A stretch of 64,000 nucleotides of DNA, taken from positions 1 through 64,000 of the forward strand of contig JBGSMV010000018.1 of assembly GCA_041739995.1 (NCBI GenBank). The letters run 5' to 3'. Positions within the stretch are counted from its first letter, which is position 1. The number at the start of each line of letters is the position of its first letter. The notes beneath the pieces were generated by a model. It saw nothing but the letters and a program-made list of their open reading frames with translations, was not told the origin of the DNA and did no database searches. This document shows, piece by piece, positions 1-64,000 of the stretch. Made by a program: the position numbers and the translations under genes. The stretch is from Bdellovibrionota bacterium (GTDB lineage: Bacteria > Bdellovibrionota_C > UBA2361 > JBGSMV01).

Positions 1-71
1 ACGGATACTCCCGACTCGGATTCCTGCAGGATCTTCACGATCTTTTCTTCGCTAAATCGACTCTTCTTCAT
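1..71 (-). CDS. IS3-family transposase OrfA, N-terminal fragment (partial)
   Basis: ATG at 71; MKKSRFSEEKIVKILQESESGVS. Confidence 0.8.
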   Translation of the reverse strand, partial: MKKSRFSEEKIVKILQESESGVS

Positions 72-140
72 TTTTCCTCCTTAACACAGTTAATGAGGAA
101 AACTAACTTCAGACTGGTCTACATTTCAGGGGGGACGTCA
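1..140 (-). mobile_element. Left end of an IS3-family (IS407-like) insertion sequence; the element runs off the window start
   Basis: Minus strand begins TGACGTCCCCCCTGAAATGTAGACCAGT at 140 (TG terminus), then RBS AAGGAGG and an ORF starting MKKSRFSEEKIVKILQE, typical of IS3 OrfA. Confidence 0.85.
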
Positions 141-312
141 AAGGGAAGAAATTAGGTTTCTTTGTGGTGCCAAATGTTCCTGCGCGTGCAGTCAATATTC
201 AATTTCGCTACTTCAAATAGAGTGGAGATAGACGTAACGTCAGTGAGCGTGACGAGCTAAGGTCGCAAGCTTGAACTTGAATAGATTCGTCGCAACGCCA
301 TTGTGGAATATC

Positions 313-1500
313 TTAGAGGCTGCTGGCCCACTTCTCAAAAGAGCTGTCTTGCTTGAATTCAAGATCAACTTTGTGTCTCAGAAGTTTGTTCGTATCGTTA
401 AAACCACGCTCGAGTAGACCTTGAATGTAGTCGCGATCGAGCGCCACGTAAGTCATGGTCTCATAGGCGATATCCTCACCCAGTTTTTTTCTCAGAAGTG
501 TAAAGAGCGGCCACACAGGACCTACCGCCGAAATGAACTTTCCTGTGGATGAACCGACTGCCTCTTTCAATAGTGGTCCAAGCGCGGTTTGGGGTTTAAG
601 TACCAGCGTCTCCGGAGGACGCAGACAAAAAGTCTGAAGCTCGGCGGGGACTTCCCAGGTGGGCCTGGTGTCGTGCTCTTCTCCGTATCGATCCAGCCAC
701 CAAGAACGCCCCGAGATATCAATCACGATCACGCGCTGAGCCCCAAGCCTTACCGTTGGGTCGACTGGAACATTTTGGGAAATGCCACCATCAACCAGGC
801 GCAGCGTCTGCCCCTCATCGTCAAGCTCTACCGGAGGAAGCACCGACGGTAGCGCGGCGGAGGCAAAGCCATGCTTGGCCTTTAACTCGTCTCGATACAG
901 AACGTTGAAAGTGGCGCCTCTCATGACTTCCGGCGGAATCGGTTCTTTAGAGCTCAAGAAAAGCAGCGGCTTTCGTTGCGCTCCTTCAAGGGTAGTCATG
1001 ACGCCAACTGCACGAAGTTCAGGATTTCTGTGATCAGGGTGAAGTCCGCCATGTTCAGTGAGTACTTGATCTACTCTTTGCACAAGTGGCGAGGGGTCAA
1101 AAATTGAATCTGCCGAGGCGTGAGGTCCCGGGCGTAGGTACTGCGTAGCGGCGACCTTGATGGCCTTTAAGAACGCATGGGAAGGAGAGTTGGCAAAAGT
1201 GTTCCGGTAGGTACGCTCAATCCACAGCTCATGCAGCTGCTCAACGGCATGCGATAGCCCGCGCTTTAAACATGCGGCGGTAATCAAACCATTGATAGCT
1301 CCGATGCTGCTACCAATGATGACCGAGATTGGGTGATCCTTTTCTTCCAGATACGGCAAGAGTGCGCGAAGGACTCCGGCTTGGTAAGCGGCGCGGGCAC
1401 CGCCTCCGGAGAGCACAAGGCCTACATCAAGACGGCGGCTCAACTTCTGAGTTGCGAATGAGATAGATGGCTTGTGGCGCTCCTGAGGACGACGACGCAT
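313..1500 (-). CDS. Patatin-like phospholipase
   Basis: GGGARAAYQAG oxyanion loop, GSSIG nucleophile motif, DGG catalytic Asp. Confidence 0.9.
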   Translation of the reverse strand: MRRRPQERHKPSISFATQKLSRRLDVGLVLSGGGARAAYQAGVLRALLPYLEEKDHPISVIIGSSIGAINGLITAACLKRGLSHAVEQLHELWIERTYRNTFANSPSHAFLKAIKVAATQYLRPGPHASADSIFDPSPLVQRVDQVLTEHGGLHPDHRNPELRAVGVMTTLEGAQRKPLLFLSSKEPIPPEVMRGATFNVLYRDELKAKHGFASAALPSVLPPVELDDEGQTLRLVDGGISQNVPVDPTVRLGAQRVIVIDISGRSWWLDRYGEEHDTRPTWEVPAELQTFCLRPPETLVLKPQTALGPLLKEAVGSSTGKFISAVGPVWPLFTLLRKKLGEDIAYETMTYVALDRDYIQGLLERGFNDTNKLLRHKVDLEFKQDSSFEKWASSL

Positions 1501-1726
1501 ACAGCTCTTAATACCCCTTGTCGGAGAAGCGAAGAATCTCTCGACGCAACCGACCCATACTAAGTATGATGTTTAAGACTTCGTCAAAGATTTGAATAAC
1601 CTTGAGCTTAACCCATTGAAAATTCCAGAAAAATCCCGTTTTTGAGCGTTGAGGTAGGGCTATTGAGAGGTTTGGGTAGGTTATTGAGCCCTTCAGTTGG
1701 GCCAACAGCTCGCCGTCATACATCTT

Positions 1727-3151
1727 ATGCCGCTTAACCCTGCACAATTTTTACCCGAGGCCAAAGCCCTTTTTGAGGTGCTCGAACCGCTGCAGCGTTT
1801 GGGGCATGAGCAGGCCGAGTCATTACTTGGAGACGTGCTCTTTGATCTCGCCACGGTAGCGGTGTCTTGCGGCTTGGCGGATTCGTCTATCAAGGACGCT
1901 GAGCGACTCGTGATTGCGGTGTTTCTGCGCTACCCGTTTCTCAATGAAGAAGAGCGTCGAGAGATCGAGGCTTGGCGATTACTTACGCAAGCCAGGAAGT
2001 TAACGCTTCTCCATGAGGTGAACGCCGCGCTTTCGAAAGTTCCAGGGAAACTCCCGGAAAGATTACCTTCAGTGGATGCATTAGCTCATGTCGGAGGTGT
2101 GCTGGGTGTCCCTGACATGGTTACGCGATTTTGCTCGCACGTGTATCGCTTTGCGCAGATTATTGCTCGCGCCCACGAAACAATCTCTGAATCAGAAGCA
2201 AAAGTGCTTGAGTTGTTGTGGGAGCGCTTAGCTTCTCAACAGAAAGATTGCGGTGGGGATCTAGCCAAGGCGACCGCTGGAGGATTTTCCTCGAAGGATA
2301 CTCCTCGAGTGGTTCATATGCCAAAGCGTGGGGAGACCGCAGAGCAAGTGTTGGCTGAGCTCGATGGTTTGATCGGGCTCGCCGAAGTGAAGCGCGAACT
2401 CAGAGAGTTGGTGAACCTCCTTAAAATTCAAAAATCTCGTACTGTACATGGCCTAAAAGCGGCGCAGGTCTCTCTGCATGTGGTGTTTGTTGGTCCACCG
2501 GGAACGGGGAAGACCACGGTAGCCCGAATTTATGGCCGGGCGCTGCATGCGCTGGGCTTTCTGGAAAAGGGGCAGCTGGTAGAAACAGATCGAGCCGGCC
2601 TGGTGGCAGAGTATGTAGGTCAGACCGCTCCGAAAGTTGATGCTGCCGTGCTTGCAGCAGCAGGGGGAGTGCTCTTCATTGATGAAGCTTACTCGCTGCG
2701 TCGTGAAGGTGCCCAAGGTGATTTCGGACAAGAAGCAATAGAGACGCTGCTTAAGCGCATGGAGGACAAGCGCGATAAGTTCGTGGTCGTGGTAGCGGGG
2801 TATGATGCTGAGATGCAGCAGTTTCTTGAGATGAACCCTGGATTGGCCTCGCGGTTTCCAAGGCAGGTGCAGTTCCCGCATTATTCGAGCGACGAGCTCG
2901 AGCAAATTTTTAATCTCTTTGCCTCTCAGGCGGATTATTGTCTCTCGGATTCGGCGCGCATGGCGCTGAAAGACAGATGCAAAAGCATGGGTAACGCCGC
3001 CGCACCTGATGCTCGGCGCAATTTTGGCAATGCGCGTGCGATGCGTAATCTCTTTGAGCATGCGGTGCGTTGTCAGGCTTCTCGATTGACGGCAGAGCCT
3101 GAGATCTCGAAGGTGATGCTCGAGACCCTTGAAGCCCAAGACTTAGTGTAG
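1727..3151 (+). CDS. CbbX/SpoVK-family AAA+ ATPase with a helical N-terminal region (ORF open from 1697)
   Basis: LIGLAEVK, Walker A GPPGTGKTTVAR, LVAEYVGQTA, Walker B VLFIDEAYSL, NPGLASRF, FGNARAMRN. Confidence 0.9.
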   Translation: MPLNPAQFLPEAKALFEVLEPLQRLGHEQAESLLGDVLFDLATVAVSCGLADSSIKDAERLVIAVFLRYPFLNEEERREIEAWRLLTQARKLTLLHEVNAALSKVPGKLPERLPSVDALAHVGGVLGVPDMVTRFCSHVYRFAQIIARAHETISESEAKVLELLWERLASQQKDCGGDLAKATAGGFSSKDTPRVVHMPKRGETAEQVLAELDGLIGLAEVKRELRELVNLLKIQKSRTVHGLKAAQVSLHVVFVGPPGTGKTTVARIYGRALHALGFLEKGQLVETDRAGLVAEYVGQTAPKVDAAVLAAAGGVLFIDEAYSLRREGAQGDFGQEAIETLLKRMEDKRDKFVVVVAGYDAEMQQFLEMNPGLASRFPRQVQFPHYSSDELEQIFNLFASQADYCLSDSARMALKDRCKSMGNAAAPDARRNFGNARAMRNLFEHAVRCQASRLTAEPEISKVMLETLEAQDLV

Positions 3152-3506
3152 CGGCGGTCGTCGTTGTTCTCCGACCAACTGACACGCCCAATGGATACTT
3201 CGCCAATAGCGCCGGCAACTGCAACGCTCGAGCGTCGCATGGGATTCGAAGCTGATTGACGACACGTGATTCCTCCTTTCCAGCACTAGGGACTATGCAG
3301 CAAAGTCTCAGGGAGCATCCCCGAGCAAAAAAACCTTTGCGACTAGCACCCTCTACCCAAATTAATTGTCAAAGAAGCTTACCATTAGAAAACTAACATA
3401 CGAGAACGCAGTAACCGCCTTGAAAGTCAGGGGGCTCGTCGCATAAGCCGCTCAAGCTGATTTTACGGCAAAGTCGTTCGTCTGAGCTCGCATGTTAGGC
3501 GAACAT

Positions 3507-5471
3507 TCACCGAGACGATTTGGGCGCGAGGAGAGAAACCGGGCACTCAAGAATGCTCCCCAAAATTCTAAAGAGCTGCTGTTCCCGGACTGTAACCTGC
3601 TCATCGCCTAATATAATAGTGCTCGCCAAAGTCATCAGTTGTTTTTTGCCAGAAATGTTGAGGTTGCGTAGTTGACCAAGGGCGGAGCTTAGCTCAGCCA
3701 GTGTCATATCGCTTGAAGGGCGTAGTGTGAATGAACGAAGTGATACGTCCTCGGGACTGGACATCGAAAGAATTGAGTTCGCGTGATCGAGGGCTGACTG
3801 GCAGGCCTCCGGCGAGGTCGCTCCAAGTCTCGCAAGAGTTGAGAGGATGAGTTCCGCTGGCGCTCGCAGATTGCCCAGAGAGGATTCTCCGAAGGGATTG
3901 AGAGAGCGGTCACTCAGTGCATGCTTGATCATACTAAACAGCCCGAGCTCAAATAGTGACAAGCGTCGATCGGCTTCAATGCAGGTTTGTAACACCTGTA
4001 GTAGCGAAGTGCGGTGAGGCGCGTGCAGCTCGCGCAAAGCAGGAATACATAACTGCACAATCGAAAAGCGTACTTCAAAGTCGGCTTCAGACAGCGACGG
4101 GATCCCTGCATTCAGTATTTCTTGATCAACCCAAGTCTTCCATTTGGGGACAGACTCATTTGCACCGGAATCTTTGGTGTCCTCAATTTCAGTGGCGACG
4201 CGTGAGCCTACTGATTCAGCGTTTACAAGGAGGATAGCGACGGCCGCGGCTTGGTGCGGTGACCTCAGATATTGCAGTACCGCAAGCGGCACGCGCGCTC
4301 GAACTGCTTCAGCTGAGGCAAGTGCGTGCATCGAAGGTGCTCCAATCGCTTGAATGGCACGTCCTGCATTGGAGTCGGAGAAACGAGAAACTTGGCCTTC
4401 ATGCTGAGGCGGAGGGGTAGCTACACCTTGGTCAGAAATTGGTTCGAGAGGAGAGATGCGCCGGATTCTCTCAGCCAAAGGCGGATGAGAAGAAAAAAAA
4501 CGAGCAAGCCATTGGTGGCCTGCACTAAAAAACAGCATGTGAGTGACCTCTTCGGTTTGGGTCGATCTGAGACCAGCTGCGCTTCCGAGAGTCAGAATTT
4601 TCTTTAGAGCACCCCCGATGCCGTCTGGGTTTCTGGTAAACTCAACCGCGGCCGCATCAGCGAGAAATTCTCGCTCACGAGAAACTGCAGCCTTTAACAT
4701 GCGTCCAAAAAGCACTCCCATCGAACCCACTAACCAAAGCACACTACCTAAGAGCAGCAGCATCAGGGTGTCGCGACCCTGTCCGCCCTGCTTTCGGGAG
4801 GTCCCGCGCCGAGACTCAAAGGCCAGGCGGAAAACACTTCTTCCGGTGATCGCCACCACTAAAATGCCGTGCAACAACGCCACCAGTCGCAAATTGATGC
4901 GCATGTCGCCGTTGAAAATATGGCTGAACTCATGCGCAATCACTCCTTGCAGCTCATCGCGCGACAGAGTCTCAACTGCGCCGCGGGATACCCCGATGAC
5001 GGCATGGTTTGGAACCAGTCCGGCGGCAAACGCATTGATAGAGTCCTCCTGGTCGAGAACAAACACCTCAGGGCGCGCCAGCCCAGTGGCGATCGACATT
5101 TCTTCAACGATATTCAACAGGCGTCGCTCGCCGTTGTCTCTAGTATCGACGTGTATTCTGCGGCCACCAAGCTCGCGCGCGATGCGCTCTCCTCCGCCGC
5201 GCAGCGCAAGCCATTTGTAGAGCGAGGCGCAAAGGATGACAGCGGCGACGCCAATTCCCACCACGGCGTAAAACTGCCAGTGTTCTCCAAAAAGCCGAGG
5301 GTTATAGTTAGGGACCGACGAGGCTCGCCAGGCTAGGGTTTCGATCAGCGCGCTGATTGCCGCGAGTCCGAGAGAGGTGAACACCACGACCCCCAAAACC
5401 GCACCTGCAAAGAGGAGCACCATGTGCCCTGAGCGTTTTCGTGCTCGTTCTTGTTCTCCGAAAAAATCCAC
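3507..5471 (-). CDS. M48 (HtpX-like) membrane zinc metallopeptidase with C-terminal extension
   Basis: Likely GTG start (DFFGEQERAR) after AGGAG; INAFAAG, HEFSH zinc motif, SREREFLADA, SHPPLAERI; TM segments. Confidence 0.9.
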   Translation of the reverse strand: MDFFGEQERARKRSGHMVLLFAGAVLGVVVFTSLGLAAISALIETLAWRASSVPNYNPRLFGEHWQFYAVVGIGVAAVILCASLYKWLALRGGGERIARELGGRRIHVDTRDNGERRLLNIVEEMSIATGLARPEVFVLDQEDSINAFAAGLVPNHAVIGVSRGAVETLSRDELQGVIAHEFSHIFNGDMRINLRLVALLHGILVVAITGRSVFRLAFESRRGTSRKQGGQGRDTLMLLLLGSVLWLVGSMGVLFGRMLKAAVSREREFLADAAAVEFTRNPDGIGGALKKILTLGSAAGLRSTQTEEVTHMLFFSAGHQWLARFFSSHPPLAERIRRISPLEPISDQGVATPPPQHEGQVSRFSDSNAGRAIQAIGAPSMHALASAEAVRARVPLAVLQYLRSPHQAAAVAILLVNAESVGSRVATEIEDTKDSGANESVPKWKTWVDQEILNAGIPSLSEADFEVRFSIVQLCIPALRELHAPHRTSLLQVLQTCIEADRRLSLFELGLFSMIKHALSDRSLNPFGESSLGNLRAPAELILSTLARLGATSPEACQSALDHANSILSMSSPEDVSLRSFTLRPSSDMTLAELSSALGQLRNLNISGKKQLMTLASTIILGDEQVTVREQQLFRILGSILECPVSLLAPKSSR

Positions 5472-5625
5472 GTCGAACTCTCCTAAAGGCTGGCCTCGCA
5501 CTTCTCAAGTGTCTTCAGCGCATGCGGCTACCGAGCAAGGGAAACCATAACCAGAATGCAGATTTCTCCACTAAAGCGTCGCGTATCCATCAACTAGGTT
5601 CTTAGATCCTTCAGGCCGTCCGGTT

Positions 5626-5709
5626 AATCTGAGTGGTCTTCGTGGTGCAAGCAAGCTCTAAAAATTTCCACAAATTTGGTTAAACCACGGACCACAAACA
5701 ACACGAAGG
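5626..5709 (+). repeat. Intergenic palindromic repeat family C, copy 1
   Basis: GTGGTCTTCGTGGTGCAAGCAAGCTCTAAAAATT...TTAAACCACGGACCACAAACAACACGAAG matches 27580-27676 and 31795-31900. Confidence 0.75.
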
Positions 5710-5756
5710 CAGGAGCACGGGCTATTCAGATGTTTCCTAGATGAATTCTTGCAATG

Positions 5757-6347
5757 TTAGAAGGCAACCTTTGGCGCTTCTCGTTCCTGAACAGCCTGAA
5801 TCTCAAAGAGCTCCGCGGCACTAAAACCTCCTAAATTTGCAATAATTGCAGTAGGGAGTTGTTCGCGTGCGGTGTTGTAGCGCATGACTGCGTCATTGAA
5901 CGCTTGGCGAGCAAATCCGACCTTGTTCTCAGTAGAGGTCAGCTCCTCCATTAATTGCATCATAGTGCTGTTGGCCTTTAGGTCCGGATAGTTCTCTGCG
6001 AGTGCGAAGAGTTTTCCAAGTGCGCCGGTAAGCTGTCCTTCTGCGCCGCCAAGTTGCTGCAAAGCGGCGGCGTTTGTAGGGTTGGAAGCTGCTGCATTCG
6101 AAGCGCTCACTGCTGCACTTCGAGCAGTCATGACGGCTTCGAGCGTCTCTCGCTCGTGCGCCATATAGCCCTTAGCCGACTCCACCAAATTGGGAATGAG
6201 ATCATAGCGGCGCTTTAGTTGCACATCGATTTGAGCGAATGCGTTTTTAAATCTGTTCCTTAAGTCGACTAAGGAGTTGTAGGCGCCCACTGCCCAAATA
6301 ACTACTGCCAGCGCCAGCACGAGAATGACAATAAGTACGATCGACAT
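5757..6347 (-). CDS. lemA: LemA family protein
   Basis: N-terminal TM, YNSLV..QIDVQLKRRYDLIPNLV, ENYPDLKAN, TENKVGFARQAFN; ATG at 6347 after GGAGGG. Confidence 0.95.
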   Translation of the reverse strand: MSIVLIVILVLALAVVIWAVGAYNSLVDLRNRFKNAFAQIDVQLKRRYDLIPNLVESAKGYMAHERETLEAVMTARSAAVSASNAAASNPTNAAALQQLGGAEGQLTGALGKLFALAENYPDLKANSTMMQLMEELTSTENKVGFARQAFNDAVMRYNTAREQLPTAIIANLGGFSAAELFEIQAVQEREAPKVAF

Positions 6348-6413
6348 GTTCCCCTCCAAAAAATTGAGTCTGGTCACTGTAGCACTGGATAGTTAAACCT
6401 GTCTCGCAACTTC

Positions 6414-6579
6414 CGAGGCGTCTGTGACCCCCGGCAAAGACGCCGACGTCCCGCCGACTTGTTCCCCGCAGATTTCTTGTCCTCCGTAGCCTTGGTGGCT
6501 AAGGAGGAATCAAAGGGGGAAGCTTCCCCGAATTGAATGGCAGCACAGGAACATGTGAGCGAAGGCGGACCCTCATAAA
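6414..6579 (+). repeat. Intergenic repeat family B, copy 1 (REP-like)
   Basis: Shares GTCTGTGAC..GACGTCCCGCCGACTTGT..CGTAGC..GCAGCACAGGAACATGTG..AAGGCGGACCC with 27408-27543. Confidence 0.8.
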
Positions 6580-6657
6580 CCGGGAGGTGTTAGGTTAAGT
6601 CACTAACATTTCGAGGATGGGGGTTTCCGGCGCCGCTTGAAGCGCTATTGCTCAGCG

Positions 6658-8613
6658 CTATTGCTCAAAGTCTCGCACGAACAACTCTTGTTGTAGGTAG
6701 ACGAAGCGCGGAGAGATTGGAGGCAAATTCGCCGCATTGTTAAAATCAGTGTCGTAGTCCCAGTTGCGGTTCGGTGCGGTGTACTGTGGGTTTCCATATA
6801 CCCACGCTCCGCTGTAACGCCTTGGACGATTCAAGCTCACGAAGGATCCGCGGTAGGTGTAGGTATCTCCACTCCAGTTCTCATGAAAGCGAGGGTAGTT
6901 TTCGAGGCCGCCGTTGTACGCACCGCCTTGACCGCCTGTTCCTTCCTGATTTCCGGTAGTGTCAGTTCCCGATAGAACTGCAACATTCTGAACGGTGCTG
7001 CTCGCTGGCCGATTATTGACGTGCTGCGTAGTGGTCGCATCGTTAAAGTTCTGAGCACCAGCGTTATAAAAGGCATTTGAGAGAGGATTAAACGAATCCG
7101 CGAGAATTGCCGCCGGGCGTTTGCCAACTGAATTGAAGTCCCCTTGGGGATAAACTGCCTGGTCAGTAACGATCGTCATTCCCACCACGGCCGGTGCGCC
7201 TCCAATGTTGCTCTGGAGTGTCTGCCCGTTTCTTATGCGAACGCCGTATGGGCTCGTATTAGTAGTGCCATTTGGGCCGCTGACCGTAAAATAAAAGACC
7301 AATCCACCTTCTGTCGTGTCTCCGAGGGTTCTTGCATTTGTGCCGAGCCAGTTTGTGCTGTGCAGACAGTTCAATAGTCCTCGCATATCGATGTCGAGCA
7401 TGCGTATCAACCGATTCTCTCTGCGATTGGTAAAGGTTCGGCTGGTTCCTACCGCCGCCATGGCGTTGTCTCCGCCGAATGGATTTCTGCGAATGCTACG
7501 TTGATTATTTGCTTGAGCAGCCGAACAGTTATAGAGAGCTAAGCTTGCCGCGCTATCCACAGAATGGTCAGCGTTTCTGACCTCGATTCCCGTGGTGAGC
7601 CCCGGTACGGTTACCAGGGGATTTTGGCTGGCATCGAGGTTGAGCACTAGCCGAAGGTCGGCTCTGTCCCAATACAGTGAACCAGCAACCGGATCTAGAA
7701 TTTCAGGGGGTGGAACGGTCACGGTGTCAACGCCGAATTGAATCATGCCGTTGAATGGATTGGTGTGGGTGCTATTAACTTGAGTACGCGAGGAGCAGGC
7801 GGGGACAAGCTGCCGAGCTGATGTGGGATCATAGACGCGCGTGGAATTAGCCCTACAAGAGTTATCATTTTTTCGCCCACGGAAGATTGTTCCGCCGGTG
7901 GTCACCTGTCCATTAATGGTGAGGGTATTGTCCGAGTGCATATACAGATCGCCATTCGTATGCACGGGACCGTTTAGGTTCATTGAAGGCCCAGGCAGGA
8001 TTTCCAGATCCTTGTCGTAAAATGCGGCAAACTGAAACATCGGCACCACGCGGCTCTTAAAGCGTAACTGTAGAATTGCTTCGGTGCGTCCATCGTTCGA
8101 GATCGCTTCTGAATTGGCGGTGTAAATATAATCTTGCGCGTTCAAGCCCTGATACAGCCCTTGGCGGATCGGGAGTAGAGGGGGGTCAATCCCCGCTTGA
8201 TGATCGACTACATAAGTTCTCACTTCTCGACCATTGAAGTCGTAGTCCTGGCAGATCATGTCACCAGTGCCGTCATTGCCACCCGTGCAGGGATCGCTGC
8301 TAGTAAGAGGGGAGCTTCCGGAGGGAGTGTTGTAGCCGACGAAGATTTGTCGAATGGTTTCTGCCCTAATGTTGAGGCCTGCTTCTGCGGCGTAGAAACC
8401 GGAAGAAGAGTCCTTTGAAGCTTTTGTGGTGGCGAGTTCGATGCGACTGACTACGAGATATGCAGCCAGAAGCGTACTCATTACTGACAGCATGAGGAGG
8501 GTAGAGATCAGTGCAAAGCCACGTTCTTGCTGCCTGCAGAGGGGACGATCCTCCTCAAAGTGTCCGGATAGTGAATCATAGAAACTTGTGTGATGAGATT
8601 TCATGTAGCGCAT
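6658..8613 (-). CDS. Large PilX-like minor pilin / pilus tip protein
   Basis: RG|FALISTLL prepilin motif without Glu5, YAAEAG (PilX N-terminal), large beta-rich C-terminus with GGLENYPRFHENW. Confidence 0.8.
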   Translation of the reverse strand: MRYMKSHHTSFYDSLSGHFEEDRPLCRQQERGFALISTLLMLSVMSTLLAAYLVVSRIELATTKASKDSSSGFYAAEAGLNIRAETIRQIFVGYNTPSGSSPLTSSDPCTGGNDGTGDMICQDYDFNGREVRTYVVDHQAGIDPPLLPIRQGLYQGLNAQDYIYTANSEAISNDGRTEAILQLRFKSRVVPMFQFAAFYDKDLEILPGPSMNLNGPVHTNGDLYMHSDNTLTINGQVTTGGTIFRGRKNDNSCRANSTRVYDPTSARQLVPACSSRTQVNSTHTNPFNGMIQFGVDTVTVPPPEILDPVAGSLYWDRADLRLVLNLDASQNPLVTVPGLTTGIEVRNADHSVDSAASLALYNCSAAQANNQRSIRRNPFGGDNAMAAVGTSRTFTNRRENRLIRMLDIDMRGLLNCLHSTNWLGTNARTLGDTTEGGLVFYFTVSGPNGTTNTSPYGVRIRNGQTLQSNIGGAPAVVGMTIVTDQAVYPQGDFNSVGKRPAAILADSFNPLSNAFYNAGAQNFNDATTTQHVNNRPASSTVQNVAVLSGTDTTGNQEGTGGQGGAYNGGLENYPRFHENWSGDTYTYRGSFVSLNRPRRYSGAWVYGNPQYTAPNRNWDYDTDFNNAANLPPISPRFVYLQQELFVRDFEQ

Positions 8614-8622
8614 AGAAAGTCC

Positions 8623-9564
8623 TTAATGAGAAAGAATGTTTCTGGGGAATATTCGAGTATTGAGCGAGCTTGAAAGGACTCTCCCTGCGATCTGCTCAGA
8701 GCCTGTCAACTGCAATTCGAGAGATGCCACCTCTGCCCACTCGTCGGTTCCTATGAGTGCAGTTTGAGTCGTTCCGTCTCGCATGTGTGCGATTACCTGA
8801 AACTGGGTGATCCCATCCACCACATTTAGAGCATTGGTTTGATCGTCATTTATAACGAGTTGAAGGACTCCGTTGGTTACTTGATATCGAAACTCCTCAA
8901 GCAGATAGAGCGCTGAGCTGACTCCGTCGCCGACATAGTCATTTTGCCAGTTTCCGCTTTGACGGTGGATTAGGAGTTGGTTGCCGTCGTCGGTTTCTCC
9001 GCTAAAAAGAAAAAACTCCCCAACCCTTGAAGTACGATTAAAGGCGAAGGCGCTTACGACGTCGGCGTTATCCTGTCGGTAGATTGACCAAGTGTTGAGG
9101 TAGGTAGCCCACCCGGCCGAATAACGACAGTTACTGTTCGTATTGGCTGGATCGTTTGAGACTGTAATCGTGGGCGTAAAGGTCGCCTGAGTCAGTGATT
9201 GGCAAAGATTAAGAACTTCTCGCTCGTACAGGTTTCGTCGCAAAATCAGCACGTCCTCCGCTCCGTCTTCTAAAAGAATAGCAGGGAATTGTTCTTCAAG
9301 GCTCTGTCCGGCTTGGCGTGCGTTAAGACTTATAATGTCTACAGCGGAGCGAAGATTTTGATTGATGCGTGTGCGAACTACATCTTCTCGGTAGAGTGAG
9401 CGGCTGGATAGTGTCGAGGCTAGGGCCATGGAAAGAATAATCAGCCCGATCAAGGAGGAGACAAGAAGCTCCACTATGGTGAAGCCGCGCTCTGAGGCTG
9501 CATGGGATCGTCTTGCAAGAACGGCTTTGTTAGCGAAGCCGCGTATACACAGTAGAAACTTCAT
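8623..9564 (-). CDS. PilW-like minor pilin
   Basis: RG|FTIVELL prepilin motif; ATG at 9564 after AAGAGG. Confidence 0.85.
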   Translation of the reverse strand: MKFLLCIRGFANKAVLARRSHAASERGFTIVELLVSSLIGLIILSMALASTLSSRSLYREDVVRTRINQNLRSAVDIISLNARQAGQSLEEQFPAILLEDGAEDVLILRRNLYEREVLNLCQSLTQATFTPTITVSNDPANTNSNCRYSAGWATYLNTWSIYRQDNADVVSAFAFNRTSRVGEFFLFSGETDDGNQLLIHRQSGNWQNDYVGDGVSSALYLLEEFRYQVTNGVLQLVINDDQTNALNVVDGITQFQVIAHMRDGTTQTALIGTDEWAEVASLELQLTGSEQIAGRVLSSSLNTRIFPRNILSH

Positions 9565-9925
9565 ACACCTCTTCGTTATTGAGTGAGACTGTTGCTGAAA
9601 CAAAGCGCGAGCGAACTGTGCAGAAGGTCGGATCTGCACAAAAGTCTAGAGTGACCTCGTAATCTCGCTCTCCGCTGGAAATTGTTTGGGTGAGCTGTTC
9701 GCCGGCGCCAGGTAGATCTTCTGGATTCTGAAGGCGCAGCTCCTCAAGGGCGATTTGCGCAACCTGAATAGCGCCAGATCTTACCTCGCTTCGATGCGTA
9801 TAGGCTAGTTGGTTGAGAAATGCAGGGAGCATCGCTGCGGAGACAATGCCGAAGAGTGTCAGAGCCACCAGGGTTTCGAGCAATGTGAAGGCCGCTTCGC
9901 GCGACCGTGCTATGTCGCTTTTCAT
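9530..9925 (-). CDS. PilV-like minor pilin
   Basis: AA|FTLLETL N-methyl motif; ATG at 9925 overlaps the upstream stop (ATGA). Confidence 0.8.
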   Translation of the reverse strand: MKSDIARSREAAFTLLETLVALTLFGIVSAAMLPAFLNQLAYTHRSEVRSGAIQVAQIALEELRLQNPEDLPGAGEQLTQTISSGERDYEVTLDFCADPTFCTVRSRFVSATVSLNNEEVYEVSTVYTRLR

Positions 9926-10431
9926 TGTATCCTCACTGAGCCGCCAAGCAGCACTTCGACGACGCGATTTGCTCCGCCGACGTCTTCGAGTTGAAGTTCT
10001 ATGTTTGAGTCTGGAAGTCCGCGGGAATTGAAGCAGAAATCCCATTCGATCCCAGAGAGTGTTGCGCCGGGGGGAAGGTCTAAAACCACTCTGTCGTCGA
10101 CCTCGGGATCGGGAGTGGTACAGGTCGCCGAGAACTGAGTGATAATGCGCGAGTTAGACGCTGGGGTGACTATATAGGCCGAGGTGCTACTGATCGCCTC
10201 TGCACGTACCTGTTTAATGAAGCTTGCGAGTTGTGCCGCTCCGTTAGTGAGAGGGTCGTCGAATTCTCGATAGTTAATGATCGCAATTCCTCCGAGAATG
10301 ACCGCAAGGGACATAACTACAAGCATCTCGATCAGAGAGAACCCGCGCTCGGAAGAGCGATGGTGCGAGCCTCTCGACTTGGAGCGCGAGGAACAGCCTT
10401 GAGATTTTGGAGTTACCACACTAGTTAACAC
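9922..10431 (-). CDS. FimT/GspH-like minor pilin
   Basis: RG|FSLIEML, VRAEAIS, FCFNSRG; probable GTG start at 10431 after GAAAGGA. Confidence 0.85.
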   Translation of the reverse strand: MLTSVVTPKSQGCSSRSKSRGSHHRSSERGFSLIEMLVVMSLAVILGGIAIINYREFDDPLTNGAAQLASFIKQVRAEAISSTSAYIVTPASNSRIITQFSATCTTPDPEVDDRVVLDLPPGATLSGIEWDFCFNSRGLPDSNIELQLEDVGGANRVVEVLLGGSVRIQ

Positions 10432-10949
10432 TCGAGTCCTTTCACCTATCAGGATGCCGACTCTCCATTGAGAGACGGGGGTTTTACTGAAAATGGACAG
10501 GCAGGCCCCGTGAGCGGTTCTGCGTGGACCACAGACAGAGAATCCCCTGAGCCTCAATAAGAGCAATCTTCCTGCCAGTTCTAGTCGGGTGTGTTTGGTC
10601 AAATATTTACGTTTGGCATCTATTGCTTTTCATTGTCGGTTCGTACGAGAAAGCCCGCAGCTCGAACTAGGAGATTTTCTGATGCCCGCATGCTAAGTAG
10701 CGGACAAAACCTGTCTATGTGACGCCCTGACGATCATGTAGGGAGTGCCGCGACGTCTTTTCCCATAGGTCCGTAAGGTGTTTCTCGTGTCCAGCCGCGG
10801 TGAAGGCATAGATTTTCTGAGGAAAGGCGGGGGCGCATAAGGGGAGGGAGAGTGCATTGGTTGCATACCCTTTTGCGTGTCCCGGAAGAGATTCTAGGGA
10901 TTGAAGACGAGAGCAACGGAGCCTCGCTGAGTAAGAGAATTCTGGAGAA

Positions 10950-11684
10950 GTGATGAAATCCCAAGAAGCCAATTCTAGAGTCGTAGTAAGTGTCGATGGG
11001 CTTGCGGGGTCCGGTAAGACAACGCTTGCCAAACTTCTGGCCGATCGGCTCGGATTTATTCACCTCAATTCCGGCTTGCTCTATAGAGCGGTGGCCTATC
11101 TGGCCTCAATGAATCAAGTCTCTCCCGAAGAAGAGAATGAAATATGCAAACTGATGAAGCATCATTCGATCTCCCTGGTTGGCGATCGTGCCACTGGTTC
11201 TCGCGTGCTGGTGGACTCCCTAGACTGCACCAGTAGCCTCAGCACCCCAGAGATTTCGGACATGACCTCACGGCTTTCAGTCCACCCAAGAGTACGGGAA
11301 GGGCTGATCCCCCTGCAGCGCGGAGCATTTCCGGGGCGTGGAATTGTCGCTGAAGGGCGCGATATGGGCACCGTCGTTTTCCCTGAAGCCGTGGCTAAGT
11401 TTTTTATAGAGGCAGAGGAAGAGGTCAGGGTTGAGAGGCGCCTGGATCAGTTCCGTAAGGAGGGGAAGCTCAAAGACTTCGATTCAGACCCCCAAGCGCT
11501 TAGAAAGAATGTAGAATTAGAGATTAAGGCCCGCGACAAGCGCGATCGGGAGCGACCGCTTTCGCCTGCGAAGCCGGCAGATGACGCCCTTATCGTAGAT
11601 AACTCCCGGCAAACATTGACCCTTGTTGTCAATCAACTATATAGTCTGGCGCTCTCAAAGGGTGTTAGTCCGACTGCAGAGTAG
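10950..11684 (+). CDS. cmk: Cytidylate kinase
   Basis: DGLAGSGKTT P-loop, SGLLYRA, EGRDMGTVVFP, RDKRD; directly upstream of rpsA. Confidence 0.95.
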   Translation: MMKSQEANSRVVVSVDGLAGSGKTTLAKLLADRLGFIHLNSGLLYRAVAYLASMNQVSPEEENEICKLMKHHSISLVGDRATGSRVLVDSLDCTSSLSTPEISDMTSRLSVHPRVREGLIPLQRGAFPGRGIVAEGRDMGTVVFPEAVAKFFIEAEEEVRVERRLDQFRKEGKLKDFDSDPQALRKNVELEIKARDKRDRERPLSPAKPADDALIVDNSRQTLTLVVNQLYSLALSKGVSPTAE

Positions 11685-11825
11685 GCGGAAACGTAGGGCA
11701 CTATGTGCTCGGTGTTTAGAACTAAACTCTGTGTTTACAACTAGTCTGTGGCGAAAAGGAGTCGCTCACAGGCAGTGAGGTCGGACAGGTGCAGTGGAGG
11801 TCGGATAGATCTCGCGCGAACTTTG

Positions 11826-11890
11826 GCACACCTCTGCGGAAGTATCCGCAGCAGGAAGTATCCTTAGGGGGAAAGCCCCCAGAGTGGTGC
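11826..11890 (+). promoter_or_regulatory. Candidate structured RNA (multi-hairpin junction) in the cmk-rpsA spacer
   Basis: Hairpins CTGCGGA-AGTA-TCCGCAG, AGGA-AGTA-TCCT and GGGGG-AAAG-CCCCC, enclosed by GCAC..CTCT/AGAG..GTGC. Confidence 0.45.
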
Positions 11891-11971
11891 GGTGAACCGT
11901 TCGGTGTTTGAAGTAGGCACGCGCCTTTTTAGGCAAATAGTTATTATTCGGCACAATTTGTGAGTGACGAC

Positions 11972-12020
11972 TGTGTTGTTCACAGTGCGTTGTTCACAGT
12001 GTGTTGTTCACAGTGTGTTG
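11972..12020 (+). repeat. 14-bp tandem repeat TGYGTTGTTCACAG x3.5 in the rpsA leader
   Basis: Units at 11972, 11986, 12000, partial unit at 12014. Confidence 0.9.
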
Positions 12021-12075
12021 CTCTCGCAATTTTGCGTTGCGTTCATAAAACAGATTTTAGAGTTAAAAAGAGAAT

Positions 12076-13803
12076 ATGGAACAAGGGAATTTTTCTGACA
12101 GCGGTTCGACGGGAATGGGTGGAGCTTTTGCCTCTGAGTTTGAGAAGCTGGTCGACCGGCAGCTCGACAACCTTCGTCCCGGCAAAATTGTTTCTGGTTC
12201 TGTCGTGGCCATCAACAAAGACATGGTCACCGTGGACATCGGATTTAAGTCCGATGGAGTTGTTCCCAAGGAACAGTTTTCAGACTCCGAAGGCAAGCTC
12301 TTAGTTAAGCTTGGCGACAAAGTAGACGTGTGCGTGCTCGCGCTCGAAGGTGAGCACGGTCAGGTGATGCTGTCTAAGGAAAAGGCCGATCAGCTTAAAG
12401 TTTGGAACTACATCGAAGATGTATACAAGAAGAATGGAATCATCTCCGGCAAAGTAGTCATGAAGGTCAAAGGTGGCCTTCAGGTAGATGTGGGAATTCC
12501 TGCATTTCTTCCTGGTTCGCAAATTGACGTTCGCCCGCACCGTAATCTCGATAAGTTTTTGGGCGAAGGGTTCGATTTCAAAGTTCTTAAAATTACTCGC
12601 GACAAAGGCAATATCGTTCTTTCTCGTCGCGCCGTACTTCTGTCTGAGCGTGATCAGCTACGTTCCGAGACTCTCAAAGTCTTGGCCGAAGGCGTGGTCA
12701 TGGAAGGCGTGGTTAAAAATGTTACCGATTACGGTGCGTTTATTGACCTTGGCGGTATCGATGGATTGCTCCACATCACCGACATCTCATGGGGCCGGGT
12801 AAATCATCCTTCTGAGAAGATCTCGGTTGGTCAGACGATACCAGTGGTGGTGTTGCGCTACGAAGCAGAGAAAGAGCGCGTCAGCCTCGGCATGAAGCAG
12901 CTCAAGGACGATCCGTGGACGACCGTGCACGAGAGATTCCCTGTTGGTGGGAAGATCAACGGCCGAGTAGTGAGCGTAACTGACTACGGCGCCTTCGTAG
13001 AGCTTGAAGAGGGCATTGAGGGACTTGTTCACGTTTCAGAAATGAGCTGGACCAAGAAGGTCAGACATCCTTCGAAGGTGGTTACCGAAGGGGACCGCAT
13101 TGAGGCTCAGATTCTTGGAATTGACCAAGATCAACGCAGAATTGCACTTGGATTGAAACAGCTCATGCCGAATCCATGGTTGGAGTTGCAAGCCAGACAT
13201 CCGATTGGCTCTAACGTCAAGGGTACGGTTCGCTCCATTACCGATTTCGGTGTGTTCGTTGGTATTGACGAAGGGATTGATGGACTTGTTCACGTTTCTG
13301 ATTTCTCGTGGACTAAGCGCATTCGAGATCCTAAAGAAATCCAAGAGCTGTTCAAGAAAGGTGATGAGGTCGAGGCAGTGGTGCTCGACATCGATGCAGA
13401 TAACGAGCGTTTGAGCCTCGGTATCAAGCAGCTTTCGTCCGACCCTTGGGAGACCATTGCCCAGCGCTATCCAGTGGGCGTCAAGGTCAAGGGGAAAGTT
13501 ACCTCTATTACTGAATTCGGTGTGTTCATCGAGATTGAGGAGGGTATCGAAGGATTGGTGCACAACTCGCAGCTTGGCGTCGACCGTGAGACCAATGTAG
13601 CTGAGATGTTCCCACTTGGATCCCAGGTAGAGTGCGAAGTCACCAACATTGATATGCAAGAGCGCCGTATAAGCTTGAGCTTCAAGGCGGTTCGTAAGCG
13701 TATCGAGAAGCAGGAAATGGCTGAGTACATGGAAGAAGGTGGTTCTGGAGTTACCTTTGGTGACCTCCTTCGCCAGAAGCGGGAACAGCAGAGCGACGAA
13801 TAG
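12076..13803 (+). CDS. rpsA: 30S ribosomal protein S1
   Basis: Six S1 repeats (DYGAFIDLGGIDGLLHITD, DYGAFVELEEGIEGLVHVSE, DFGVFVGIDEGIDGLVH...). Confidence 0.98.
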   Translation: MEQGNFSDSGSTGMGGAFASEFEKLVDRQLDNLRPGKIVSGSVVAINKDMVTVDIGFKSDGVVPKEQFSDSEGKLLVKLGDKVDVCVLALEGEHGQVMLSKEKADQLKVWNYIEDVYKKNGIISGKVVMKVKGGLQVDVGIPAFLPGSQIDVRPHRNLDKFLGEGFDFKVLKITRDKGNIVLSRRAVLLSERDQLRSETLKVLAEGVVMEGVVKNVTDYGAFIDLGGIDGLLHITDISWGRVNHPSEKISVGQTIPVVVLRYEAEKERVSLGMKQLKDDPWTTVHERFPVGGKINGRVVSVTDYGAFVELEEGIEGLVHVSEMSWTKKVRHPSKVVTEGDRIEAQILGIDQDQRRIALGLKQLMPNPWLELQARHPIGSNVKGTVRSITDFGVFVGIDEGIDGLVHVSDFSWTKRIRDPKEIQELFKKGDEVEAVVLDIDADNERLSLGIKQLSSDPWETIAQRYPVGVKVKGKVTSITEFGVFIEIEEGIEGLVHNSQLGVDRETNVAEMFPLGSQVECEVTNIDMQERRISLSFKAVRKRIEKQEMAEYMEEGGSGVTFGDLLRQKREQQSDE

Positions 13804-13809
13804 GGCGTC

Positions 13810-13888
13810 GCAGTCATATCTTCGGATATGCTGCTCAGCTCAAACCAAAAAGCGCTTCGTGTCCCGAAAGGGCATGAAGCGCTTTTTT
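13810..13888. terminator. Hairpin pair after rpsA; the second is a likely bidirectional intrinsic terminator
   Basis: CATATC-TTCG-GATATG hairpin, then AAAAAGCGCTTCGTGTCCC-GAAA-GGGCATGAAGCGCTTTTTT between convergent genes. Confidence 0.85.
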
Positions 13889-13937
13889 ATTGCGCTGCAG
13901 GAATGGTTGCCTCGACGCGAGCACGGTGTGCTTAGCG

Positions 13938-14312
13938 CTAAGCCTGTTGGAGCGCCCCGATAAGGTCCTGCAGTTCGTCGGGTGTAAAAGGCTTCGAGAG
14001 AGTGCCATCGACTCCAAGCGTTCGTGCGCGCCGAAGTTCTTCATCGTTGGCGTGAGCCGACATCAATACAAACGGTAAGCTGGGGTGCCGCCCCTTGACC
14101 GTCTCTAACACCTGTAATCCATTCAATTTAGGCATTCTAAGGTCGCATAGGCAGACATCGGCAGGGTCCTCTGCTGAGAGGTGGGTGACGGCTAGCGTGG
14201 GATCGGAGAACGCAACTACAGTAAATCCGAGTGCTTCGAGCAGGAGCGTAAGCGCGAACAGCACCGAAGGTTCGTCGTCAATGAGAGTTATTCTTGAAAT
14301 TTCCTTAGGCAC
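13938..14312 (-). CDS. Single-domain response regulator (CheY-like receiver)
   Basis: LIDDE, LCDLRMPKLNG, MSAH, SKPF. Confidence 0.92.
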   Translation of the reverse strand: MPKEISRITLIDDEPSVLFALTLLLEALGFTVVAFSDPTLAVTHLSAEDPADVCLCDLRMPKLNGLQVLETVKGRHPSLPFVLMSAHANDEELRRARTLGVDGTLSKPFTPDELQDLIGALQQA

Positions 14313-14362
14313 TCGCTGAACAGTCTCCTATAGCCGGTATGGCCAGTAGCGCTATCTACACT

Positions 14363-14511
14363 CTAGTGTCCTTGAGTCGGAAGTTCATTCAAATATCCGT
14401 CTCGCTGTTTTCGCTGAGCTCATTGCTTATTTAATTGAATATATTCACAAAGAGATCGGCGAGCGCGGCGAGAATCGTTGATGGAGCTGAGCTCTTAACT
14501 CAGGACACTAG
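14363..14511 (+). mobile_element. MITE family A (IS630-type ends), copy 1
   Basis: CTAGTGTCCTTGAGTCGGAAGTTC ... GAGCTCTTAACTCAGGACACTAG terminal inverted repeats. Confidence 0.85.
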
Positions 14512-14614
14512 GTAACTGCAAAGCTCCTCACCGCAAACGTACGCAAAGGGTTCTGGAGATTCTGAGTAAGCGTGTGCGCTCAACCTCCAAGATCGCACTT
14601 TTTCATATAAACGT

Positions 14615-17536
14615 TTGAGAAATTCGCCTCCTAGGGCGATTATGCCGACCGATATGGGGGAAAACAACATTTCATCTTCCTCGGCTCAGGCCCAATTGGC
14701 AGGTGATACGCCTATGGGTGAGACGCTAAGCTCAAACGGGGCCTGGTACGCCGAGGACGTCATAGCAAAGCAGCTTGGTGCGGATATCCCCCCAATGCTC
14801 CAGCAGTACCTCAGCGTCAAGCGCGCGAATCCTGACTGCGTGATTTTCTTTCAAGTTGGTGATTTCTATGAGGTGTTCTTCGATGACGCCGTAGAGGTTT
14901 CTCGACGAATAAACCTCACACTTACCAGTCGAGACAAAGGTCGCGAGAACCCGATTCGTATGTGCGGTGTGCCGGTCGCCCACATTGAAAGTTACCTAGA
15001 ACGCATCGTGGACACTGGATTGTCTTGCGCAATAGTAAGCCAGGTCGCTTCTCAGGCAATAGAGTCAGAGAGCACGAGCGAGGCGGTTCAATCGAACGGC
15101 GCAACCCGCGCACCCGTGCAGCGAAAACTCACTCGCATAATCACACCAGGGGTGCGGGTGCTTTCGACGGTCGAGGGCAGTGCTCGCGAAACGCTCTGTG
15201 CTGCGGTCTCCGTGGCTGGTGCAGCATACAGCATTGCTGCTACCGATGTTCGCTCAGGTGAGATCCAGGTAATACAAGAGGTAGGTTTAAGCGACCTCAT
15301 CATGGAAGTCAGACGACTTGCACCAAGCGAGCTTCTTTTGCCGGCGCGAGAACAGGGCCGCCCGCTAGACCGAAGGTCGTCCTGGGTTCGAGCCATCGAA
15401 AGAATTCTGCCTGGAGTTTCACTTAAGTTTCGTTTTGGAGACCTCGCCGAGCGCGGCACTTCTTCTGACGCTTCAACTTCATTACGCGATCCCTCAAGTA
15501 TTCCCGGATTTTCCATATTACCACCTCTCACCAAGCGGGCGGTGAGAGGTCTGGTGGCGCATATTGATCAGACTACGGGTGCCAGTAGGGTTTGTTTCAG
15601 TGCGGTGCGTGAACAGACGCTGAGCAAGAAAATGCTGATTGATGCCATGACTCGGCAGAACCTGGAGCTGGTAAAAAGTTCGCGTGAAGGTGGCGAAGCT
15701 GGCACGCTGCTTTCGGTGCTCAAGCATACGGTCAGTGAACCTGGGGCTCGGCTGCTGCGTGGCTGGATTCTTGAACCGCTGACTGACCGCAAGGCGATTC
15801 ACTTGCGACTCGATGCGGTTGAGGTGTTGCGTGGTGATGCAGCATGGAGGGCAGCCACACGCGCAAAACTGAGTGGTCTTGTCGATTTAGAGCGGGTGGC
15901 GACACGTCTTGAACTACGGGCCATCACCCCGCGCGAACTTGGCTCGATACGTTCCGCATTTGCGGCAGCGTCCGAGATAGTTTCAAGAGCTTTTCCTAAG
16001 AGTGCCTTAATTGAGGCGATTATTGGCCAGATGCCTTCGCCAAAGGTGTTGCTTGCTGAGCTCTCCGCCGCAATCTCAGAGGAACTCCCATGGGCATTAC
16101 ACGAAGGCGGAGTAATGCGCCCCGGGTTCGATTCTGAGCTTGATTCAATTCGAGCACAGAGGACTGGAAGCGGTGAATGGATGCGAGCGTTCGAGGCATC
16201 GGAGCGAGAACGCACGGGAATAGGGTCGCTTAAGGTAAAGAATAATAACGTGCTCGGGTTCTTCATTGAAGTGACAAGAGCCAATGCAGGTAAAATTCCC
16301 TCTGAGTATCAGAGACGACAGTCAACTGCTCAGGCAGAGCGCTTTACCACCGATGAATTGCGCGCGGCAGAAAGAGATTTTCAGAGTGCATCTAGTCGCG
16401 AACTGGCTCGAGAGCGCATGCTCTATGAAGCGCTGGTCGAACGACTTATCGCTCAGGTGCCCACGATTCGAGCCGTGGGGCGAGACCTCGCCCATCTGGA
16501 CGTGCTGTTGTCGCTTGCACAGGCGGCGGAACTGAACAGATGGGTTCGTCCAAGCGTTGAAGAGCATTGCCAGCTGAGGATTGAGAAAGGGGCTCACCCG
16601 GTTCTCGCTGAATTCCTGAGAGGCAGCTTCGTACCGAATGACTTGATTCTTAAACCCGGAGAGAGAGAGCTTCTCATCCTCACGGGACCGAATATGGGCG
16701 GAAAGTCCACTTACCTTCGGCAAATCGCGCTGATTGTGATCATGGCGCAGCTTGGATCGTTTGTCCCGGCCGAGTGTGCTGAGATCGGAATAGTCGATAG
16801 AATCTTCGCTCGCATAGGCGCCAGTGACAACATTTCAGAGGGCGAAAGTACCTTCATGGTTGAGATGCGCGAGATGGCTTACATCTTGGCAAATGCAACC
16901 GAACGTTCGCTGGTGGTGATTGACGAGGTAGGACGAGGAACTGCTACCGCGGACGGGGTGTCGCTTGCGCGTGCTATCGTGGAGTGGCTTGTGGGAATCG
17001 TCCATTGCCGCACACTTTTTGCGACGCACTATCACGAGCTGACTGCCCTGGCGCAGGCATTCGAGCAAATTAGGAATGTTTCGGTTACTTCTGTTGAAGA
17101 GAATGGAGAAGTCATTTTTACGCATTTGATCTCTGAAGGGCCCGCTAATCGCTCCTATGGCGTGGAAGTGGCGCGGATTGCGGGCCTCCCCCCGGAACTG
17201 ATTGGGCGCGCCCGTGAGCTACTTGATTGCTTTGGCGTGGGTGAAGGCACCGTTGTAGGAGGGAGAGCCGCTGTTGATCAGGCACAGATACCACTGTTTA
17301 AATTGGTCTCGAGCAATGCTGTCACGAACCCCCGAGGCAAGCGACCACCAAAAAGCGAGGAAAGCGAAATTGTTATGCAGCGTGCGAGGAAATTCGAGCA
17401 GTTGCGAAGTAAGCTTGAGGTGGTCGATATTAATGCCACGACGCCGCTGCAGGCCTTGGAGATCCTTGAGACACTTCGTACCTGCGTTGCTGAAGCCGCA
17501 ACGGCGAGTGCTACAGGAACAAAGCCTGCGACTTAG
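14615..17536 (+). CDS. mutS: DNA mismatch repair protein MutS (true start probably one of the downstream ATGs)
   Basis: PMLQQY, GDFYEVF, MCGVP, GPNMGGKSTYLRQ, STFMVEM, DEVGRGT, SYGVEVARIAG. Confidence 0.97.
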   Translation: MRNSPPRAIMPTDMGENNISSSSAQAQLAGDTPMGETLSSNGAWYAEDVIAKQLGADIPPMLQQYLSVKRANPDCVIFFQVGDFYEVFFDDAVEVSRRINLTLTSRDKGRENPIRMCGVPVAHIESYLERIVDTGLSCAIVSQVASQAIESESTSEAVQSNGATRAPVQRKLTRIITPGVRVLSTVEGSARETLCAAVSVAGAAYSIAATDVRSGEIQVIQEVGLSDLIMEVRRLAPSELLLPAREQGRPLDRRSSWVRAIERILPGVSLKFRFGDLAERGTSSDASTSLRDPSSIPGFSILPPLTKRAVRGLVAHIDQTTGASRVCFSAVREQTLSKKMLIDAMTRQNLELVKSSREGGEAGTLLSVLKHTVSEPGARLLRGWILEPLTDRKAIHLRLDAVEVLRGDAAWRAATRAKLSGLVDLERVATRLELRAITPRELGSIRSAFAAASEIVSRAFPKSALIEAIIGQMPSPKVLLAELSAAISEELPWALHEGGVMRPGFDSELDSIRAQRTGSGEWMRAFEASERERTGIGSLKVKNNNVLGFFIEVTRANAGKIPSEYQRRQSTAQAERFTTDELRAAERDFQSASSRELARERMLYEALVERLIAQVPTIRAVGRDLAHLDVLLSLAQAAELNRWVRPSVEEHCQLRIEKGAHPVLAEFLRGSFVPNDLILKPGERELLILTGPNMGGKSTYLRQIALIVIMAQLGSFVPAECAEIGIVDRIFARIGASDNISEGESTFMVEMREMAYILANATERSLVVIDEVGRGTATADGVSLARAIVEWLVGIVHCRTLFATHYHELTALAQAFEQIRNVSVTSVEENGEVIFTHLISEGPANRSYGVEVARIAGLPPELIGRARELLDCFGVGEGTVVGGRAAVDQAQIPLFKLVSSNAVTNPRGKRPPKSEESEIVMQRARKFEQLRSKLEVVDINATTPLQALEILETLRTCVAEAATASATGTKPAT

Positions 17537-17581
17537 GCTCGGGGAAACCGGAAACCGGAGAGCGGGTAGCGGATTTGTTGT

Positions 17582-17758
17582 CTATCAGGGTCGTGAAAAA
17601 CTCTTTTCCCGACCCTGATAGGTAGGACAGGATATCCGAACGCGGACTGGAGCAAAGCGTAAGTACGCGAAGCGACGCGGATTTCGCGCCGCTCGTCGCG
17701 CGAAAAGAGCTTGGAGCGAGTGAAAAAGTGCCTAGGAGGGCACTTTTTCACCAGCCCT
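17582..17758. repeat. Palindromic element family D (hairpins after mutS; possible terminator or short MITE)
   Basis: CTATCAGGGTCGTGAAAA-ACTC-TTTTCCCGACCCTGATAG and GTGAAAAAGTGCC-N6-GGCACTTTTTCAC hairpins; the first resembles 30525-30557. Confidence 0.55.
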
Positions 17759-17901
17759 CTAGTGTGCTGAGTCAGAAGTTCATTCAAGGATTTTTCTCGC
17801 TGTTCTCGCTGAACTCATTGTGTAATTCATTAAATATATTCACAAAGAGAGCAGCGAGCTCAGCGAGAATTATTCATCGAACTCTTAACTCAGGACACTA
17901 G
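17759..17901 (+). mobile_element. MITE family A, copy 2 (143 bp, CTAG at both ends)
   Basis: CTAGTGTGCTGAGTCAGAAGTTC ... GAACTCTTAACTCAGGACACTAG. Confidence 0.9.
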
Positions 17902-18007
17902 TTGTTAGAGAACTCCTTCGGTGATCTCTAGTGTGTTAATCGCGCAGGTAAGCAAATGCCATTTCAATATATCCTTTGGAACAATACATCCTTTGGGACT
18001 GCAGCTA

Positions 18008-19255
18008 ATGGCTAGAAGATACGTGCACTTCGCCCTCCTTTTCGTCATTTATATAATGGCGACAGCCCCGCTTTGTGCAATTGCCGAGAACAGCAACGCG
18101 GCTCGCGCCACTTCGCGATACGACGAGCTCCGTCAGCGCTATTTTCGACTTCGTAACACCGATATGGCTGTTAAGAAGAGGTCGGAGTGGCGTTCGGTCG
18201 CAAAGGACCTGCAACAGCTTACGATTGATTTCCCTACTGCTCCCGAAACCGCCCAGGCGCTCTGGAACCTTTCACATCTTTACCAGGAGCTTTTTCGAGT
18301 TGAGAGAAACGACCGAGATGCACTCCGAAGCCTTTCATCGCTCACCACACTGCTTTCGCGTTTTCGCAGTCATGAACTAGCCGATGATGCGCTGTTTCGT
18401 GCCGCTGGTCTTCAGCAAGAGCTTTTCGACGACCCAGGAGCCGTTCGCGATCTTTACAAGCGCTTGATTCAGCGCTTCCCCGAATCAGAGTATGCACTGA
18501 AAGCTCGGAAAGAACTTGATAGTGGTAACATCCAAATAAAGCAAAAGGGCGCGGGAGGAGTCGGTTCAGTTCCAATGCTTCGCAAGCGGCGTTGGGTAGT
18601 AGTGCTTGATCCAGGTCACGGAGGTGAGGATCTTGGGGCGAAGGGGGCAGCGGGACTTTATGAAAAGGACGTCGTCTTAGCGATATCGCTTGAAGCGGAA
18701 CTATTGCTTGAAAAGAACACCGACATACAGGTGGAGCTTACGCGCAGGGAAGATGAGTTTATTCCTCTGGCCGAGCGCACCCATTTTGCGAACGCCTGGA
18801 ACGCTGACGTGTTTGTAAGCTTGCACAACAATGCTAGTGAGCGCGCAGCCCTGTCGGGGTTACAAGTATTTTTTCTTGATGCGGCCGGAGATGAGGCCGG
18901 ACGATTGCTGGCTGAGCGAGAGAATGGAGTCGAGGCAGCGGTACTTGATGATGTGGATCTTATCCTTGGCGATTTGACGCAGAGTGCCAAGCAGGAGCCG
19001 TCGATTACGCTTGCGCACCTTATTCAAGATTCAATCTTGAGTGAAACTCGGCCAGTCTGGAAAGAGGTTAAGAACAGTGGCGTGCGACCTGGCCCGTTTT
19101 ACGTGCTTACTGGAGCGCACATGCCATGTGCGCTCGTCGAGATGTTTTTCATCGATCATGTCGAAGATGGGCGCAAGCTGGCAACACAGCGCTTTCGCGG
19201 TGCAGTGGCGCGAGGGTTAGACCGAGGGGTACGCGCATTTCTGGATCGACAGTGA
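18008..19255 (+). CDS. N-acetylmuramoyl-L-alanine amidase (Amidase_3) with N-terminal TPR-like region and signal peptide
   Basis: VVLDPGHGGED, EKDVVL, LTR, FVSLHNNA, AERENG, PCALVE; LADDALF TPR-like helices. Confidence 0.92.
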   Translation: MARRYVHFALLFVIYIMATAPLCAIAENSNAARATSRYDELRQRYFRLRNTDMAVKKRSEWRSVAKDLQQLTIDFPTAPETAQALWNLSHLYQELFRVERNDRDALRSLSSLTTLLSRFRSHELADDALFRAAGLQQELFDDPGAVRDLYKRLIQRFPESEYALKARKELDSGNIQIKQKGAGGVGSVPMLRKRRWVVVLDPGHGGEDLGAKGAAGLYEKDVVLAISLEAELLLEKNTDIQVELTRREDEFIPLAERTHFANAWNADVFVSLHNNASERAALSGLQVFFLDAAGDEAGRLLAERENGVEAAVLDDVDLILGDLTQSAKQEPSITLAHLIQDSILSETRPVWKEVKNSGVRPGPFYVLTGAHMPCALVEMFFIDHVEDGRKLATQRFRGAVARGLDRGVRAFLDRQ

Positions 19256-19293
19256 GAAATCTTTAGGGGCGAGAAATCGAGAGTGGCTTTTCG

Positions 19294-19454
19294 CTACTGC
19301 CTTGATTTAAGCGCTCTATGAACAATGCTCGCCGCGCTCGCTGATCTCTTTGTGAATTTAATGAGATCATGTCCTACTTACACCGATTTACACAAGGAGT
19401 TCAGCGAGAACAGCCAGGAGCCTATTTCAATGGACTTTTAATTCAGGACACTAG
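19294..19454 (-). mobile_element. MITE family A, copy 3 (inverted, diverged, with a small insertion)
   Basis: Reverse-complement match (CTCGCTGATCTCTTTGTGAAT, GAGTTCAGCGAGAAC); ends ATTCAGGACACTAG. Confidence 0.75.
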
Positions 19455-19590
19455 TGCGGTCGCCTTCCTTTTGTATTTACGGCATGATTCTTCCGAGAGA
19501 GGGGCGGGGTTTTGACCAAAAGTGGAGACTCGCCAGCGCCCTCGAGGAGTAGAAATGACTTGGAACTTGAGCATTTAGCGGATTTTTGAG

Positions 19591-20769
19591 ATGCCCCTAG
19601 TAATAAGCAAAGAGCAGAAAGCACTGCTGGAAGTGGTGCATCGCAAAGCCTCTGAATTAGGCTTTCGCACGTTTCTTGTGGGCGGGGTTGTTCGAGATCT
19701 GCTGCTTGGTTATTCCATTCAGGACAAAGATCTCGATGTGATTGTAGAGGGAAGGGCCGCAGAGCTGGCCGAGGCGTGTCAAAAGGAGTTGGGGGGAGAG
19801 GTAAAGCGCTTCGAGAAGTTTTCTACCGCGAAGCTGCTTCGACCAGCCCACTTCACTTCGGTAGCGGAGATTGACTTTGCCTCGACGCGTACCGAATTCT
19901 ACGAAAGACCGGGAGCGCTTCCGACCGTGAAGAGCTCCTCGATTATCGACGACGACCTCAGCCGACGGGATTTCACTGTCAACGCCATCGCCATTTCAGT
20001 ATCTGATGTCTTAAGAGTTTTTTCCGGTGAACATGCCAGCATTCCCAGTCCGGCTCAAATCTCGGATGTAGTGATTGATTTATTCGGGGGGATGAATGAT
20101 TTGGTGGAAAAGTGGATTCGCACATTACACATCCACAGTTTTAGTGATGATCCCACGCGGATATTTCGCGCGGCGCGTTATTGCGCACGTCTCGATGGGC
20201 GACTTGAGCGACGGACTGAGGAGGACCTCCAGCGTGCGCTGCAGGGGCGTTTTCTTGGCACCGTCTCGGCATTCCGGTTGTCTTCAGAAATTAGGAAGCT
20301 TGCATCAGAAACACGCTGGCTTGCGGCGAGCAAAATTTTGAACGATTGGGGGGTGTGGGGTCTCTTGTGGGGAGATGACGCGAGTTTGTTCGCCAGAGTG
20401 CTCAGCCAGTGGCAACGCATCTCTCGTCGCGAGGTGCCGGAAGTCGATTTGCCTGAAGTTATACCAGCAGCGGTGCTGCACCTGACACTTTTGACGGTTT
20501 GTAGTCCAGTCAACGAGGCAGAGCGCGATAAGTGGTTAAGTAGTTTGCAGCTTCCAAAGGCGCAGAGGCATTTGCTGGCAGATGTTTCTGGTAGAGTCCA
20601 TGACGCAGGGGGGCGCTACCTCGGAGACCTGAATGCTGGTCCGTTAGAGGGAGGCAGCGCACTGGCGCCTGCGTTACGAGCCTTGTTGATATTGGGGGTC
20701 TCTAGTGACCTCACGCGAGTGGGCCCTGAGGCCTCGCGAGACTTGCATAAATGGCTCCAGGAGTTGTGA
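19591..20769 (+). CDS. Class II tRNA nucleotidyltransferase (CCA/A-adding type)
   Basis: VGGVVRDLLLG, DKDLD, RTEFYERPGALP, DLSRRDFTVNA, SFSDDPTRIFRAARY. Confidence 0.9.
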   Translation: MPLVISKEQKALLEVVHRKASELGFRTFLVGGVVRDLLLGYSIQDKDLDVIVEGRAAELAEACQKELGGEVKRFEKFSTAKLLRPAHFTSVAEIDFASTRTEFYERPGALPTVKSSSIIDDDLSRRDFTVNAIAISVSDVLRVFSGEHASIPSPAQISDVVIDLFGGMNDLVEKWIRTLHIHSFSDDPTRIFRAARYCARLDGRLERRTEEDLQRALQGRFLGTVSAFRLSSEIRKLASETRWLAASKILNDWGVWGLLWGDDASLFARVLSQWQRISRREVPEVDLPEVIPAAVLHLTLLTVCSPVNEAERDKWLSSLQLPKAQRHLLADVSGRVHDAGGRYLGDLNAGPLEGGSALAPALRALLILGVSSDLTRVGPEASRDLHKWLQEL

Positions 20770-20809
20770 GCAAGGACCGGATCGTTAGGGACCAGCTCGC
20801 GCGGGAGCT

Positions 20810-22156
20810 TTGGCATTGAGTTCTATGACCTTTAATTTCAACCGACTCGTGCAAGAAACGCTTTCTCAACTCTACCCAGACTCGGGTGTCGAAGTTGACG
20901 GCGAGATTTTCCCTGATATCTCGGGACGATTTGGAGATGTGTCTATTTCGGTCGCCCAAACGTTAGCGCGACGGCTGCGGCGCGATGCCACGTCGATAGC
21001 CGGCGAGATTGCTGAACATTTAGCGCAACATCCACAAGTCAAAGCTGATCCTTCGAAGGGCTACGTCAACGTGCGTTTTACCGATCAACTTCTTGAAATA
21101 GAAACTCTCTTTGGGCGCGCTCCAGGACATTTCACTAAAGACGCCCTCAACGAAGAACGCTTGAATTCGCAGGGCATGAGAAACTGTTACGACATCAAGG
21201 TGATTCCTCCCGCTTTGCAACTTTCGCGTCTTGGTTTTGCGCGCATGCTGGCCTGCGCAGGCGTGCAGGCATTATGCCTGCGAAAGACCTACCCTCACGG
21301 ATTGGTGGAGGTCTCATTGTCGACTATGGAGATCCGGCATACAGTCGAGAATGTGGCGTCGGTAGTGCGGTTCATTCAGGCTGTTGTACTTGACGAGAGT
21401 GCAGGCCAACAGCTTGGCGAGCCGATCAACAAAGAATGCAGAGACGCTCAGAGCGCTTGGGGAGATGGTGGGAGTGCGGACGCTCTCTTTCGGCAATTTA
21501 TCTTCGTGGCTGATGATGCGCATAAGCAAGCAACGGCGGGGGATCATCCGGGGGTAGGCAATGTTTGTGCGGCTAATGATTTAGTCGCATGTTCTCAAGA
21601 GCTTCTTCTTCACACACCACCTGGAGAAGAGCACGTGCTCTTTGAATCGAATTGCGATCGATGGTGGCAGTCTTTTCTGCTACTAAGTATCAGCGACGTT
21701 CCAGGGAGAGAATTTATTCCATCGGCTTGCCAGCTTGGTGGTGATGAGGATGTAGTGACTCAGATCGAGAATCTGAGGAGTCGGTTGCAGCGACGGAGTA
21801 GTGCTTGGTCGTGCGGAGTGGATAGAGCGAAGGGAGAGAGACGTGTCCCGATCAACAGGTCAACTCACATGCCGTCAGATCCGGAACCTTCTGCGAAACG
21901 CTCAGGGGCGATTGTCTGTGAGCGTTCGGCCCTCGTTGCGGCGCTCGCACTTGCTCAAGCAATCCATAATGCGGCCGCTTATGGGCGGATCGAGGACCTA
22001 GGAGCTTTGCTTTTTCGTTTGCTGCGAGACGGGACAAGTCTCATGAATACCCGGTCCGATGAGGTGCTTGGAGCCTCGCCAGGAAATCCGCTTTCTTATG
22101 TGTATTCCTGTATTTATCAGGCTCTGGGAGATGTGCTAACAGTAGTTGAGCAATAG
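20810..22156 (+). CDS. Degenerate arginyl-tRNA-synthetase-like protein (no HIGH motif)
   Basis: N-terminus FGDVSISVAQTLARRLRRDATSIAGEI...GYVNVRF resembles the ArgRS N-terminal domain; C-terminus resembles a DALR domain; sits in the argS position upstream of a SPOR gene. Confidence 0.65.
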   Translation: MALSSMTFNFNRLVQETLSQLYPDSGVEVDGEIFPDISGRFGDVSISVAQTLARRLRRDATSIAGEIAEHLAQHPQVKADPSKGYVNVRFTDQLLEIETLFGRAPGHFTKDALNEERLNSQGMRNCYDIKVIPPALQLSRLGFARMLACAGVQALCLRKTYPHGLVEVSLSTMEIRHTVENVASVVRFIQAVVLDESAGQQLGEPINKECRDAQSAWGDGGSADALFRQFIFVADDAHKQATAGDHPGVGNVCAANDLVACSQELLLHTPPGEEHVLFESNCDRWWQSFLLLSISDVPGREFIPSACQLGGDEDVVTQIENLRSRLQRRSSAWSCGVDRAKGERRVPINRSTHMPSDPEPSAKRSGAIVCERSALVAALALAQAIHNAAAYGRIEDLGALLFRLLRDGTSLMNTRSDEVLGASPGNPLSYVYSCIYQALGDVLTVVEQ

Positions 22157-22350
22157 GCGCTTTTCTGTAGGGTTCAGGCTGGCTAAAACGCTGAGACCGC
22201 TGAATTATTGAACTTTTTGGCTGGACTCGAGGCCGAAATTTCCTACGGAGCCTCTTTGAGCGCTATTGTAAGGAAGGCAAAGAATCGAATATCTGTAGTT
22301 CGTCCGTTCAGGTAGAACGGCTAAAAGCGATAATTTTTTTGGGGATCCGT

Positions 22351-23418
22351 ATGGGAGTAGTACCTGGCCCACGCACAAGCCCGACTGTAAAGTCATCAGC
22401 GCAGTCGAGCCAGCGCTCTTTGAGGGCTTGGCAGATGAATCTCAGCGCAATGCAAGTCGCGCTCCTGTTGGGTGGGGTACTGGGAAGTCTTGCCTGTGCG
22501 TTCTATCTGGGATTCTTTTCCGGCCAGAAGGTGGGACTCGAAATGGCTCTTAGCAATAACCTCTCTGCGGCCATGCGGCTGCCAATTGGGGGGGAGGATG
22601 AGGAGTTGGGTGACGACCTCGAGGGTATTACCGATGTTTATGCCAAGCTTCGACAAATCGAGCTGCCCTCAGGAGAGTTCGACGAAGCGGTAGACTTTCT
22701 TCCGGGGAAGACCGCCGCAGCGCTTCAGGCGGAGCGTGATCAAGCTCAACGTTTCGAGAGCGAAACGGGACTCGCCGATTCCAAAGTAGAGGCGACGGCA
22801 AAGGCTAGTCTACAGGATGATTCGGATGTCGCAGCACTCTCAGGTGGGAAAACGAGATCTGCGAGCTTGGGGTCGTTAACTCAGAATGGCGCCGATTCGA
22901 AGGGCCAGGAGGAATCCTCAGGCGGTGTCGGAGCTCCAGCCAAATCCGATCGTGCGGGCGCGCCGGCAACGCTGGGTACTCTTGTAGATGACACGGCAAA
23001 GCGTGAAGTCGCGGCGCCTGTTGCTGTTGTGGTGGAGAAAAAGAATTCTGAGGTGGTAGCTAGAGTTCCGCCGCCGGTCGAAGTCGCTACCAAGCGAGAG
23101 GCGGTCCCCGAAAAGAAAATTTCCGCGAGCGTCGCGAGTGCGAACGTCTCTGGATCGCTTATCCGAGATCGGCTCCCGAGTGGGTGGTTCGCTCAGGTCG
23201 GAGCTCCGGACAACCGATCCGAGGCAGAACGAGTTGGAAGAATTCTGCAGAGTTCTGGTTTCCCGGTCGTAATTGAGAATGCGAAGGTAAGAGGGCAGGA
23301 GTATTTTAGAATTCTTGTGGGCCCGGAGCAGACGCGCCAACAGGCTGAGCGATTGATGGGGCAGCTAAAGCGTGAGTCGTCAGTGAAAGCAGATCCTTTT
23401 ATTCGCATGGTCCGCTAG
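22351..23418 (+). CDS. SPOR-domain cell-division protein (FtsN/DedD-like)
   Basis: Single N-proximal TM, low-complexity linker, C-terminal WFAQVGA...YFRILVGP. Confidence 0.88.
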   Translation: MGVVPGPRTSPTVKSSAQSSQRSLRAWQMNLSAMQVALLLGGVLGSLACAFYLGFFSGQKVGLEMALSNNLSAAMRLPIGGEDEELGDDLEGITDVYAKLRQIELPSGEFDEAVDFLPGKTAAALQAERDQAQRFESETGLADSKVEATAKASLQDDSDVAALSGGKTRSASLGSLTQNGADSKGQEESSGGVGAPAKSDRAGAPATLGTLVDDTAKREVAAPVAVVVEKKNSEVVARVPPPVEVATKREAVPEKKISASVASANVSGSLIRDRLPSGWFAQVGAPDNRSEAERVGRILQSSGFPVVIENAKVRGQEYFRILVGPEQTRQQAERLMGQLKRESSVKADPFIRMVR

Positions 23419-23741
23419 TGTCCCGAGTCAGAAGTGAATTGCATAATAGAAAAGCTGGTGGCTCGGGCCACTAGGCATAGTTGTTTTGACTCCGGACTCC
23501 TGTCCTTCGTCAAACTCGCTCCAAGCTCCGCTGGGGGCCCCGTGAACCCCAGCTCCGCGTCGCTCCAGCCCGCTGCGCTGGCTGTCCGGCCATCCATGGC
23601 CGGCTAGTGTGGTGAGCTTTCCTTCTGCAAGAATTCATTGACTCACCACACAAGTGTCCCGAGTCAGAAGTGAATTGCATAATAGAAAAGCTGGTGGCTC
23701 GGGCCACTAGACATAGTTGTTTTGACTCCGGACTCCTGTCC
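23415..23741 (+). mobile_element. Longer MITE-A-related element (23415-23654) plus a tandem truncated copy; 89-bp direct repeat
   Basis: 23417-23505 equals 23653-23741 with 1 mismatch; left end CTAGTGTCCCGAGTCAGAAGTGAATT, right end AATTCATTGACTCACCACACAAG; internal palindrome CCGGCCATCCATGGCCGG. Confidence 0.75.
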
Positions 23742-23747
23742 AACCTG

Positions 23748-23845
23748 ATAGGGTGCTGAGTTAGAAGTTCATTTAAGCATCTCGCTCGTTGCTCTCGCCG
23801 AATTCTTTGTGTGATTCATTAAATGTATTCATAAAGAGCGCAGCG
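23748..23845 (+). mobile_element. MITE family A, copy 4 (right end truncated)
   Basis: GTGCTGAGTTAGAAGTTCATTTAAGCAT...TTCATTAAATGTATTCATAAAGAG. Confidence 0.75.
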
Positions 23846-24380
23846 TTATTCTCCTATCTTCTTTGATTGAGCTTCGCAGTGTCGGCGATGTCAGAGAGGC
23901 GTTATTGTCCACCACGGACCGACTGTCTAGAAAGTCGCGCTGTGGCAAATGCATATGATTCGCTTGCTGGCGCCTTCTCTTGAGGCACTCAGGTAGGTGC
24001 TGAGAACTCCCGGCGACTCAGGAAAGAGCCTCGCCTGAAGGGCATGTTCGAGCCTCCAAATATTTTGCTTACTATTCATTGGTGAGTCTTTTGGGATATT
24101 GAGTGGAATCAGTAGATTAGAGCGAGTAGGTGTTTTACGTTTGTTGATGCAGAACGCGGGTTGAAAGATTTTCTGATATAAAATTCGGGGAGTTGCCGAC
24201 TATATCAATGCAACATGACTTTTCCGAAGCGGCTTGTGGCGCATACGAGTCGAACTTCATAGGGGACTCTCTAGCTTTGGTGGCTTATCGGAGCTCGTTA
24301 GTTTGAGCGGGGAGCCATGGACAGGCTTGTTCGGATACGAACTTTAGCTCCCTGAGAGGAGCGTTAAGCAGCGATTATCA

Positions 24381-26591
24381 ATGTCGACCGAAGATCTGCA
24401 AACCGAGGAACCCGTAGAGGAGGGTAGCGAGTCGAGCGTGATCACGATCGATCATGCTGCGCGTTCTGACATCGGAATGCGACGAGAGGAGAATCAGGAC
24501 TCATTCGGAATTATCGAGGGCGAAGGTTTTCGACTCTTTATTGTCGCAGACGGGATGGGTGGCGTGCAGGGCGGCGCGCTGGCGTCGTCAATCGCCGTAG
24601 AAACTCTCAAGGAGGAGATCTCCGCCGACGCAGTCCCAAGCTCTGACGACATGGTGACTGCGATCAAGAACGCCAATACGCGAATTTTTGATCGTGGCAA
24701 TAGCGAGCCTTCGCTCACCGGAATGGGCACCACGCTTGTCGCGCTTCTCTTTCATGGCACTCAACTCTCAGTCTTCAACGTTGGAGATTCGCGCGCATAC
24801 CGATTTCGCCACCAACAAGTCGATCAGCTTACCGAAGATCATACCTTGGTCATGGAACTTGTGCGCTCGGGATCAATCGACGAAGAGCAAGCGAAAAATC
24901 ATCCCGTATCCCACATGCTCACCCGATCTCTTGGCCCGGCAGAAGAAGTAGAGGTCGATGTCTTTGAAATCGATCAAGGGCCATTTCAAAGTGAAATGTT
25001 TCTGATCTGTTCTGACGGGCTCTACAATCTTGTGAAAGACGGCGAGATGCTGGCCCTGATGCTAGAGAATCGCTTAGATACCGCCGTCGATAAATTGATT
25101 GAGCTCGCGAACAAACGAGGGGGCTCAGATAATATCACGATTATCGCGGCTGAAACGGCTGAAGGGTTTCCCCTTCTTCCGGAGAATCTACTCCAAGCGG
25201 CTCTTGGGGAGAGCGACGAGCAGGGCATTGACGAAACTCAAGAGATCGAACCTGAGCAAGGAGAACAGGGAGCTGAGACCTCTGGACAGAATGCAGCTTC
25301 GTCTGGTCATGCCTCGAAGGACCCGAAGCAGGGCGAAAGCAGCTCAGACGGCGCCATAGACAAAGACTCATCAAAGGAGGCGGGCTCTCATTTTGGAGCA
25401 CATGCTAATGGCAGCAGCGATGCCGCCGGTGCGAAAACGGTGGGGTCTCGGCTTTCCATGGAGCAGCTGCGCTCGGCCTATGGCAATCCAGGGGCGACGG
25501 GATCTCCTGAGGGAGCGCGAACAGTTCATGAGCCTAAGGCCCGAATGGAGCGTTCACCGGAGGCTCGGAAAGAGCGAACTTCGAGACCTTCGGTTCTTCC
25601 GAAAAATGAGCCAAAAACCATATTTGGCTCCTATGGATCTGCGGTAGTGAGCCTTCTTGGGGCGGCTATTTGCGGCTACATGGTGAGTGTCCTTTTCAGA
25701 AGCCCTGAACCGTTTCCTGGGGAGGGGCTCTTAAGTTCTGCATCTTCCCGCTCAAGTGGTCACGCGGAGCCAGCCGGGCGCCGGGATTCAGGGTCAGGGC
25801 GTGGGTCTGATTCCACGCGCATGAACGCTCCGCCTTTTGAGGCTGGGGGAACAGGGGCTGAGATGTTCGGTGGAGGTTCTCTCGAGGCGGGGCTTTCGAC
25901 CATCGAACGTCGCCAGAAAACTTTGAGTTCAAAGCTTAGACGCGTGGAGGAGAAGATAGTTGCACTCGATGCTCCGCTGTCTGGTCAGGTTGGCCAATTG
26001 TTGATCGAGGCGACCCGTCAGCTCGAGTCCCTCGACCAAAAACTATCGGAAACAAAGGCGGATGTTGATGCCTTCGCGCGGCGTCTTGCGGTGTGGAATG
26101 GACGTCGGACCCGCTTGGAGTCGAGTGAACCCATTACAATGGTGTCAGAGATCGCCGTGAGTTCGGAAGAAGTGCGGCGTAAGAAGGAAGAATTTGAGGC
26201 AGCCACTTGGAAATATCTCAAAGAAGCCGAACGCCTTGAGTACTCTCCGAATGACGCTGAGTTGGCCAAGCGGGTCACGAGCCTTGTACGTGCGCGCAAT
26301 GATCGGATGGATGAGCTATTCGGGTCGCTGCGGGCAGCCGTCAACGATGGAATTCTTGATTCACAGCAAAGAATCTCGGATCTCACGGTGGAGGCAGATC
26401 GTATAGAGACGGAAATTCGAGGACTGCAGGATACGATCACGTTCTCTAAAGTGCTTTCCTCAGGAGACTCAAGCATTCGTACTTCCAAGCGCAACGAATT
26501 AGCCAAAGAGCGTGAAATGATTCTCTCAGAGTTGAACGAACTTAATCGTTTGGCTGAGACCTTGCCTGCGCTTCGCTTTGGCGGACGCTAA
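24381..26591 (+). CDS. PP2C/Stp1-family Ser/Thr phosphatase with TM helix and C-terminal coiled coil
   Basis: SDIGMRREENQD, VADGMGG, GMGTT, NVGDSRAY, LTEDH, CSDGL, GGSDNIT; hydrophobic segment near aa 420-440; heptad-rich tail. Confidence 0.92.
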   Translation: MSTEDLQTEEPVEEGSESSVITIDHAARSDIGMRREENQDSFGIIEGEGFRLFIVADGMGGVQGGALASSIAVETLKEEISADAVPSSDDMVTAIKNANTRIFDRGNSEPSLTGMGTTLVALLFHGTQLSVFNVGDSRAYRFRHQQVDQLTEDHTLVMELVRSGSIDEEQAKNHPVSHMLTRSLGPAEEVEVDVFEIDQGPFQSEMFLICSDGLYNLVKDGEMLALMLENRLDTAVDKLIELANKRGGSDNITIIAAETAEGFPLLPENLLQAALGESDEQGIDETQEIEPEQGEQGAETSGQNAASSGHASKDPKQGESSSDGAIDKDSSKEAGSHFGAHANGSSDAAGAKTVGSRLSMEQLRSAYGNPGATGSPEGARTVHEPKARMERSPEARKERTSRPSVLPKNEPKTIFGSYGSAVVSLLGAAICGYMVSVLFRSPEPFPGEGLLSSASSRSSGHAEPAGRRDSGSGRGSDSTRMNAPPFEAGGTGAEMFGGGSLEAGLSTIERRQKTLSSKLRRVEEKIVALDAPLSGQVGQLLIEATRQLESLDQKLSETKADVDAFARRLAVWNGRRTRLESSEPITMVSEIAVSSEEVRRKKEEFEAATWKYLKEAERLEYSPNDAELAKRVTSLVRARNDRMDELFGSLRAAVNDGILDSQQRISDLTVEADRIETEIRGLQDTITFSKVLSSGDSSIRTSKRNELAKEREMILSELNELNRLAETLPALRFGGR

Positions 26592-26637
26592 GGACCCAGT
26601 TGAAACTTCAGACAAATTTTGTGAGATGCTCCATCGC

Positions 26638-27039
26638 CTAAGGCGTGGCTTGTAGACCCCCCGAAGCGCTTTCCCACAGATATTCGCGCCCACTCCCTTT
26701 GGGATGTGATGAGGTCCCTGAGAAATCCTCCTCTTGAGCCTCAAACGAAATTTCGACGCCAGCAGAGAATCTTGCGATGCCGGGGAGCTGCTGACAGCCC
26801 TCTTGAACGCAGGAGAGGTAGTGTTCTGCTTCTGAGAAGTACATCTCTTGGGCAAGTGCGCCATTTCTTAGATCTTGCAACGCGCGCAGGTCGAAAGCGC
26901 GTGCGCGGTAGCGCGCGTACTGGGGGACGGCAATGGCGGTCAGACCTGAGACAATGGCTATTACGACTAAGAGTTCAACTAGCGAAAATCCACCCGCATA
27001 TGTGTGGATCCCGGGCTTTTTTAAACTTCTGTGGATCAT
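26638..27039 (-). CDS. Type IV pilin (PilA/PilE-like)
   Basis: GG|FSLVELLVVIAIVSGLTAIAVPQY, AQEMYFSE. Confidence 0.92.
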   Translation of the reverse strand: MIHRSLKKPGIHTYAGGFSLVELLVVIAIVSGLTAIAVPQYARYRARAFDLRALQDLRNGALAQEMYFSEAEHYLSCVQEGCQQLPGIARFSAGVEISFEAQEEDFSGTSSHPKGSGREYLWESASGGLQATP

Positions 27040-27268
27040 GGGAGAATCTCCAAGTATTGCTGGTCGCTCATTTGAACAACTCCTCTGAGGGGAGTGCCCT
27101 GCGGCGACCGGCAGGTTTATACGTAGGAGAGATTTTCGGAGATTATGCTCAAAAGTTGCGTAGCGGATTGCACCGGCTGAGAGCGTGCGGTGAACCGGTA
27201 ATGCGGAGAAACCTAAAGGGTTTGCCTGGCACGGGCGATATTGCTGCCGTGGCGAGAACTGTTCCTAG

Positions 27269-27411
27269 CGAGTGTCCTGAGTTAAGAGTTCGGCGAATAA
27301 TTCTCGCCGAGCTCGCTGCTCGCTTTGTGAATATATTTAATGAATTACACAATGAGTTCAGCGAAAACAGCGAGAAAAATACTTAAATGAACTTCTGACT
27401 CAGCACACGAG
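27269..27411 (-). mobile_element. MITE family A, copy 5 (inverted, 143 bp)
   Basis: AGTGTCCTGAGTTAAGAGTTC ... GAACTTCTGACTCAGCACAC. Confidence 0.88.
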
Positions 27412-27543
27412 GGGTCTGTGACACAGGCACAGGCGACGACGTCCCGCCGACTTGTCCCCCGTAGCGTGAGCGAAGGGCGAAGCCTCCTCCAATTAAGTAG
27501 CAGCACAGGAACATGTGGGTGGGCAAAGGCGGACCCGCACAAA
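27408..27543 (+). repeat. Intergenic repeat family B, copy 2
   Basis: Matches 6414-6579. Confidence 0.8.
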
Positions 27544-27579
27544 GAGAACTGTGGCACAGACTCCTCGGGAATCTTTTAG

Positions 27580-27676
27580 AAACTAAATCTTAGTGGTTTT
27601 TGAGGTCTTAGTGGGGCAAACAAACTCTAGAAATTGGCTTAATTTCGCTTAAACCACAAAGCGCACGAAGATATAA
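27580..27676 (+). repeat. Intergenic repeat family C, copy 2
   Basis: AAACTAAATCTTAGTGGT...GCAAACAAACTCTAGAAATTGGC...ACCACAAAGCGCACGAAGATA; close to 31795-31900. Confidence 0.85.
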
Positions 27677-27714
27677 AAATGGCTTCTTCGCAGGCCCCCT
27701 AGAACGCAGGCCCC

Positions 27715-29106
27715 CTAGAACGTGGAAAACCCTGGTGAGACATTGCCGCCAGGGTTTGCGGGACCTCGGGACCCAGGACGCATATTTTGCTGTGCCTCTT
27801 GTGGCGAGAGCGTGGGAAGCCCTTCGCTCATACGCGCCTGCTGAACCTCAGCAAATGTGCTACTGCGCTCCTTACGAACTGCCTCTATGCATTGCGGGGT
27901 AGGGAATCCTTCTCGGTGACAGATTGCGGTGGCCATGTCCTTCTCAGCAGACAAGGCTTCCTTTACAAAATACATACAGGCTTCGGATATTTGCCGCATT
28001 CGATAGTGTGCGGGGCCATAGGAACCCTGATCTCCTGCGGCCTCACCTTTGTCTGCGCCTTTTACCAAGGCGTCCACGTACTTTTCCACCGGAACATTCT
28101 GAGGAAGAGGTTGCGAGAGCAGGTGATCCTTGAATGCCTGGTCCTGAGCTTGTACAGGGGGAGCCTCCCTGAGTGCGAGGCGAGTCACTGAGCAGTTGAT
28201 GACAAGTAGTCTATTGAAGAGCGCCCGCATTTTGAGTTTATTTTGCAGACCTTCTTTGCCCTTTAGTGCTGCTCTTAGTGCCTTCGCTTGAGCGAGCAGT
28301 ACTGCGCTTGAATCCGCAATCGTTGCTCGAGTTCCTGGGCGCCGAGGATCCGTATCTGAGACACGATAGGGCTCTCCGAAAGGTCCAACCACCACATTAC
28401 GTGAGGCATCAAGGCAGTTTTTCGAGTCAATTCCATCTCGAGCACAAAAAGCTATCGGTGAAGCGCTGTCGATAGCGAAGACCTTTCGCACGTACTCCAT
28501 GCACTCCTCATTGCCAAGACCACCGGAAAACTGAAGGTCCACTAGCAATCGTGGCATGCACTTCAGTTCAACTACTCTTTCAAGGGCCATGAGCAAGGCG
28601 CCTCTGTTCTCGATCGAGGCATCCAGCGAATAGGTAGTTTCTGCAATTTCGACTTTCAATACCGCGCGATCAAGGGGCGAAGACGCACGAGGTTTGGTTG
28701 CTTGCTGCAATGCGGCGTCGAGGGGGGAGGGGGTGGTGTGAGAGAGCGTCAGGGGATCCTTCGGCGATTCAGTGTCTGACGAGAGTTCTTCGGAAGGGGC
28801 AGAGGCGCGCCTGGAAGTAGGAACTGGAGATGTCGAATCAGAGACCTCCTTTAGAGTGGACGGCTCAATAGCAGGGGCTTGAACGGCAGGGGCTTGAACA
28901 GCGTTGTCTGCATGTGCGGATTGCATCGGTGAACCGAATAGGAGGCCACTGAATAGGAGGGCACTGCATAGGAGGGCACTGCATAGGAGGCCACTGCATA
29001 GGATGCCACTGAGAAACGGCGATAGAAACCACTCTATGAGTGTCGAGGATTCAATCCGGGAAATCGGTGTCAATGCTCTCATAGTTTCTCGAGTTATTAT
29101 CGCCAT
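27715..29106 (-). CDS. Hypothetical exported Cys-containing protein (start uncertain)
   Basis: 463-aa ORF; hydrophobic signal-like segment ending AHA; Pro/Ser-rich linker; repeated CxRxG motif. Confidence 0.6.
   Translation of the reverse strand: MAIITRETMRALTPISRIESSTLIEWFLSPFLSGILCSGLLCSALLCSALLFSGLLFGSPMQSAHADNAVQAPAVQAPAIEPSTLKEVSDSTSPVPTSRRASAPSEELSSDTESPKDPLTLSHTTPSPLDAALQQATKPRASSPLDRAVLKVEIAETTYSLDASIENRGALLMALERVVELKCMPRLLVDLQFSGGLGNEECMEYVRKVFAIDSASPIAFCARDGIDSKNCLDASRNVVVGPFGEPYRVSDTDPRRPGTRATIADSSAVLLAQAKALRAALKGKEGLQNKLKMRALFNRLLVINCSVTRLALREAPPVQAQDQAFKDHLLSQPLPQNVPVEKYVDALVKGADKGEAAGDQGSYGPAHYRMRQISEACMYFVKEALSAEKDMATAICHREGFPTPQCIEAVRKERSSTFAEVQQARMSEGLPTLSPQEAQQNMRPGSRGPANPGGNVSPGFSTF
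28938..29011 (-). repeat. 15-bp in-frame tandem repeat x5 encoding (G/A)LLCS-like units
   Basis: ATAGGAGG(G/C)CACTG(A/C) units on the + strand. Confidence 0.85.
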
Positions 29107-29166
29107 ATTCTGACCAGCGCGAGAGAGTTAATAGGCCCAACGGTTAGAACGGAATTCCTAAATAGT

Positions 29167-30282
29167 TTAGTCAGGAAGCACGTCCATGAAATAGGGGGTC
29201 AAAAGATCTCCGTACATTGCATGGCGAAGGGGACTAGGGTGGGGGTCAAAGCTCAAGGTGAGGTCTTCGGTCCTGATTTTTCTCCCGCGCACCATGCGCA
29301 TGAAGTCGGCTCTTAAACTGAAAACTCTAATGTCTTTCCGTTCGCGCAGCACCGGAATTTGATCGCGCCAAACGCGCCACTCCTTACGGGGATTAATCGC
29401 GAGCGAGAGTCGCAGTCCTCTGTCTCGCGTGATGTCACTAAGTTCAGTGAGCGCGCTACTCGGATCAAGACCCCTGAGTGCAGATTGCTGGCGTTTGAAT
29501 TTCAAGGAGTACTGGGGATCTACTGCTTGCATGCCAAGGCGAAGAAACTCGGATGAAGCAAGGATGCCGCCGGGACGAGAGAGGTCCTGCACAAAGAAAG
29601 GCATGTCAAAATCATTTTGAACAAAGAAGACCAAGACTTCGTCTGGATTGAAATCGAGGCCGGATTCTTTGAAGAGCGCTACTTCTTGAAATGTAGTGTA
29701 GCCCGGTACCCCAAAATTGAGGACTTCGAAGTTTATCGCGCCATTCGCCATTCGGTTTAGGTTGTCCTCAAGGCGTCGTGCAAAAGTTTCAGACGCTTCG
29801 ACCCCCCAGCCAAAGGTGAAGGAGTCACCCAGAAGCGCAATGCGATAGGTGTCGAGGGGTTTGGGAACTGCGCGTTCAACGTCACGCATACCACAAGAAT
29901 TGATGGAAACCTGGGCGCGTTGGAACTGAACTTCCAAGTTTGGTTTTAGGTCAAATATAATGCGGTCATCTTGGTGGGCATTGACGATATCTCGAAGGTT
30001 GGCTCGAGAAACCTCTTCAGAGACCGAAATGGGTGCCGCTGGATTGTCGCCATCTTGAGACAAAATCGCGCGACGAACCTCATCGAGAGATTGAAAAGTA
30101 GTTCCTGCGCTAGCCGGAAACAGAAGAGGATTGAGCACTCGTAGGCTGAGCTCGAGGAGTGCCAGCCCCAGAACGCTCCCAAAAACCACCATCCCGATAT
30201 ATATCCACAAGCGACTACCCGAGAAACTCGGAGAGCCCTTGTGCTGGCCTTGTGGGGCTGATTCTGAAAATGACATACGCAT
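29167..30282 (-). CDS. SGNH/GDSL hydrolase family protein with N-terminal TM
   Basis: LGDSFTFGWGV, NFGVPGY, QND, DPHP. Confidence 0.9.
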   Translation of the reverse strand: MRMSFSESAPQGQHKGSPSFSGSRLWIYIGMVVFGSVLGLALLELSLRVLNPLLFPASAGTTFQSLDEVRRAILSQDGDNPAAPISVSEEVSRANLRDIVNAHQDDRIIFDLKPNLEVQFQRAQVSINSCGMRDVERAVPKPLDTYRIALLGDSFTFGWGVEASETFARRLEDNLNRMANGAINFEVLNFGVPGYTTFQEVALFKESGLDFNPDEVLVFFVQNDFDMPFFVQDLSRPGGILASSEFLRLGMQAVDPQYSLKFKRQQSALRGLDPSSALTELSDITRDRGLRLSLAINPRKEWRVWRDQIPVLRERKDIRVFSLRADFMRMVRGRKIRTEDLTLSFDPHPSPLRHAMYGDLLTPYFMDVLPD

Positions 30283-30381
30283 TTAGTCTATCGACGCACA
30301 CCCTTGGGGGCAACTTGCACCAATGTGGTGAAACTGGGCCTACAGGAGTGGGGAAAAATGAGTCGTTCCTCAGTTTCTACC

Positions 30382-30524
30382 CTAGTGTTCTGAGTTAGAA
30401 GTTCGCCTAAGCATCTTTCTCGCTGTCCTCGCCGAACTCCTTGTGTAATTCGTTAGATATATTCACAAAGAGATCAGTGAGCGCAGCGAGAATTATTCAT
30501 AGAACCCTTAACTCAGGACACGAT
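30382..30524 (+). mobile_element. MITE family A, copy 6 (143 bp)
   Basis: CTAGTGTTCTGAGTTAGAAGTTC ... GAACCCTTAACTCAGGACAC. Confidence 0.88.
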
Positions 30525-30557
30525 CAGGCTTGTGAAAAACTCTCTTCGCAAAGCCTG
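30525..30557. repeat. Family D hairpin, minimal copy
   Basis: CAGGCTTGTGAAAAACTCTCTTCGCAAAGCCTG resembles CAGGGTCGTGAAAAACTCTTTTCCCGACCCTG at 17586. Confidence 0.55.
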
Positions 30558-30600
30558 CCAGGAACGATTCACTCCAAGAACCCCGCGCCGAAAGGCGCCT

Positions 30601-31569
30601 CTAAGAAGGCGCTCCCGCGACTGCTGAGACAGAGAGAGAGCTAGAAAGAGCCTCAATCGGATCTCCTGCGCTGTACGAGAATTTAATTGAGATGCGATCG
30701 CTGGTTTTTACCTTGATGGGGGTGGGGAGGGGAAGAACCAGATAGAAGTTATGCCAGTCGACCGTGGTGTTTTCCTGAAGGTTTACGTTCAGCACGTTCT
30801 TGGTGACGAAGCGAATCGCGTTGAGTTCTCCGGGATCTGCAATTTTCACCGTTCCATCAAACTTTAGCTCGGGGGGACAGGCATTGCGGTATTCGAAGAA
30901 CGAGTACACAAGCGGGTCGGTTAACCCTACGGTGTTTGTCTCGGAATCGTGAGGCTCAAAAAAAAGCGTAATTGGCGCATGGTACCCGTGGAAATCGAAT
31001 TTCTGCTGTACCGGCTGAGCCGCAAGAATCGTGGCCTCGGGAATAAAGAGTGGGAGTCGAGATCCGAAACGAGCTTGATAGTTTTTCTTGAAAGCCTCTA
31101 TCACTTGAACTTGCTTCTCTCTCAGCAGTGCAGAGTGAAGCATCTCGCAAATAACCACATCTACTTCTTCAGGCGGGCAGTACTCTCGAGCATCTGCGAG
31201 AATCACCTCGACGCGATCTCCTAGCTGGTTTGAAGATATGAGCCCCTTTGCTACCTCGAACATTTGAGGGTTGCGCTCGACGCTCCAGACCTTGCTGGCT
31301 TTCTTTGCAGCGAAAGACGAAAGAATGCCCGTGCCCGCACCAAGCTCCACTACCTTGCCGCCTTCAGGGACTGCGCGGAGAATGGCTTGCTCGAATCCGC
31401 CAACGCGGGACTCATCTAAGAGCATCTGATAATGATAATGTAGAGGAATGTATTGTCCGAGCAGTTGATCTCCATCCGAGGTGTTCGAAGCTTCGCAGCC
31501 AAATGACCTGTCTGAGCAGGTTCCCTCAGGAGTGGAATTGGGTTTACGGGTTGCGCTCTCACTGTTCAC
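30601..31569 (-). CDS. Class I SAM-dependent methyltransferase, protein-arginine-methyltransferase-like
   Basis: YHYQMLLDESR, VVELGAGTGILS, DVVICEMLHSALLRE, FIPE, beta-rich C-terminus. Confidence 0.8.
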   Translation of the reverse strand: MNSESATRKPNSTPEGTCSDRSFGCEASNTSDGDQLLGQYIPLHYHYQMLLDESRVGGFEQAILRAVPEGGKVVELGAGTGILSSFAAKKASKVWSVERNPQMFEVAKGLISSNQLGDRVEVILADAREYCPPEEVDVVICEMLHSALLREKQVQVIEAFKKNYQARFGSRLPLFIPEATILAAQPVQQKFDFHGYHAPITLFFEPHDSETNTVGLTDPLVYSFFEYRNACPPELKFDGTVKIADPGELNAIRFVTKNVLNVNLQENTTVDWHNFYLVLPLPTPIKVKTSDRISIKFSYSAGDPIEALSSSLSVSAVAGAPS

Positions 31570-31591
31570 GACATTTCTCCTAGTTATCTAT

Positions 31592-31782
31592 CGAGTGTGC
31601 TAAGTCAGAAGTTCATTTAAGTATTTTTCTCGCCGTTCTCGCTGAACTTCGTTCTTGCTGAACTCCGTTCTTACTGAACTGATTGCGTAATTCATTAAAT
31701 ATATTCACAAAGAGAGCAGCGATCGCGATTCCCCAGGACCACTCGGGGAATTATTCATCGAACTCCTAATTCAGGACACTAG
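31592..31782 (+). mobile_element. MITE family A, copy 7 (191 bp, internal expansion)
   Basis: Same ends; internal GTTCTYRCTGAACT x3 and an inserted hairpin. Confidence 0.85.
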
Positions 31783-31794
31783 GGAAACTCTGAA

Positions 31795-31900
31795 AAACTA
31801 AATCTTAGTGGTCTTGACGGTCTTGGTGGTGCAAACAAACTCTAGAAATTGGCCTGAATTTGATTAAACCACGAAGACCACAAAGCGCACGAAGATAGAA
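31795..31900 (+). repeat. Intergenic repeat family C, copy 3
   Basis: Matches 27580-27676 and 5626-5709. Confidence 0.85.
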
Positions 31901-32018
31901 ACACGGGTAATTCAGAGGGTCCCTAGTAAAGACTAGGCGCATGCTATATTTGTTCGGTTGCACCGGAAAGCTTTTTTTCGGAGTGATGGTCCTACAATGC
32001 GCCATGAGGAGCTTAAAA

Positions 32019-32885
32019 ATGCCTGAAAAACGTGTGAGCGGTTCGTTGATTGTGCGCTTGGTCGCATTGACTCCGAAGCTGCTTATTAGTCGGTTTATAG
32101 GTGTTCTGGTGCAGCTAAGGCTACCACGTGTTCTCGCGCAGCCGATCGTGCAAGCCTTTAGGAGCTTCTTTAAGATTGACCTAACTGAGGCCATCGTTCC
32201 CCCGAACGGATTTCCTTCGATAGGTGAGCTTTTTACCAGAGAATTGAAGGTGGGTGCGCGCCCGATGCCATCCGAGGAAGGTGAGTTCGTTTACCCAGTC
32301 GACGGTAAGTTGCGGGAGTATGGGCCAGGAACAAACCGAACCTGGAGCGTAAAGGGGCTCGACTGCAGCATAGAAGGACTATTGGGAGGGAACCCGTTGG
32401 CGTCGCGGCTTTCCAGTGCCGAGGTTTTTCATCTCTATCTCTCGCCCCCTGACTATCACCACGTACACGCACCGATAGGCGGAAATATTGTAGAGAGCCA
32501 GTATGTCCCGGGCACCCTTTGGCCGGTCAATGATTGGGCACTAAGCAACGTGCAAGGCTTGTTTTGTGTCAATGAGCGACTCATTACCTATATCGAAAGT
32601 GAGTTCGGACTGGTCGCGGTGGTCATGGTGGGAGCGCTTAATGTGGGGCGCATCACGGTGCAGTTTGATTCTTGGGTCACCAACACGGGGCGAATTCCGA
32701 CTGAGCTTCAGCGTCACTACGATCCTCCGCGTGCAATTGTTCGCGGAGAACGCCTAGGGACTTTTCACATGGGCTCTTCGGTTGTGCTCATAATTGAGCG
32801 ACGCCCTGGGAATAGAGCTGATTGGCAATGTGCTTTGGGGCCTTGTCGCTGGGGTCAGCAGCTCTTTTCCGTCCCACCTAACTAG
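32019..32885 (+). CDS. psd: Phosphatidylserine decarboxylase proenzyme
   Basis: FTRELK, PVDG, YLSPPDYHHVHAP, NER, VGALNVG, FHMGSSVV self-cleavage motif; ATG at 32019 after GAGGAG. Confidence 0.93.
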   Translation: MPEKRVSGSLIVRLVALTPKLLISRFIGVLVQLRLPRVLAQPIVQAFRSFFKIDLTEAIVPPNGFPSIGELFTRELKVGARPMPSEEGEFVYPVDGKLREYGPGTNRTWSVKGLDCSIEGLLGGNPLASRLSSAEVFHLYLSPPDYHHVHAPIGGNIVESQYVPGTLWPVNDWALSNVQGLFCVNERLITYIESEFGLVAVVMVGALNVGRITVQFDSWVTNTGRIPTELQRHYDPPRAIVRGERLGTFHMGSSVVLIIERRPGNRADWQCALGPCRWGQQLFSVPPN

Positions 32886-33032
32886 CTGATCATACATCTA
32901 TATTCTTTTCGAGAAGCATAACCTTTAGGGCAATCGATATGGGGGGAGAAGTTCCTCTTGTCGTCGAGCGTGCCTACCTCTCAAGTGGTGCGGGCTCATA
33001 AGCGCAGAGGAGTCGCAAGATGATTTTGTGTC

Positions 33033-34040
33033 GTGAGCCCGGTGTCCATGAGTGTGTTTCAGTTCATTAAATTAAGTCGAAAGTGGTGGAAGACTTGGGG
33101 TACGTTGCCAGTGCTTCCATGGATCAGGGCGGCGCAACATTACAAGACCGGTAGTTTTGCCAAGGCTATTCCGCTGTATCGTGCAGGACTCGAGCGTTAT
33201 CGCGGACACCCCGCACATTTATGCGCGCGACTAGATCTCGCATTTTGCTTGTTCAAACTCGGAAAGCTCTCAGAAGCCGAAGGAGAGTTGAAGCTCGCGG
33301 TTAATCAGTGTCCCGAAAGCCGTGATGCGCAGCTTCGGCTGGCACAGTTTCAAATGTGGGTTGGACATCCGCTGCAAGCGGCTTGGACCATGCGACGGGC
33401 GCTGAAAGTTCTTGCCTACGACCCTGAGTGCGCCGCAACATTTGCCCTTGCGGTACTGGAAGGCGGAGGACCCCCGTACCTTCTTAAGGAAGCACATAGA
33501 CAACTTTCTCGTGCCTCTGAATGTTCTAGCATAGGGGATCGAGCGGCGCGTAAAGTGGCGGTCGCCCAAGCACGCTTTATGGTCGAGCGCGGAAACTTTG
33601 AACGCGGGCGAGATGAGCTCTATCATCTGACCTGTGAAGGCTCTACTTCTTTGGAGGCTATCACCGCCTATTCCGAAATTCTAATCGATGAAGGTAAAAT
33701 TCCCTTTGCCCGTCAGCAACTACGTCGTGGACTTTTAGTGGCGCCAAATCATCCGCGAGTGCTTTCGTTACTTGCTGAGTCCTACATGCGCCCCGGCCAG
33801 TTCCAAAATCCTGACTATGCTCTGCAACTTTCTACGAATGCGTGTCAGTTCACGGATTGGAGCAGCCCGCGCGAGCTGCATGTTATGGCGGAAGCCTATC
33901 ATCTGGTCGGCGACAAAATGGCTGCGCTCTTGATGGCCAGCAAGGCAAAGCAGGTAGGTTCGCAAATTTTGAGTTCGTACCGAAAATCAAGGTCTTTAAA
34001 TAGGTTAATTGAGCAGCTTTCAACCGGCACTTTGGCATAG
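33033..34040 (+). CDS. Tetratricopeptide-repeat protein
   Basis: Repeated TPR-like helices (ARLDLAFCLFKLGKLSEAE, PNHPRVLSLLAESY). Confidence 0.75.
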   Translation: MSPVSMSVFQFIKLSRKWWKTWGTLPVLPWIRAAQHYKTGSFAKAIPLYRAGLERYRGHPAHLCARLDLAFCLFKLGKLSEAEGELKLAVNQCPESRDAQLRLAQFQMWVGHPLQAAWTMRRALKVLAYDPECAATFALAVLEGGGPPYLLKEAHRQLSRASECSSIGDRAARKVAVAQARFMVERGNFERGRDELYHLTCEGSTSLEAITAYSEILIDEGKIPFARQQLRRGLLVAPNHPRVLSLLAESYMRPGQFQNPDYALQLSTNACQFTDWSSPRELHVMAEAYHLVGDKMAALLMASKAKQVGSQILSSYRKSRSLNRLIEQLSTGTLA

Positions 34041-34139
34041 TGGCGTGCAGGGGAATCCTCTGACACATCTTGCCAAAGCGCTATGACTCTTGAGGGAGAG
34101 TGATTCCCTTCGGGAGCTGAAAGCAGCGAGAGAGAGTAT

Positions 34140-34364
34140 ATGAGTCGCTCGACAACGCAGCCTTCGGCCCCACCAGCGCCTTCTACTCATGCGGACACTT
34201 CGGGGGAGCTGACTGCTCCGCCTGGGAGTGAGCGTCTTGAGTTACAAGTGCGTGAACTTTTAGAAGTAGTGGGATCTGCTCGGGGACTGGCGCTCACAGA
34301 TAAACGGTTCCGAGATGAGGTTGCAATGCTGGTTAGGGGTGGAAGAGGGTCATCCGGCGCCTAG
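34140..34364 (+). CDS. Small hypothetical protein
   Basis: ATG after a purine-rich RBS; fills the gap between co-oriented genes. Confidence 0.45.
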   Translation: MSRSTTQPSAPPAPSTHADTSGELTAPPGSERLELQVRELLEVVGSARGLALTDKRFRDEVAMLVRGGRGSSGA

Positions 34365-34392
34365 GGCGGTTTGCTGAAATTGAGTGTGTGTA

Positions 34393-34875
34393 ATGGCCTT
34401 CGAGAACAACAGCGACGGACACCAGTCGGGGCAAAGTAGGCCGCCCCCGCTCTCGGTGTCGGAAAACTACGATGAAATTTTTGAGATCGAGATAGACTGC
34501 TGGTGCTACGGGTTTATCAAATTTCCCGGAGAGATCACCGCACCGCTAGTGCACCGAGTGCTTAAAGAGCTTGGGCCGGTCCTGCAGGCCGCAATCGATC
34601 ACAATTTTGTATTTGACGTTTTAAGCACTGCCCAGTCTCTGTTCAAGGCTACGGCAGGTGTGGTGAGCGAGCGCGAAATTTGTTTCTCCCTACTCGCACA
34701 GCTTCCTACACCTCAGATTCTTACCGAAGACGGTCAGTTTGTGTTGGCACAAATCATAGATCGCGCCGAACAAGCCCATGCTGGTGTGCTCGCACGCATG
34801 GAAAAGCGTTGGAAGGCCTCGCGAGATGCTCCGTCGGCGGAGGAGAAAAGGCTTTCACAACGAGTAGGCTCTTAA
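34393..34875 (+). CDS. Hypothetical protein
   Basis: About 160-aa globular-looking ORF, no recognised motif. Confidence 0.65.
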   Translation: MAFENNSDGHQSGQSRPPPLSVSENYDEIFEIEIDCWCYGFIKFPGEITAPLVHRVLKELGPVLQAAIDHNFVFDVLSTAQSLFKATAGVVSEREICFSLLAQLPTPQILTEDGQFVLAQIIDRAEQAHAGVLARMEKRWKASRDAPSAEEKRLSQRVGS

Positions 34876-34941
34876 ACGTTCTCGCCCGAGCAGGTGCAAT
34901 TGTCTCATGCCTGCACTTTCAATTGAGCGATGAATCTGGTT

Positions 34942-35682
34942 TCAAACGGTAGAGGATCTTTTACCGCGGCGGTGACGTGAGGAGCGTCGAGCTCCGCCAG
35001 TTCTCACCGCCTTTGTTGTGGTAAAAAGCTTCGTCGCTCTGCACTTGCTTAAAAAGTCAGCGAACTGCCTGCGAAGTTGAGTGGCCACTTCGATATTTCC
35101 CTCGACCTGCTCAAGTGCCAGGGCAGCGGCTTCGATAGTCGAGAGACTTTCTCGGCGCGGCTCACGACGAAGATCTCCGTATAAGGACGGAGTCGCTGGC
35201 GTGAGGACGATGCGCCTTAGTTTCAAAAGCCAGGGATTGCGCCACCACATCGCCTTCGCTTGGCGCCAGTTGCCGTCAAGAACCACAATTCCTTCCAGCA
35301 CTGGCGAGGAGCTAGGCGTGGCACCTTTAATCGTTGAGTCAGTGTGCTCATGCGAGCGTTCTTTAGTACCAAGGAAAAGAACACCCCAGCGCTTCGGGTC
35401 GAGTGCAGGCTCGCGAGAGTCAGGGCTCGGTTTTCTGCCGAGGGCGCTTGTTAAATTTCTCCACGAAAGTCCGACACGCAGGGTCGAGTTCGTGAGAGCC
35501 TTATGCAGAATGATGGCGGTCCCCAGTTCCTTATCTGGTTCCTGAGGGTGCTGTAATATTAGCACATGGGTTTTGGTTGGTAGTGGCGCTGAATGCGCAC
35601 ACATGCAGAGACTGAGCCGCTTTTGACAATGCGCGCACTGCGACTGTTGAACCTGACCTTCGCTTACCATACTGGAGCCCAT
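34942..35682 (-). CDS. DTW-domain protein (tRNA acp3U aminocarboxypropyltransferase-like)
   Basis: CxxC..CxC, ILQHPQE, VLDGNWRQAK (DxTW variant), LSTIEA. Confidence 0.85.
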   Translation of the reverse strand: MGSSMVSEGQVQQSQCAHCQKRLSLCMCAHSAPLPTKTHVLILQHPQEPDKELGTAIILHKALTNSTLRVGLSWRNLTSALGRKPSPDSREPALDPKRWGVLFLGTKERSHEHTDSTIKGATPSSSPVLEGIVVLDGNWRQAKAMWWRNPWLLKLRRIVLTPATPSLYGDLRREPRRESLSTIEAAALALEQVEGNIEVATQLRRQFADFLSKCRATKLFTTTKAVRTGGARRSSRHRRGKRSSTV

Positions 35683-35959
35683 TAATCTGACTTATACGGT
35701 TGGTTGCAGAGCTATTTTTCCTAAATCACCGAAGGCCCACGCCGCAGTGCGCGCCGCTTTCGTTCTGCTCGGACGCACTTGCCTTAAGAGGCCGCAGAGT
35801 AGCGGAGCGCCAATTTCCTGACACTACCGTCAATATCACTCTACTGGAGCAAAGGGTAACTAGCTGAAAATACGTAAATTCATGGCGGCAATCGCTGCGC
35901 ACGGCGCTTGCAATGCAAAGGGCTCTGGGAGAACGACTCGAACTAAGAAGGAGCTGCTT

Positions 35960-36367
35960 GTGAGCCTGATTGACCGCATCTTCGATAAGACCTTTACGGG
36001 GCTGCAGCGCACCATGGATCTTACGTGGCGCCGCAACGAGGTAATCACCAGTAACATTACTAACGCTGAGACTCCGCAGTACCGCGCCGCTGATTTCTCC
36101 TTTGCGGGAGAACTGGATCGCGCCTTCGGTGATTCGACAGAGGCGCTCAAGCGAACAAGCTCCAAACATCTTGATACCACCTCTTCCTCTAGTGCCCATA
36201 TCACACCCGATCTTTCCGGTGCAACGAAGGCGGACGGAAACAATGTCGACATAGAAATCCAAATGGGCCAGATGGCGAGCAATTCTGGAAAGTTTTCAGT
36301 CGCCGCTGACCTCTATCGGCGCAAACTAAGCCACATGAAGATGGCCATAAGAGAAGCAGGGAGGTAA
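35960..36367 (+). CDS. flgB: Flagellar basal-body rod protein FlgB
   Basis: SNITNAETPQYRA, DGNNVDIE; GTG at 35960 after AAGGAG. Confidence 0.93.
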   Translation: MSLIDRIFDKTFTGLQRTMDLTWRRNEVITSNITNAETPQYRAADFSFAGELDRAFGDSTEALKRTSSKHLDTTSSSSAHITPDLSGATKADGNNVDIEIQMGQMASNSGKFSVAADLYRRKLSHMKMAIREAGR

Positions 36368-36374
36368 CTAGGGT

Positions 36375-36803
36375 ATGCCGGGTTCACTTGAAGTACTTGC
36401 TCGATCCCTTAGCGTCCAGCGTCTTCGTGTAGACGTGATTGCGTCCAATATCGCCAATGCCGAGACCACCCGAACGCCCGAGGGGGGTCCGTATCGGCGC
36501 CGTGACATCCTGCAGGTAGCAAATGAGTATCGTCCAGACTTTGCATCTGCCCTTGATCGCATGACCCTCGCCGTCCCTAAGGTTCAGGCGGTACTCGAAG
36601 ACCAAGAAGAGCCACGCTTAGTTTATCAACCAGGCCACCCCGACGCGAACCAAGAGGGGTACGTATCGTATCCAAATATCAATGTGGTGACCTCAATGAC
36701 AGATCTTATGACGGCAAGTCGTCTGTATCAGGCAAATATTGTTGCGGTCGAGAACGTGCGAAACATGGCGCGGGACGCAAGGTCGCTCGCACAGTCGGCA
36801 TAA
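36375..36803 (+). CDS. flgC: Flagellar basal-body rod protein FlgC
   Basis: SNIANAETTRTPEGGPYRR, YQPGHPDA, GYVSYPNIN. Confidence 0.96.
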   Translation: MPGSLEVLARSLSVQRLRVDVIASNIANAETTRTPEGGPYRRRDILQVANEYRPDFASALDRMTLAVPKVQAVLEDQEEPRLVYQPGHPDANQEGYVSYPNINVVTSMTDLMTASRLYQANIVAVENVRNMARDARSLAQSA

Positions 36804-36861
36804 AGCAGCGGTGAAACAGCGCCAATAAGGCACAAGTCAAAGAGTCTAGGGAGAAGTAGAT

Positions 36862-37188
36862 ATGAGCATAGAAGGAATTAAGTCAGGCCTCGCGAAATAC
36901 GCACAGATTGAAAGAATTACTAACCCAGCTCCCGTGGTGCCTGGCAAAACCGAGAGCGGAGGTGGGCCTAGCTTTAGTCAGATGCTGGGGAATTCTCTGC
37001 AGGAAGTGAACTCATTGCAGCATCAGGCGGATGGGAAGATCAAAGATCTCGTACTAAACCGCGATGAAACCACTACGCATGAAGCAATGATTGCTCTCGA
37101 GCAAGCAGACGTTGCCTTCCAGCTGATGAACAACATTCGATCGAAGATCGTTCGTGCTTACGAAGAGGTGATGCGAACTCAGGTGTAA
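36862..37188 (+). CDS. fliE: Flagellar hook-basal body protein FliE
   Basis: SFSQML, HEAMIA, IRSKIVRAYEEVMRTQV. Confidence 0.95.
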   Translation: MSIEGIKSGLAKYAQIERITNPAPVVPGKTESGGGPSFSQMLGNSLQEVNSLQHQADGKIKDLVLNRDETTTHEAMIALEQADVAFQLMNNIRSKIVRAYEEVMRTQV

Positions 37189-37223
37189 GCGAGCGGTAAT
37201 CAACGGCGTTAAAGGAGAGTGCG

Positions 37224-38879
37224 GTGGCAAGTTCATTCGATCCGAGTGCGGTATTGGGACAGCTGACAGAAAGCTTCATGAAGCTTCCCCTGCTTCAGAA
37301 GATAATGTTTCCCTTGCTGATTGTGGGGGCGGTCAGTGGAATCGTTTGGGTGGCAAATTGGGCCAATCGCCCTGACTACGTAGTACTATTCTCGGACCTT
37401 AAGCCTACCGATTCAGCCGCCGTGGTAGGAAAGCTCAAGGATAGAAAAATCGCATACCAAGTTAGAGGCGATGGGACCTCGATTGCCATCTCTCCACCAG
37501 AAATTGTGCATGAGCTTCGCATCGAGCTCGCCGGTGAGGGCGTTCCGCAGGGCGGAGTAGTGGGCCTTGAAATTTTTGAAAATACCAATCTAGGAACCAC
37601 CACATTCCAAGAAAAAATTAAACTTCAGCGTGCGATTCAAGGGGAACTCGAACGCACCATTGGCGCGCTTGAAGCCGTTCACTCGGCGCGCGTGCATTTG
37701 GCGCAGCCTGAAAAGAGCGTCTTTGCAAAGAAGGGCAGCGAGCCAACAGCTTCCGTTATGCTGCAATTGGAAGCGGGTGCTGAGCTGACCAAGCAGCAAA
37801 TAAAGGGAATCACCAATCTCGTTGCGGGGAGTGTCGAGGGCCTTAATGTTAAAAATGTGACGTTGATCGATGTTCGAGGAAATTTGCTCTCGGTTGACGA
37901 GGAAAATGAAGACTCGTTGACCATGGAGGCAACTCGACTGCAGTATCAGCGCGAGGTCGAGAAGGGGTTTGCGCAAAGAATTGAGCAAATGCTCATGATG
38001 GTACTCGGACCGAATCGTGTCATTGCCCGAGTATCAGCAGACTTAGACTTCTCAGCGACCGAACGTGAGGAGGAGAGTTTTGATCCAGGCGGGCAGGTAA
38101 TTCGCTCTGAGCGCACCGTTGAAGAAGGTGCGGGCACACAGCAACGAGGTGGAATTCCAGGGGTTGTTTCAAATCTTGCAAGTGATCCAGATTTGCTTTC
38201 AGCCCCCGGTACGGGGAAACAGGAGTCTCAGCGTAGGGAAGCCGTAAAGAATTTTGAAGTTTCAAGAGCGATTAGCAAAGTATCATCCCCTCGTGGGCAG
38301 CTTACTAGGCTTTCAGTAGCCGTTCTGGTGGATGGCATTTACGACAAACAACCTGTTCCGACCGATGGAAGTCGCGCCGCTGACCCTATATTCAAGCCGC
38401 TTGATCCAGAAATGATCGCCCGAATCGAGTCCCTGGTGCGTAGCGCGGTCGGGTTTGATGCATCCCGCGGGGATACCGTTACGGTCGAGAACATCGCGTT
38501 CCACGCCCCGACCGAAGATTTCACCGAGATGATGTCGGGTAAGGCCACTCAAGATTTGATCTTCAATGTGCTGTATCGAGCTGGACCGTTGGTATTTATT
38601 CTTCTGTTCTTCCTCGTGATCGTAAGACCGTTGGTGAAGTTCCTGGTAACCCCAACAGAAGCAGAGGTGGATCTGACGCGCCTGCTTCCGACTGGTATTC
38701 AAGACTTGGAGAAAGAGCTTGAGTCGGAGCGCACACGAGCCTCGGTACCAACCTACGAGCCTTCAGTGGACATAGAGCAACTTGAGCAGATGATGGCTGA
38801 GAACTCACGTATCGTGAAAGAGAACCCACAGCAAGCTGCACTCCTGATTCGATACTGGCTCAATGACGGGAGGTTATAG
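37224..38879 (+). CDS. fliF: Flagellar MS-ring protein FliF
   Basis: GLEIFE, RAIQGELERTI, ARVHLA, PTASV, RLSVAVLVDG, GFDASRGDTV; two TMs. Confidence 0.97.
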   Translation: MASSFDPSAVLGQLTESFMKLPLLQKIMFPLLIVGAVSGIVWVANWANRPDYVVLFSDLKPTDSAAVVGKLKDRKIAYQVRGDGTSIAISPPEIVHELRIELAGEGVPQGGVVGLEIFENTNLGTTTFQEKIKLQRAIQGELERTIGALEAVHSARVHLAQPEKSVFAKKGSEPTASVMLQLEAGAELTKQQIKGITNLVAGSVEGLNVKNVTLIDVRGNLLSVDEENEDSLTMEATRLQYQREVEKGFAQRIEQMLMMVLGPNRVIARVSADLDFSATEREEESFDPGGQVIRSERTVEEGAGTQQRGGIPGVVSNLASDPDLLSAPGTGKQESQRREAVKNFEVSRAISKVSSPRGQLTRLSVAVLVDGIYDKQPVPTDGSRAADPIFKPLDPEMIARIESLVRSAVGFDASRGDTVTVENIAFHAPTEDFTEMMSGKATQDLIFNVLYRAGPLVFILLFFLVIVRPLVKFLVTPTEAEVDLTRLLPTGIQDLEKELESERTRASVPTYEPSVDIEQLEQMMAENSRIVKENPQQAALLIRYWLNDGRL

Positions 38880-39697
38880 TGGCGTTGGACACTGAGCAGG
38901 TCGAAGATTCTACCAACCGATCTCAAGCTGACTTCGAAAGCTCTCCATGGGCGGACTCGTCATGGGAGATTGTAGGCGAGGTACCGAAGGGAGAGGAGTT
39001 CTTTCCTATGAAGCTTGCCCCAGTTCCTGGCACCGAAGCTGTTGCGGACCCGATGTTCGCCGACTTTGGGGGAAGAGCCGAGGTTCATGCGGGCGACCGC
39101 TGGCATTTGCCCGAGCATCTAGGAGGAGAGCAGCGAGTAAGAGAAGGCCGAGCGAATGCCCAAGAGGAAGCAGGGAAGGCGCAAGTTGCTGAGTTTGAGC
39201 GTCAAAAAGCCGAGGCCTTTGAGCAAGGGCAGGTTCACGGCAGAGTGGAAGCTGAAGCGGCACAGGCGGAAAAACTTGAAGTGATCAACGCAAGTCTTCA
39301 GACTTTGGTACAGGACATGAAGACGCAGTTGGCGGAGGCGATGTTGCATATTAGCAAGCGCGCAAGTCAGCTGGCAGTGGAGATTTCCAAGAAGATCATA
39401 GATTCCGCGGTCGAGATCAATCCTGAGTATATTGCCAACATCGTGCAGCAGGCCTTGCCGCTTGCAGGCGGCGCAGGGATTAGAAAGGTGCGTGTAAGTC
39501 CACAGGACATGGAGTTTATCGAAGTGGTTGGTGTGCATAGAGTCTTCAAGGACTTTGACGAGTCGTGGGCATTCGAAGCTGACCCAACTATTAGAGCGGG
39601 CTGCATAGTTGAAACATCGGCAGGTGAGATTGATTTTGACCTCGACCACGCCTTTGATCGCCTGAAAGAAAAGATTGTCACTGTTTCAAAGAGCTAG
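38879..39697 (+). CDS. fliH: Flagellar export protein FliH
   Basis: AFEQGQVHG GxxxG-type repeat, VRVSPQD, DPTIRAGCIVETSAGEID. Confidence 0.88.
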   Translation: MALDTEQVEDSTNRSQADFESSPWADSSWEIVGEVPKGEEFFPMKLAPVPGTEAVADPMFADFGGRAEVHAGDRWHLPEHLGGEQRVREGRANAQEEAGKAQVAEFERQKAEAFEQGQVHGRVEAEAAQAEKLEVINASLQTLVQDMKTQLAEAMLHISKRASQLAVEISKKIIDSAVEINPEYIANIVQQALPLAGGAGIRKVRVSPQDMEFIEVVGVHRVFKDFDESWAFEADPTIRAGCIVETSAGEIDFDLDHAFDRLKEKIVTVSKS

Positions 39698-39716
39698 AAC
39701 TGGAAGAGCTTCCCAT

Positions 39717-41063
39717 ATGAATATTGCGGCAGGGGTAGATGAAGTTTTTGATCGCGCGAGTGCTGCCGTAAACCTTGGCAGCCGCTATATGCTGCGAGGT
39801 ACCGTGACTGATGTAACGGGACTTGTGATCGAAGGAACTGGCCCCTTCGTTCCCGTAGGATCAAATGTTTCTATACGATCCGGGGCGCTAAAGATGTCGG
39901 CTCAGGTGGTCGGATTTCGAAGTGACCGGGTACTACTAATGCCCTTCGGTGAAATTCAGGGGATTGCCCCTGGGGCACAGATTCTTGCCGGTGGAGCAAG
40001 CGCTGAGGTGTTGGTTTCCGAGCGTCTTTTAGGGCGCGTGATAGATGCGATGGGCAATCCGCTCGACGGGATGCCATTAGATTCTCAAGGTACGCTTGTG
40101 CCTCTATATCGAGCGCCTCCGAATCCTATTACTCGAGCGCGTATTTCTGAGTGTTTTGATCTCGGAGTGCGCGCAATGAATTCGATGCTCACCGTGGGCG
40201 TCGGCCAGCGCGTGGGGATCATGGCCGGCTCTGGCGTTGGCAAATCGACCTTGTTGGGCATGATCGCAAAGCACTCGGTCAGTGATATTAACGTGATCGC
40301 GCTGGTGGGTGAACGAGGTCGCGAGGTAAGAGAGTTTATTGAAAGAGATCTCGGACCTGAAGGTCTCGCACGCTCGATCGTGATTGTGGCAACCGGCAAC
40401 GAGTCCGCACTCCTTCGTATTCGAGCTGCCTTTTTAGCGACCTCGATTGCTGAGTACTTTCGCGATGCAGGACGACGCGTGGTGTTGATGCTCGATTCAA
40501 TCACCCGCCTTGCCATGGCTCAAAGAGAAATTGGGCTCGCGATCGGGGAACCGCCAAGTACGCGTGGATACACGCCTTCAGTGTTTGCGATGCTCCCTCG
40601 TTTGCTTGAGCGCGCAGGAACTTCAGAAGGAGAGGGCTCGATCACTGGGCTTTATACGGTGCTGGTAGAGGGCGATGACATGAATGAGCCAATCGCGGAT
40701 GCCACCCGAGGAATTCTTGATGGGCACGTGGTGCTCAGTCGCCGTCTTGCCGGAAAGGGCCATTTCCCTGCAATTGAAGTACTCGAAAGCGTGTCTCGCG
40801 TGATGAGTGAAGTGGTTCCAGATGAGGTGGTCGACTGTGCCGCTGAGGCCCGAGACATTATCGCCACTTACCGTGAAGCTGAAGATTTGATCACCATTGG
40901 CGCTTATAAGCCGGGACAAAATCTTCGAGTGGACAAAGCAGTCCGATTGATAGAGCCACTGACGGCATTTCTCAAGCAGCGTTCAACGGAGAGTACCTCG
41001 ATGGCGGATAGTTGGCAGCAGCTTTCCGATATTGTGAATGCGGTCCCTGGTGGTGAAGCTTAA
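39717..41063 (+). CDS. fliI: Flagellar export ATPase FliI (ORF open from 39675)
   Basis: GSGVGKSTLLGM, GERGREVREF, DSITR, GEPP, DGHVVLSR. Confidence 0.97.
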   Translation: MNIAAGVDEVFDRASAAVNLGSRYMLRGTVTDVTGLVIEGTGPFVPVGSNVSIRSGALKMSAQVVGFRSDRVLLMPFGEIQGIAPGAQILAGGASAEVLVSERLLGRVIDAMGNPLDGMPLDSQGTLVPLYRAPPNPITRARISECFDLGVRAMNSMLTVGVGQRVGIMAGSGVGKSTLLGMIAKHSVSDINVIALVGERGREVREFIERDLGPEGLARSIVIVATGNESALLRIRAAFLATSIAEYFRDAGRRVVLMLDSITRLAMAQREIGLAIGEPPSTRGYTPSVFAMLPRLLERAGTSEGEGSITGLYTVLVEGDDMNEPIADATRGILDGHVVLSRRLAGKGHFPAIEVLESVSRVMSEVVPDEVVDCAAEARDIIATYREAEDLITIGAYKPGQNLRVDKAVRLIEPLTAFLKQRSTESTSMADSWQQLSDIVNAVPGGEA

Positions 41064-41569
41064 TGAAGAAATTCAAATTTCGCCTGGAGCGAGTGCTGCA
41101 GTTTCGAATGGCGCTCAAGGATGAGCGCAAGAGAGACCTTCTGGATGCGAATCAGCGCCTGCGCGACGCCGAACAGGTGCAGGAGCAACTCAATGGGGAG
41201 CTTGCTCGCCATGGTCTGGAGAGTGGAGAGGTTTTGTTACTTGGAGAGCTTGAGCTGAGGGGGGTCTACCGAGAGCGGACCAAGCTCGCATTGGAGGCCC
41301 AAGGCGAGGCAGTGGCTATGCGCCAGGTCGACGTGGCGGCGGCACTGGAGAGCTATATTGAGGCCGCTAAGGACGCCAACGCACTGGAAGCGCTTAAGAA
41401 AAGGCGACTCCAAGAGTTCCAAGAGCGCATCCAAAAGCTTGAGGAAACCGCTCTCGATGAAATAGCGGTGCAGCGTGCCGGACGAAAGCTAGTCCTCGCA
41501 CGTCGAGTCAAGCAGCAGCAGGGCGAAGTGGAAGTCAAGGAAGCTGATGGCGGCGCTTTGGACTCCTGA
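41063..41569 (+). CDS. fliJ: Flagellar export chaperone FliJ
   Basis: MKKFKFRLERVL, coiled coil, LDE; follows fliI. Confidence 0.9.
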   Translation: MKKFKFRLERVLQFRMALKDERKRDLLDANQRLRDAEQVQEQLNGELARHGLESGEVLLLGELELRGVYRERTKLALEAQGEAVAMRQVDVAAALESYIEAAKDANALEALKKRRLQEFQERIQKLEETALDEIAVQRAGRKLVLARRVKQQQGEVEVKEADGGALDS

Positions 41570-41651
41570 AGTAGGCGACGTAGTGAAGTTTCAAGGCAGA
41601 AAGTAAATAGGCATCCTCGAACATTGGCTCAAGGATTGGAGGCAGACAGAG

Positions 41652-42503
41652 ATGGACAGCGCAAAGAAAAAACAAAGCATTTCTAGAGAGCAGGCCGGGG
41701 CTATCTATGATGATCTTCAGCAGACCATGAGCTCTTTGATAAAGAAGCATGGCGGCAAATTGCCTCCTGTTTCGAAGGCTGAAAAGAAATCTCAACGCGT
41801 TGCTGCTCCTCGCGGATCCGCACCAGTAGAGCCTAAGTCCGCTGACAAGAGAGTCATTCCTGAAGAGCATCCAGGATTGCCATTGATGCTTCCCACAAAA
41901 ACCAATCGTGGCCATGTCGTAGCGCTCGGTTTGTTGGTGACCTTCGCGACTTTAAAGGTAATGTTCGCAGTTCTTGAAGCTTCGGGAGTTTTTGGAGTGT
42001 CAGCAGCGCAAGCGTCGATTGGGTTCGATGCAGCGGGCGCGACGAGTACCGGCATGCGAGTCCCATTCAGTGAGCCGCGTACTCCTACACAACCTTTTTC
42101 ACGTGAGGAGCTCTCCGTGCTTACCTCGCTTGACCATAGACGTTCTGAATTGGAGGAGCGCTCTCAGCGTCTCGACCAGCGCGAAGCGGATCTTCAGCTC
42201 CGAGATCGTGAGTACCTTGCTCGTCAAACACAGCTTAAGGAGTTAACCGATAAGCTCCAGGCGGAACGCGGCAAGAATGATAAGAAGAGAAACGGCCAGA
42301 TTGATCAGCTTGCCAACGTGTATGGCTCCATGAATCCACCTGAAGCAGCGACGCTGATTGAGCAACTTGACGTGCAGATTGCGCTTGAACTGCTTGAAAG
42401 AATGCCTGAGAAGCGAATTGGGCAAATTCTCTCACTCATGAACAGAGAGCGAGCGCTTACTATTACGCGCATGTTGAGTGGAAAGGGCGAGCGAACGCAC
42501 TAG
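41652..42503 (+). CDS. MotE/FlbB-like (MgtE N-terminal-like) flagellar protein
   Basis: TM, coiled coil, LANVYGSMNPPEAA..L..M...IGQILSLM. Confidence 0.8.
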   Translation: MDSAKKKQSISREQAGAIYDDLQQTMSSLIKKHGGKLPPVSKAEKKSQRVAAPRGSAPVEPKSADKRVIPEEHPGLPLMLPTKTNRGHVVALGLLVTFATLKVMFAVLEASGVFGVSAAQASIGFDAAGATSTGMRVPFSEPRTPTQPFSREELSVLTSLDHRRSELEERSQRLDQREADLQLRDREYLARQTQLKELTDKLQAERGKNDKKRNGQIDQLANVYGSMNPPEAATLIEQLDVQIALELLERMPEKRIGQILSLMNRERALTITRMLSGKGERTH

Positions 42504-42617
42504 TGCCTAGGCGGGTAAATTTGAGTCGCATTTGATGAAAGACCTGGGACGCTCGGTCCAGACTCGGGGTGCTCCTGGTTCTCGTCAGCGCAAAGTAAGA
42601 GAAGATCTCTGCTGAAA

Positions 42618-43334
42618 CTAAGAACGGAAGTTCTGGAGCCGGGAAAAAGTTTTTTCCACCACTGCTTTGACCAAACAAATCGCGCCCGCACTTATTATCG
42701 AAATGCTGTGCGTGAGAGCTACCGAGAAAAGCTCTTGCCCGACGGTGAGCGCATACCACAGTCCGCTGATGTCTTTTACTATCGTTCCAATCTCCCGGAA
42801 CCAGGAAACCGCTGCCGTGCGCTTACTGCGCCACATGTGTCGCGCCTGAGAGATTTTGCCGATTAGTAGAAAAACCGAAACGCCCGCCAACGCAAAGTCA
42901 GTTGCATTTGCGACGAGAGCAGAAGCGACGTAGATGCCGCTAGTCCGCGCAGTAATCATCAGTCCAAGAAAAACGATCCCGCACAATGCAGCAGTGAAAT
43001 ATGCTCGCGCACGTGGAAGGCGGTAATGTGCCAAAAATCCGAGAATTATGGTTGAGAGAATTACTACAGGAATTCGAGTTCCTACCAACATCAAATCGAA
43101 ATACGTTCTTGTCGCACCAGAGAGGGCGAAAAGTAGGAAGATGACAACTCCCACTACTTCGCGAAATGGAAGAAGCCCATCGCAGACCTGTTCAGGCGGC
43201 AGAGCGCCATTGATCGCCAACCGATGTCGTTTGAATAATTTTAGAACCTGAGCAGCGAAGCCAGCCACCGTGAAGGCGAGAAAAGTAACGGCAGCTAAAA
43301 TCTCTGAAGGAACGTTCATGATAGCGCTAGACAT
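42618..43334 (-). CDS. Polytopic membrane protein (possibly PQ-loop/SemiSWEET-like)
   Basis: About 7 hydrophobic segments; internal two-fold pattern (AQVLKL / SQARHM). Confidence 0.55.
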   Translation of the reverse strand: MSSAIMNVPSEILAAVTFLAFTVAGFAAQVLKLFKRHRLAINGALPPEQVCDGLLPFREVVGVVIFLLFALSGATRTYFDLMLVGTRIPVVILSTIILGFLAHYRLPRARAYFTAALCGIVFLGLMITARTSGIYVASALVANATDFALAGVSVFLLIGKISQARHMWRSKRTAAVSWFREIGTIVKDISGLWYALTVGQELFSVALTHSISIISAGAICLVKAVVEKTFSRLQNFRS

Positions 43335-43526
43335 TGGTGCTCACTGTTCTTTCGCACAAGAGTCAAAGGCGGGAGGATTGGCAGAAATTCAGTGGAAAGA
43401 CCGCCGGGGAGATGTTTTAGGGCAGGCTCAGGCGAGATTTTTGACTTGTCGCTTTGAGGAGAGTAGACGGGCGAATTATTGGTAACCGCAGGGGCGTGCG
43501 TTCAGCTTGTATCTTGAGGCCCATGC

Positions 43527-43967
43527 ATGCAGCGTTTTCAGGGTAGTTTTTTTGAGGAGAGTGCTATGCCAGCGCATCAAGAGTCGAGTTGTATCCCACC
43601 ATTAGCCGCTGCCAGAACTTCAGGAGAAGTACCGGCGGCGTTAGGTTCCGCTGGTCTACAGGATCTTTCAGCCTTACAGGGTGCCGGTTCACAGAGTGCC
43701 GGTGGTATGTCTCAGGTGGAGTTGGTAACGGCGGTCGTGCGGCGTCTGGCTGAGCAGAATCGGCCCTCTGATCTTACAGTAGTGGAGCAAGTACTTGGGC
43801 TGAATGCAGATGGCTTTAGCTCTATGGCGATAGCAGACCGCACTGACCTACCACCTCGTGAGATAACCGGAATTCTAAGTACCGCCAATTTCTGCTCTCG
43901 TGAGCCTCGACCTGGAAGAATGGAGGGGCGAGTGATTGGATCTCGACCCGGTGCAGAAACCCACTAG
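43527..43967 (+). CDS. Hypothetical protein upstream of the helicase
   Basis: 146-aa ORF; alternative ATG after GAGGAGAG; no recognised motif. Confidence 0.45.
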   Translation: MQRFQGSFFEESAMPAHQESSCIPPLAAARTSGEVPAALGSAGLQDLSALQGAGSQSAGGMSQVELVTAVVRRLAEQNRPSDLTVVEQVLGLNADGFSSMAIADRTDLPPREITGILSTANFCSREPRPGRMEGRVIGSRPGAETH

Positions 43968-44252
43968 TTCGCTGACTTGCATCACGCACAGTTGAATTGC
44001 TACCGGGTTAATAACCAATCCGTGCACGCGCGTCTCATTCTAAATATAAAAGTCAATTCAATGGCTTAGCTATTGGAACGACTAGCTCGGCCAGTTGTGG
44101 CATTTTTGGGCTTGGCGCTTCGAGTTCACTGACTCGCAGTCTTGTCGACTCCAAAGCCTTCCTATCGTACCGCAGCGGGAGCGCAAGCTCGAATACCTGC
44201 TCATTTTGAAGGGAACTCTTGCCAATGAATTCCCCTCGAGGACCAAGAGAGA

Positions 44253-46280
44253 ATGACTTCGCATAGACAGGATTCAGCAGTTGAGAGGACCATGTTGGCG
44301 GCAGGAAAGCTGTACTGCCCATGGCGAGAAAGCTGGGTTGCTCGGCCAAAAATGGTTGCACCTGAGACGCTCACCATCGCTGATTGGAAGCAGTGCTTTA
44401 ATTTGAAATGCACTCGACCCGATGCCCCGATCTTGCGGGCTTGGCAAGCAAATTTCTTGAGAGATTGGTTCGGCACTTCAGGCTCCTTTGCATTACAGGC
44501 AGACCCTGGTGAAGGGAAAACCAGAGCGGCGCTTCTCGCAGCCGATCATATAATCAGCAGCGGTGGCTGCGCCGTGATTGTGGTGCAAACTAAGGATCAC
44601 CTTCAGCAAATCGATCAGGAAATCCGAAGCCTCTTTACTGCGCCAGATGGCGGGCCGGTGGATCGGATTCTCGCAGTCTTGAGCGGGCGCCAAGGTCCTA
44701 AGGGGCGCCAAAAGATCTATGACGATCCCACTAAACAGTTGATTGTCATAACGGCGGAATGTTGTGCCCGTGATATGGGCTCGACCCCACGAAAGGGGAA
44801 GGAGGAACTCTCAATTCCGCCTCGTTTGAAGCTCACGAGTCGTGATTTGCTTGTTCTCGACGAGGGCGATCTCATGCGTGGGAACGAAGGACTCGCAAGA
44901 ATACATCGCAAATGGAAGTCGATAGATCAGGGTGAGCAAACTACCGGACTAACGGCGAATCGACCAAGGCTACTGATTCAAAGCGCCACACTGACTATCT
45001 CCCACAATCCGGACGAAGAACACGGGGAAGTGCTGGACTATAAAAAGCGGCACGGCGTTGAACGTTTCTTTAACGTTCCCGCTCCTAGTTCCTTGAATTA
45101 CGACATTGCCCAGCCTTCCGTAGGGCGGCTCCCTGAAGGAGTCTGCATCGCAAGTCAAAGCATTCGAAACCAGTTTTGGGAACTGATCGAAGGAATCGAG
45201 TACGCTGAACTAGATGCCAATAACGATTCAGAATCTTCGGTGCAGCGCCGAATTCGTGCCTTGAACAAAGGCCGGGTGAAAGAACCTCAGTACGGTCGCC
45301 TCGGCCTTGATGAAGGAGTTGTGGACACTGGACGCCACGTGCACGTACTTCCCTCAATAAAGACGGTGCTTGGGCTTGTAAGTGCATTGCGTGCCAATAT
45401 TGACGAATTTCCCGAGTGGCCACGAACGCAGGTGCTGCGCAACTGCTTGCGTGATGCCTATCAGGCGTTGACGCTTTATCATTGTAATTCTGTGCTCACC
45501 AATGAACTGCGTGTTTCGTTCTTGGAGTATGCGGGGCAATTGATTCACGAGAGTAAAGTAGGGGATCGCTACCTTCCGCACTTAAGGGCTTTGTTTCCGC
45601 CGGGAGCTCTGCCCCCATGGTGGACTCAAATGGCCAGAGGAACTCCATATGAGAGTCTGCCGGGAAGCAGCGCGAGTTCGTTTTTTGGAAATGAGCGAGA
45701 GCTTGGCAGTGCAGCTCGAGAGCTCATGGACTGCAAAATTCAGGAGCATCCTAATCTGCGCAGCACATTGCAGTGGCTGACCGGAGGTATCCGACAGCGC
45801 AGTCCCGGACAAGCCATGCTGGTGTGTGGTACCGCGATGGAGACCATGTATCTCAGAGATAAGATCGAGAAAGAAACGGGAGAAAGCGGGGTTTCCTTGA
45901 TGGGGCATAGTCATCTGGCCCCCTCCAGACGAAGCGAGAATTTTGGAAAGGCTCATTCTGGCGTGGCGTCCTTAGTGACCGCGACCTCTGTAGCCGAGCG
46001 CGGCGTTGACCTACAGTCCTTGAAGAATCTTTTGATCTTGAATCCCCCCTATGATTTGCGACAAGCAAAGCAGTTGTTGGGTCGAGTTGGTCGCAATCCG
46101 GAAATCCCCGGCTTGGTTTCGTTTATGTACGCCGAAGGTTCCAGCCGAGAAATAATGCTTAGGGCACTCGTAGCTAAATCTGCAAGGTATGGAGACGACT
46201 CTCCTCTCAAGCAACTATTTTTTGAGCGATTGCCGCGTCGCCGTCGCCGAGGCCCTGTAGGGCCGGGACTGTTTGAATGA
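44253..46280 (+). CDS. SF2 helicase, Hef/Mph1/FANCM-like, no ERCC4 nuclease domain (alternative start 44292)
   Basis: LRAWQ (Q), ADPGEGKT (I), VQTKDHLQQ (Ia), LVLDEGD (II), QSAT (III), TATSVAERGVD (V), QLLGRVGR (VI); helical insert between the RecA lobes. Confidence 0.8.
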   Translation: MTSHRQDSAVERTMLAAGKLYCPWRESWVARPKMVAPETLTIADWKQCFNLKCTRPDAPILRAWQANFLRDWFGTSGSFALQADPGEGKTRAALLAADHIISSGGCAVIVVQTKDHLQQIDQEIRSLFTAPDGGPVDRILAVLSGRQGPKGRQKIYDDPTKQLIVITAECCARDMGSTPRKGKEELSIPPRLKLTSRDLLVLDEGDLMRGNEGLARIHRKWKSIDQGEQTTGLTANRPRLLIQSATLTISHNPDEEHGEVLDYKKRHGVERFFNVPAPSSLNYDIAQPSVGRLPEGVCIASQSIRNQFWELIEGIEYAELDANNDSESSVQRRIRALNKGRVKEPQYGRLGLDEGVVDTGRHVHVLPSIKTVLGLVSALRANIDEFPEWPRTQVLRNCLRDAYQALTLYHCNSVLTNELRVSFLEYAGQLIHESKVGDRYLPHLRALFPPGALPPWWTQMARGTPYESLPGSSASSFFGNERELGSAARELMDCKIQEHPNLRSTLQWLTGGIRQRSPGQAMLVCGTAMETMYLRDKIEKETGESGVSLMGHSHLAPSRRSENFGKAHSGVASLVTATSVAERGVDLQSLKNLLILNPPYDLRQAKQLLGRVGRNPEIPGLVSFMYAEGSSREIMLRALVAKSARYGDDSPLKQLFFERLPRRRRRGPVGPGLFE

Positions 46281-48058
46281 GTGGGGCGCTTTTCCGTCAC
46301 ATGACTCATGCGCATGAGCCGGTTCTGCGCCTTCCTCTGGCGCCGAGAACACTCAATGCAGTTGAAAGTAGTCGAGTATTCAGTCTGATGGCGGAAGGAT
46401 TCACTTCCACTCAGGCAGAATTTGCGCAGCGTCGAGGAGTTCCAGATCTCCAACCCTATGTGACCCCAAAAGCACCGTCGTTGAACGAGTTCCTCAAGCT
46501 CCCGGGAGTGCAGGAGTCGCTTGAGCTGATGGCCCAGGCGCGAACTCGCGCTGCGAAGATAGCAATCTGTGGGGACTACGATGTCGACGGAGTCTGTTCA
46601 GTCGCGATAGCACAAGCTGCTTGTCAAGCGCTTGGCCTCGCTACTCATTGCGATACGCCGTGTCGTAGAAACGAAGGCTATGGGCTCAATTTTCGGATGG
46701 TGGAAGGGGCAACGGCCGAAGGCTGTACGGTGCTCTTAGCGCTCGACTTTGGAACTACTCAACACAAAGTCATTCGCTACGCTCAGGAGCAAGGCATGCA
46801 AGTGGTGGTGATTGACCATCACAAATTAGGCGATTTTCCTCTGCCGTCTGCAGAGGCTCTGATTAATCCCAATGCGCGCGGTGATAAGTTCCAAGAATTC
46901 TGCGCTGCCGGGCTGTGCATGATGTGGGCGGCTTCGATACGAAAAGAACTCGGAGTGCCTCTGAACATGGACAAAATCTGCGCCATGAGCGCCTTGGCTA
47001 CCGTTGCGGATGTTATGCCGCTTAGTAAAGAGAGCAACCGTGCAGTGGTACGACACGGACGTGCGCTCGTGACCCAACACGAGGGACTTGCGACTTTGTG
47101 TGAGGTGCTTGGTATCAAAGGGGAAGCCAGCTTTTCTGATCTTGCCTTTCAGATTGGACCAGCGCTAAACGCGCCGGGAAGAATTCGGGCCAGAAACTTT
47201 GATTCTTGTGGACGGTTGGAACGCGGTGCCTTGGAGTCTCAGGATTTACTATTCGGTCATTCTAAAGGATTGACGTCAGAGCAGCTGACGGAGCTTGCCT
47301 CATCAATTAGAAGTGCCAATCAGGATCGTAAGACGCGCGAGCGAATAGACTATCAGCGCGCGCTTAAACTTTTGCGAGGTGGTCCATTGGGTCGGGCAAT
47401 AGTGCTTGCCAGTGATTCGTTTGATCCGGGGCTTGTGGGGCTAGTGGCCTCACGTCTGTCAGAAAATTATGCCCGTCCCGTAGAAGCGATTGTATGGGAT
47501 GGCAAAATCGGAAAAGGCTCGGTGCGCTCTGGTGGCGACCTTAGGGTATATGAAGCCCTTCACCGCTGTAGAGAGCACGAGATGCACTACGGGGGACACG
47601 ACGCGGCGGGAGGAAACAAGTTAAAGCGCGAGCAGTTTGAAGCTTTTGCAAGTGCATTCGCTGCAGAAACCTTTCGTCAGTTGGGACCATTTAAGGCACC
47701 GACCATTCAGACCGATTTTGCGATGTCGCTTGCCGAAGTCGAGCGCGGACTTGAGGGGCTTGCAGACGAGCTCTCGCTGTTTGAGCCTTTTGGAAACGGG
47801 CATCTTGCACCGCGAATTCTGATACCAAACGTAACTATTTCGAGTTTTCTGCCAATCGGGGCGGAGCATTTTCTAGTTAAACTCTCTGAAAAATCTGCTC
47901 GTGGGGAGGCCTACCTGTGGCGAGGTACTGAAAGCCCATTGTTAAAACTGGCGGGTCATAAGGTGACGCTTGCCTGTCGCCTCGGATGGTATCGAGGGCA
48001 GGGGAGCCGAGAGCAGGCTCCCTCCTTGGAGATAGAAGGTGGAGCAAGCGCTCGGTAA
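46277..48058 (+). CDS. recJ: RecJ-type DHH single-stranded DNA exonuclease
   Basis: GDYDVDG, EGYGL, LDFG, IDHH, TVADVMPL, GPALNAPGR, GKGSVRS, GGHDAAGG, FEPFG. Confidence 0.92.
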   Translation: MSGALFRHMTHAHEPVLRLPLAPRTLNAVESSRVFSLMAEGFTSTQAEFAQRRGVPDLQPYVTPKAPSLNEFLKLPGVQESLELMAQARTRAAKIAICGDYDVDGVCSVAIAQAACQALGLATHCDTPCRRNEGYGLNFRMVEGATAEGCTVLLALDFGTTQHKVIRYAQEQGMQVVVIDHHKLGDFPLPSAEALINPNARGDKFQEFCAAGLCMMWAASIRKELGVPLNMDKICAMSALATVADVMPLSKESNRAVVRHGRALVTQHEGLATLCEVLGIKGEASFSDLAFQIGPALNAPGRIRARNFDSCGRLERGALESQDLLFGHSKGLTSEQLTELASSIRSANQDRKTRERIDYQRALKLLRGGPLGRAIVLASDSFDPGLVGLVASRLSENYARPVEAIVWDGKIGKGSVRSGGDLRVYEALHRCREHEMHYGGHDAAGGNKLKREQFEAFASAFAAETFRQLGPFKAPTIQTDFAMSLAEVERGLEGLADELSLFEPFGNGHLAPRILIPNVTISSFLPIGAEHFLVKLSEKSARGEAYLWRGTESPLLKLAGHKVTLACRLGWYRGQGSREQAPSLEIEGGASAR

Positions 48059-48109
48059 CTTTTGTCGACGCAGGGTAGAGTAACATTCTAGGTACGGAGT
48101 CTGATTTCG

Positions 48110-48667
48110 CTACAGAGATCCGTTACGACCTGAGGGAGCAAACTCAACACAACGGGTTCGAGGCCCCGCAGCGACTCGACTCATCTGAAGGTAGAGACTT
48201 CCGCCCTCGGCTATTCTTCTGGCCTGACGTGCCAAGCGGCGCGCAAAGTGCTGTGGTGCTCTGCCAGTTCCACCGTAGAAACGTGGGCGACCGTTGCCGC
48301 TAAAGTTTGGCAAGTACCTGGCAAGTTCACCCGCCAAAGTCCCGTTTGCAAAGTAAAATGGTAGGGTAGTCCGTCGTAGAGAGGGGCATCGTCGAGCACA
48401 GACCAAGGTATAGCCGGTGGTGCGGCGGTCCAGCGGGTTCGAGAAATGAGCTGAAGCTTCCGATTTAATCAAAAGATCTCCTGGCTCGATCACATCAATT
48501 GTGGCGCACACCGATGAGAGCGGATCTGGAGTTTCTTCCTCCTGAGCCATGGCGGGAGCGGTATGCAGGCTTAGTACGAGGAGGCTCAGTCCGCAGAGGT
48601 GCCAGCCCTGGCACAGTATTCTGGACATGTTGACGGGGACTTGACTAAAGGAGGGAATACTCTTCAT
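48110..48667 (-). CDS. Hypothetical exported protein
   Basis: Signal-peptide-like N-terminus ending AMA; several Cys. Confidence 0.6.
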   Translation of the reverse strand: MKSIPSFSQVPVNMSRILCQGWHLCGLSLLVLSLHTAPAMAQEEETPDPLSSVCATIDVIEPGDLLIKSEASAHFSNPLDRRTTGYTLVCARRCPSLRRTTLPFYFANGTLAGELARYLPNFSGNGRPRFYGGTGRAPQHFARRLARQARRIAEGGSLYLQMSRVAAGPRTRCVEFAPSGRNGSL

Positions 48668-48925
48668 GGGGACGGCCTTTACGATATTCTTGGACTAGCT
48701 AATTAGATTGCGACGCGCTGCCTGTAGGAATATCGAAAGGCTGAATTGTCTTGCAAAGATCTGGGCGCTAAATTCTTGTAGCAAAGTCTCGTAGTACCGA
48801 AAGAATGAGAGAATTCAGTAAGCCAAAGAGACTCTAATTATCGTTCTTCGTGCAGACAGCGTATTGCGCGCGAGATTGACCGCCGAGTACGCCAAAGGGT
48901 GAGAAGGATTATTCTCAAGAAGACA

Positions 48926-49633
48926 TCAGGCGGCCCGTCGGGTTCTAAGGTCCCGGAGGGAACGAGAAACACGGGATTTAACAGTGCCTACTGGCTCGCT
49001 GCGGGCCTCAGCTACCTGGCTCATAGTCAAGCCGCCTAAATACATGAGCTCTATACAGTGCTGCGCGTCTGGAGAGAGCTCCTTTACATGACCCCATGCC
49101 TGCTCGAAGGCTTCACGTAACATTGCAGACGATTGCGGAGAGGTTGAGTTCTCTTGATTCCGGAAGGAGAGAGTCTCAAGCGGATTGGTTGCGTCATCGT
49201 TTGAAGAGTTGAGATCCGTTGCGTATTTCACCGGACGGACCTTCTCTCGGCGATTCAGGTCAACGATAGTGCGATTTGCTATTAGCATTACCCAAGATTG
49301 TGGTTGGCTCCGTGTTGGATCGTAGCGTTCGAGGCTTTTTGCCACACGCAGCCAAATTTCTTGAGCAACATCATCTCGCTTTGACGAATTAGATACCTTT
49401 CTCGCAACTATAGAATCTACTAGCGGGGAGAGTTCTCGGTGCCAAAGGCCAAGGTCGGTGCCAAACGCTACTCCACGGGCGATGGCAGCCGCCGACAATT
49501 GGCGACCAGGAGCTTCGCTCGAGCTAAGGGTGGGGGCAGGGAACACCAGTTCGAGGGCTTTTGTTCCACGATCTTCGCTGCTGACGTTCGAGTCTTTTGG
49601 GGACGGTGGTGGTATGCGCCGCTGCTCTCTCAT
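48926..49633 (-). CDS. ECF sigma-70 factor
   Basis: DDVAQEIWL..W..IANRTIVD (sigma2); MSQVAEARSEPVGTVKSR (sigma4); ATG at 49633 after AAGGA. Confidence 0.9.
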   Translation of the reverse strand: MREQRRIPPPSPKDSNVSSEDRGTKALELVFPAPTLSSSEAPGRQLSAAAIARGVAFGTDLGLWHRELSPLVDSIVARKVSNSSKRDDVAQEIWLRVAKSLERYDPTRSQPQSWVMLIANRTIVDLNRREKVRPVKYATDLNSSNDDATNPLETLSFRNQENSTSPQSSAMLREAFEQAWGHVKELSPDAQHCIELMYLGGLTMSQVAEARSEPVGTVKSRVSRSLRDLRTRRAA

Positions 49634-49917
49634 GGATTCCTTCTCAAAGATAAAATCAGCTTTGGAATAACTCTCATCCCCATCAGGGTACAACAACGTA
49701 AAAGCTTAGTTTATTAGTAAACTTAGGCACTTACCAGAATAGCAAAGGCCCTGGTGATTGTGGACTCTGACCCGCGTCTACGGCCTCATGCGATCTTCCT
49801 CCATAGCCATTCCGCAATACCGCTAACAGACGGATTAAACACACAAAAATTGTGAATCACCATTCCTCAACCTGCGCGCCAGAACAGACGATATTCAAGA
49901 CGGAAGGGCTGAAAGTT

Positions 49918-50814
49918 ATGGGTGTTCTAGAACTCGCGGTACTCGTCATTGATGACTCTCAAGAGAGAGCGATGGATTTGCTGCGCTCTCTGCAACCCGA
50001 AATTCAATTCACGGCGAGCGACTACACTGTCTCCTTAAGAAAGGCCGTTCTTTCCCACAACGAAGAAAACTTCAACGTCTGCTTTATCTCAGAAAAATTT
50101 GAGACTGCTGACCTGGAGAGCTTCTTCCGTGACATGGCACAAATGGGCAAGAAAGAAACTTGCTTCTTTGTGCGAGTATACGAAGAGCTGGCGGAGGGCT
50201 TTCAGCGCCCGTCACTGAGCGAGTTGGGATTTGACACCGTCATCTCAAGAAAAGGCGCTTACGACGACAAACAGACAATTCAGCAGGAGCTCCACAAGCG
50301 ATTCTTTGAAAAGCAAGTTGAGAAACGAAAGCTTGGCGTCGACGAGATGATGCAGATGGTTTTGAAGGAGATCGACCGTACGGCTTCTGATAAGCGCCGC
50401 GGACTCGATCGAAAAATGGTTGCGATTGCGATGGACGGAATCGAACTCGATGTTGATTATTCAGATGAAGTGCTTGCAGGATATTTTGAGGCGCTAGAAA
50501 AGCGCACTGAGGGCGCCAAGCCGCGCACGATTGATAGGCTCGATATTCCCGATAGTGTGCTTAAGCGCGCCCTGCCGAATCTGACTAAGGACGGGTACAA
50601 GGGCAACAGTCACCGGGTATGGGAGCTTCTTGCTCAAAAGTACGGCGTAGCTGCGGCGGGGCCAAGCCCATCCGCACCCAATGACGTCCCGCGCGCTGAT
50701 ACTAAGATTGTTGAAGCTGACGGCTCGGGAGTCGAAGAACCCACTGCGGCAAGCGCACCGACTGAGGCCCAAGATCCTGCCTCGCCCGTTACGGAATCTA
50801 CCAAAGAGCAATAG
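49918..50814 (+). CDS. Pseudo-receiver-domain protein (ORF open from 49852)
   Basis: VLVIDD acidic pocket; FNVCFISE at the expected phospho-Asp strand; helical C-terminal domain and low-complexity tail. Confidence 0.55.
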   Translation: MGVLELAVLVIDDSQERAMDLLRSLQPEIQFTASDYTVSLRKAVLSHNEENFNVCFISEKFETADLESFFRDMAQMGKKETCFFVRVYEELAEGFQRPSLSELGFDTVISRKGAYDDKQTIQQELHKRFFEKQVEKRKLGVDEMMQMVLKEIDRTASDKRRGLDRKMVAIAMDGIELDVDYSDEVLAGYFEALEKRTEGAKPRTIDRLDIPDSVLKRALPNLTKDGYKGNSHRVWELLAQKYGVAAAGPSPSAPNDVPRADTKIVEADGSGVEEPTAASAPTEAQDPASPVTESTKEQ

Positions 50815-50836
50815 GCTTCAGCCCTCGAGGGAAATT

Positions 50837-52342
50837 CTAAGTTCGAGCCTCCGAACCAGTCGGAGAAATGGTACTGCGATTCGAAGCAAATACCCTTCTG
50901 CACATTAATCCAAACAGGAGCGTCAAATTGTTCAAGAAGAACGGATAGGCGGGAGAGCCCATACGATCAAGACCAAACAGCATAAATCCATGCAGAGCCA
51001 CAAAGGCTAGAGGCAAAGCGCATAACAGAAAAAGAGTTCCCTCTCGACGGAACAGTGCCCATGCACACAAAAAAAGCGAGGAGCACGCGCCGAGAACAAT
51101 GACCAGGCGACTGGGTTCGACCAATTTGGTCAGTAGATTTCCAATCACTGAGGGCGCAGGCTGCTGGGAAAAGTGCTCGCGCGTGAAAGCTTCGAGGTGG
51201 GCGGGGCCGGGATCAACCAAGGACTCCACCGGTATTCGGCCAGATACTTGGGCGAGGAATCTATAAGTATCAGTTTCTGGGGCGGGCCAGCTCAGTACAG
51301 TGAGAACGCTACGAGCTACTCCCTCGAGGTAACGCAGGGGTGATTGCTGGACCTGCTGGTTGAAGATTTCTTGTGCCTGATTGGGATGACTTTGGGCTAG
51401 CGCTCCCTGTATCGCATAGATGTACTGGTCTCGAACGCCGCTCACTGGCAGCCCGTCTATTGCGACGAATCCCTCGCTCTTCGAGCTTTGAATAGCAAGA
51501 GCGTAGGCTGTTTGCGAACTTCCTAAAACAGGGTCCAGAGGTGGGATCAACGCCTGGTTTACCATTGCAAACCATACTTGAGATTGTGCTCTTGACTGAG
51601 TCTCTGGAATTCTCATCCACGGCAGAGCTCCAAGGTAGGAGACCAAGATTAAAATGAAGCTGGATTTTAAAGCGGTGACTAGATGCTGCCTATTGTTGAC
51701 TCTGTTGCGCTCTGATCCAGCAGGGCAGTCAAGCAGGAGAGCGAAAGGAAGTACTACGGCAGCGATTAGCAGGGTCGGTCGATAGTAGTATCCAACTGCG
51801 ATTACCGCTCCAAGTGCCAAGCCACGTAACCAGCAGCGTGACCAAGTGCGAGAGTAACAGAAAATCAAAATTATCAAACTTAGGTGGAAGAACGTTCCCA
51901 GCTCGCTGAGTGCGGAGACTTGGTACACCACGATTGCAGGGCAAAGCACGCTCAGAACCATCCCAATGCTACTTGATGTCCATGCTGAGGTGGCTTTTCC
52001 CGAGCTCAGCCAAAGTGCACAAAGTCCAAGAGACAAGAGTAGGGTGTTGAGCGCCTTCACTGAAGCAGGAACATAGCCGCCCATGAAAAATGCAAATTTT
52101 AAATATGCAGGGTAGAGAGGTGTTCTTAAAAAATCCCAGTCACGCGGGAAACGCTCAGTAAACAACGCGCGCGCATGATCAATATAGAGATGCCCATCAA
52201 AGGTAACGAGTAGAGAAAGGCTGGCCGCATTGTAGAAAGCAATGAAAAGACAAAGGCTCAATAGGCTCGACGCTATCAGAGGAGGTCTTGCAAGTGTGTT
52301 TAAATTGCTCATCATGAACCGAGTAAAAATACGAGGTGGCAT
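50837..52342 (-). CDS. Polytopic membrane glycosyltransferase (GT-C fold, ArnT/PMT-like)
   Basis: TFDGHLY, RTPLYP, LSE, YYRP; many TMs. Confidence 0.7.
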   Translation of the reverse strand: MPPRIFTRFMMSNLNTLARPPLIASSLLSLCLFIAFYNAASLSLLVTFDGHLYIDHARALFTERFPRDWDFLRTPLYPAYLKFAFFMGGYVPASVKALNTLLLSLGLCALWLSSGKATSAWTSSSIGMVLSVLCPAIVVYQVSALSELGTFFHLSLIILIFCYSRTWSRCWLRGLALGAVIAVGYYYRPTLLIAAVVLPFALLLDCPAGSERNRVNNRQHLVTALKSSFILILVSYLGALPWMRIPETQSRAQSQVWFAMVNQALIPPLDPVLGSSQTAYALAIQSSKSEGFVAIDGLPVSGVRDQYIYAIQGALAQSHPNQAQEIFNQQVQQSPLRYLEGVARSVLTVLSWPAPETDTYRFLAQVSGRIPVESLVDPGPAHLEAFTREHFSQQPAPSVIGNLLTKLVEPSRLVIVLGACSSLFLCAWALFRREGTLFLLCALPLAFVALHGFMLFGLDRMGSPAYPFFLNNLTLLFGLMCRRVFASNRSTISPTGSEART

Positions 52343-52418
52343 CTAAGAATAAAGCACTGTGATTGCGTGTGAGGGAAGACCGTTCCCCAAGGCGATCGTG
52401 AAAAATCAAATTCCAGAC

Positions 52419-54635
52419 CTAGTTTGAGGCGGGGCGGGATAATGTCTCCTCAACCGAAATGCGTCGTTGTTTGAGTGCAGCGTAGAGTGCGCTTAAATTC
52501 CACCCGCGGCGTCGAGGGGTAATGCGCCGAGCGCTTTTCGTCCGCAATCCTGGGGGTAAAAGCTCTGGTTGAAGTGCTCCAATGAGCTCAAGCATAGGAG
52601 GCGCCTCTGTCCGTTCACTCCAGAGCGAATTATATAGCGCGCCGTACGATCGACATTCCTCAAACAGAGAAGGCAGCGGGACAGTGAGAGTTCGGTCTTT
52701 ATAGGACTGCAGAAGGCTTGGCTCCGTCCGTAACCTCTCGAGCGTGTCCACCAAGGCGCCGGCAGAGGCTTCGCCAAGAACAATACCTGCGCCTGAAGAT
52801 TGTACACGCTCACGCAAGGCCCCTCGAGGGGTTACCACCACTGGTACTCCGCAAGACCAAGCTTCGCTTAATGTCATCGAAAAGGTCTCTGCGGCAAGGG
52901 AGGCCAGCACAATGATGTCCGGATCGATTAAATGTATTTTGGCGCACACATCTTCGGCAGAGTACTGCCCATGATCGCTCAGTGTGTTCACCGGGAGTCC
53001 TGCATTAAGGGGCTCTGAACACGTACCTAGAAGATGCCAATCAATCTTTAGGCTTCTCTCGACCGTGAGCTTGAGGGACTCTTGTAAAAGATGGAGCCCT
53101 TTGTGGGGAACGAGAGTGCCCAAAATTAACGCTCTTAGTTTCTCAGAATCTCGCTTTGCGTACGGAGTCCCGGTTAGGGCAGCCGGTGGTCGTCCTTGAG
53201 CCGGACGACCATGTGGGATCAACTTCCAGCGATCATCTACCTTAGAAAATTCTGCAAAAGTATGGCGCACGTGCTCGGAGAATGTGACCACCTGCGCGGC
53301 TCCATCAAGTAGCTGGCGTGCATCTTCTCGAAAACGCTCAACTGCTAACTGTCCTTCACCGCAGCTCGTACTACACTCGTGCAGGGAGCAAGGCCGAAGT
53401 TCCGGGGTGAGCAGAAACGTTCGCGGGCAAATCCACCAATGGTCGTGTAATGAGACCACGTATCGACCATGTTTCCGTACCGCTTCGACATACATTGAAC
53501 GATCAAATCCGGCGCTGTGGTGCACATGCACGACGTCGAAAAAGTCGAACGACAGAAGGTCCTTCAGCAGAAGGGCGCCAGGGGGAAAGTCAAACGCTCT
53601 TTCCACGCCATTTCGGAAATAGGATAGATGGAGGCTCGGCTTGTCGAGTGGGCCTTCTCCAGGCGAAACGGTCCAATGGTGTGCTTCAGATACTCCCTTC
53701 ACTAGGTCGAGCACATGCCGCTCGGTGCCTCCGATGCCATGTCGACGAGCAAGAGACGGTCCGTTATGTAGTAGATGAAGCACCACTGGTTTTGGCGTGA
53801 GTGAGTCTTTTGCAATTAGACCGTTCCAAATCGCGGCGTGTACGTCTCGAAGCGGATTTGTGCGACAAAACTCGGCCACGCGGCGCTCGTAGCGGGGATG
53901 GCGCTCATTCAAAACCTTCCCGTGACTGCGCCTGAGTTCATGCTGAGAGTCCCCAAAAGATAGCCCGCCCTTGTGCAGTATGAAGGTTGCGTCGTCGACG
54001 ACGTCATGAAACCCCGCGTCTTGGGCGCGGCAAGAAAAATCATTCTCCTCGCCATACCCTTTAGGGAATGCACGCTCGTCAAGTCCTCCGATTGAGTCGA
54101 TTACTTCGCGTCTAATGTAGGCGCAAAAGCCAACACAGGTTGGCAGCGCAGGATACGTTCGACGAGAGACGTGTTCTACAAGATCTGAGAACTCTTGAAG
54201 CGAAAGCCCGGAGGGGAGCTCATTATCCTCACAGAATCGCGGAACGGAACAAATGATTCCATTGTTAGTGAGTGCGGTGACGGTGGCGATGTTGGACTGA
54301 CTAAGTGATGCCGCCTGAAGCTTTTCAATCCAGCGTGGGGTGACCACCGTATCGCTGTTAAGCAGAATCACGTCGTCACTACCACTAAGCACCAACATGC
54401 CGCGGTTACAGGTACCCGTGAAACCCCTGTTCTCTAAATTGCGGAGCACGTGAAGACGTTTGTCAGCGAGGACTGTGTCGGGAAGATATTCCTCAAGCTG
54501 CCCCTCGCTGCTGGCATCATCGATAGCAAAGACTCTAAGGTCTGAGTCTGGGCTGTGCTCGAGGACGCTCTGGATGCACTCTAAAGTTGCATCGAAGGCG
54601 TTATACACCGGAATGATGACAGAGACAGGAATCAT
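52419..54635 (-). CDS. GT2 + GT4 bifunctional glycosyltransferase
   Basis: VIIPVYN, IDDAS, LLNSD, GYGEENDF; then GGTERH, SLHD, HKG, ETFSMTLSEA. Confidence 0.9.
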   Translation of the reverse strand: MIPVSVIIPVYNAFDATLECIQSVLEHSPDSDLRVFAIDDASSEGQLEEYLPDTVLADKRLHVLRNLENRGFTGTCNRGMLVLSGSDDVILLNSDTVVTPRWIEKLQAASLSQSNIATVTALTNNGIICSVPRFCEDNELPSGLSLQEFSDLVEHVSRRTYPALPTCVGFCAYIRREVIDSIGGLDERAFPKGYGEENDFSCRAQDAGFHDVVDDATFILHKGGLSFGDSQHELRRSHGKVLNERHPRYERRVAEFCRTNPLRDVHAAIWNGLIAKDSLTPKPVVLHLLHNGPSLARRHGIGGTERHVLDLVKGVSEAHHWTVSPGEGPLDKPSLHLSYFRNGVERAFDFPPGALLLKDLLSFDFFDVVHVHHSAGFDRSMYVEAVRKHGRYVVSLHDHWWICPRTFLLTPELRPCSLHECSTSCGEGQLAVERFREDARQLLDGAAQVVTFSEHVRHTFAEFSKVDDRWKLIPHGRPAQGRPPAALTGTPYAKRDSEKLRALILGTLVPHKGLHLLQESLKLTVERSLKIDWHLLGTCSEPLNAGLPVNTLSDHGQYSAEDVCAKIHLIDPDIIVLASLAAETFSMTLSEAWSCGVPVVVTPRGALRERVQSSGAGIVLGEASAGALVDTLERLRTEPSLLQSYKDRTLTVPLPSLFEECRSYGALYNSLWSERTEAPPMLELIGALQPELLPPGLRTKSARRITPRRRGWNLSALYAALKQRRISVEETLSRPASN

Positions 54636-57600
54636 GCAGAGCCAAAGCTGAAATCAAGCCGGTTAGTGTTTAGATGACGTGGATAGTAAGGATCTATCTC
54701 AACAGAATGCGAAGGGTGCTTGCTGACATCAGTTCCGGTCAGCTGTTTGCCGCCGATGGAAGAAACCGTCAGATGAACGTCCGGTACTGTGACAAAGTAG
54801 CCGCCACAATGCGAATTGACCGCGAGCGACCAAATGGTGTCGCGAAGTGACCCGGCAGCCAAATCTGGTTGCGTTGATTCTAATGCATGTCGTAGAGCTG
54901 AGGCTCTTACGACAAGAGCGCTCCAAACCACGCCCCTTGTATTGGACATGGCGACGAGACGTGCGCCAGGACCCGGAGATCGAATCGATTCTCCGGCGAG
55001 GCGCGCTGCGGAGCGAGCCCCTTCTATGACGTACCCAGCACTAATGATCTTGCCGTCACGCACCAGAAGACCTTGAGCAGCTTGAACGTTCTTAATCTGC
55101 AAAAATTCGCTCAAACGCTGAATATCGGACTCTTTCAGCAGAGGGACTCTCTCATCTAGCACCAAAACAGTAGCATCCGGTGACAGCGCGGCGAGTTCTG
55201 AAGCGTTGATGATCCGCAGCGGAATAGCAGCAGCGGAATCAGGGAGTGTAGGGGAGCCAGCGACTTGACCAACCCATAGAACCGGAATTTCAGTTTGAAG
55301 TGTTGGCCTAAAATGTGGGCTATATATTCCCCCACGCGCGGTATTTTCAATCCTCGCCTCGGGTAAGCCTCTGCGCGCACAAGCGCGCGTCAGTGCAGCC
55401 TTCCCTGCCTTAAATGCATAAGGTTTCGCGTCGATATTGAGGGCGACAGAATCTTCGTGCATACGCCAATGGTAGAGAATTTGAGGAATATGCCTGATCT
55501 TGCTGGTCTTCTCGGTCACCCGTAGACAGAGGTCATAGTCCTGACTGCCCTCCGTTCCCTTGATGAAGCCTCCCACCGCATTCACCAAGTCACGTCGATA
55601 CACACTAAGGTGTCCCACATACATGAATGAGAGCAGGTACTCAGGCGACCACTCAGGCTTAAAGGCGGGCTCAACACGCTCTCCATGCGAGTTTAGTTTG
55701 TCCTCATCAGAATAAAGATAGTCAGAATCAGCGTGCTCGTTAAGCTCCTGCACGACTCTATGAAATGCCCAAGGAGCGAGCACATCGTCGTGGTCCAACA
55801 GCGCGATAAATTCTCCCGTAGCCAAGGCAAGAGCGGAGTTCGAGGACTCTGCTATGTGCCCATTCACCTCGCGGAAGACCACCTTGATGCGGGGATCCTC
55901 CTTCGCATAGGCTTCCAATAGTGCGGAGATGCCTGCGTGCCCTGAGGCGTCATCAGCAATGCAGAGTTCCCAATATGGATACGTTTGGGCTCGAACTGAC
56001 TCTATTGCCTCCCGTAACCACGCCACCTTCGGGCGATATACTGGCAGCACGACTGAGATGACCGGCGCGCTGGAAAAATGAGCCACTTGCGCACGTTGAG
56101 CCTCCAGCTCGAGGAGAGAGGGTTCGTGTTCCTTCCGCCACTGAGCGTAGCGTTTATCGGGGGAATAATAGGGCGAACCCGATTCTACGAGAGAAGGCGG
56201 GTGCTCTCGGACACCAGGTGAGCGAACGCGGCGCACTAGTTGTTTGAGCACCTCACGTAACTTACGTTTTGCAAGGCGAGCCTCGCATTTGCCCCAGCGC
56301 GCAAGCTCTACCGCTGCTCTCAGACCACTAGTGAGCTTCCATGATCGTGATGAGTACAATTGATGAATCTGCTGCGTGAGGACCTCACGCTCTTGCGAAA
56401 GGTTCTCCACCCTATTCGTCGTGAGCGTCACTTCGCTTTGTAGTAACGCCAATCGTTCTCGTAGCGCGTTATATGCGGGCCGGATCGATTGAAGCTCCTT
56501 GGAAAGGTCAGCAATATGCAGATTTCGCTGCTCCCAGAGTTCTGAAAGTGAAATTCGAGGAGCAACCGCAAGGATCAAGGAGACTGACCCGGCTTCAGGC
56601 ATCTCACAGGGGAGCGAAAACGTTATCTGCGGGTCAAAGGAGGTGGGAAGAAATATGGTGCCCGTTTCGAGAGCAAGGTCTTGCAGATTTTCGAGAAAAG
56701 CGACGCTGCGTAGCGGAGTCGGGCCGTCTTGCCACGACCATATCTGGACGCCCTGATTGTTTTGGACTCGGATCTCTTCAATGCGAAACCAGTCCTGGGA
56801 ATCGAGCGGATCGATACGGATTGCCTTAGTTTTAGAAGGAATTTCGAAAGACACGCGGGTGTGAATGTGGGTTTGCTGAACGATAGAGAGGCAGGACTGC
56901 GATTCAGAAAATCCTTGCCCGGTGTCGAAAAAACATTGTGAAAGCCGTGAGGTTTTGTGCGTTGAGGTACTGAAGGAGGTGCTGATGCTGCTCGCATCTG
57001 TCTCTGGAACGAACACATTTCGAGGAGTAGCAGCAGCCTTGGGCAAGTCAATTGGACGTGCGCGCACCAAGAACTGATAAGTATCGGAGTCGGGGAGTGA
57101 TTGCAGCAGGGAGCGAATTCCGCTTGAGAGCCCTTGAACTTCAGGGCGAAACTCAGTGGCGAGCGGTGCTCGCACCGTACGCGCCCATAACAGTGGCTCC
57201 AATTTGCAGCGAGAGAGCAGATCCTCCACCGAGTGTCGGGTGAAGAACCGTAGATGAGTCTCGTCCAGTAAGCCGTCTCGCCGATAGCGGAACATGCCTG
57301 CAAACAATTCAGCTAACACGCCTGTGTGGCCCACGTTAGGAATTGAAATTAGCACCTCGCCGTCCTGTGCAAGCAGCGACTTGAGAAATGAAAGAACAGC
57401 CCAAGGGTCAACTAAGTGCTCAAGCACGTCAGCACACACGATGGTATCAAATCTTTCGGAACGAAGTTGGTCATGGACATTGGTGTCTTCAATGCTCCCC
57501 ACTATTATCTTCTCGCACCAAGGGCGGGCCTGTTCAGCGGCGGCTGAGTCGATTTCTACCGCAGTGATGGAAGCTCGATGAAGCTCTGCCATGAGGCGAG

Positions 57601-57727
57601 TCATCATTCCGGTGGCCGGGCCGATTTCTAGAATGCGAGAATCTGGACGAACCCATTCGAGCAGACGAGCAACTGAGGAGTCGTCATCCAGACCAATCTG
57701 GCGGTCGTATTTGAGTGCTCCTTCCAT
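54632..57727 (-). CDS. Methyltransferase-coiled-coil-GT2 multidomain protein (WsaE-like; ORF open from 57799)
   Basis: ILEIGPATG, ADVLEHL, ISIPN, GLLDETHLRFFT; coiled coil ending SRSWKLT; ISVVLPVY, IADDAS, LLDHDD, YSDEDK, GSQDYD. Confidence 0.9.
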   Translation of the reverse strand: MEGALKYDRQIGLDDDSSVARLLEWVRPDSRILEIGPATGMMTRLMAELHRASITAVEIDSAAAEQARPWCEKIIVGSIEDTNVHDQLRSERFDTIVCADVLEHLVDPWAVLSFLKSLLAQDGEVLISIPNVGHTGVLAELFAGMFRYRRDGLLDETHLRFFTRHSVEDLLSRCKLEPLLWARTVRAPLATEFRPEVQGLSSGIRSLLQSLPDSDTYQFLVRARPIDLPKAAATPRNVFVPETDASSISTSFSTSTHKTSRLSQCFFDTGQGFSESQSCLSIVQQTHIHTRVSFEIPSKTKAIRIDPLDSQDWFRIEEIRVQNNQGVQIWSWQDGPTPLRSVAFLENLQDLALETGTIFLPTSFDPQITFSLPCEMPEAGSVSLILAVAPRISLSELWEQRNLHIADLSKELQSIRPAYNALRERLALLQSEVTLTTNRVENLSQEREVLTQQIHQLYSSRSWKLTSGLRAAVELARWGKCEARLAKRKLREVLKQLVRRVRSPGVREHPPSLVESGSPYYSPDKRYAQWRKEHEPSLLELEAQRAQVAHFSSAPVISVVLPVYRPKVAWLREAIESVRAQTYPYWELCIADDASGHAGISALLEAYAKEDPRIKVVFREVNGHIAESSNSALALATGEFIALLDHDDVLAPWAFHRVVQELNEHADSDYLYSDEDKLNSHGERVEPAFKPEWSPEYLLSFMYVGHLSVYRRDLVNAVGGFIKGTEGSQDYDLCLRVTEKTSKIRHIPQILYHWRMHEDSVALNIDAKPYAFKAGKAALTRACARRGLPEARIENTARGGIYSPHFRPTLQTEIPVLWVGQVAGSPTLPDSAAAIPLRIINASELAALSPDATVLVLDERVPLLKESDIQRLSEFLQIKNVQAAQGLLVRDGKIISAGYVIEGARSAARLAGESIRSPGPGARLVAMSNTRGVVWSALVVRASALRHALESTQPDLAAGSLRDTIWSLAVNSHCGGYFVTVPDVHLTVSSIGGKQLTGTDVSKHPSHSVEIDPYYPRHLNTNRLDFSFGSA

Positions 57728-57909
57728 AATACTTCTAATAAGGGGCCACGAAGGCAAGATATCCTGACACGGAGGGCGCCGAACTACAGAGCACTCCATT
57801 AGCTCTTCAGCATAAGAAGGGCGGTCAGTCCGGTACGCAGGTGGTCATACCATCTGGATAGGACTCTGTCAGGCTCCCGAGTGCAGTAACCGTTCACGGG
57901 TTGCCACAG

Positions 57910-58141
57910 GCCACCACCGAATGTTTTCAGCCGAATAACGACCTAACACCGCCGGTTAATTTCCCTTGTGAAGGGATGCCCCTAAGGGGTCGATTTGCGG
58001 AGTAAATCGGGGGTGAAAATACTATCCGTTCGCAAGATGGAGTCGTCCCCGATCAGGGGGCGACCACCGACCCGCCACCACCGAATATTTTCAGCCCAAT
58101 AACTACCTAACACCGCCGGTTAATTTCCCTTGCGAAGGGAT
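57910..58141 (+). repeat. Two 68-bp direct repeats (57910-57977, 58074-58141) in a divergent promoter region
   Basis: GCCACCACCGAAT.TTTTCAGCC.AATAAC.ACCTAACACCGCCGGTTAATTTCCCTTG.GAAGGGAT, 4 mismatches, period 164 bp. Confidence 0.9.
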
Positions 58142-58267
58142 ACCGAGTGCAGGAATTCGGTCAAAGAATGCTGAAAATTCAAATGCTTCGCGGTGGTTGA
58201 CTCAAATCCTGGGCTGTGTCGAACTGGGGGGGCTCGGAGTCCAGGATAGGTTACCAAGGAGTTCTCA

Positions 58268-59704
58268 GTGTCAGCAGTAGCTATAGCCAAACCAGCCCTC
58301 GAACGCATAGAGGCCTGGGGTAAGAATTTTCAAACGCTTGAGCAAGTCGCGCGTTGGCGCCGTTATGTAAACGGCATAATAGCGGCAGAAGTGAGTCGCT
58401 TCTGCCGCTATTACGACCGCCTCATCCAGCTTAGCCCTCTGCCCACAGACACTGGTTCGCTTTTTCAGAGCGTTGACTGTCCGGCCAAAGGGGTGGTTTC
58501 GTCCTTGGAAGAGTTTCCTGATCTGACCGAAGAGACTTCTGAGCGCTCAGCGGTGCTCTTAAATGGAAACCTAAATCACGATCTCGACATTGAATCGACG
58601 CTGCGTCGCTTAAAGGTAAGACTTGCGCGTAGTTCGCGGGTAGTGCTGGTAGCGTATAATCCATACCTAAGCTCGCTCTATTCGCTGGCGAACTGGCTCG
58701 GCATCCGGAAGGGAGCTGCACCCGTCACCTTCGTTACTCACACTGATCTTCAGAACATCGCAAAGCTGTCAGGCTTCGAAGTTGTTGGTATGCGGCCGGT
58801 AGCGTACCTGCCTTGGCGTCTTGGAGGCATTGGAACTTTCTTAAACCGCCTTCTCCCTTTAATTCCACTAGTGAGTCGGTTGTCCTTTGCGAGCGTATTG
58901 GTTTTGAGACCTGTGATTGCAGCCAAGACCGCGCCGTCTTTGACGGTAATAATTCCGGCCAGAAATGAACGAGGGAACATCGAGAACGCGCTTAAGCGCA
59001 TGCCTAACCTTGGTGCGCGCACTGAAGTAATTTTTGTTGAAGGACATTCAAGCGACGGTACTTGGGAAGAGATTCAAAGAGTATTGCCACTCTATCGTGA
59101 GAAGTTTTCGCTATCTGCCTATCAACAGACGGGTCGAGGAAAAGCGGATGCGGTGAGACTTGGGTTCTCTCATGCTTCGGGAGATCTTCTCACCATTTTA
59201 GATGCCGATCTGACGATGCCGCCTGAGCTTTTAGGTCGCTTCTATGACGCATATCGTGCGGGACTAGCCGATTTTATAAATGGAAGTCGACTCGTGTACC
59301 CCATGGAAGGGGAAGCCATGCGCTTTCTCAATCGTCTGGGCAATGTGTTTTTCGCCAAGGCACTTAGTGTGGTGATGGGCGCGCGCATTGGCGACTCTCT
59401 GTGTGGCACGAAGTTAGTGGCTCGGCATGACTATCAACGTATGACTGACTGGCGAAACGATTTTGGTGATTTCGACCCGTTTGGGGATTTTGAGTTACTT
59501 TTCCCCGCCGCTATTCTCAATCTTGGCATCGTTGATATTCCAGTGCGCTATCGAGCGCGCACCTATGGATCTACCAATATTCGACGATTTCGTGATGGCT
59601 GGCGCCTGCTTAAGATGACGACCACGGCGTTTTTTAGGCTCAGACCTGGGGTGGCACCACAAGCCCCGGCGCCGCGAACGAGCTTGCCAGGGAAAGGAGA
59701 GTAG
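58268..59704 (+). CDS. GT2 glycosyltransferase with a degenerate methyltransferase-like N-terminus
   Basis: [45 protein letters not shown]. Confidence 0.88.
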
Positions 59705-59706
59705 TT

Positions 59707-60510
59707 ATGAAGTTATCCATTGTTATTCCATGTTTTAATGAGAGAGAGACTATTCAGCAGATCGTCTCAGCGGTGCGCGCTTCGCCGGTGGCTGACAAGG
59801 AAATCATCATAGTCGACGACTGTTCCACCGACGGCACTCGAGAAGTATTACGCAACACGATTGCGTCTCAAGTTGATAAGATCGTCTTTCACGAACAAAA
59901 CCAGGGGAAAGGAGCGGCGCTTCGCACTGGAATCCGTGAAGCCACTGGAGACTTGGTGGTGATTCAAGACGCCGATCTTGAGTACGACCCTCAGGAGTAT
60001 CCGATTTTGATGGACCCGATTGTGTGCGACCGAGCAGACGTCGTTTTTGGATCGCGTTTCATGGGGGGTCAGCCGCACCGAGTGGTGTATTTCTGGCATT
60101 CGGTTGGCAATTCGGTGCTTACGCTGCTTTCCAACATGTTCACCAACATTAACCTCACCGACATGGAAACCTGCTACAAAATGTTCCGTCGTGAGGTCAT
60201 TCAATCAATAGAGATCGAAGAAGACCGCTTTGGGTTTGAGCCTGAGATCACCGCCAAGGTTGCCAAAGGCGGATGGCGAATCTTTGAGGTTGGTATCTCG
60301 TACTATGGACGCACTTACGCCGAGGGGAAGAAAATCGGTTGGCGTGATGGGTTTCGAGCCATTTTTGCAATTGTAAAATATAATCTTTTTTACCAATCCA
60401 GTGAAAAGCATCGTGCTGCAGTGAGTGCGGAGAGTAGTCGGAGAAAATCTTCTGGCTCAGGGGCTACTGCTGTTGAAACCAACGATGCAGGGCCACGTCG
60501 CGCTGCTTGA
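59707..60510 (+). CDS. GT2 polyprenol-phosphate glycosyltransferase (DPM1-like)
   Basis: [47 protein letters not shown]. Confidence 0.95.
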
Positions 60511-60526
60511 GCGACGGCGCCGTTTC

Positions 60527-61189
60527 CTATGCAGCCTTGAGTAGAAGGCTTCCCCCGATCTTTCGTGCGCGCTTAAGTCCCGCATTGAGTCTCGACTTGG
60601 CTGTCCCTTCAGGAATCCCGAGCACCTTCGCCGTTCGGACAATTCCGAGATCGTAGACGTACATCAAAGTAAGGACGTCGGCCTGTTGCTGAGGTAGTCG
60701 TTCGAGTATCTGGCGACCGAGACCTAAAGCATCCAACCTATTTTGCCTCGGTGTATCTATACCGGAATCTTCTCGCGAGGGGGTTGAGAGATCCCTGTAT
60801 GGGGAGAAAGAACGCGACTGATTCTCATCAGTGGTGTTCGAGAGATCCGTCTCATTTTTCTCCTGGCGACGTGAGGACTTACGGAAATAATCAACAATTG
60901 TATGATGAGTGATCCCGCCAAGCCAGTTTCGGAACGACCCTCGAGTGCGATCGTACTGGTCGAAATGGACAAATGCTCGAGACCATACTTCTTGAGCGAG
61001 ATCATCTCTGGTGTTCGGATCGACAATCTTACTACTCAGCATTACGCTTACAAAATCGCGGTTGTCTCTATAGAGCGCGCGAAAATGTGCAGGATCTGCA
61101 CCGACGATGAAGGTCGGTGCGGTGAGCGAAGAGAGGGGCCCTTCGGGTAACGAACGACTTGGGCTGACGGGAGCTGAGGTGTGTGGCAT
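60527..61189 (-). CDS. ECF sigma-70 factor
   Basis: DDLAQEVW..FRNWLGGITHHTIVD; AKVLGIPEGTAKSRL; RBS AAGGAG. Confidence 0.9.
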   Translation of the reverse strand: MPHTSAPVSPSRSLPEGPLSSLTAPTFIVGADPAHFRALYRDNRDFVSVMLSSKIVDPNTRDDLAQEVWSRAFVHFDQYDRTRGSFRNWLGGITHHTIVDYFRKSSRRQEKNETDLSNTTDENQSRSFSPYRDLSTPSREDSGIDTPRQNRLDALGLGRQILERLPQQQADVLTLMYVYDLGIVRTAKVLGIPEGTAKSRLNAGLKRARKIGGSLLLKAA

Positions 61190-61621
61190 CAAGAGACTCC
61201 TTTACTTAAAGAAGCGAACTGAAGGCCGAAGCAAATATTTCATATTCAGTAGTGGATGGGTATTCACAATCGAAAAGTACCGCGGTGCAACAATCTAACC
61301 GTGCGGAAAATCTGATACCAATTTTATGGTGTAAAATAAGCTACTTAAGCGGGAGGGCGCGCAGGTGCGCTGCGGCGCTGCTCGACCAAAGATTTTCGTA
61401 GGTCGTCTCGGGAAACCCTTGATGCGCTCTCGAGGACTCGCGGATGAGCATGTCCGAGAGAGCACTGAGCAGGTACTTGGGTTTTTGAGTTTGAAGCTGA
61501 TCGTATGAGTCATCAACTACAGCGGGCTGTTCGCGGCGGCGATACTTTATCCACGACGCGGAAGTCGGTGACGGATACTTTTGCAAGATGCTTCGCAGCT
61601 ACTTATTGAAAGAGAAGTTCG

Positions 61622-63220
61622 ATGAACAGGCAAAAATCTAAACTGCTCTCTGGCGTGACCCTCTCCATACTGTTCGCCGTCAACTCGGCGAGCTCTCAAC
61701 TTCTCGGGCAGGGGGAGTTAGAGCTTGCCCCAGGCCGAGAGCTTCTCGTTTCGTTTACTTCTACTGAAGCAGGTATCGCGCACAGCGTGTCGCAACCGAA
61801 TCGCCGCATATTAACCGAGATGCCTCTTGCTGAGACGAATGGCGAAGTAACACTGTCGTCTACTCGCGTCGCGAGGGCTCTTGCTGCCTGCGAACAGTTC
61901 GTGAAGGCTAACCCAGGAGCAATGTGCGAGCCAAACGTACTGTTTAAGAGTTCTGCGACCCCAAACGACCCTTATTGGGCCTGGATGAAGAATCTGAGAT
62001 CAATTGACGCGCCACGAGCTTGGAATTCCGTTACGGGGTCACGCGGAGTACTGGTAGCCATCATTGACACTGGAGTCGATTATTTTCATCCAGATCTTGC
62101 CGCAAACATCGCGGTGAATGAATCAGAGATAGCGAACAACGGTATCGATGATGATGGTAACGGATATGTTGATGATAGCTTGGGTTATGACTTTGCGGGA
62201 CGAGATGGTGATCCACTAGATGAGAATGGCCACGGCACTCATGTTGCAGGGACGGTTGGCGCTAGCGGAAACGATGGTGAAGGCGTAGTGGGAGTAAGCT
62301 GGAGAGCGAGCCTGCTACCGGTTCGTGTTCTTGATCGGCACGGCTCAGGCAGTCTGGCGCAAGTTATCGCGGGCATCGACTACGCAGTTGCACGCGGCGC
62401 GCGTGTGATTAACCTCTCACTTGGCGCCCCGTATGGCTCAAAACTTCTGCTTCTTTCTCTTCAACGCGCCCAGGCCGCAGGCACAGTGATTGTAGCAGCC
62501 GCCGGTAACGATGGCTTGGACAATGATAGCTCACCTTCGTTTCCGGCCAACTATGAACTAGAGGCACTTATTTCGGTCGCGGCTACAGATAGAGATGATT
62601 TACTGGCTGATTTCTCCAACTTTGGCGCCAAGTCGGTGCATCTCGCTGCTCCAGGTGTCTCGATACTAAGCACCTACCTATTTGGGTCGTATGTTTTTCT
62701 AAGTGGAACCTCGATGGCGACTCCGCATGTATCCGGCGCAGCCGCATTGGTGCTCGGTCTGAATCCAACCCTCACAGGCGTTCAGGTAAAGGATTTATTG
62801 CTTAATTCCAGCGACAAACTATCCGCACTCGAGGGGCTGGTAGTCAGCGGCGGTAGATTAAATGTGGGGAGCGCGATATCGAGCGTGTTAGCCGGAAGGA
62901 CCCCTGAACCGCGTGAGGGGCATGACGTCGAGGGGCTAGGGATAGATGTTGCTGTTCGATATGCGAAGAATGGTGAACGCGCGCTTGTTGTAGCGGAGGT
63001 CTATTCTTTGGTGACCGGACTTGAAGTGGTAGGAGCCGAGGCCAAGTTAGTTTGTGGACGACGTAAAATAGTGGGGCGAGGGATCTCGGGAGCGGATGGA
63101 CGCCTAAAATTTAGAGTGATCCGCTCTGATCAAGCGGTCTATTGTTCGGTGCGAGTGCAGAACGAGGGTGTTTCGACTTCCTCGGGCATTGTCGGAGTAC
63201 GCGCAAGCGCTTCACGATGA
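61622..63220 (+). CDS. Secreted S8 subtilisin-like serine protease
   Basis: IIDTGVD, HGTHVAG, AAGN, GTSMATPHV; signal peptide. Confidence 0.96.
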   Translation: MNRQKSKLLSGVTLSILFAVNSASSQLLGQGELELAPGRELLVSFTSTEAGIAHSVSQPNRRILTEMPLAETNGEVTLSSTRVARALAACEQFVKANPGAMCEPNVLFKSSATPNDPYWAWMKNLRSIDAPRAWNSVTGSRGVLVAIIDTGVDYFHPDLAANIAVNESEIANNGIDDDGNGYVDDSLGYDFAGRDGDPLDENGHGTHVAGTVGASGNDGEGVVGVSWRASLLPVRVLDRHGSGSLAQVIAGIDYAVARGARVINLSLGAPYGSKLLLLSLQRAQAAGTVIVAAAGNDGLDNDSSPSFPANYELEALISVAATDRDDLLADFSNFGAKSVHLAAPGVSILSTYLFGSYVFLSGTSMATPHVSGAAALVLGLNPTLTGVQVKDLLLNSSDKLSALEGLVVSGGRLNVGSAISSVLAGRTPEPREGHDVEGLGIDVAVRYAKNGERALVVAEVYSLVTGLEVVGAEAKLVCGRRKIVGRGISGADGRLKFRVIRSDQAVYCSVRVQNEGVSTSSGIVGVRASASR

Positions 63221-63268
63221 TACTTTCAGAAATTCGCACCGAAAAAGAACGATTCGATTGCGAGGCCC

Positions 63269-64000
63269 TTAGGTAGTTAATCGCTTGGTAAGCGAGACTA
63301 CCTTGACATTTGCGCTTACCAAAGCGCGCGCCATCCCGCGCACTAGCTCCAGCACGGTGGTGGGGCGTGCGCGCATCAATTGCAGGAACTCACCTTTGGG
63401 GAGTTTTAGAACTAGTGATTGAGCGGTTGAAACCACGCTTGCAGAACGAGGGGCGTCGGCGAGCGCTGAAATCACACCAAATATTTCATCCTTTTCGATT
63501 TGGCCAACCTTCACTGAGTCCACAAATACCTCGAGTTTGCCTTCGATCAGTGTATAGACATCATCGCTAACATCGCCTTGTTTAATCAGCACCTCGCCAT
63601 CCATGACCGTTACTGGCATTGGTGAGGTCCCTTCGCTTGCCCCGAGGGTCCTCGCCATGAACTCAGCGGTTAAGGCAGTAAAGAGTTCGCGCTCCGCATG
63701 CATCAGGCCGAACCAATTTTGAAAAAATTCATGATCATTACGGAGTAGGTCTTCACAACTCCCCCATGAAATTTTTTGCGCCCGAATGGCAAAGTTGCAT
63801 CGAAGCGAACATCCGCGAGAGACAGAGTGTGGTGAGATAACATCTCCGACCTCGATGGACGCAAGGGGGAACCCACCCAGTCGAAAATCGGCACAGCCTT
63901 CCGTGAGCAGTAGTACGGCTCGTTCGTTGCGAGCGAGCTCACCTAGATCGGTGTCAGACGGGATAAGCGTCTCAGGAGCACCGAGCATAGATAGATTGCT
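63269..64000 (-). CDS. Cyclic-nucleotide-binding domain protein (frame open to the window edge, probably partial)
   Basis: LIKQGD..VYTLIEGKLEV..IFGVIS..PRSASV; second degenerate cNMP-like segment N-terminally. Confidence 0.85.
   Translation of the reverse strand, partial: SNLSMLGAPETLIPSDTDLGELARNERAVLLLTEGCADFRLGGFPLASIEVGDVISPHSVSRGCSLRCNFAIRAQKISWGSCEDLLRNDHEFFQNWFGLMHAERELFTALTAEFMARTLGASEGTSPMPVTVMDGEVLIKQGDVSDDVYTLIEGKLEVFVDSVKVGQIEKDEIFGVISALADAPRSASVVSTAQSLVLKLPKGEFLQLMRARPTTVLELVRGMARALVSANVKVVSLTKRLTT

Follow-up and report, generated by a model that had tools for sequence, protein, structure and literature searches.

A Hef/FANCM-type helicase gene overlapping a RecJ paralog gene in Bdellovibrionota, a conserved pair that occurs as a fusion in relatives

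The window analyzed here, 64,000 nucleotides in length, comes from a Bdellovibrionota bacterium, a relative of predatory bacteria (GCA_041739995.1, JBGSMV010000018.1, positions 1-64,000, forward strand). It carries two overlapping genes, one for a Hef/FANCM-type SF2 helicase/translocase and one for a RecJ paralog (Table 1). The letters TTT GAA TGA close the helicase and already hold the RecJ start, whose ATG occupies 46277-46279. At the other end, the helicase ATG comes only 8 sense codons after the preceding in-frame stop, the open frame being 683 aa long. The initial annotation of this DNA had given both open reading frames and their ATGA overlap at the same positions, and our reading of the sequence bears this out.

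Table 1. Positions in the window of the two genes and of their domains and motifs
Feature	Residues	Position	Strand	Details	Evidence
Hef/FANCM-type SF2 helicase/translocase (P0001)		44253..46280	+	675 aa, ATG start	ORF, Pfam, PDB profile, fold
RecA-like lobe 1	77-248	44481..44996	+		Pfam DEAD; invariant columns among orthologs
Lobe 1 motif I	86-90			GEGKT	Ortholog alignments
Lobe 1 motif II	203-206			DEGD	Ortholog alignments
Lobe 1 motif III	244-246			SAT	Ortholog alignments
Inter-lobe insertion, mostly helical	~249-512	44997..45788	+		AF2 secondary structure, fold alignments, invariant columns
RecA-like lobe 2	513-615	45789..46097	+	Motif VI QLLGRVGR, 607-614	Pfam Helicase_C
C-terminal tail		46215..46277	+	Basic run RRRRR, then terminal GPGLFE	Alignments, AF2
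ATGA: helicase stop TGA overlapping RecJ start ATG		46277..46280	+		Sequence
RecJ paralog (P0002)		46277..48058	+	593 aa, ATG start	ORF, Pfam
DHH catalytic domain	94-226	46556..46954	+		Pfam PF01368, 62 bits
DHHA1 domain	375-462	47399..47662	+	GGH motif, 439-441	Pfam PF02272
RecJ OB-fold domain	493-577	47753..48007	+		Pfam PF17768, 36.3 bits

The helicase has two Pfam matches, DEAD (35.5 bits) and Helicase_C (46.2 bits), spaced about 260 residues apart. The SF2 motifs I, II, III and VI (GEGKT, DE(GD), SAT and QxxGRxGR) are intact and kept across orthologs, in whose alignments G86, G88, K89, T90, D203, E204, S244 and A245 of lobe 1 and Q607, G610, R611, G613 and R614 of lobe 2 are invariant. 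The replacement of DEAH by DEGD in motif II, pointed out initially, is present in this protein but is not family-wide: three of the six aligned core members have DEGD, two have DEAH and one has DEAD, with D-E alone invariant. Within the insertion between the lobes, helices span residues 295-510 of the AF2 model, and residues 423-491 are the most conserved stretch outside the motor (FLEYAG...H...FPPG..P.WW..M..TPY...FF..R.LG.AA). Fold alignments run over 460-490 residues with Hef, FANCM and RIG-I-like chains, versus about 355 with two-lobe DEAD-box helicases. Pfam found no ERCC4 or HhH domain in the helicase, which agrees with the earlier statement that it is without a C-terminal ERCC4 nuclease, and PF21210, the Pfam model of the Hef helical bundle, had no match in it. 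The C-terminal tail is probably disordered, having low pLDDT in the AF2 model. All 11 core-family sequences examined carry a short linear motif, [GPT]-x-L-[FW]-[DES], at their C-terminus or close to it; three of them are fragments that retain this end. On the idea that the GLFE at its end looks like a clamp-binding motif, the tail was tried against the beta clamp DnaN; a complex prediction of residues 631-675 with two DnaN copies from the same genome, run without controls, scored 0.19 against a mark of 0.32.

By profile and predicted fold, the helicase is a member of the Hef/FANCM/RIG-I-like clade. A PDB profile search with the helicase and three orthologs gave E 3.7e-32 for 1wp9, the Hef of P. 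furiosus, and 2.6e-19 for FANCM (9el5), every other solved chain being at 3e-16 or weaker. The AF2 model (pLDDT 87, pTM 0.83) had Hef as its best Foldseek match (5.6e-20), and VIA fold comparison gave Z 23.0 for FANCM and Z 21.4 for Hef. FANCM 9el5 superposes with an rmsd of 3.9 Å over 478 residues, at 14% identity. After bacterial relatives, the nearest proteins are archaeal Hef proteins with ERCC4. The NCBIfam model PRK13766 (Hef nuclease) reached 27.7 bits, in lobe 2 only, versus a cut-off of 610 bits, and the helicase was not among the six genome matches of TIGR01389 (recQ). The Hef/Mph1/FANCM pattern proposed at the outset is thus favored by profile and fold, and the protein falls outside the ordinary bacterial SF2 families.

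In the second gene product, the DHH-family metal-binding residues (D100, D102, D157, D180-H181-H182, D245 and G439-G440-H441) are invariant in comparison with three other RecJs, and the protein is a predicted single-strand-specific 5'-3' DNA exonuclease. Its first description as a complete bacterial-type RecJ holds for the three domains and the catalytic residues, but the protein is divergent. It scores 292-293 bits on TIGR00644, under the cut-off of 396.9 bits, and is therefore a divergent paralog and not the housekeeping RecJ. The latter, whose presence had been named as a point to check, was found on contig C51 of the same genome (447.6 bits); a canonical recQ lies on contig C71 (789 bits). 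A RecJ above the cut-off is also present in 12 of the 13 checked genomes with a linked RecJ. In the tree, the linked RecJs form a clade separate from the housekeeping RecJ (SH-aLRT 100); these separate clades and the 30% identity rule out a recent duplication of the housekeeping recJ.

RIG-I-like RNA sensors are near to the helicase in fold (Z about 20), so the fold alone would also suit a nucleic acid other than DNA. The pair might then process RNA or RNA-DNA hybrids, with a RIG-I/Dicer-like motor on duplex RNA, R-loops or primers and a DHH partner that degrades RNA or short oligonucleotides. RIG-I-like, Dicer-type and DEAD-box RNA helicases do match the fold at Z 19-20, and archaeal RecJ-family enzymes such as HAN degrade RNA too (PMC5717133). 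We nevertheless hold RNA processing to be improbable, since the DNA enzymes Hef and FANCM are the top matches in both sequence and fold and the partner is laid out like a full bacterial RecJ with RecJ OB (recJ model, 293 bits) and unlike an NrnA-type nanoRNase.

The RecJ paralog lies directly downstream, on the same strand, in all four Bdellovibrionota genomes that have the helicase subfamily of the window (G000, G031, G034 and G121). All four junctions are tight, the genes either overlapping or standing no more than 2 nt apart (overlapping open frames in G031, a 2-nt gap in G034 and a 4-nt frame overlap in G121), and the flanking genes vary among these loci. Furthermore, 28 of the 124 sampled Bdellovibrionota genomes have a related Hef-like helicase in linkage with a RecJ paralog, all verified: 16 have fusions and 12 have adjacent genes, with RecJ first in four, the helicase first in six and a convergent order in two. 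The adjacency to recJ, whose uniqueness had been put forward as a point to check, is therefore not peculiar to this genome. G001, of the same genus, and three genomes of the same family are without the core helicase and have one recJ each. A search of 1.84 billion representatives listed 150 matches, and among the 148 of these that were screened (P0009-P0156) all nine proteins longer than 1200 aa combine an N-terminal RecJ domain with a Hef-like helicase. A pattern scan of a genome collection returned only two Bdellovibrionota MAGs that were already among those identified, plus weak unrelated matches. Scanning metagenome contigs with the family alignment gave 10 loci. Only L025, which has 26% identity and is truncated where its contig ends, is a possible relative; the others are unrelated Clostridia-type helicase lobes.

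In the fused relative G090 (1200 residues, 15-row alignment), the predicted fold has both modules in good shape (pLDDT 83.6), with a low-confidence linker at 528-556. Its pTM is 0.54, and therefore no fixed helicase-RecJ interface is predicted. This want of confident packing between the modules would suit genes that are neighbors by descent, co-transcribed but with separate tasks, such as a helicase and an unrelated, spare RecJ. Such independence is very hard to credit, because fusions and adjacent pairs in four arrangements and many genera would otherwise be difficult to explain, and a shared function is likely needed. The fusion of both enzymes in relatives suggests a so far undescribed machine for DNA processing in bacteria.

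The genomic setting is chromosomal. GC content is 0.51-0.55 across 36-56 kb, with no compositional anomaly, and the neighbors are flagellar genes, an ECF-type sigma factor, membrane proteins and unknowns. No match to a LexA-type box motif lies upstream of the helicase, and the window has 8 one-mismatch matches versus 11 expected by chance. A promoter and terminator scan gave no promoter-like site and about as many terminator-like sites as chance would. Canonical RecG was found in none of the 124 Bdellovibrionota genomes. One weak match to the recG model, L155:1137-3377 (a 746-aa ORF in a 756-aa open frame), proved to be PriA.

The patchy distribution of the pair suits an accessory function such as defense as well as it suits accessory repair. 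A helicase combined with a nuclease is a common defense layout. In antiphage or anti-plasmid defense, an effector of helicase and nuclease would recognize foreign DNA that invades or replicates and would break it down, the Hef/RIG-I-like motor serving to sense or translocate and the RecJ paralog being the degrading nuclease. Consistent with this are the accessory spread within one order and the absence from a genome of the same genus, the several gene arrangements and long branches that suggest fast evolution, and the innate-immune RIG-I-like receptors among the fold relatives of the motor. The surroundings of the pair argue otherwise. No defense, integrase, transposase, mobile-element or tRNA genes were found next to it in the window or at the other core loci, and the window as a whole is free of tRNA genes. 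The GC content is native, and no conserved third gene occurs across 23 loci, bar one subfamily-specific neighbor. Tblastn found no match among 72,556 plasmid or 50,697 phage records. PADLOC-DB 2.0 gave weak generic motor-domain matches for the helicase (SngC, the best, at 6.5e-5, PbeA at 7.7e-5, and Cas3 types) and none for the RecJ paralog at E <= 0.1. Finally, the pair has no obvious element for self/non-self discrimination. A defense role, the chief rival reading, appears unlikely to us, though clearly less so than RNA processing or mere neighborhood.

Several known systems resemble the pair in part. The archaeal precedent cited in the initial annotation is in print. HAN of T. kodakarensis, a DHH-family nuclease, binds Hef, which stimulates its exonuclease (PMC5717133); HAN has DnaJ-type Zn-finger, S1-like and OB domains N-terminal to the DHH, and a 3'-5' polarity (PMC6158738). 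Both here and in archaea a Hef-type motor is teamed with a DHH-superfamily exonuclease. However, the window helicase is without the ERCC4/HhH nuclease of archaeal Hef, and its inter-lobe insert, not detected by PF21210, is about twice as long. Its partner is a bacterial-type RecJ (DHH-DHHA1-RecJ_OB, presumed 5'-3'), whereas HAN is a Zn-finger/S1/OB protein of 3'-5' polarity. The link is genetic, by overlap or fusion, while Hef binds HAN through a disordered region, and the host is bacterial. Like FANCM/Mph1, the helicase is an SF2 motor into which a helical domain is inserted, FANCM 9el5 being the best structural match. These enzymes act on branched DNA. Unlike FANCM, the window protein is bacterial, has 675 aa and is without long C-terminal partner-binding regions or a degenerate ERCC4. 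RecQ-RecJ may serve as a working analogy, in which a helicase and the RecJ 5'-3' exonuclease jointly resect nascent strands or gaps, but the window helicase is not RecQ and its RecJ is an extra paralog; we know of no model organism in which RecQ and RecJ are fused or translationally coupled. AddAB/RecBCD and DinG with an N-terminal 3'-5' exonuclease likewise unite motor and nuclease for processing of DNA ends or forks, but belong to other helicase superfamilies or clades, have other nuclease folds, and none joins a Hef-type motor to a DHH-family RecJ. SaDinG is one such helicase-nuclease fusion (PMC12345164).

The reading we lean towards is that the pair is a chromosomal helicase and 5'-3' exonuclease unit for resection at stalled forks or at gaps and ends. 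We infer its substrate, polarity, the cooperation of both activities and its physiological role as follows. The two genes would be co-expressed as one unit working on chromosomal DNA. The Hef/FANCM-type motor, with its ATPase motifs intact, would load on branched or gapped duplex DNA and spend ATP to translocate or unwind, baring a 5'-ended single strand. The RecJ paralog, whose DHH metal-binding residues are intact and which has an OB domain of its own, would digest the bared strand 5' to 3'. This would leave a single-stranded 3' region or, at a stalled fork, a shortened nascent lagging strand, fit for RecA-dependent restart or gap repair. The unit may work alongside the housekeeping RecQ and RecJ, in the manner of RecQ-RecJ (RecF pathway) and of archaeal Hef-HAN. 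Such a repair role would be partly redundant, because the genome already has RecQ and a housekeeping RecJ. Fork processing, resection or defense had been guessed from the start; the genomic context narrows that guess without establishing a single role. More tentatively, one order of Bdellovibrionota could have evolved a machine dedicated to stalled forks, in which fusion or gene overlap ties a Hef-type branch-point translocase permanently to a RecJ of its own. Such a machine would be convergent with Hef-HAN of archaea and with the FANCM complexes of eukaryotes. The conserved C-terminal [GP]xL[FW][DE] tail might recruit it to a replisome or repair hub, and it might supply fork remodeling in a lineage in which no canonical RecG was found.

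The locus is a real, conserved pair that is undescribed within the literature searched. Among the PMC articles searched, there was no account of RecJ being linked or fused to a Hef-like helicase in a bacterium. Hef/FANCM-type motors are regarded as archaeal and eukaryotic fork remodelers, and the textbook partner of bacterial RecJ is RecQ. The locus reveals a bacterial radiation of Hef-like motors tied to a dedicated RecJ paralog. Should the pair serve defense, it would represent a new system of helicase and nuclease, based on a RIG-I-like motor. Should its site of action be stalled forks or gaps, it would add a third, independent instance of a Hef-type motor united with a DHH-family nuclease. 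It would then offer a compact system of one or two polypeptides for studying the handover of DNA from motor to exonuclease, and would bear on fork reversal in a lineage in which RecG was not found.

The helicase and RecJ-type ORFs have exactly the coordinates proposed in the initial annotation, and the stop/start overlap that it described is present in the sequence. TTT GAA TGA closes the helicase gene and the RecJ ATG starts at 46277, so that within ATGA the helicase stop overlaps the RecJ start; the two genes are translationally coupled. As a Hef/FANCM-type SF2 motor the helicase is intact, with unbroken motifs GEGKT, DEGD, SAT and QLLGRVGR. DEGD does replace DEAH in this protein, but it does not define the family, since it occurs in only three of the six aligned members of the core subfamily (the window helicase and its closest orthologues), while two have DEAH and one has DEAD. 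DEAD and Helicase_C were the only domains found by the Pfam scan, which detected neither ERCC4 nor HhH; the C-terminal ERCC4 nuclease is therefore missing, as had been noted.

Locations of the genes, domains and loci discussed in the text
Feature	Location	Strand	Remarks
Helicase ORF	window 44253..46280	+	675 aa
DEAD domain	helicase residues 77-248		Pfam
Helicase_C domain	helicase residues 513-615		Pfam; about 260 residues after DEAD
RecJ-type ORF	window 46277..48058	+	593 aa, same strand as helicase ORF
Flagellar block	window 35882-42503	+	directly upstream of locus; read from translations
283-aa protein			after flagellar genes; MgtE_N domain, the only upstream Pfam confirmation
146-aa ORF	window 43527-43967	+	upstream flank; no Pfam match
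185-aa ORF	window 48110-48667	-	downstream flank; hydrophobic N-terminus; no Pfam match
~985-aa gene	L065:8313-11288	+	
~985-aa gene	L066:7301-9664	+	
~985-aa gene	L071:2848-5802	-	
Divergent RecJ-like gene	L068:9474-11420	-	
Divergent RecJ-like gene	L069:9742-11682	-	
~665-686-aa RecJ paralogue	L138 (G118:C224)		no helicase in fetched flank
~665-686-aa RecJ paralogue	L140 (G123:C145)		no helicase in fetched flank
~665-686-aa RecJ paralogue	L153 (G120:C250)		no helicase in fetched flank

When a profile built from the window helicase plus three of its orthologues was run against all solved chains, the top matches were Hef from P. furiosus (1wp9, E 3.7e-32) and human FANCM (9el5, 2.6e-19), followed by an ancestral Dicer helicase and RecG (~3e-16) and weaker entries. 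A confident AF2 model from a 31-row alignment (pLDDT 87.0, pTM 0.83) gave four Hef chains at the top of a Foldseek search (E 5.6e-20), then DRH-1, FANCM, LGP2, RIG-I, MDA5 and Dicer helicases. In VIA-align FANCM reached Z 23.0 over 478 residues (rmsd 3.9 Å) and Hef reached Z 21.4 over 464, remaining entries having Z <=20.4. The structural alignments span 460-490 residues for Hef/FANCM/RIG-I-like chains against ~355 for two-lobe DEAD-box helicases, and therefore the inserted helical domain is included in the match. Three cluster relatives carry the JGI label 'ERCC4-related helicase', and a standalone relative bears the label SAR324. Within SF2 the helicase falls in the Hef/FANCM/RIG-I-like branch, and the Hef/FANCM pattern first recognized from the sequence alone is borne out by profile and predicted fold alike. 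Hef proper was rejected because the ERCC4/HhH nuclease is missing; the PRK13766 model, whose cut-off is 610 bits, gives the helicase 27.7.

The RecJ-type nuclease is also intact. Its DHH, DHHA1 and RecJ_OB domains (Pfam) and conserved catalytic Asp/His residues agree with its description as a complete bacterial-type RecJ, but at 293 bits it falls below the cut-off (396.9) of the recJ equivalog model, TIGR00644. A second recJ over the cut-off (447.6 bits), the housekeeping gene whose presence had to be verified, is found on contig C51 of the same genome (assembly of 3.8 Mb in 81 contigs, completeness 91%), which also has a canonical recQ (789 bits). Because the C51 recJ passes the cut-off and the two RecJs are 30% identical, the window RecJ is an additional paralogue and not the housekeeping enzyme. 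A housekeeping recJ over the cut-off is retained in G031 and G034, the two other genomes with clear helicase orthologues, and overall such a RecJ is present in 12 of 13 checked genomes with a RecJ adjacent to or fused with a Hef-like helicase; the exception, G120 (76% complete), has a best match of 390 bits. Among the 124 phylum genomes, sub-cut-off extra RecJs are confined to the window's own order, and 33 genomes of other orders have at most one recJ match each. There is a further RecJ paralogue of ~665-686 aa near the recJ cut-off (388-426 bits, own HMM); its flanks show that the extra RecJs of this order are not all helicase-linked.

Clear helicase orthologues were found only in G031 and G034 among 41 related genomes. 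In both, a DHH/DHHA1/RecJ_OB gene comes immediately after the helicase in the same orientation; the frames overlap in G031 and are 2 nt apart in G034, and the genes flanking the pair differ. In G121 the helicase C-terminus is cut by a contig end and RecJ is directly downstream. The adjacency is thus not unique to one genome, RecJ being paired in all four with the core helicase subfamily (G000, the window's own, G031, G034 and G121). The next-best helicase relatives in the search of cluster representatives include proteins of 1226-1378 aa, and an N-terminal RecJ module precedes the helicase in all nine representatives longer than 1200 aa (from 148 screened, P0009-P0156 of 150 listed). Hef-like matches at E <= 1e-15 occur in 31/124 phylum genomes. 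The ORFs of 40 loci were scanned with HMMs from our RecJ and helicase alignments. The 20 loci around helicase matches held seven RecJ-helicase fusions, three RecJ-then-helicase overlapping pairs and two convergent neighbours, RecJ being absent from the fetched flank in eight. Around extra RecJ matches (20 loci) there were nine fusions, two helicase-then-RecJ pairs with a non-core helicase (G021, G027), one RecJ-then-helicase pair (G118), the core pair of G121, four extra RecJs with helicase absent nearby, and three cases of a fragment or sole RecJ. Altogether a Hef-like helicase is physically linked to a RecJ paralogue in 28/124 genomes (G000, G031 and G034 included), a count that leaves out four long frames (G095, G040, G114, G108). 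The two modules recur together and fuse; that the window genes are mere neighbours is very improbable.

Other arrangements were observed at these loci. In the RecJ-then-helicase subfamily (G119, G120, G076), a ~985-aa divergently oriented gene adjoins RecJ at all three loci. Both products scanned (L065, L071) have a DNA_pol_A_exo1 3'-5' exonuclease domain, and with such a gene beside RecJ both exonuclease polarities would lie next to one helicase. In G024 and G035 a Hef-like helicase and a RecJ-like gene of very divergent sequence are transcribed toward each other; a ~70-residue insert splits the DHH domain of the latter, which forms the longest branch of the RecJ tree.

That tree, a quick IQ-TREE run on 36 rows, groups the five core-linked RecJs in one clade (SH-aLRT 100), apart from a Bdellovibrionota housekeeping clade (support 100) that takes in 9/10 rows; the fused and the RecJ-then-helicase RecJs make up additional separate clades, and deep nodes are weak. 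The helicase tree (48 rows, LG+G4) has the core subfamily and the archaeal Hef group with ERCC4 as clades, each with support 100, while fused, split, convergent and standalone bacterial helicases are mixed within one poorly resolved radiation with several long branches. The order of fusion and fission is not readable from either tree. All 11 core helicases examined, three of them fragments retaining the C-terminus, finish with a stretch of basic residues and then [GPT]-x-L-[FW]-[DES]; the core likewise conserves Y-x-P-x-x-E-[SA]-[WF], a short motif in the N-terminal part. Since comparable xLF ends exist in some fused and standalone relatives, the partner of the C-terminal tail is probably not the adjacent RecJ. 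In the model of a fused relative (pTM 0.54) both modules are well folded and the linker between them is disordered, and the linkage there looks like a tether, not a predicted rigid assembly.

The pair is rare. A word-indexed search of 5.8 billion proteins returned a single helicase relative (P0003, 52% identity), and 17 of 1.84 billion cluster representatives matched the helicase profile at E <= 1e-30. Ten of these, at E <= 1e-57, are the core subfamily, fragments included, below which the score falls from 210 to 163 bits. The RecJ paralogue is similarly isolated, with two relatives at 46-48% identity before a fall from 506 to 223 bits, where ordinary RecJs are reached. One RecJ relative, P0170, has the same longest-contig figure (86,940) as P0003, which suggests a further, unproven adjacent pair.

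A patchy distribution and the RIG-I-like kinship of the motor would suit a function in defence, but the genomic context speaks against it and we consider it unlikely. GC is flat at 0.51-0.55 over 36-56 kb of the window, and the ordinary flagellar block upstream (flgB/flgC-like, fliF-like, fliH-like, fliI-like ATPase and fliJ-like genes) indicates a chromosomal setting. A membrane protein gene is also upstream; downstream are an ECF-type sigma factor, its sigma-70 domains confirmed by Pfam, and glycosyltransferase-like genes read from translations. The 146-aa and 185-aa flanking ORFs are not conserved beside the pair in other genomes, and 23 loci have no third shared gene. The window lacks tRNA genes, and neither it nor the other core loci showed an integrase or defence gene. 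Tblastn of the helicase against plasmid and phage collections gave no match, and PADLOC gave only weak motor-domain matches for the helicase and none for RecJ.

FANCM works on branched DNA. So does Hef (PMC5717133), and bacterial RecJ is a 5'-3' ssDNA exonuclease (PMC5717133, PMC4846377). From these family activities we propose that at forks, gaps or DNA ends the motor would lay bare a 5' strand, to be removed by the RecJ that is fused to it or made with it. An accessory helicase-exonuclease unit for resection or fork processing, acting beside RecQ and the housekeeping RecJ, is thus the somewhat favoured role; processing of RNA or hybrids by the same proteins is improbable. Among named systems, archaeal Hef with its DHH-family partner HAN (Hef-associated nuclease) comes closest, but the window helicase is without a nuclease domain, the partner has bacterial RecJ architecture, and genetic fusion occurs on the bacterial side. 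RecQ-RecJ is the closest working analogy in bacteria, with a different helicase family. Searches of open-access full text turned up no account of a Hef-like helicase from bacteria joined to RecJ by linkage or fusion; the pair would count among the helicase-nuclease DNA-processing units.

Canonical RecG (TIGR00643) was found in none of the 124 genomes at E <= 1e-130 with nine candidates scored per genome, and in none of 41 with all candidates scored, while eight control bacteria were over the cut-off. The best match in the window's genome (385 bits) is within a 1212-aa frame, Mfd-like by length alone, and the next-best candidate was rejected as PriA. The lineage may be without RecG, and such an absence could be relevant to the radiation of Hef-like motors in it.
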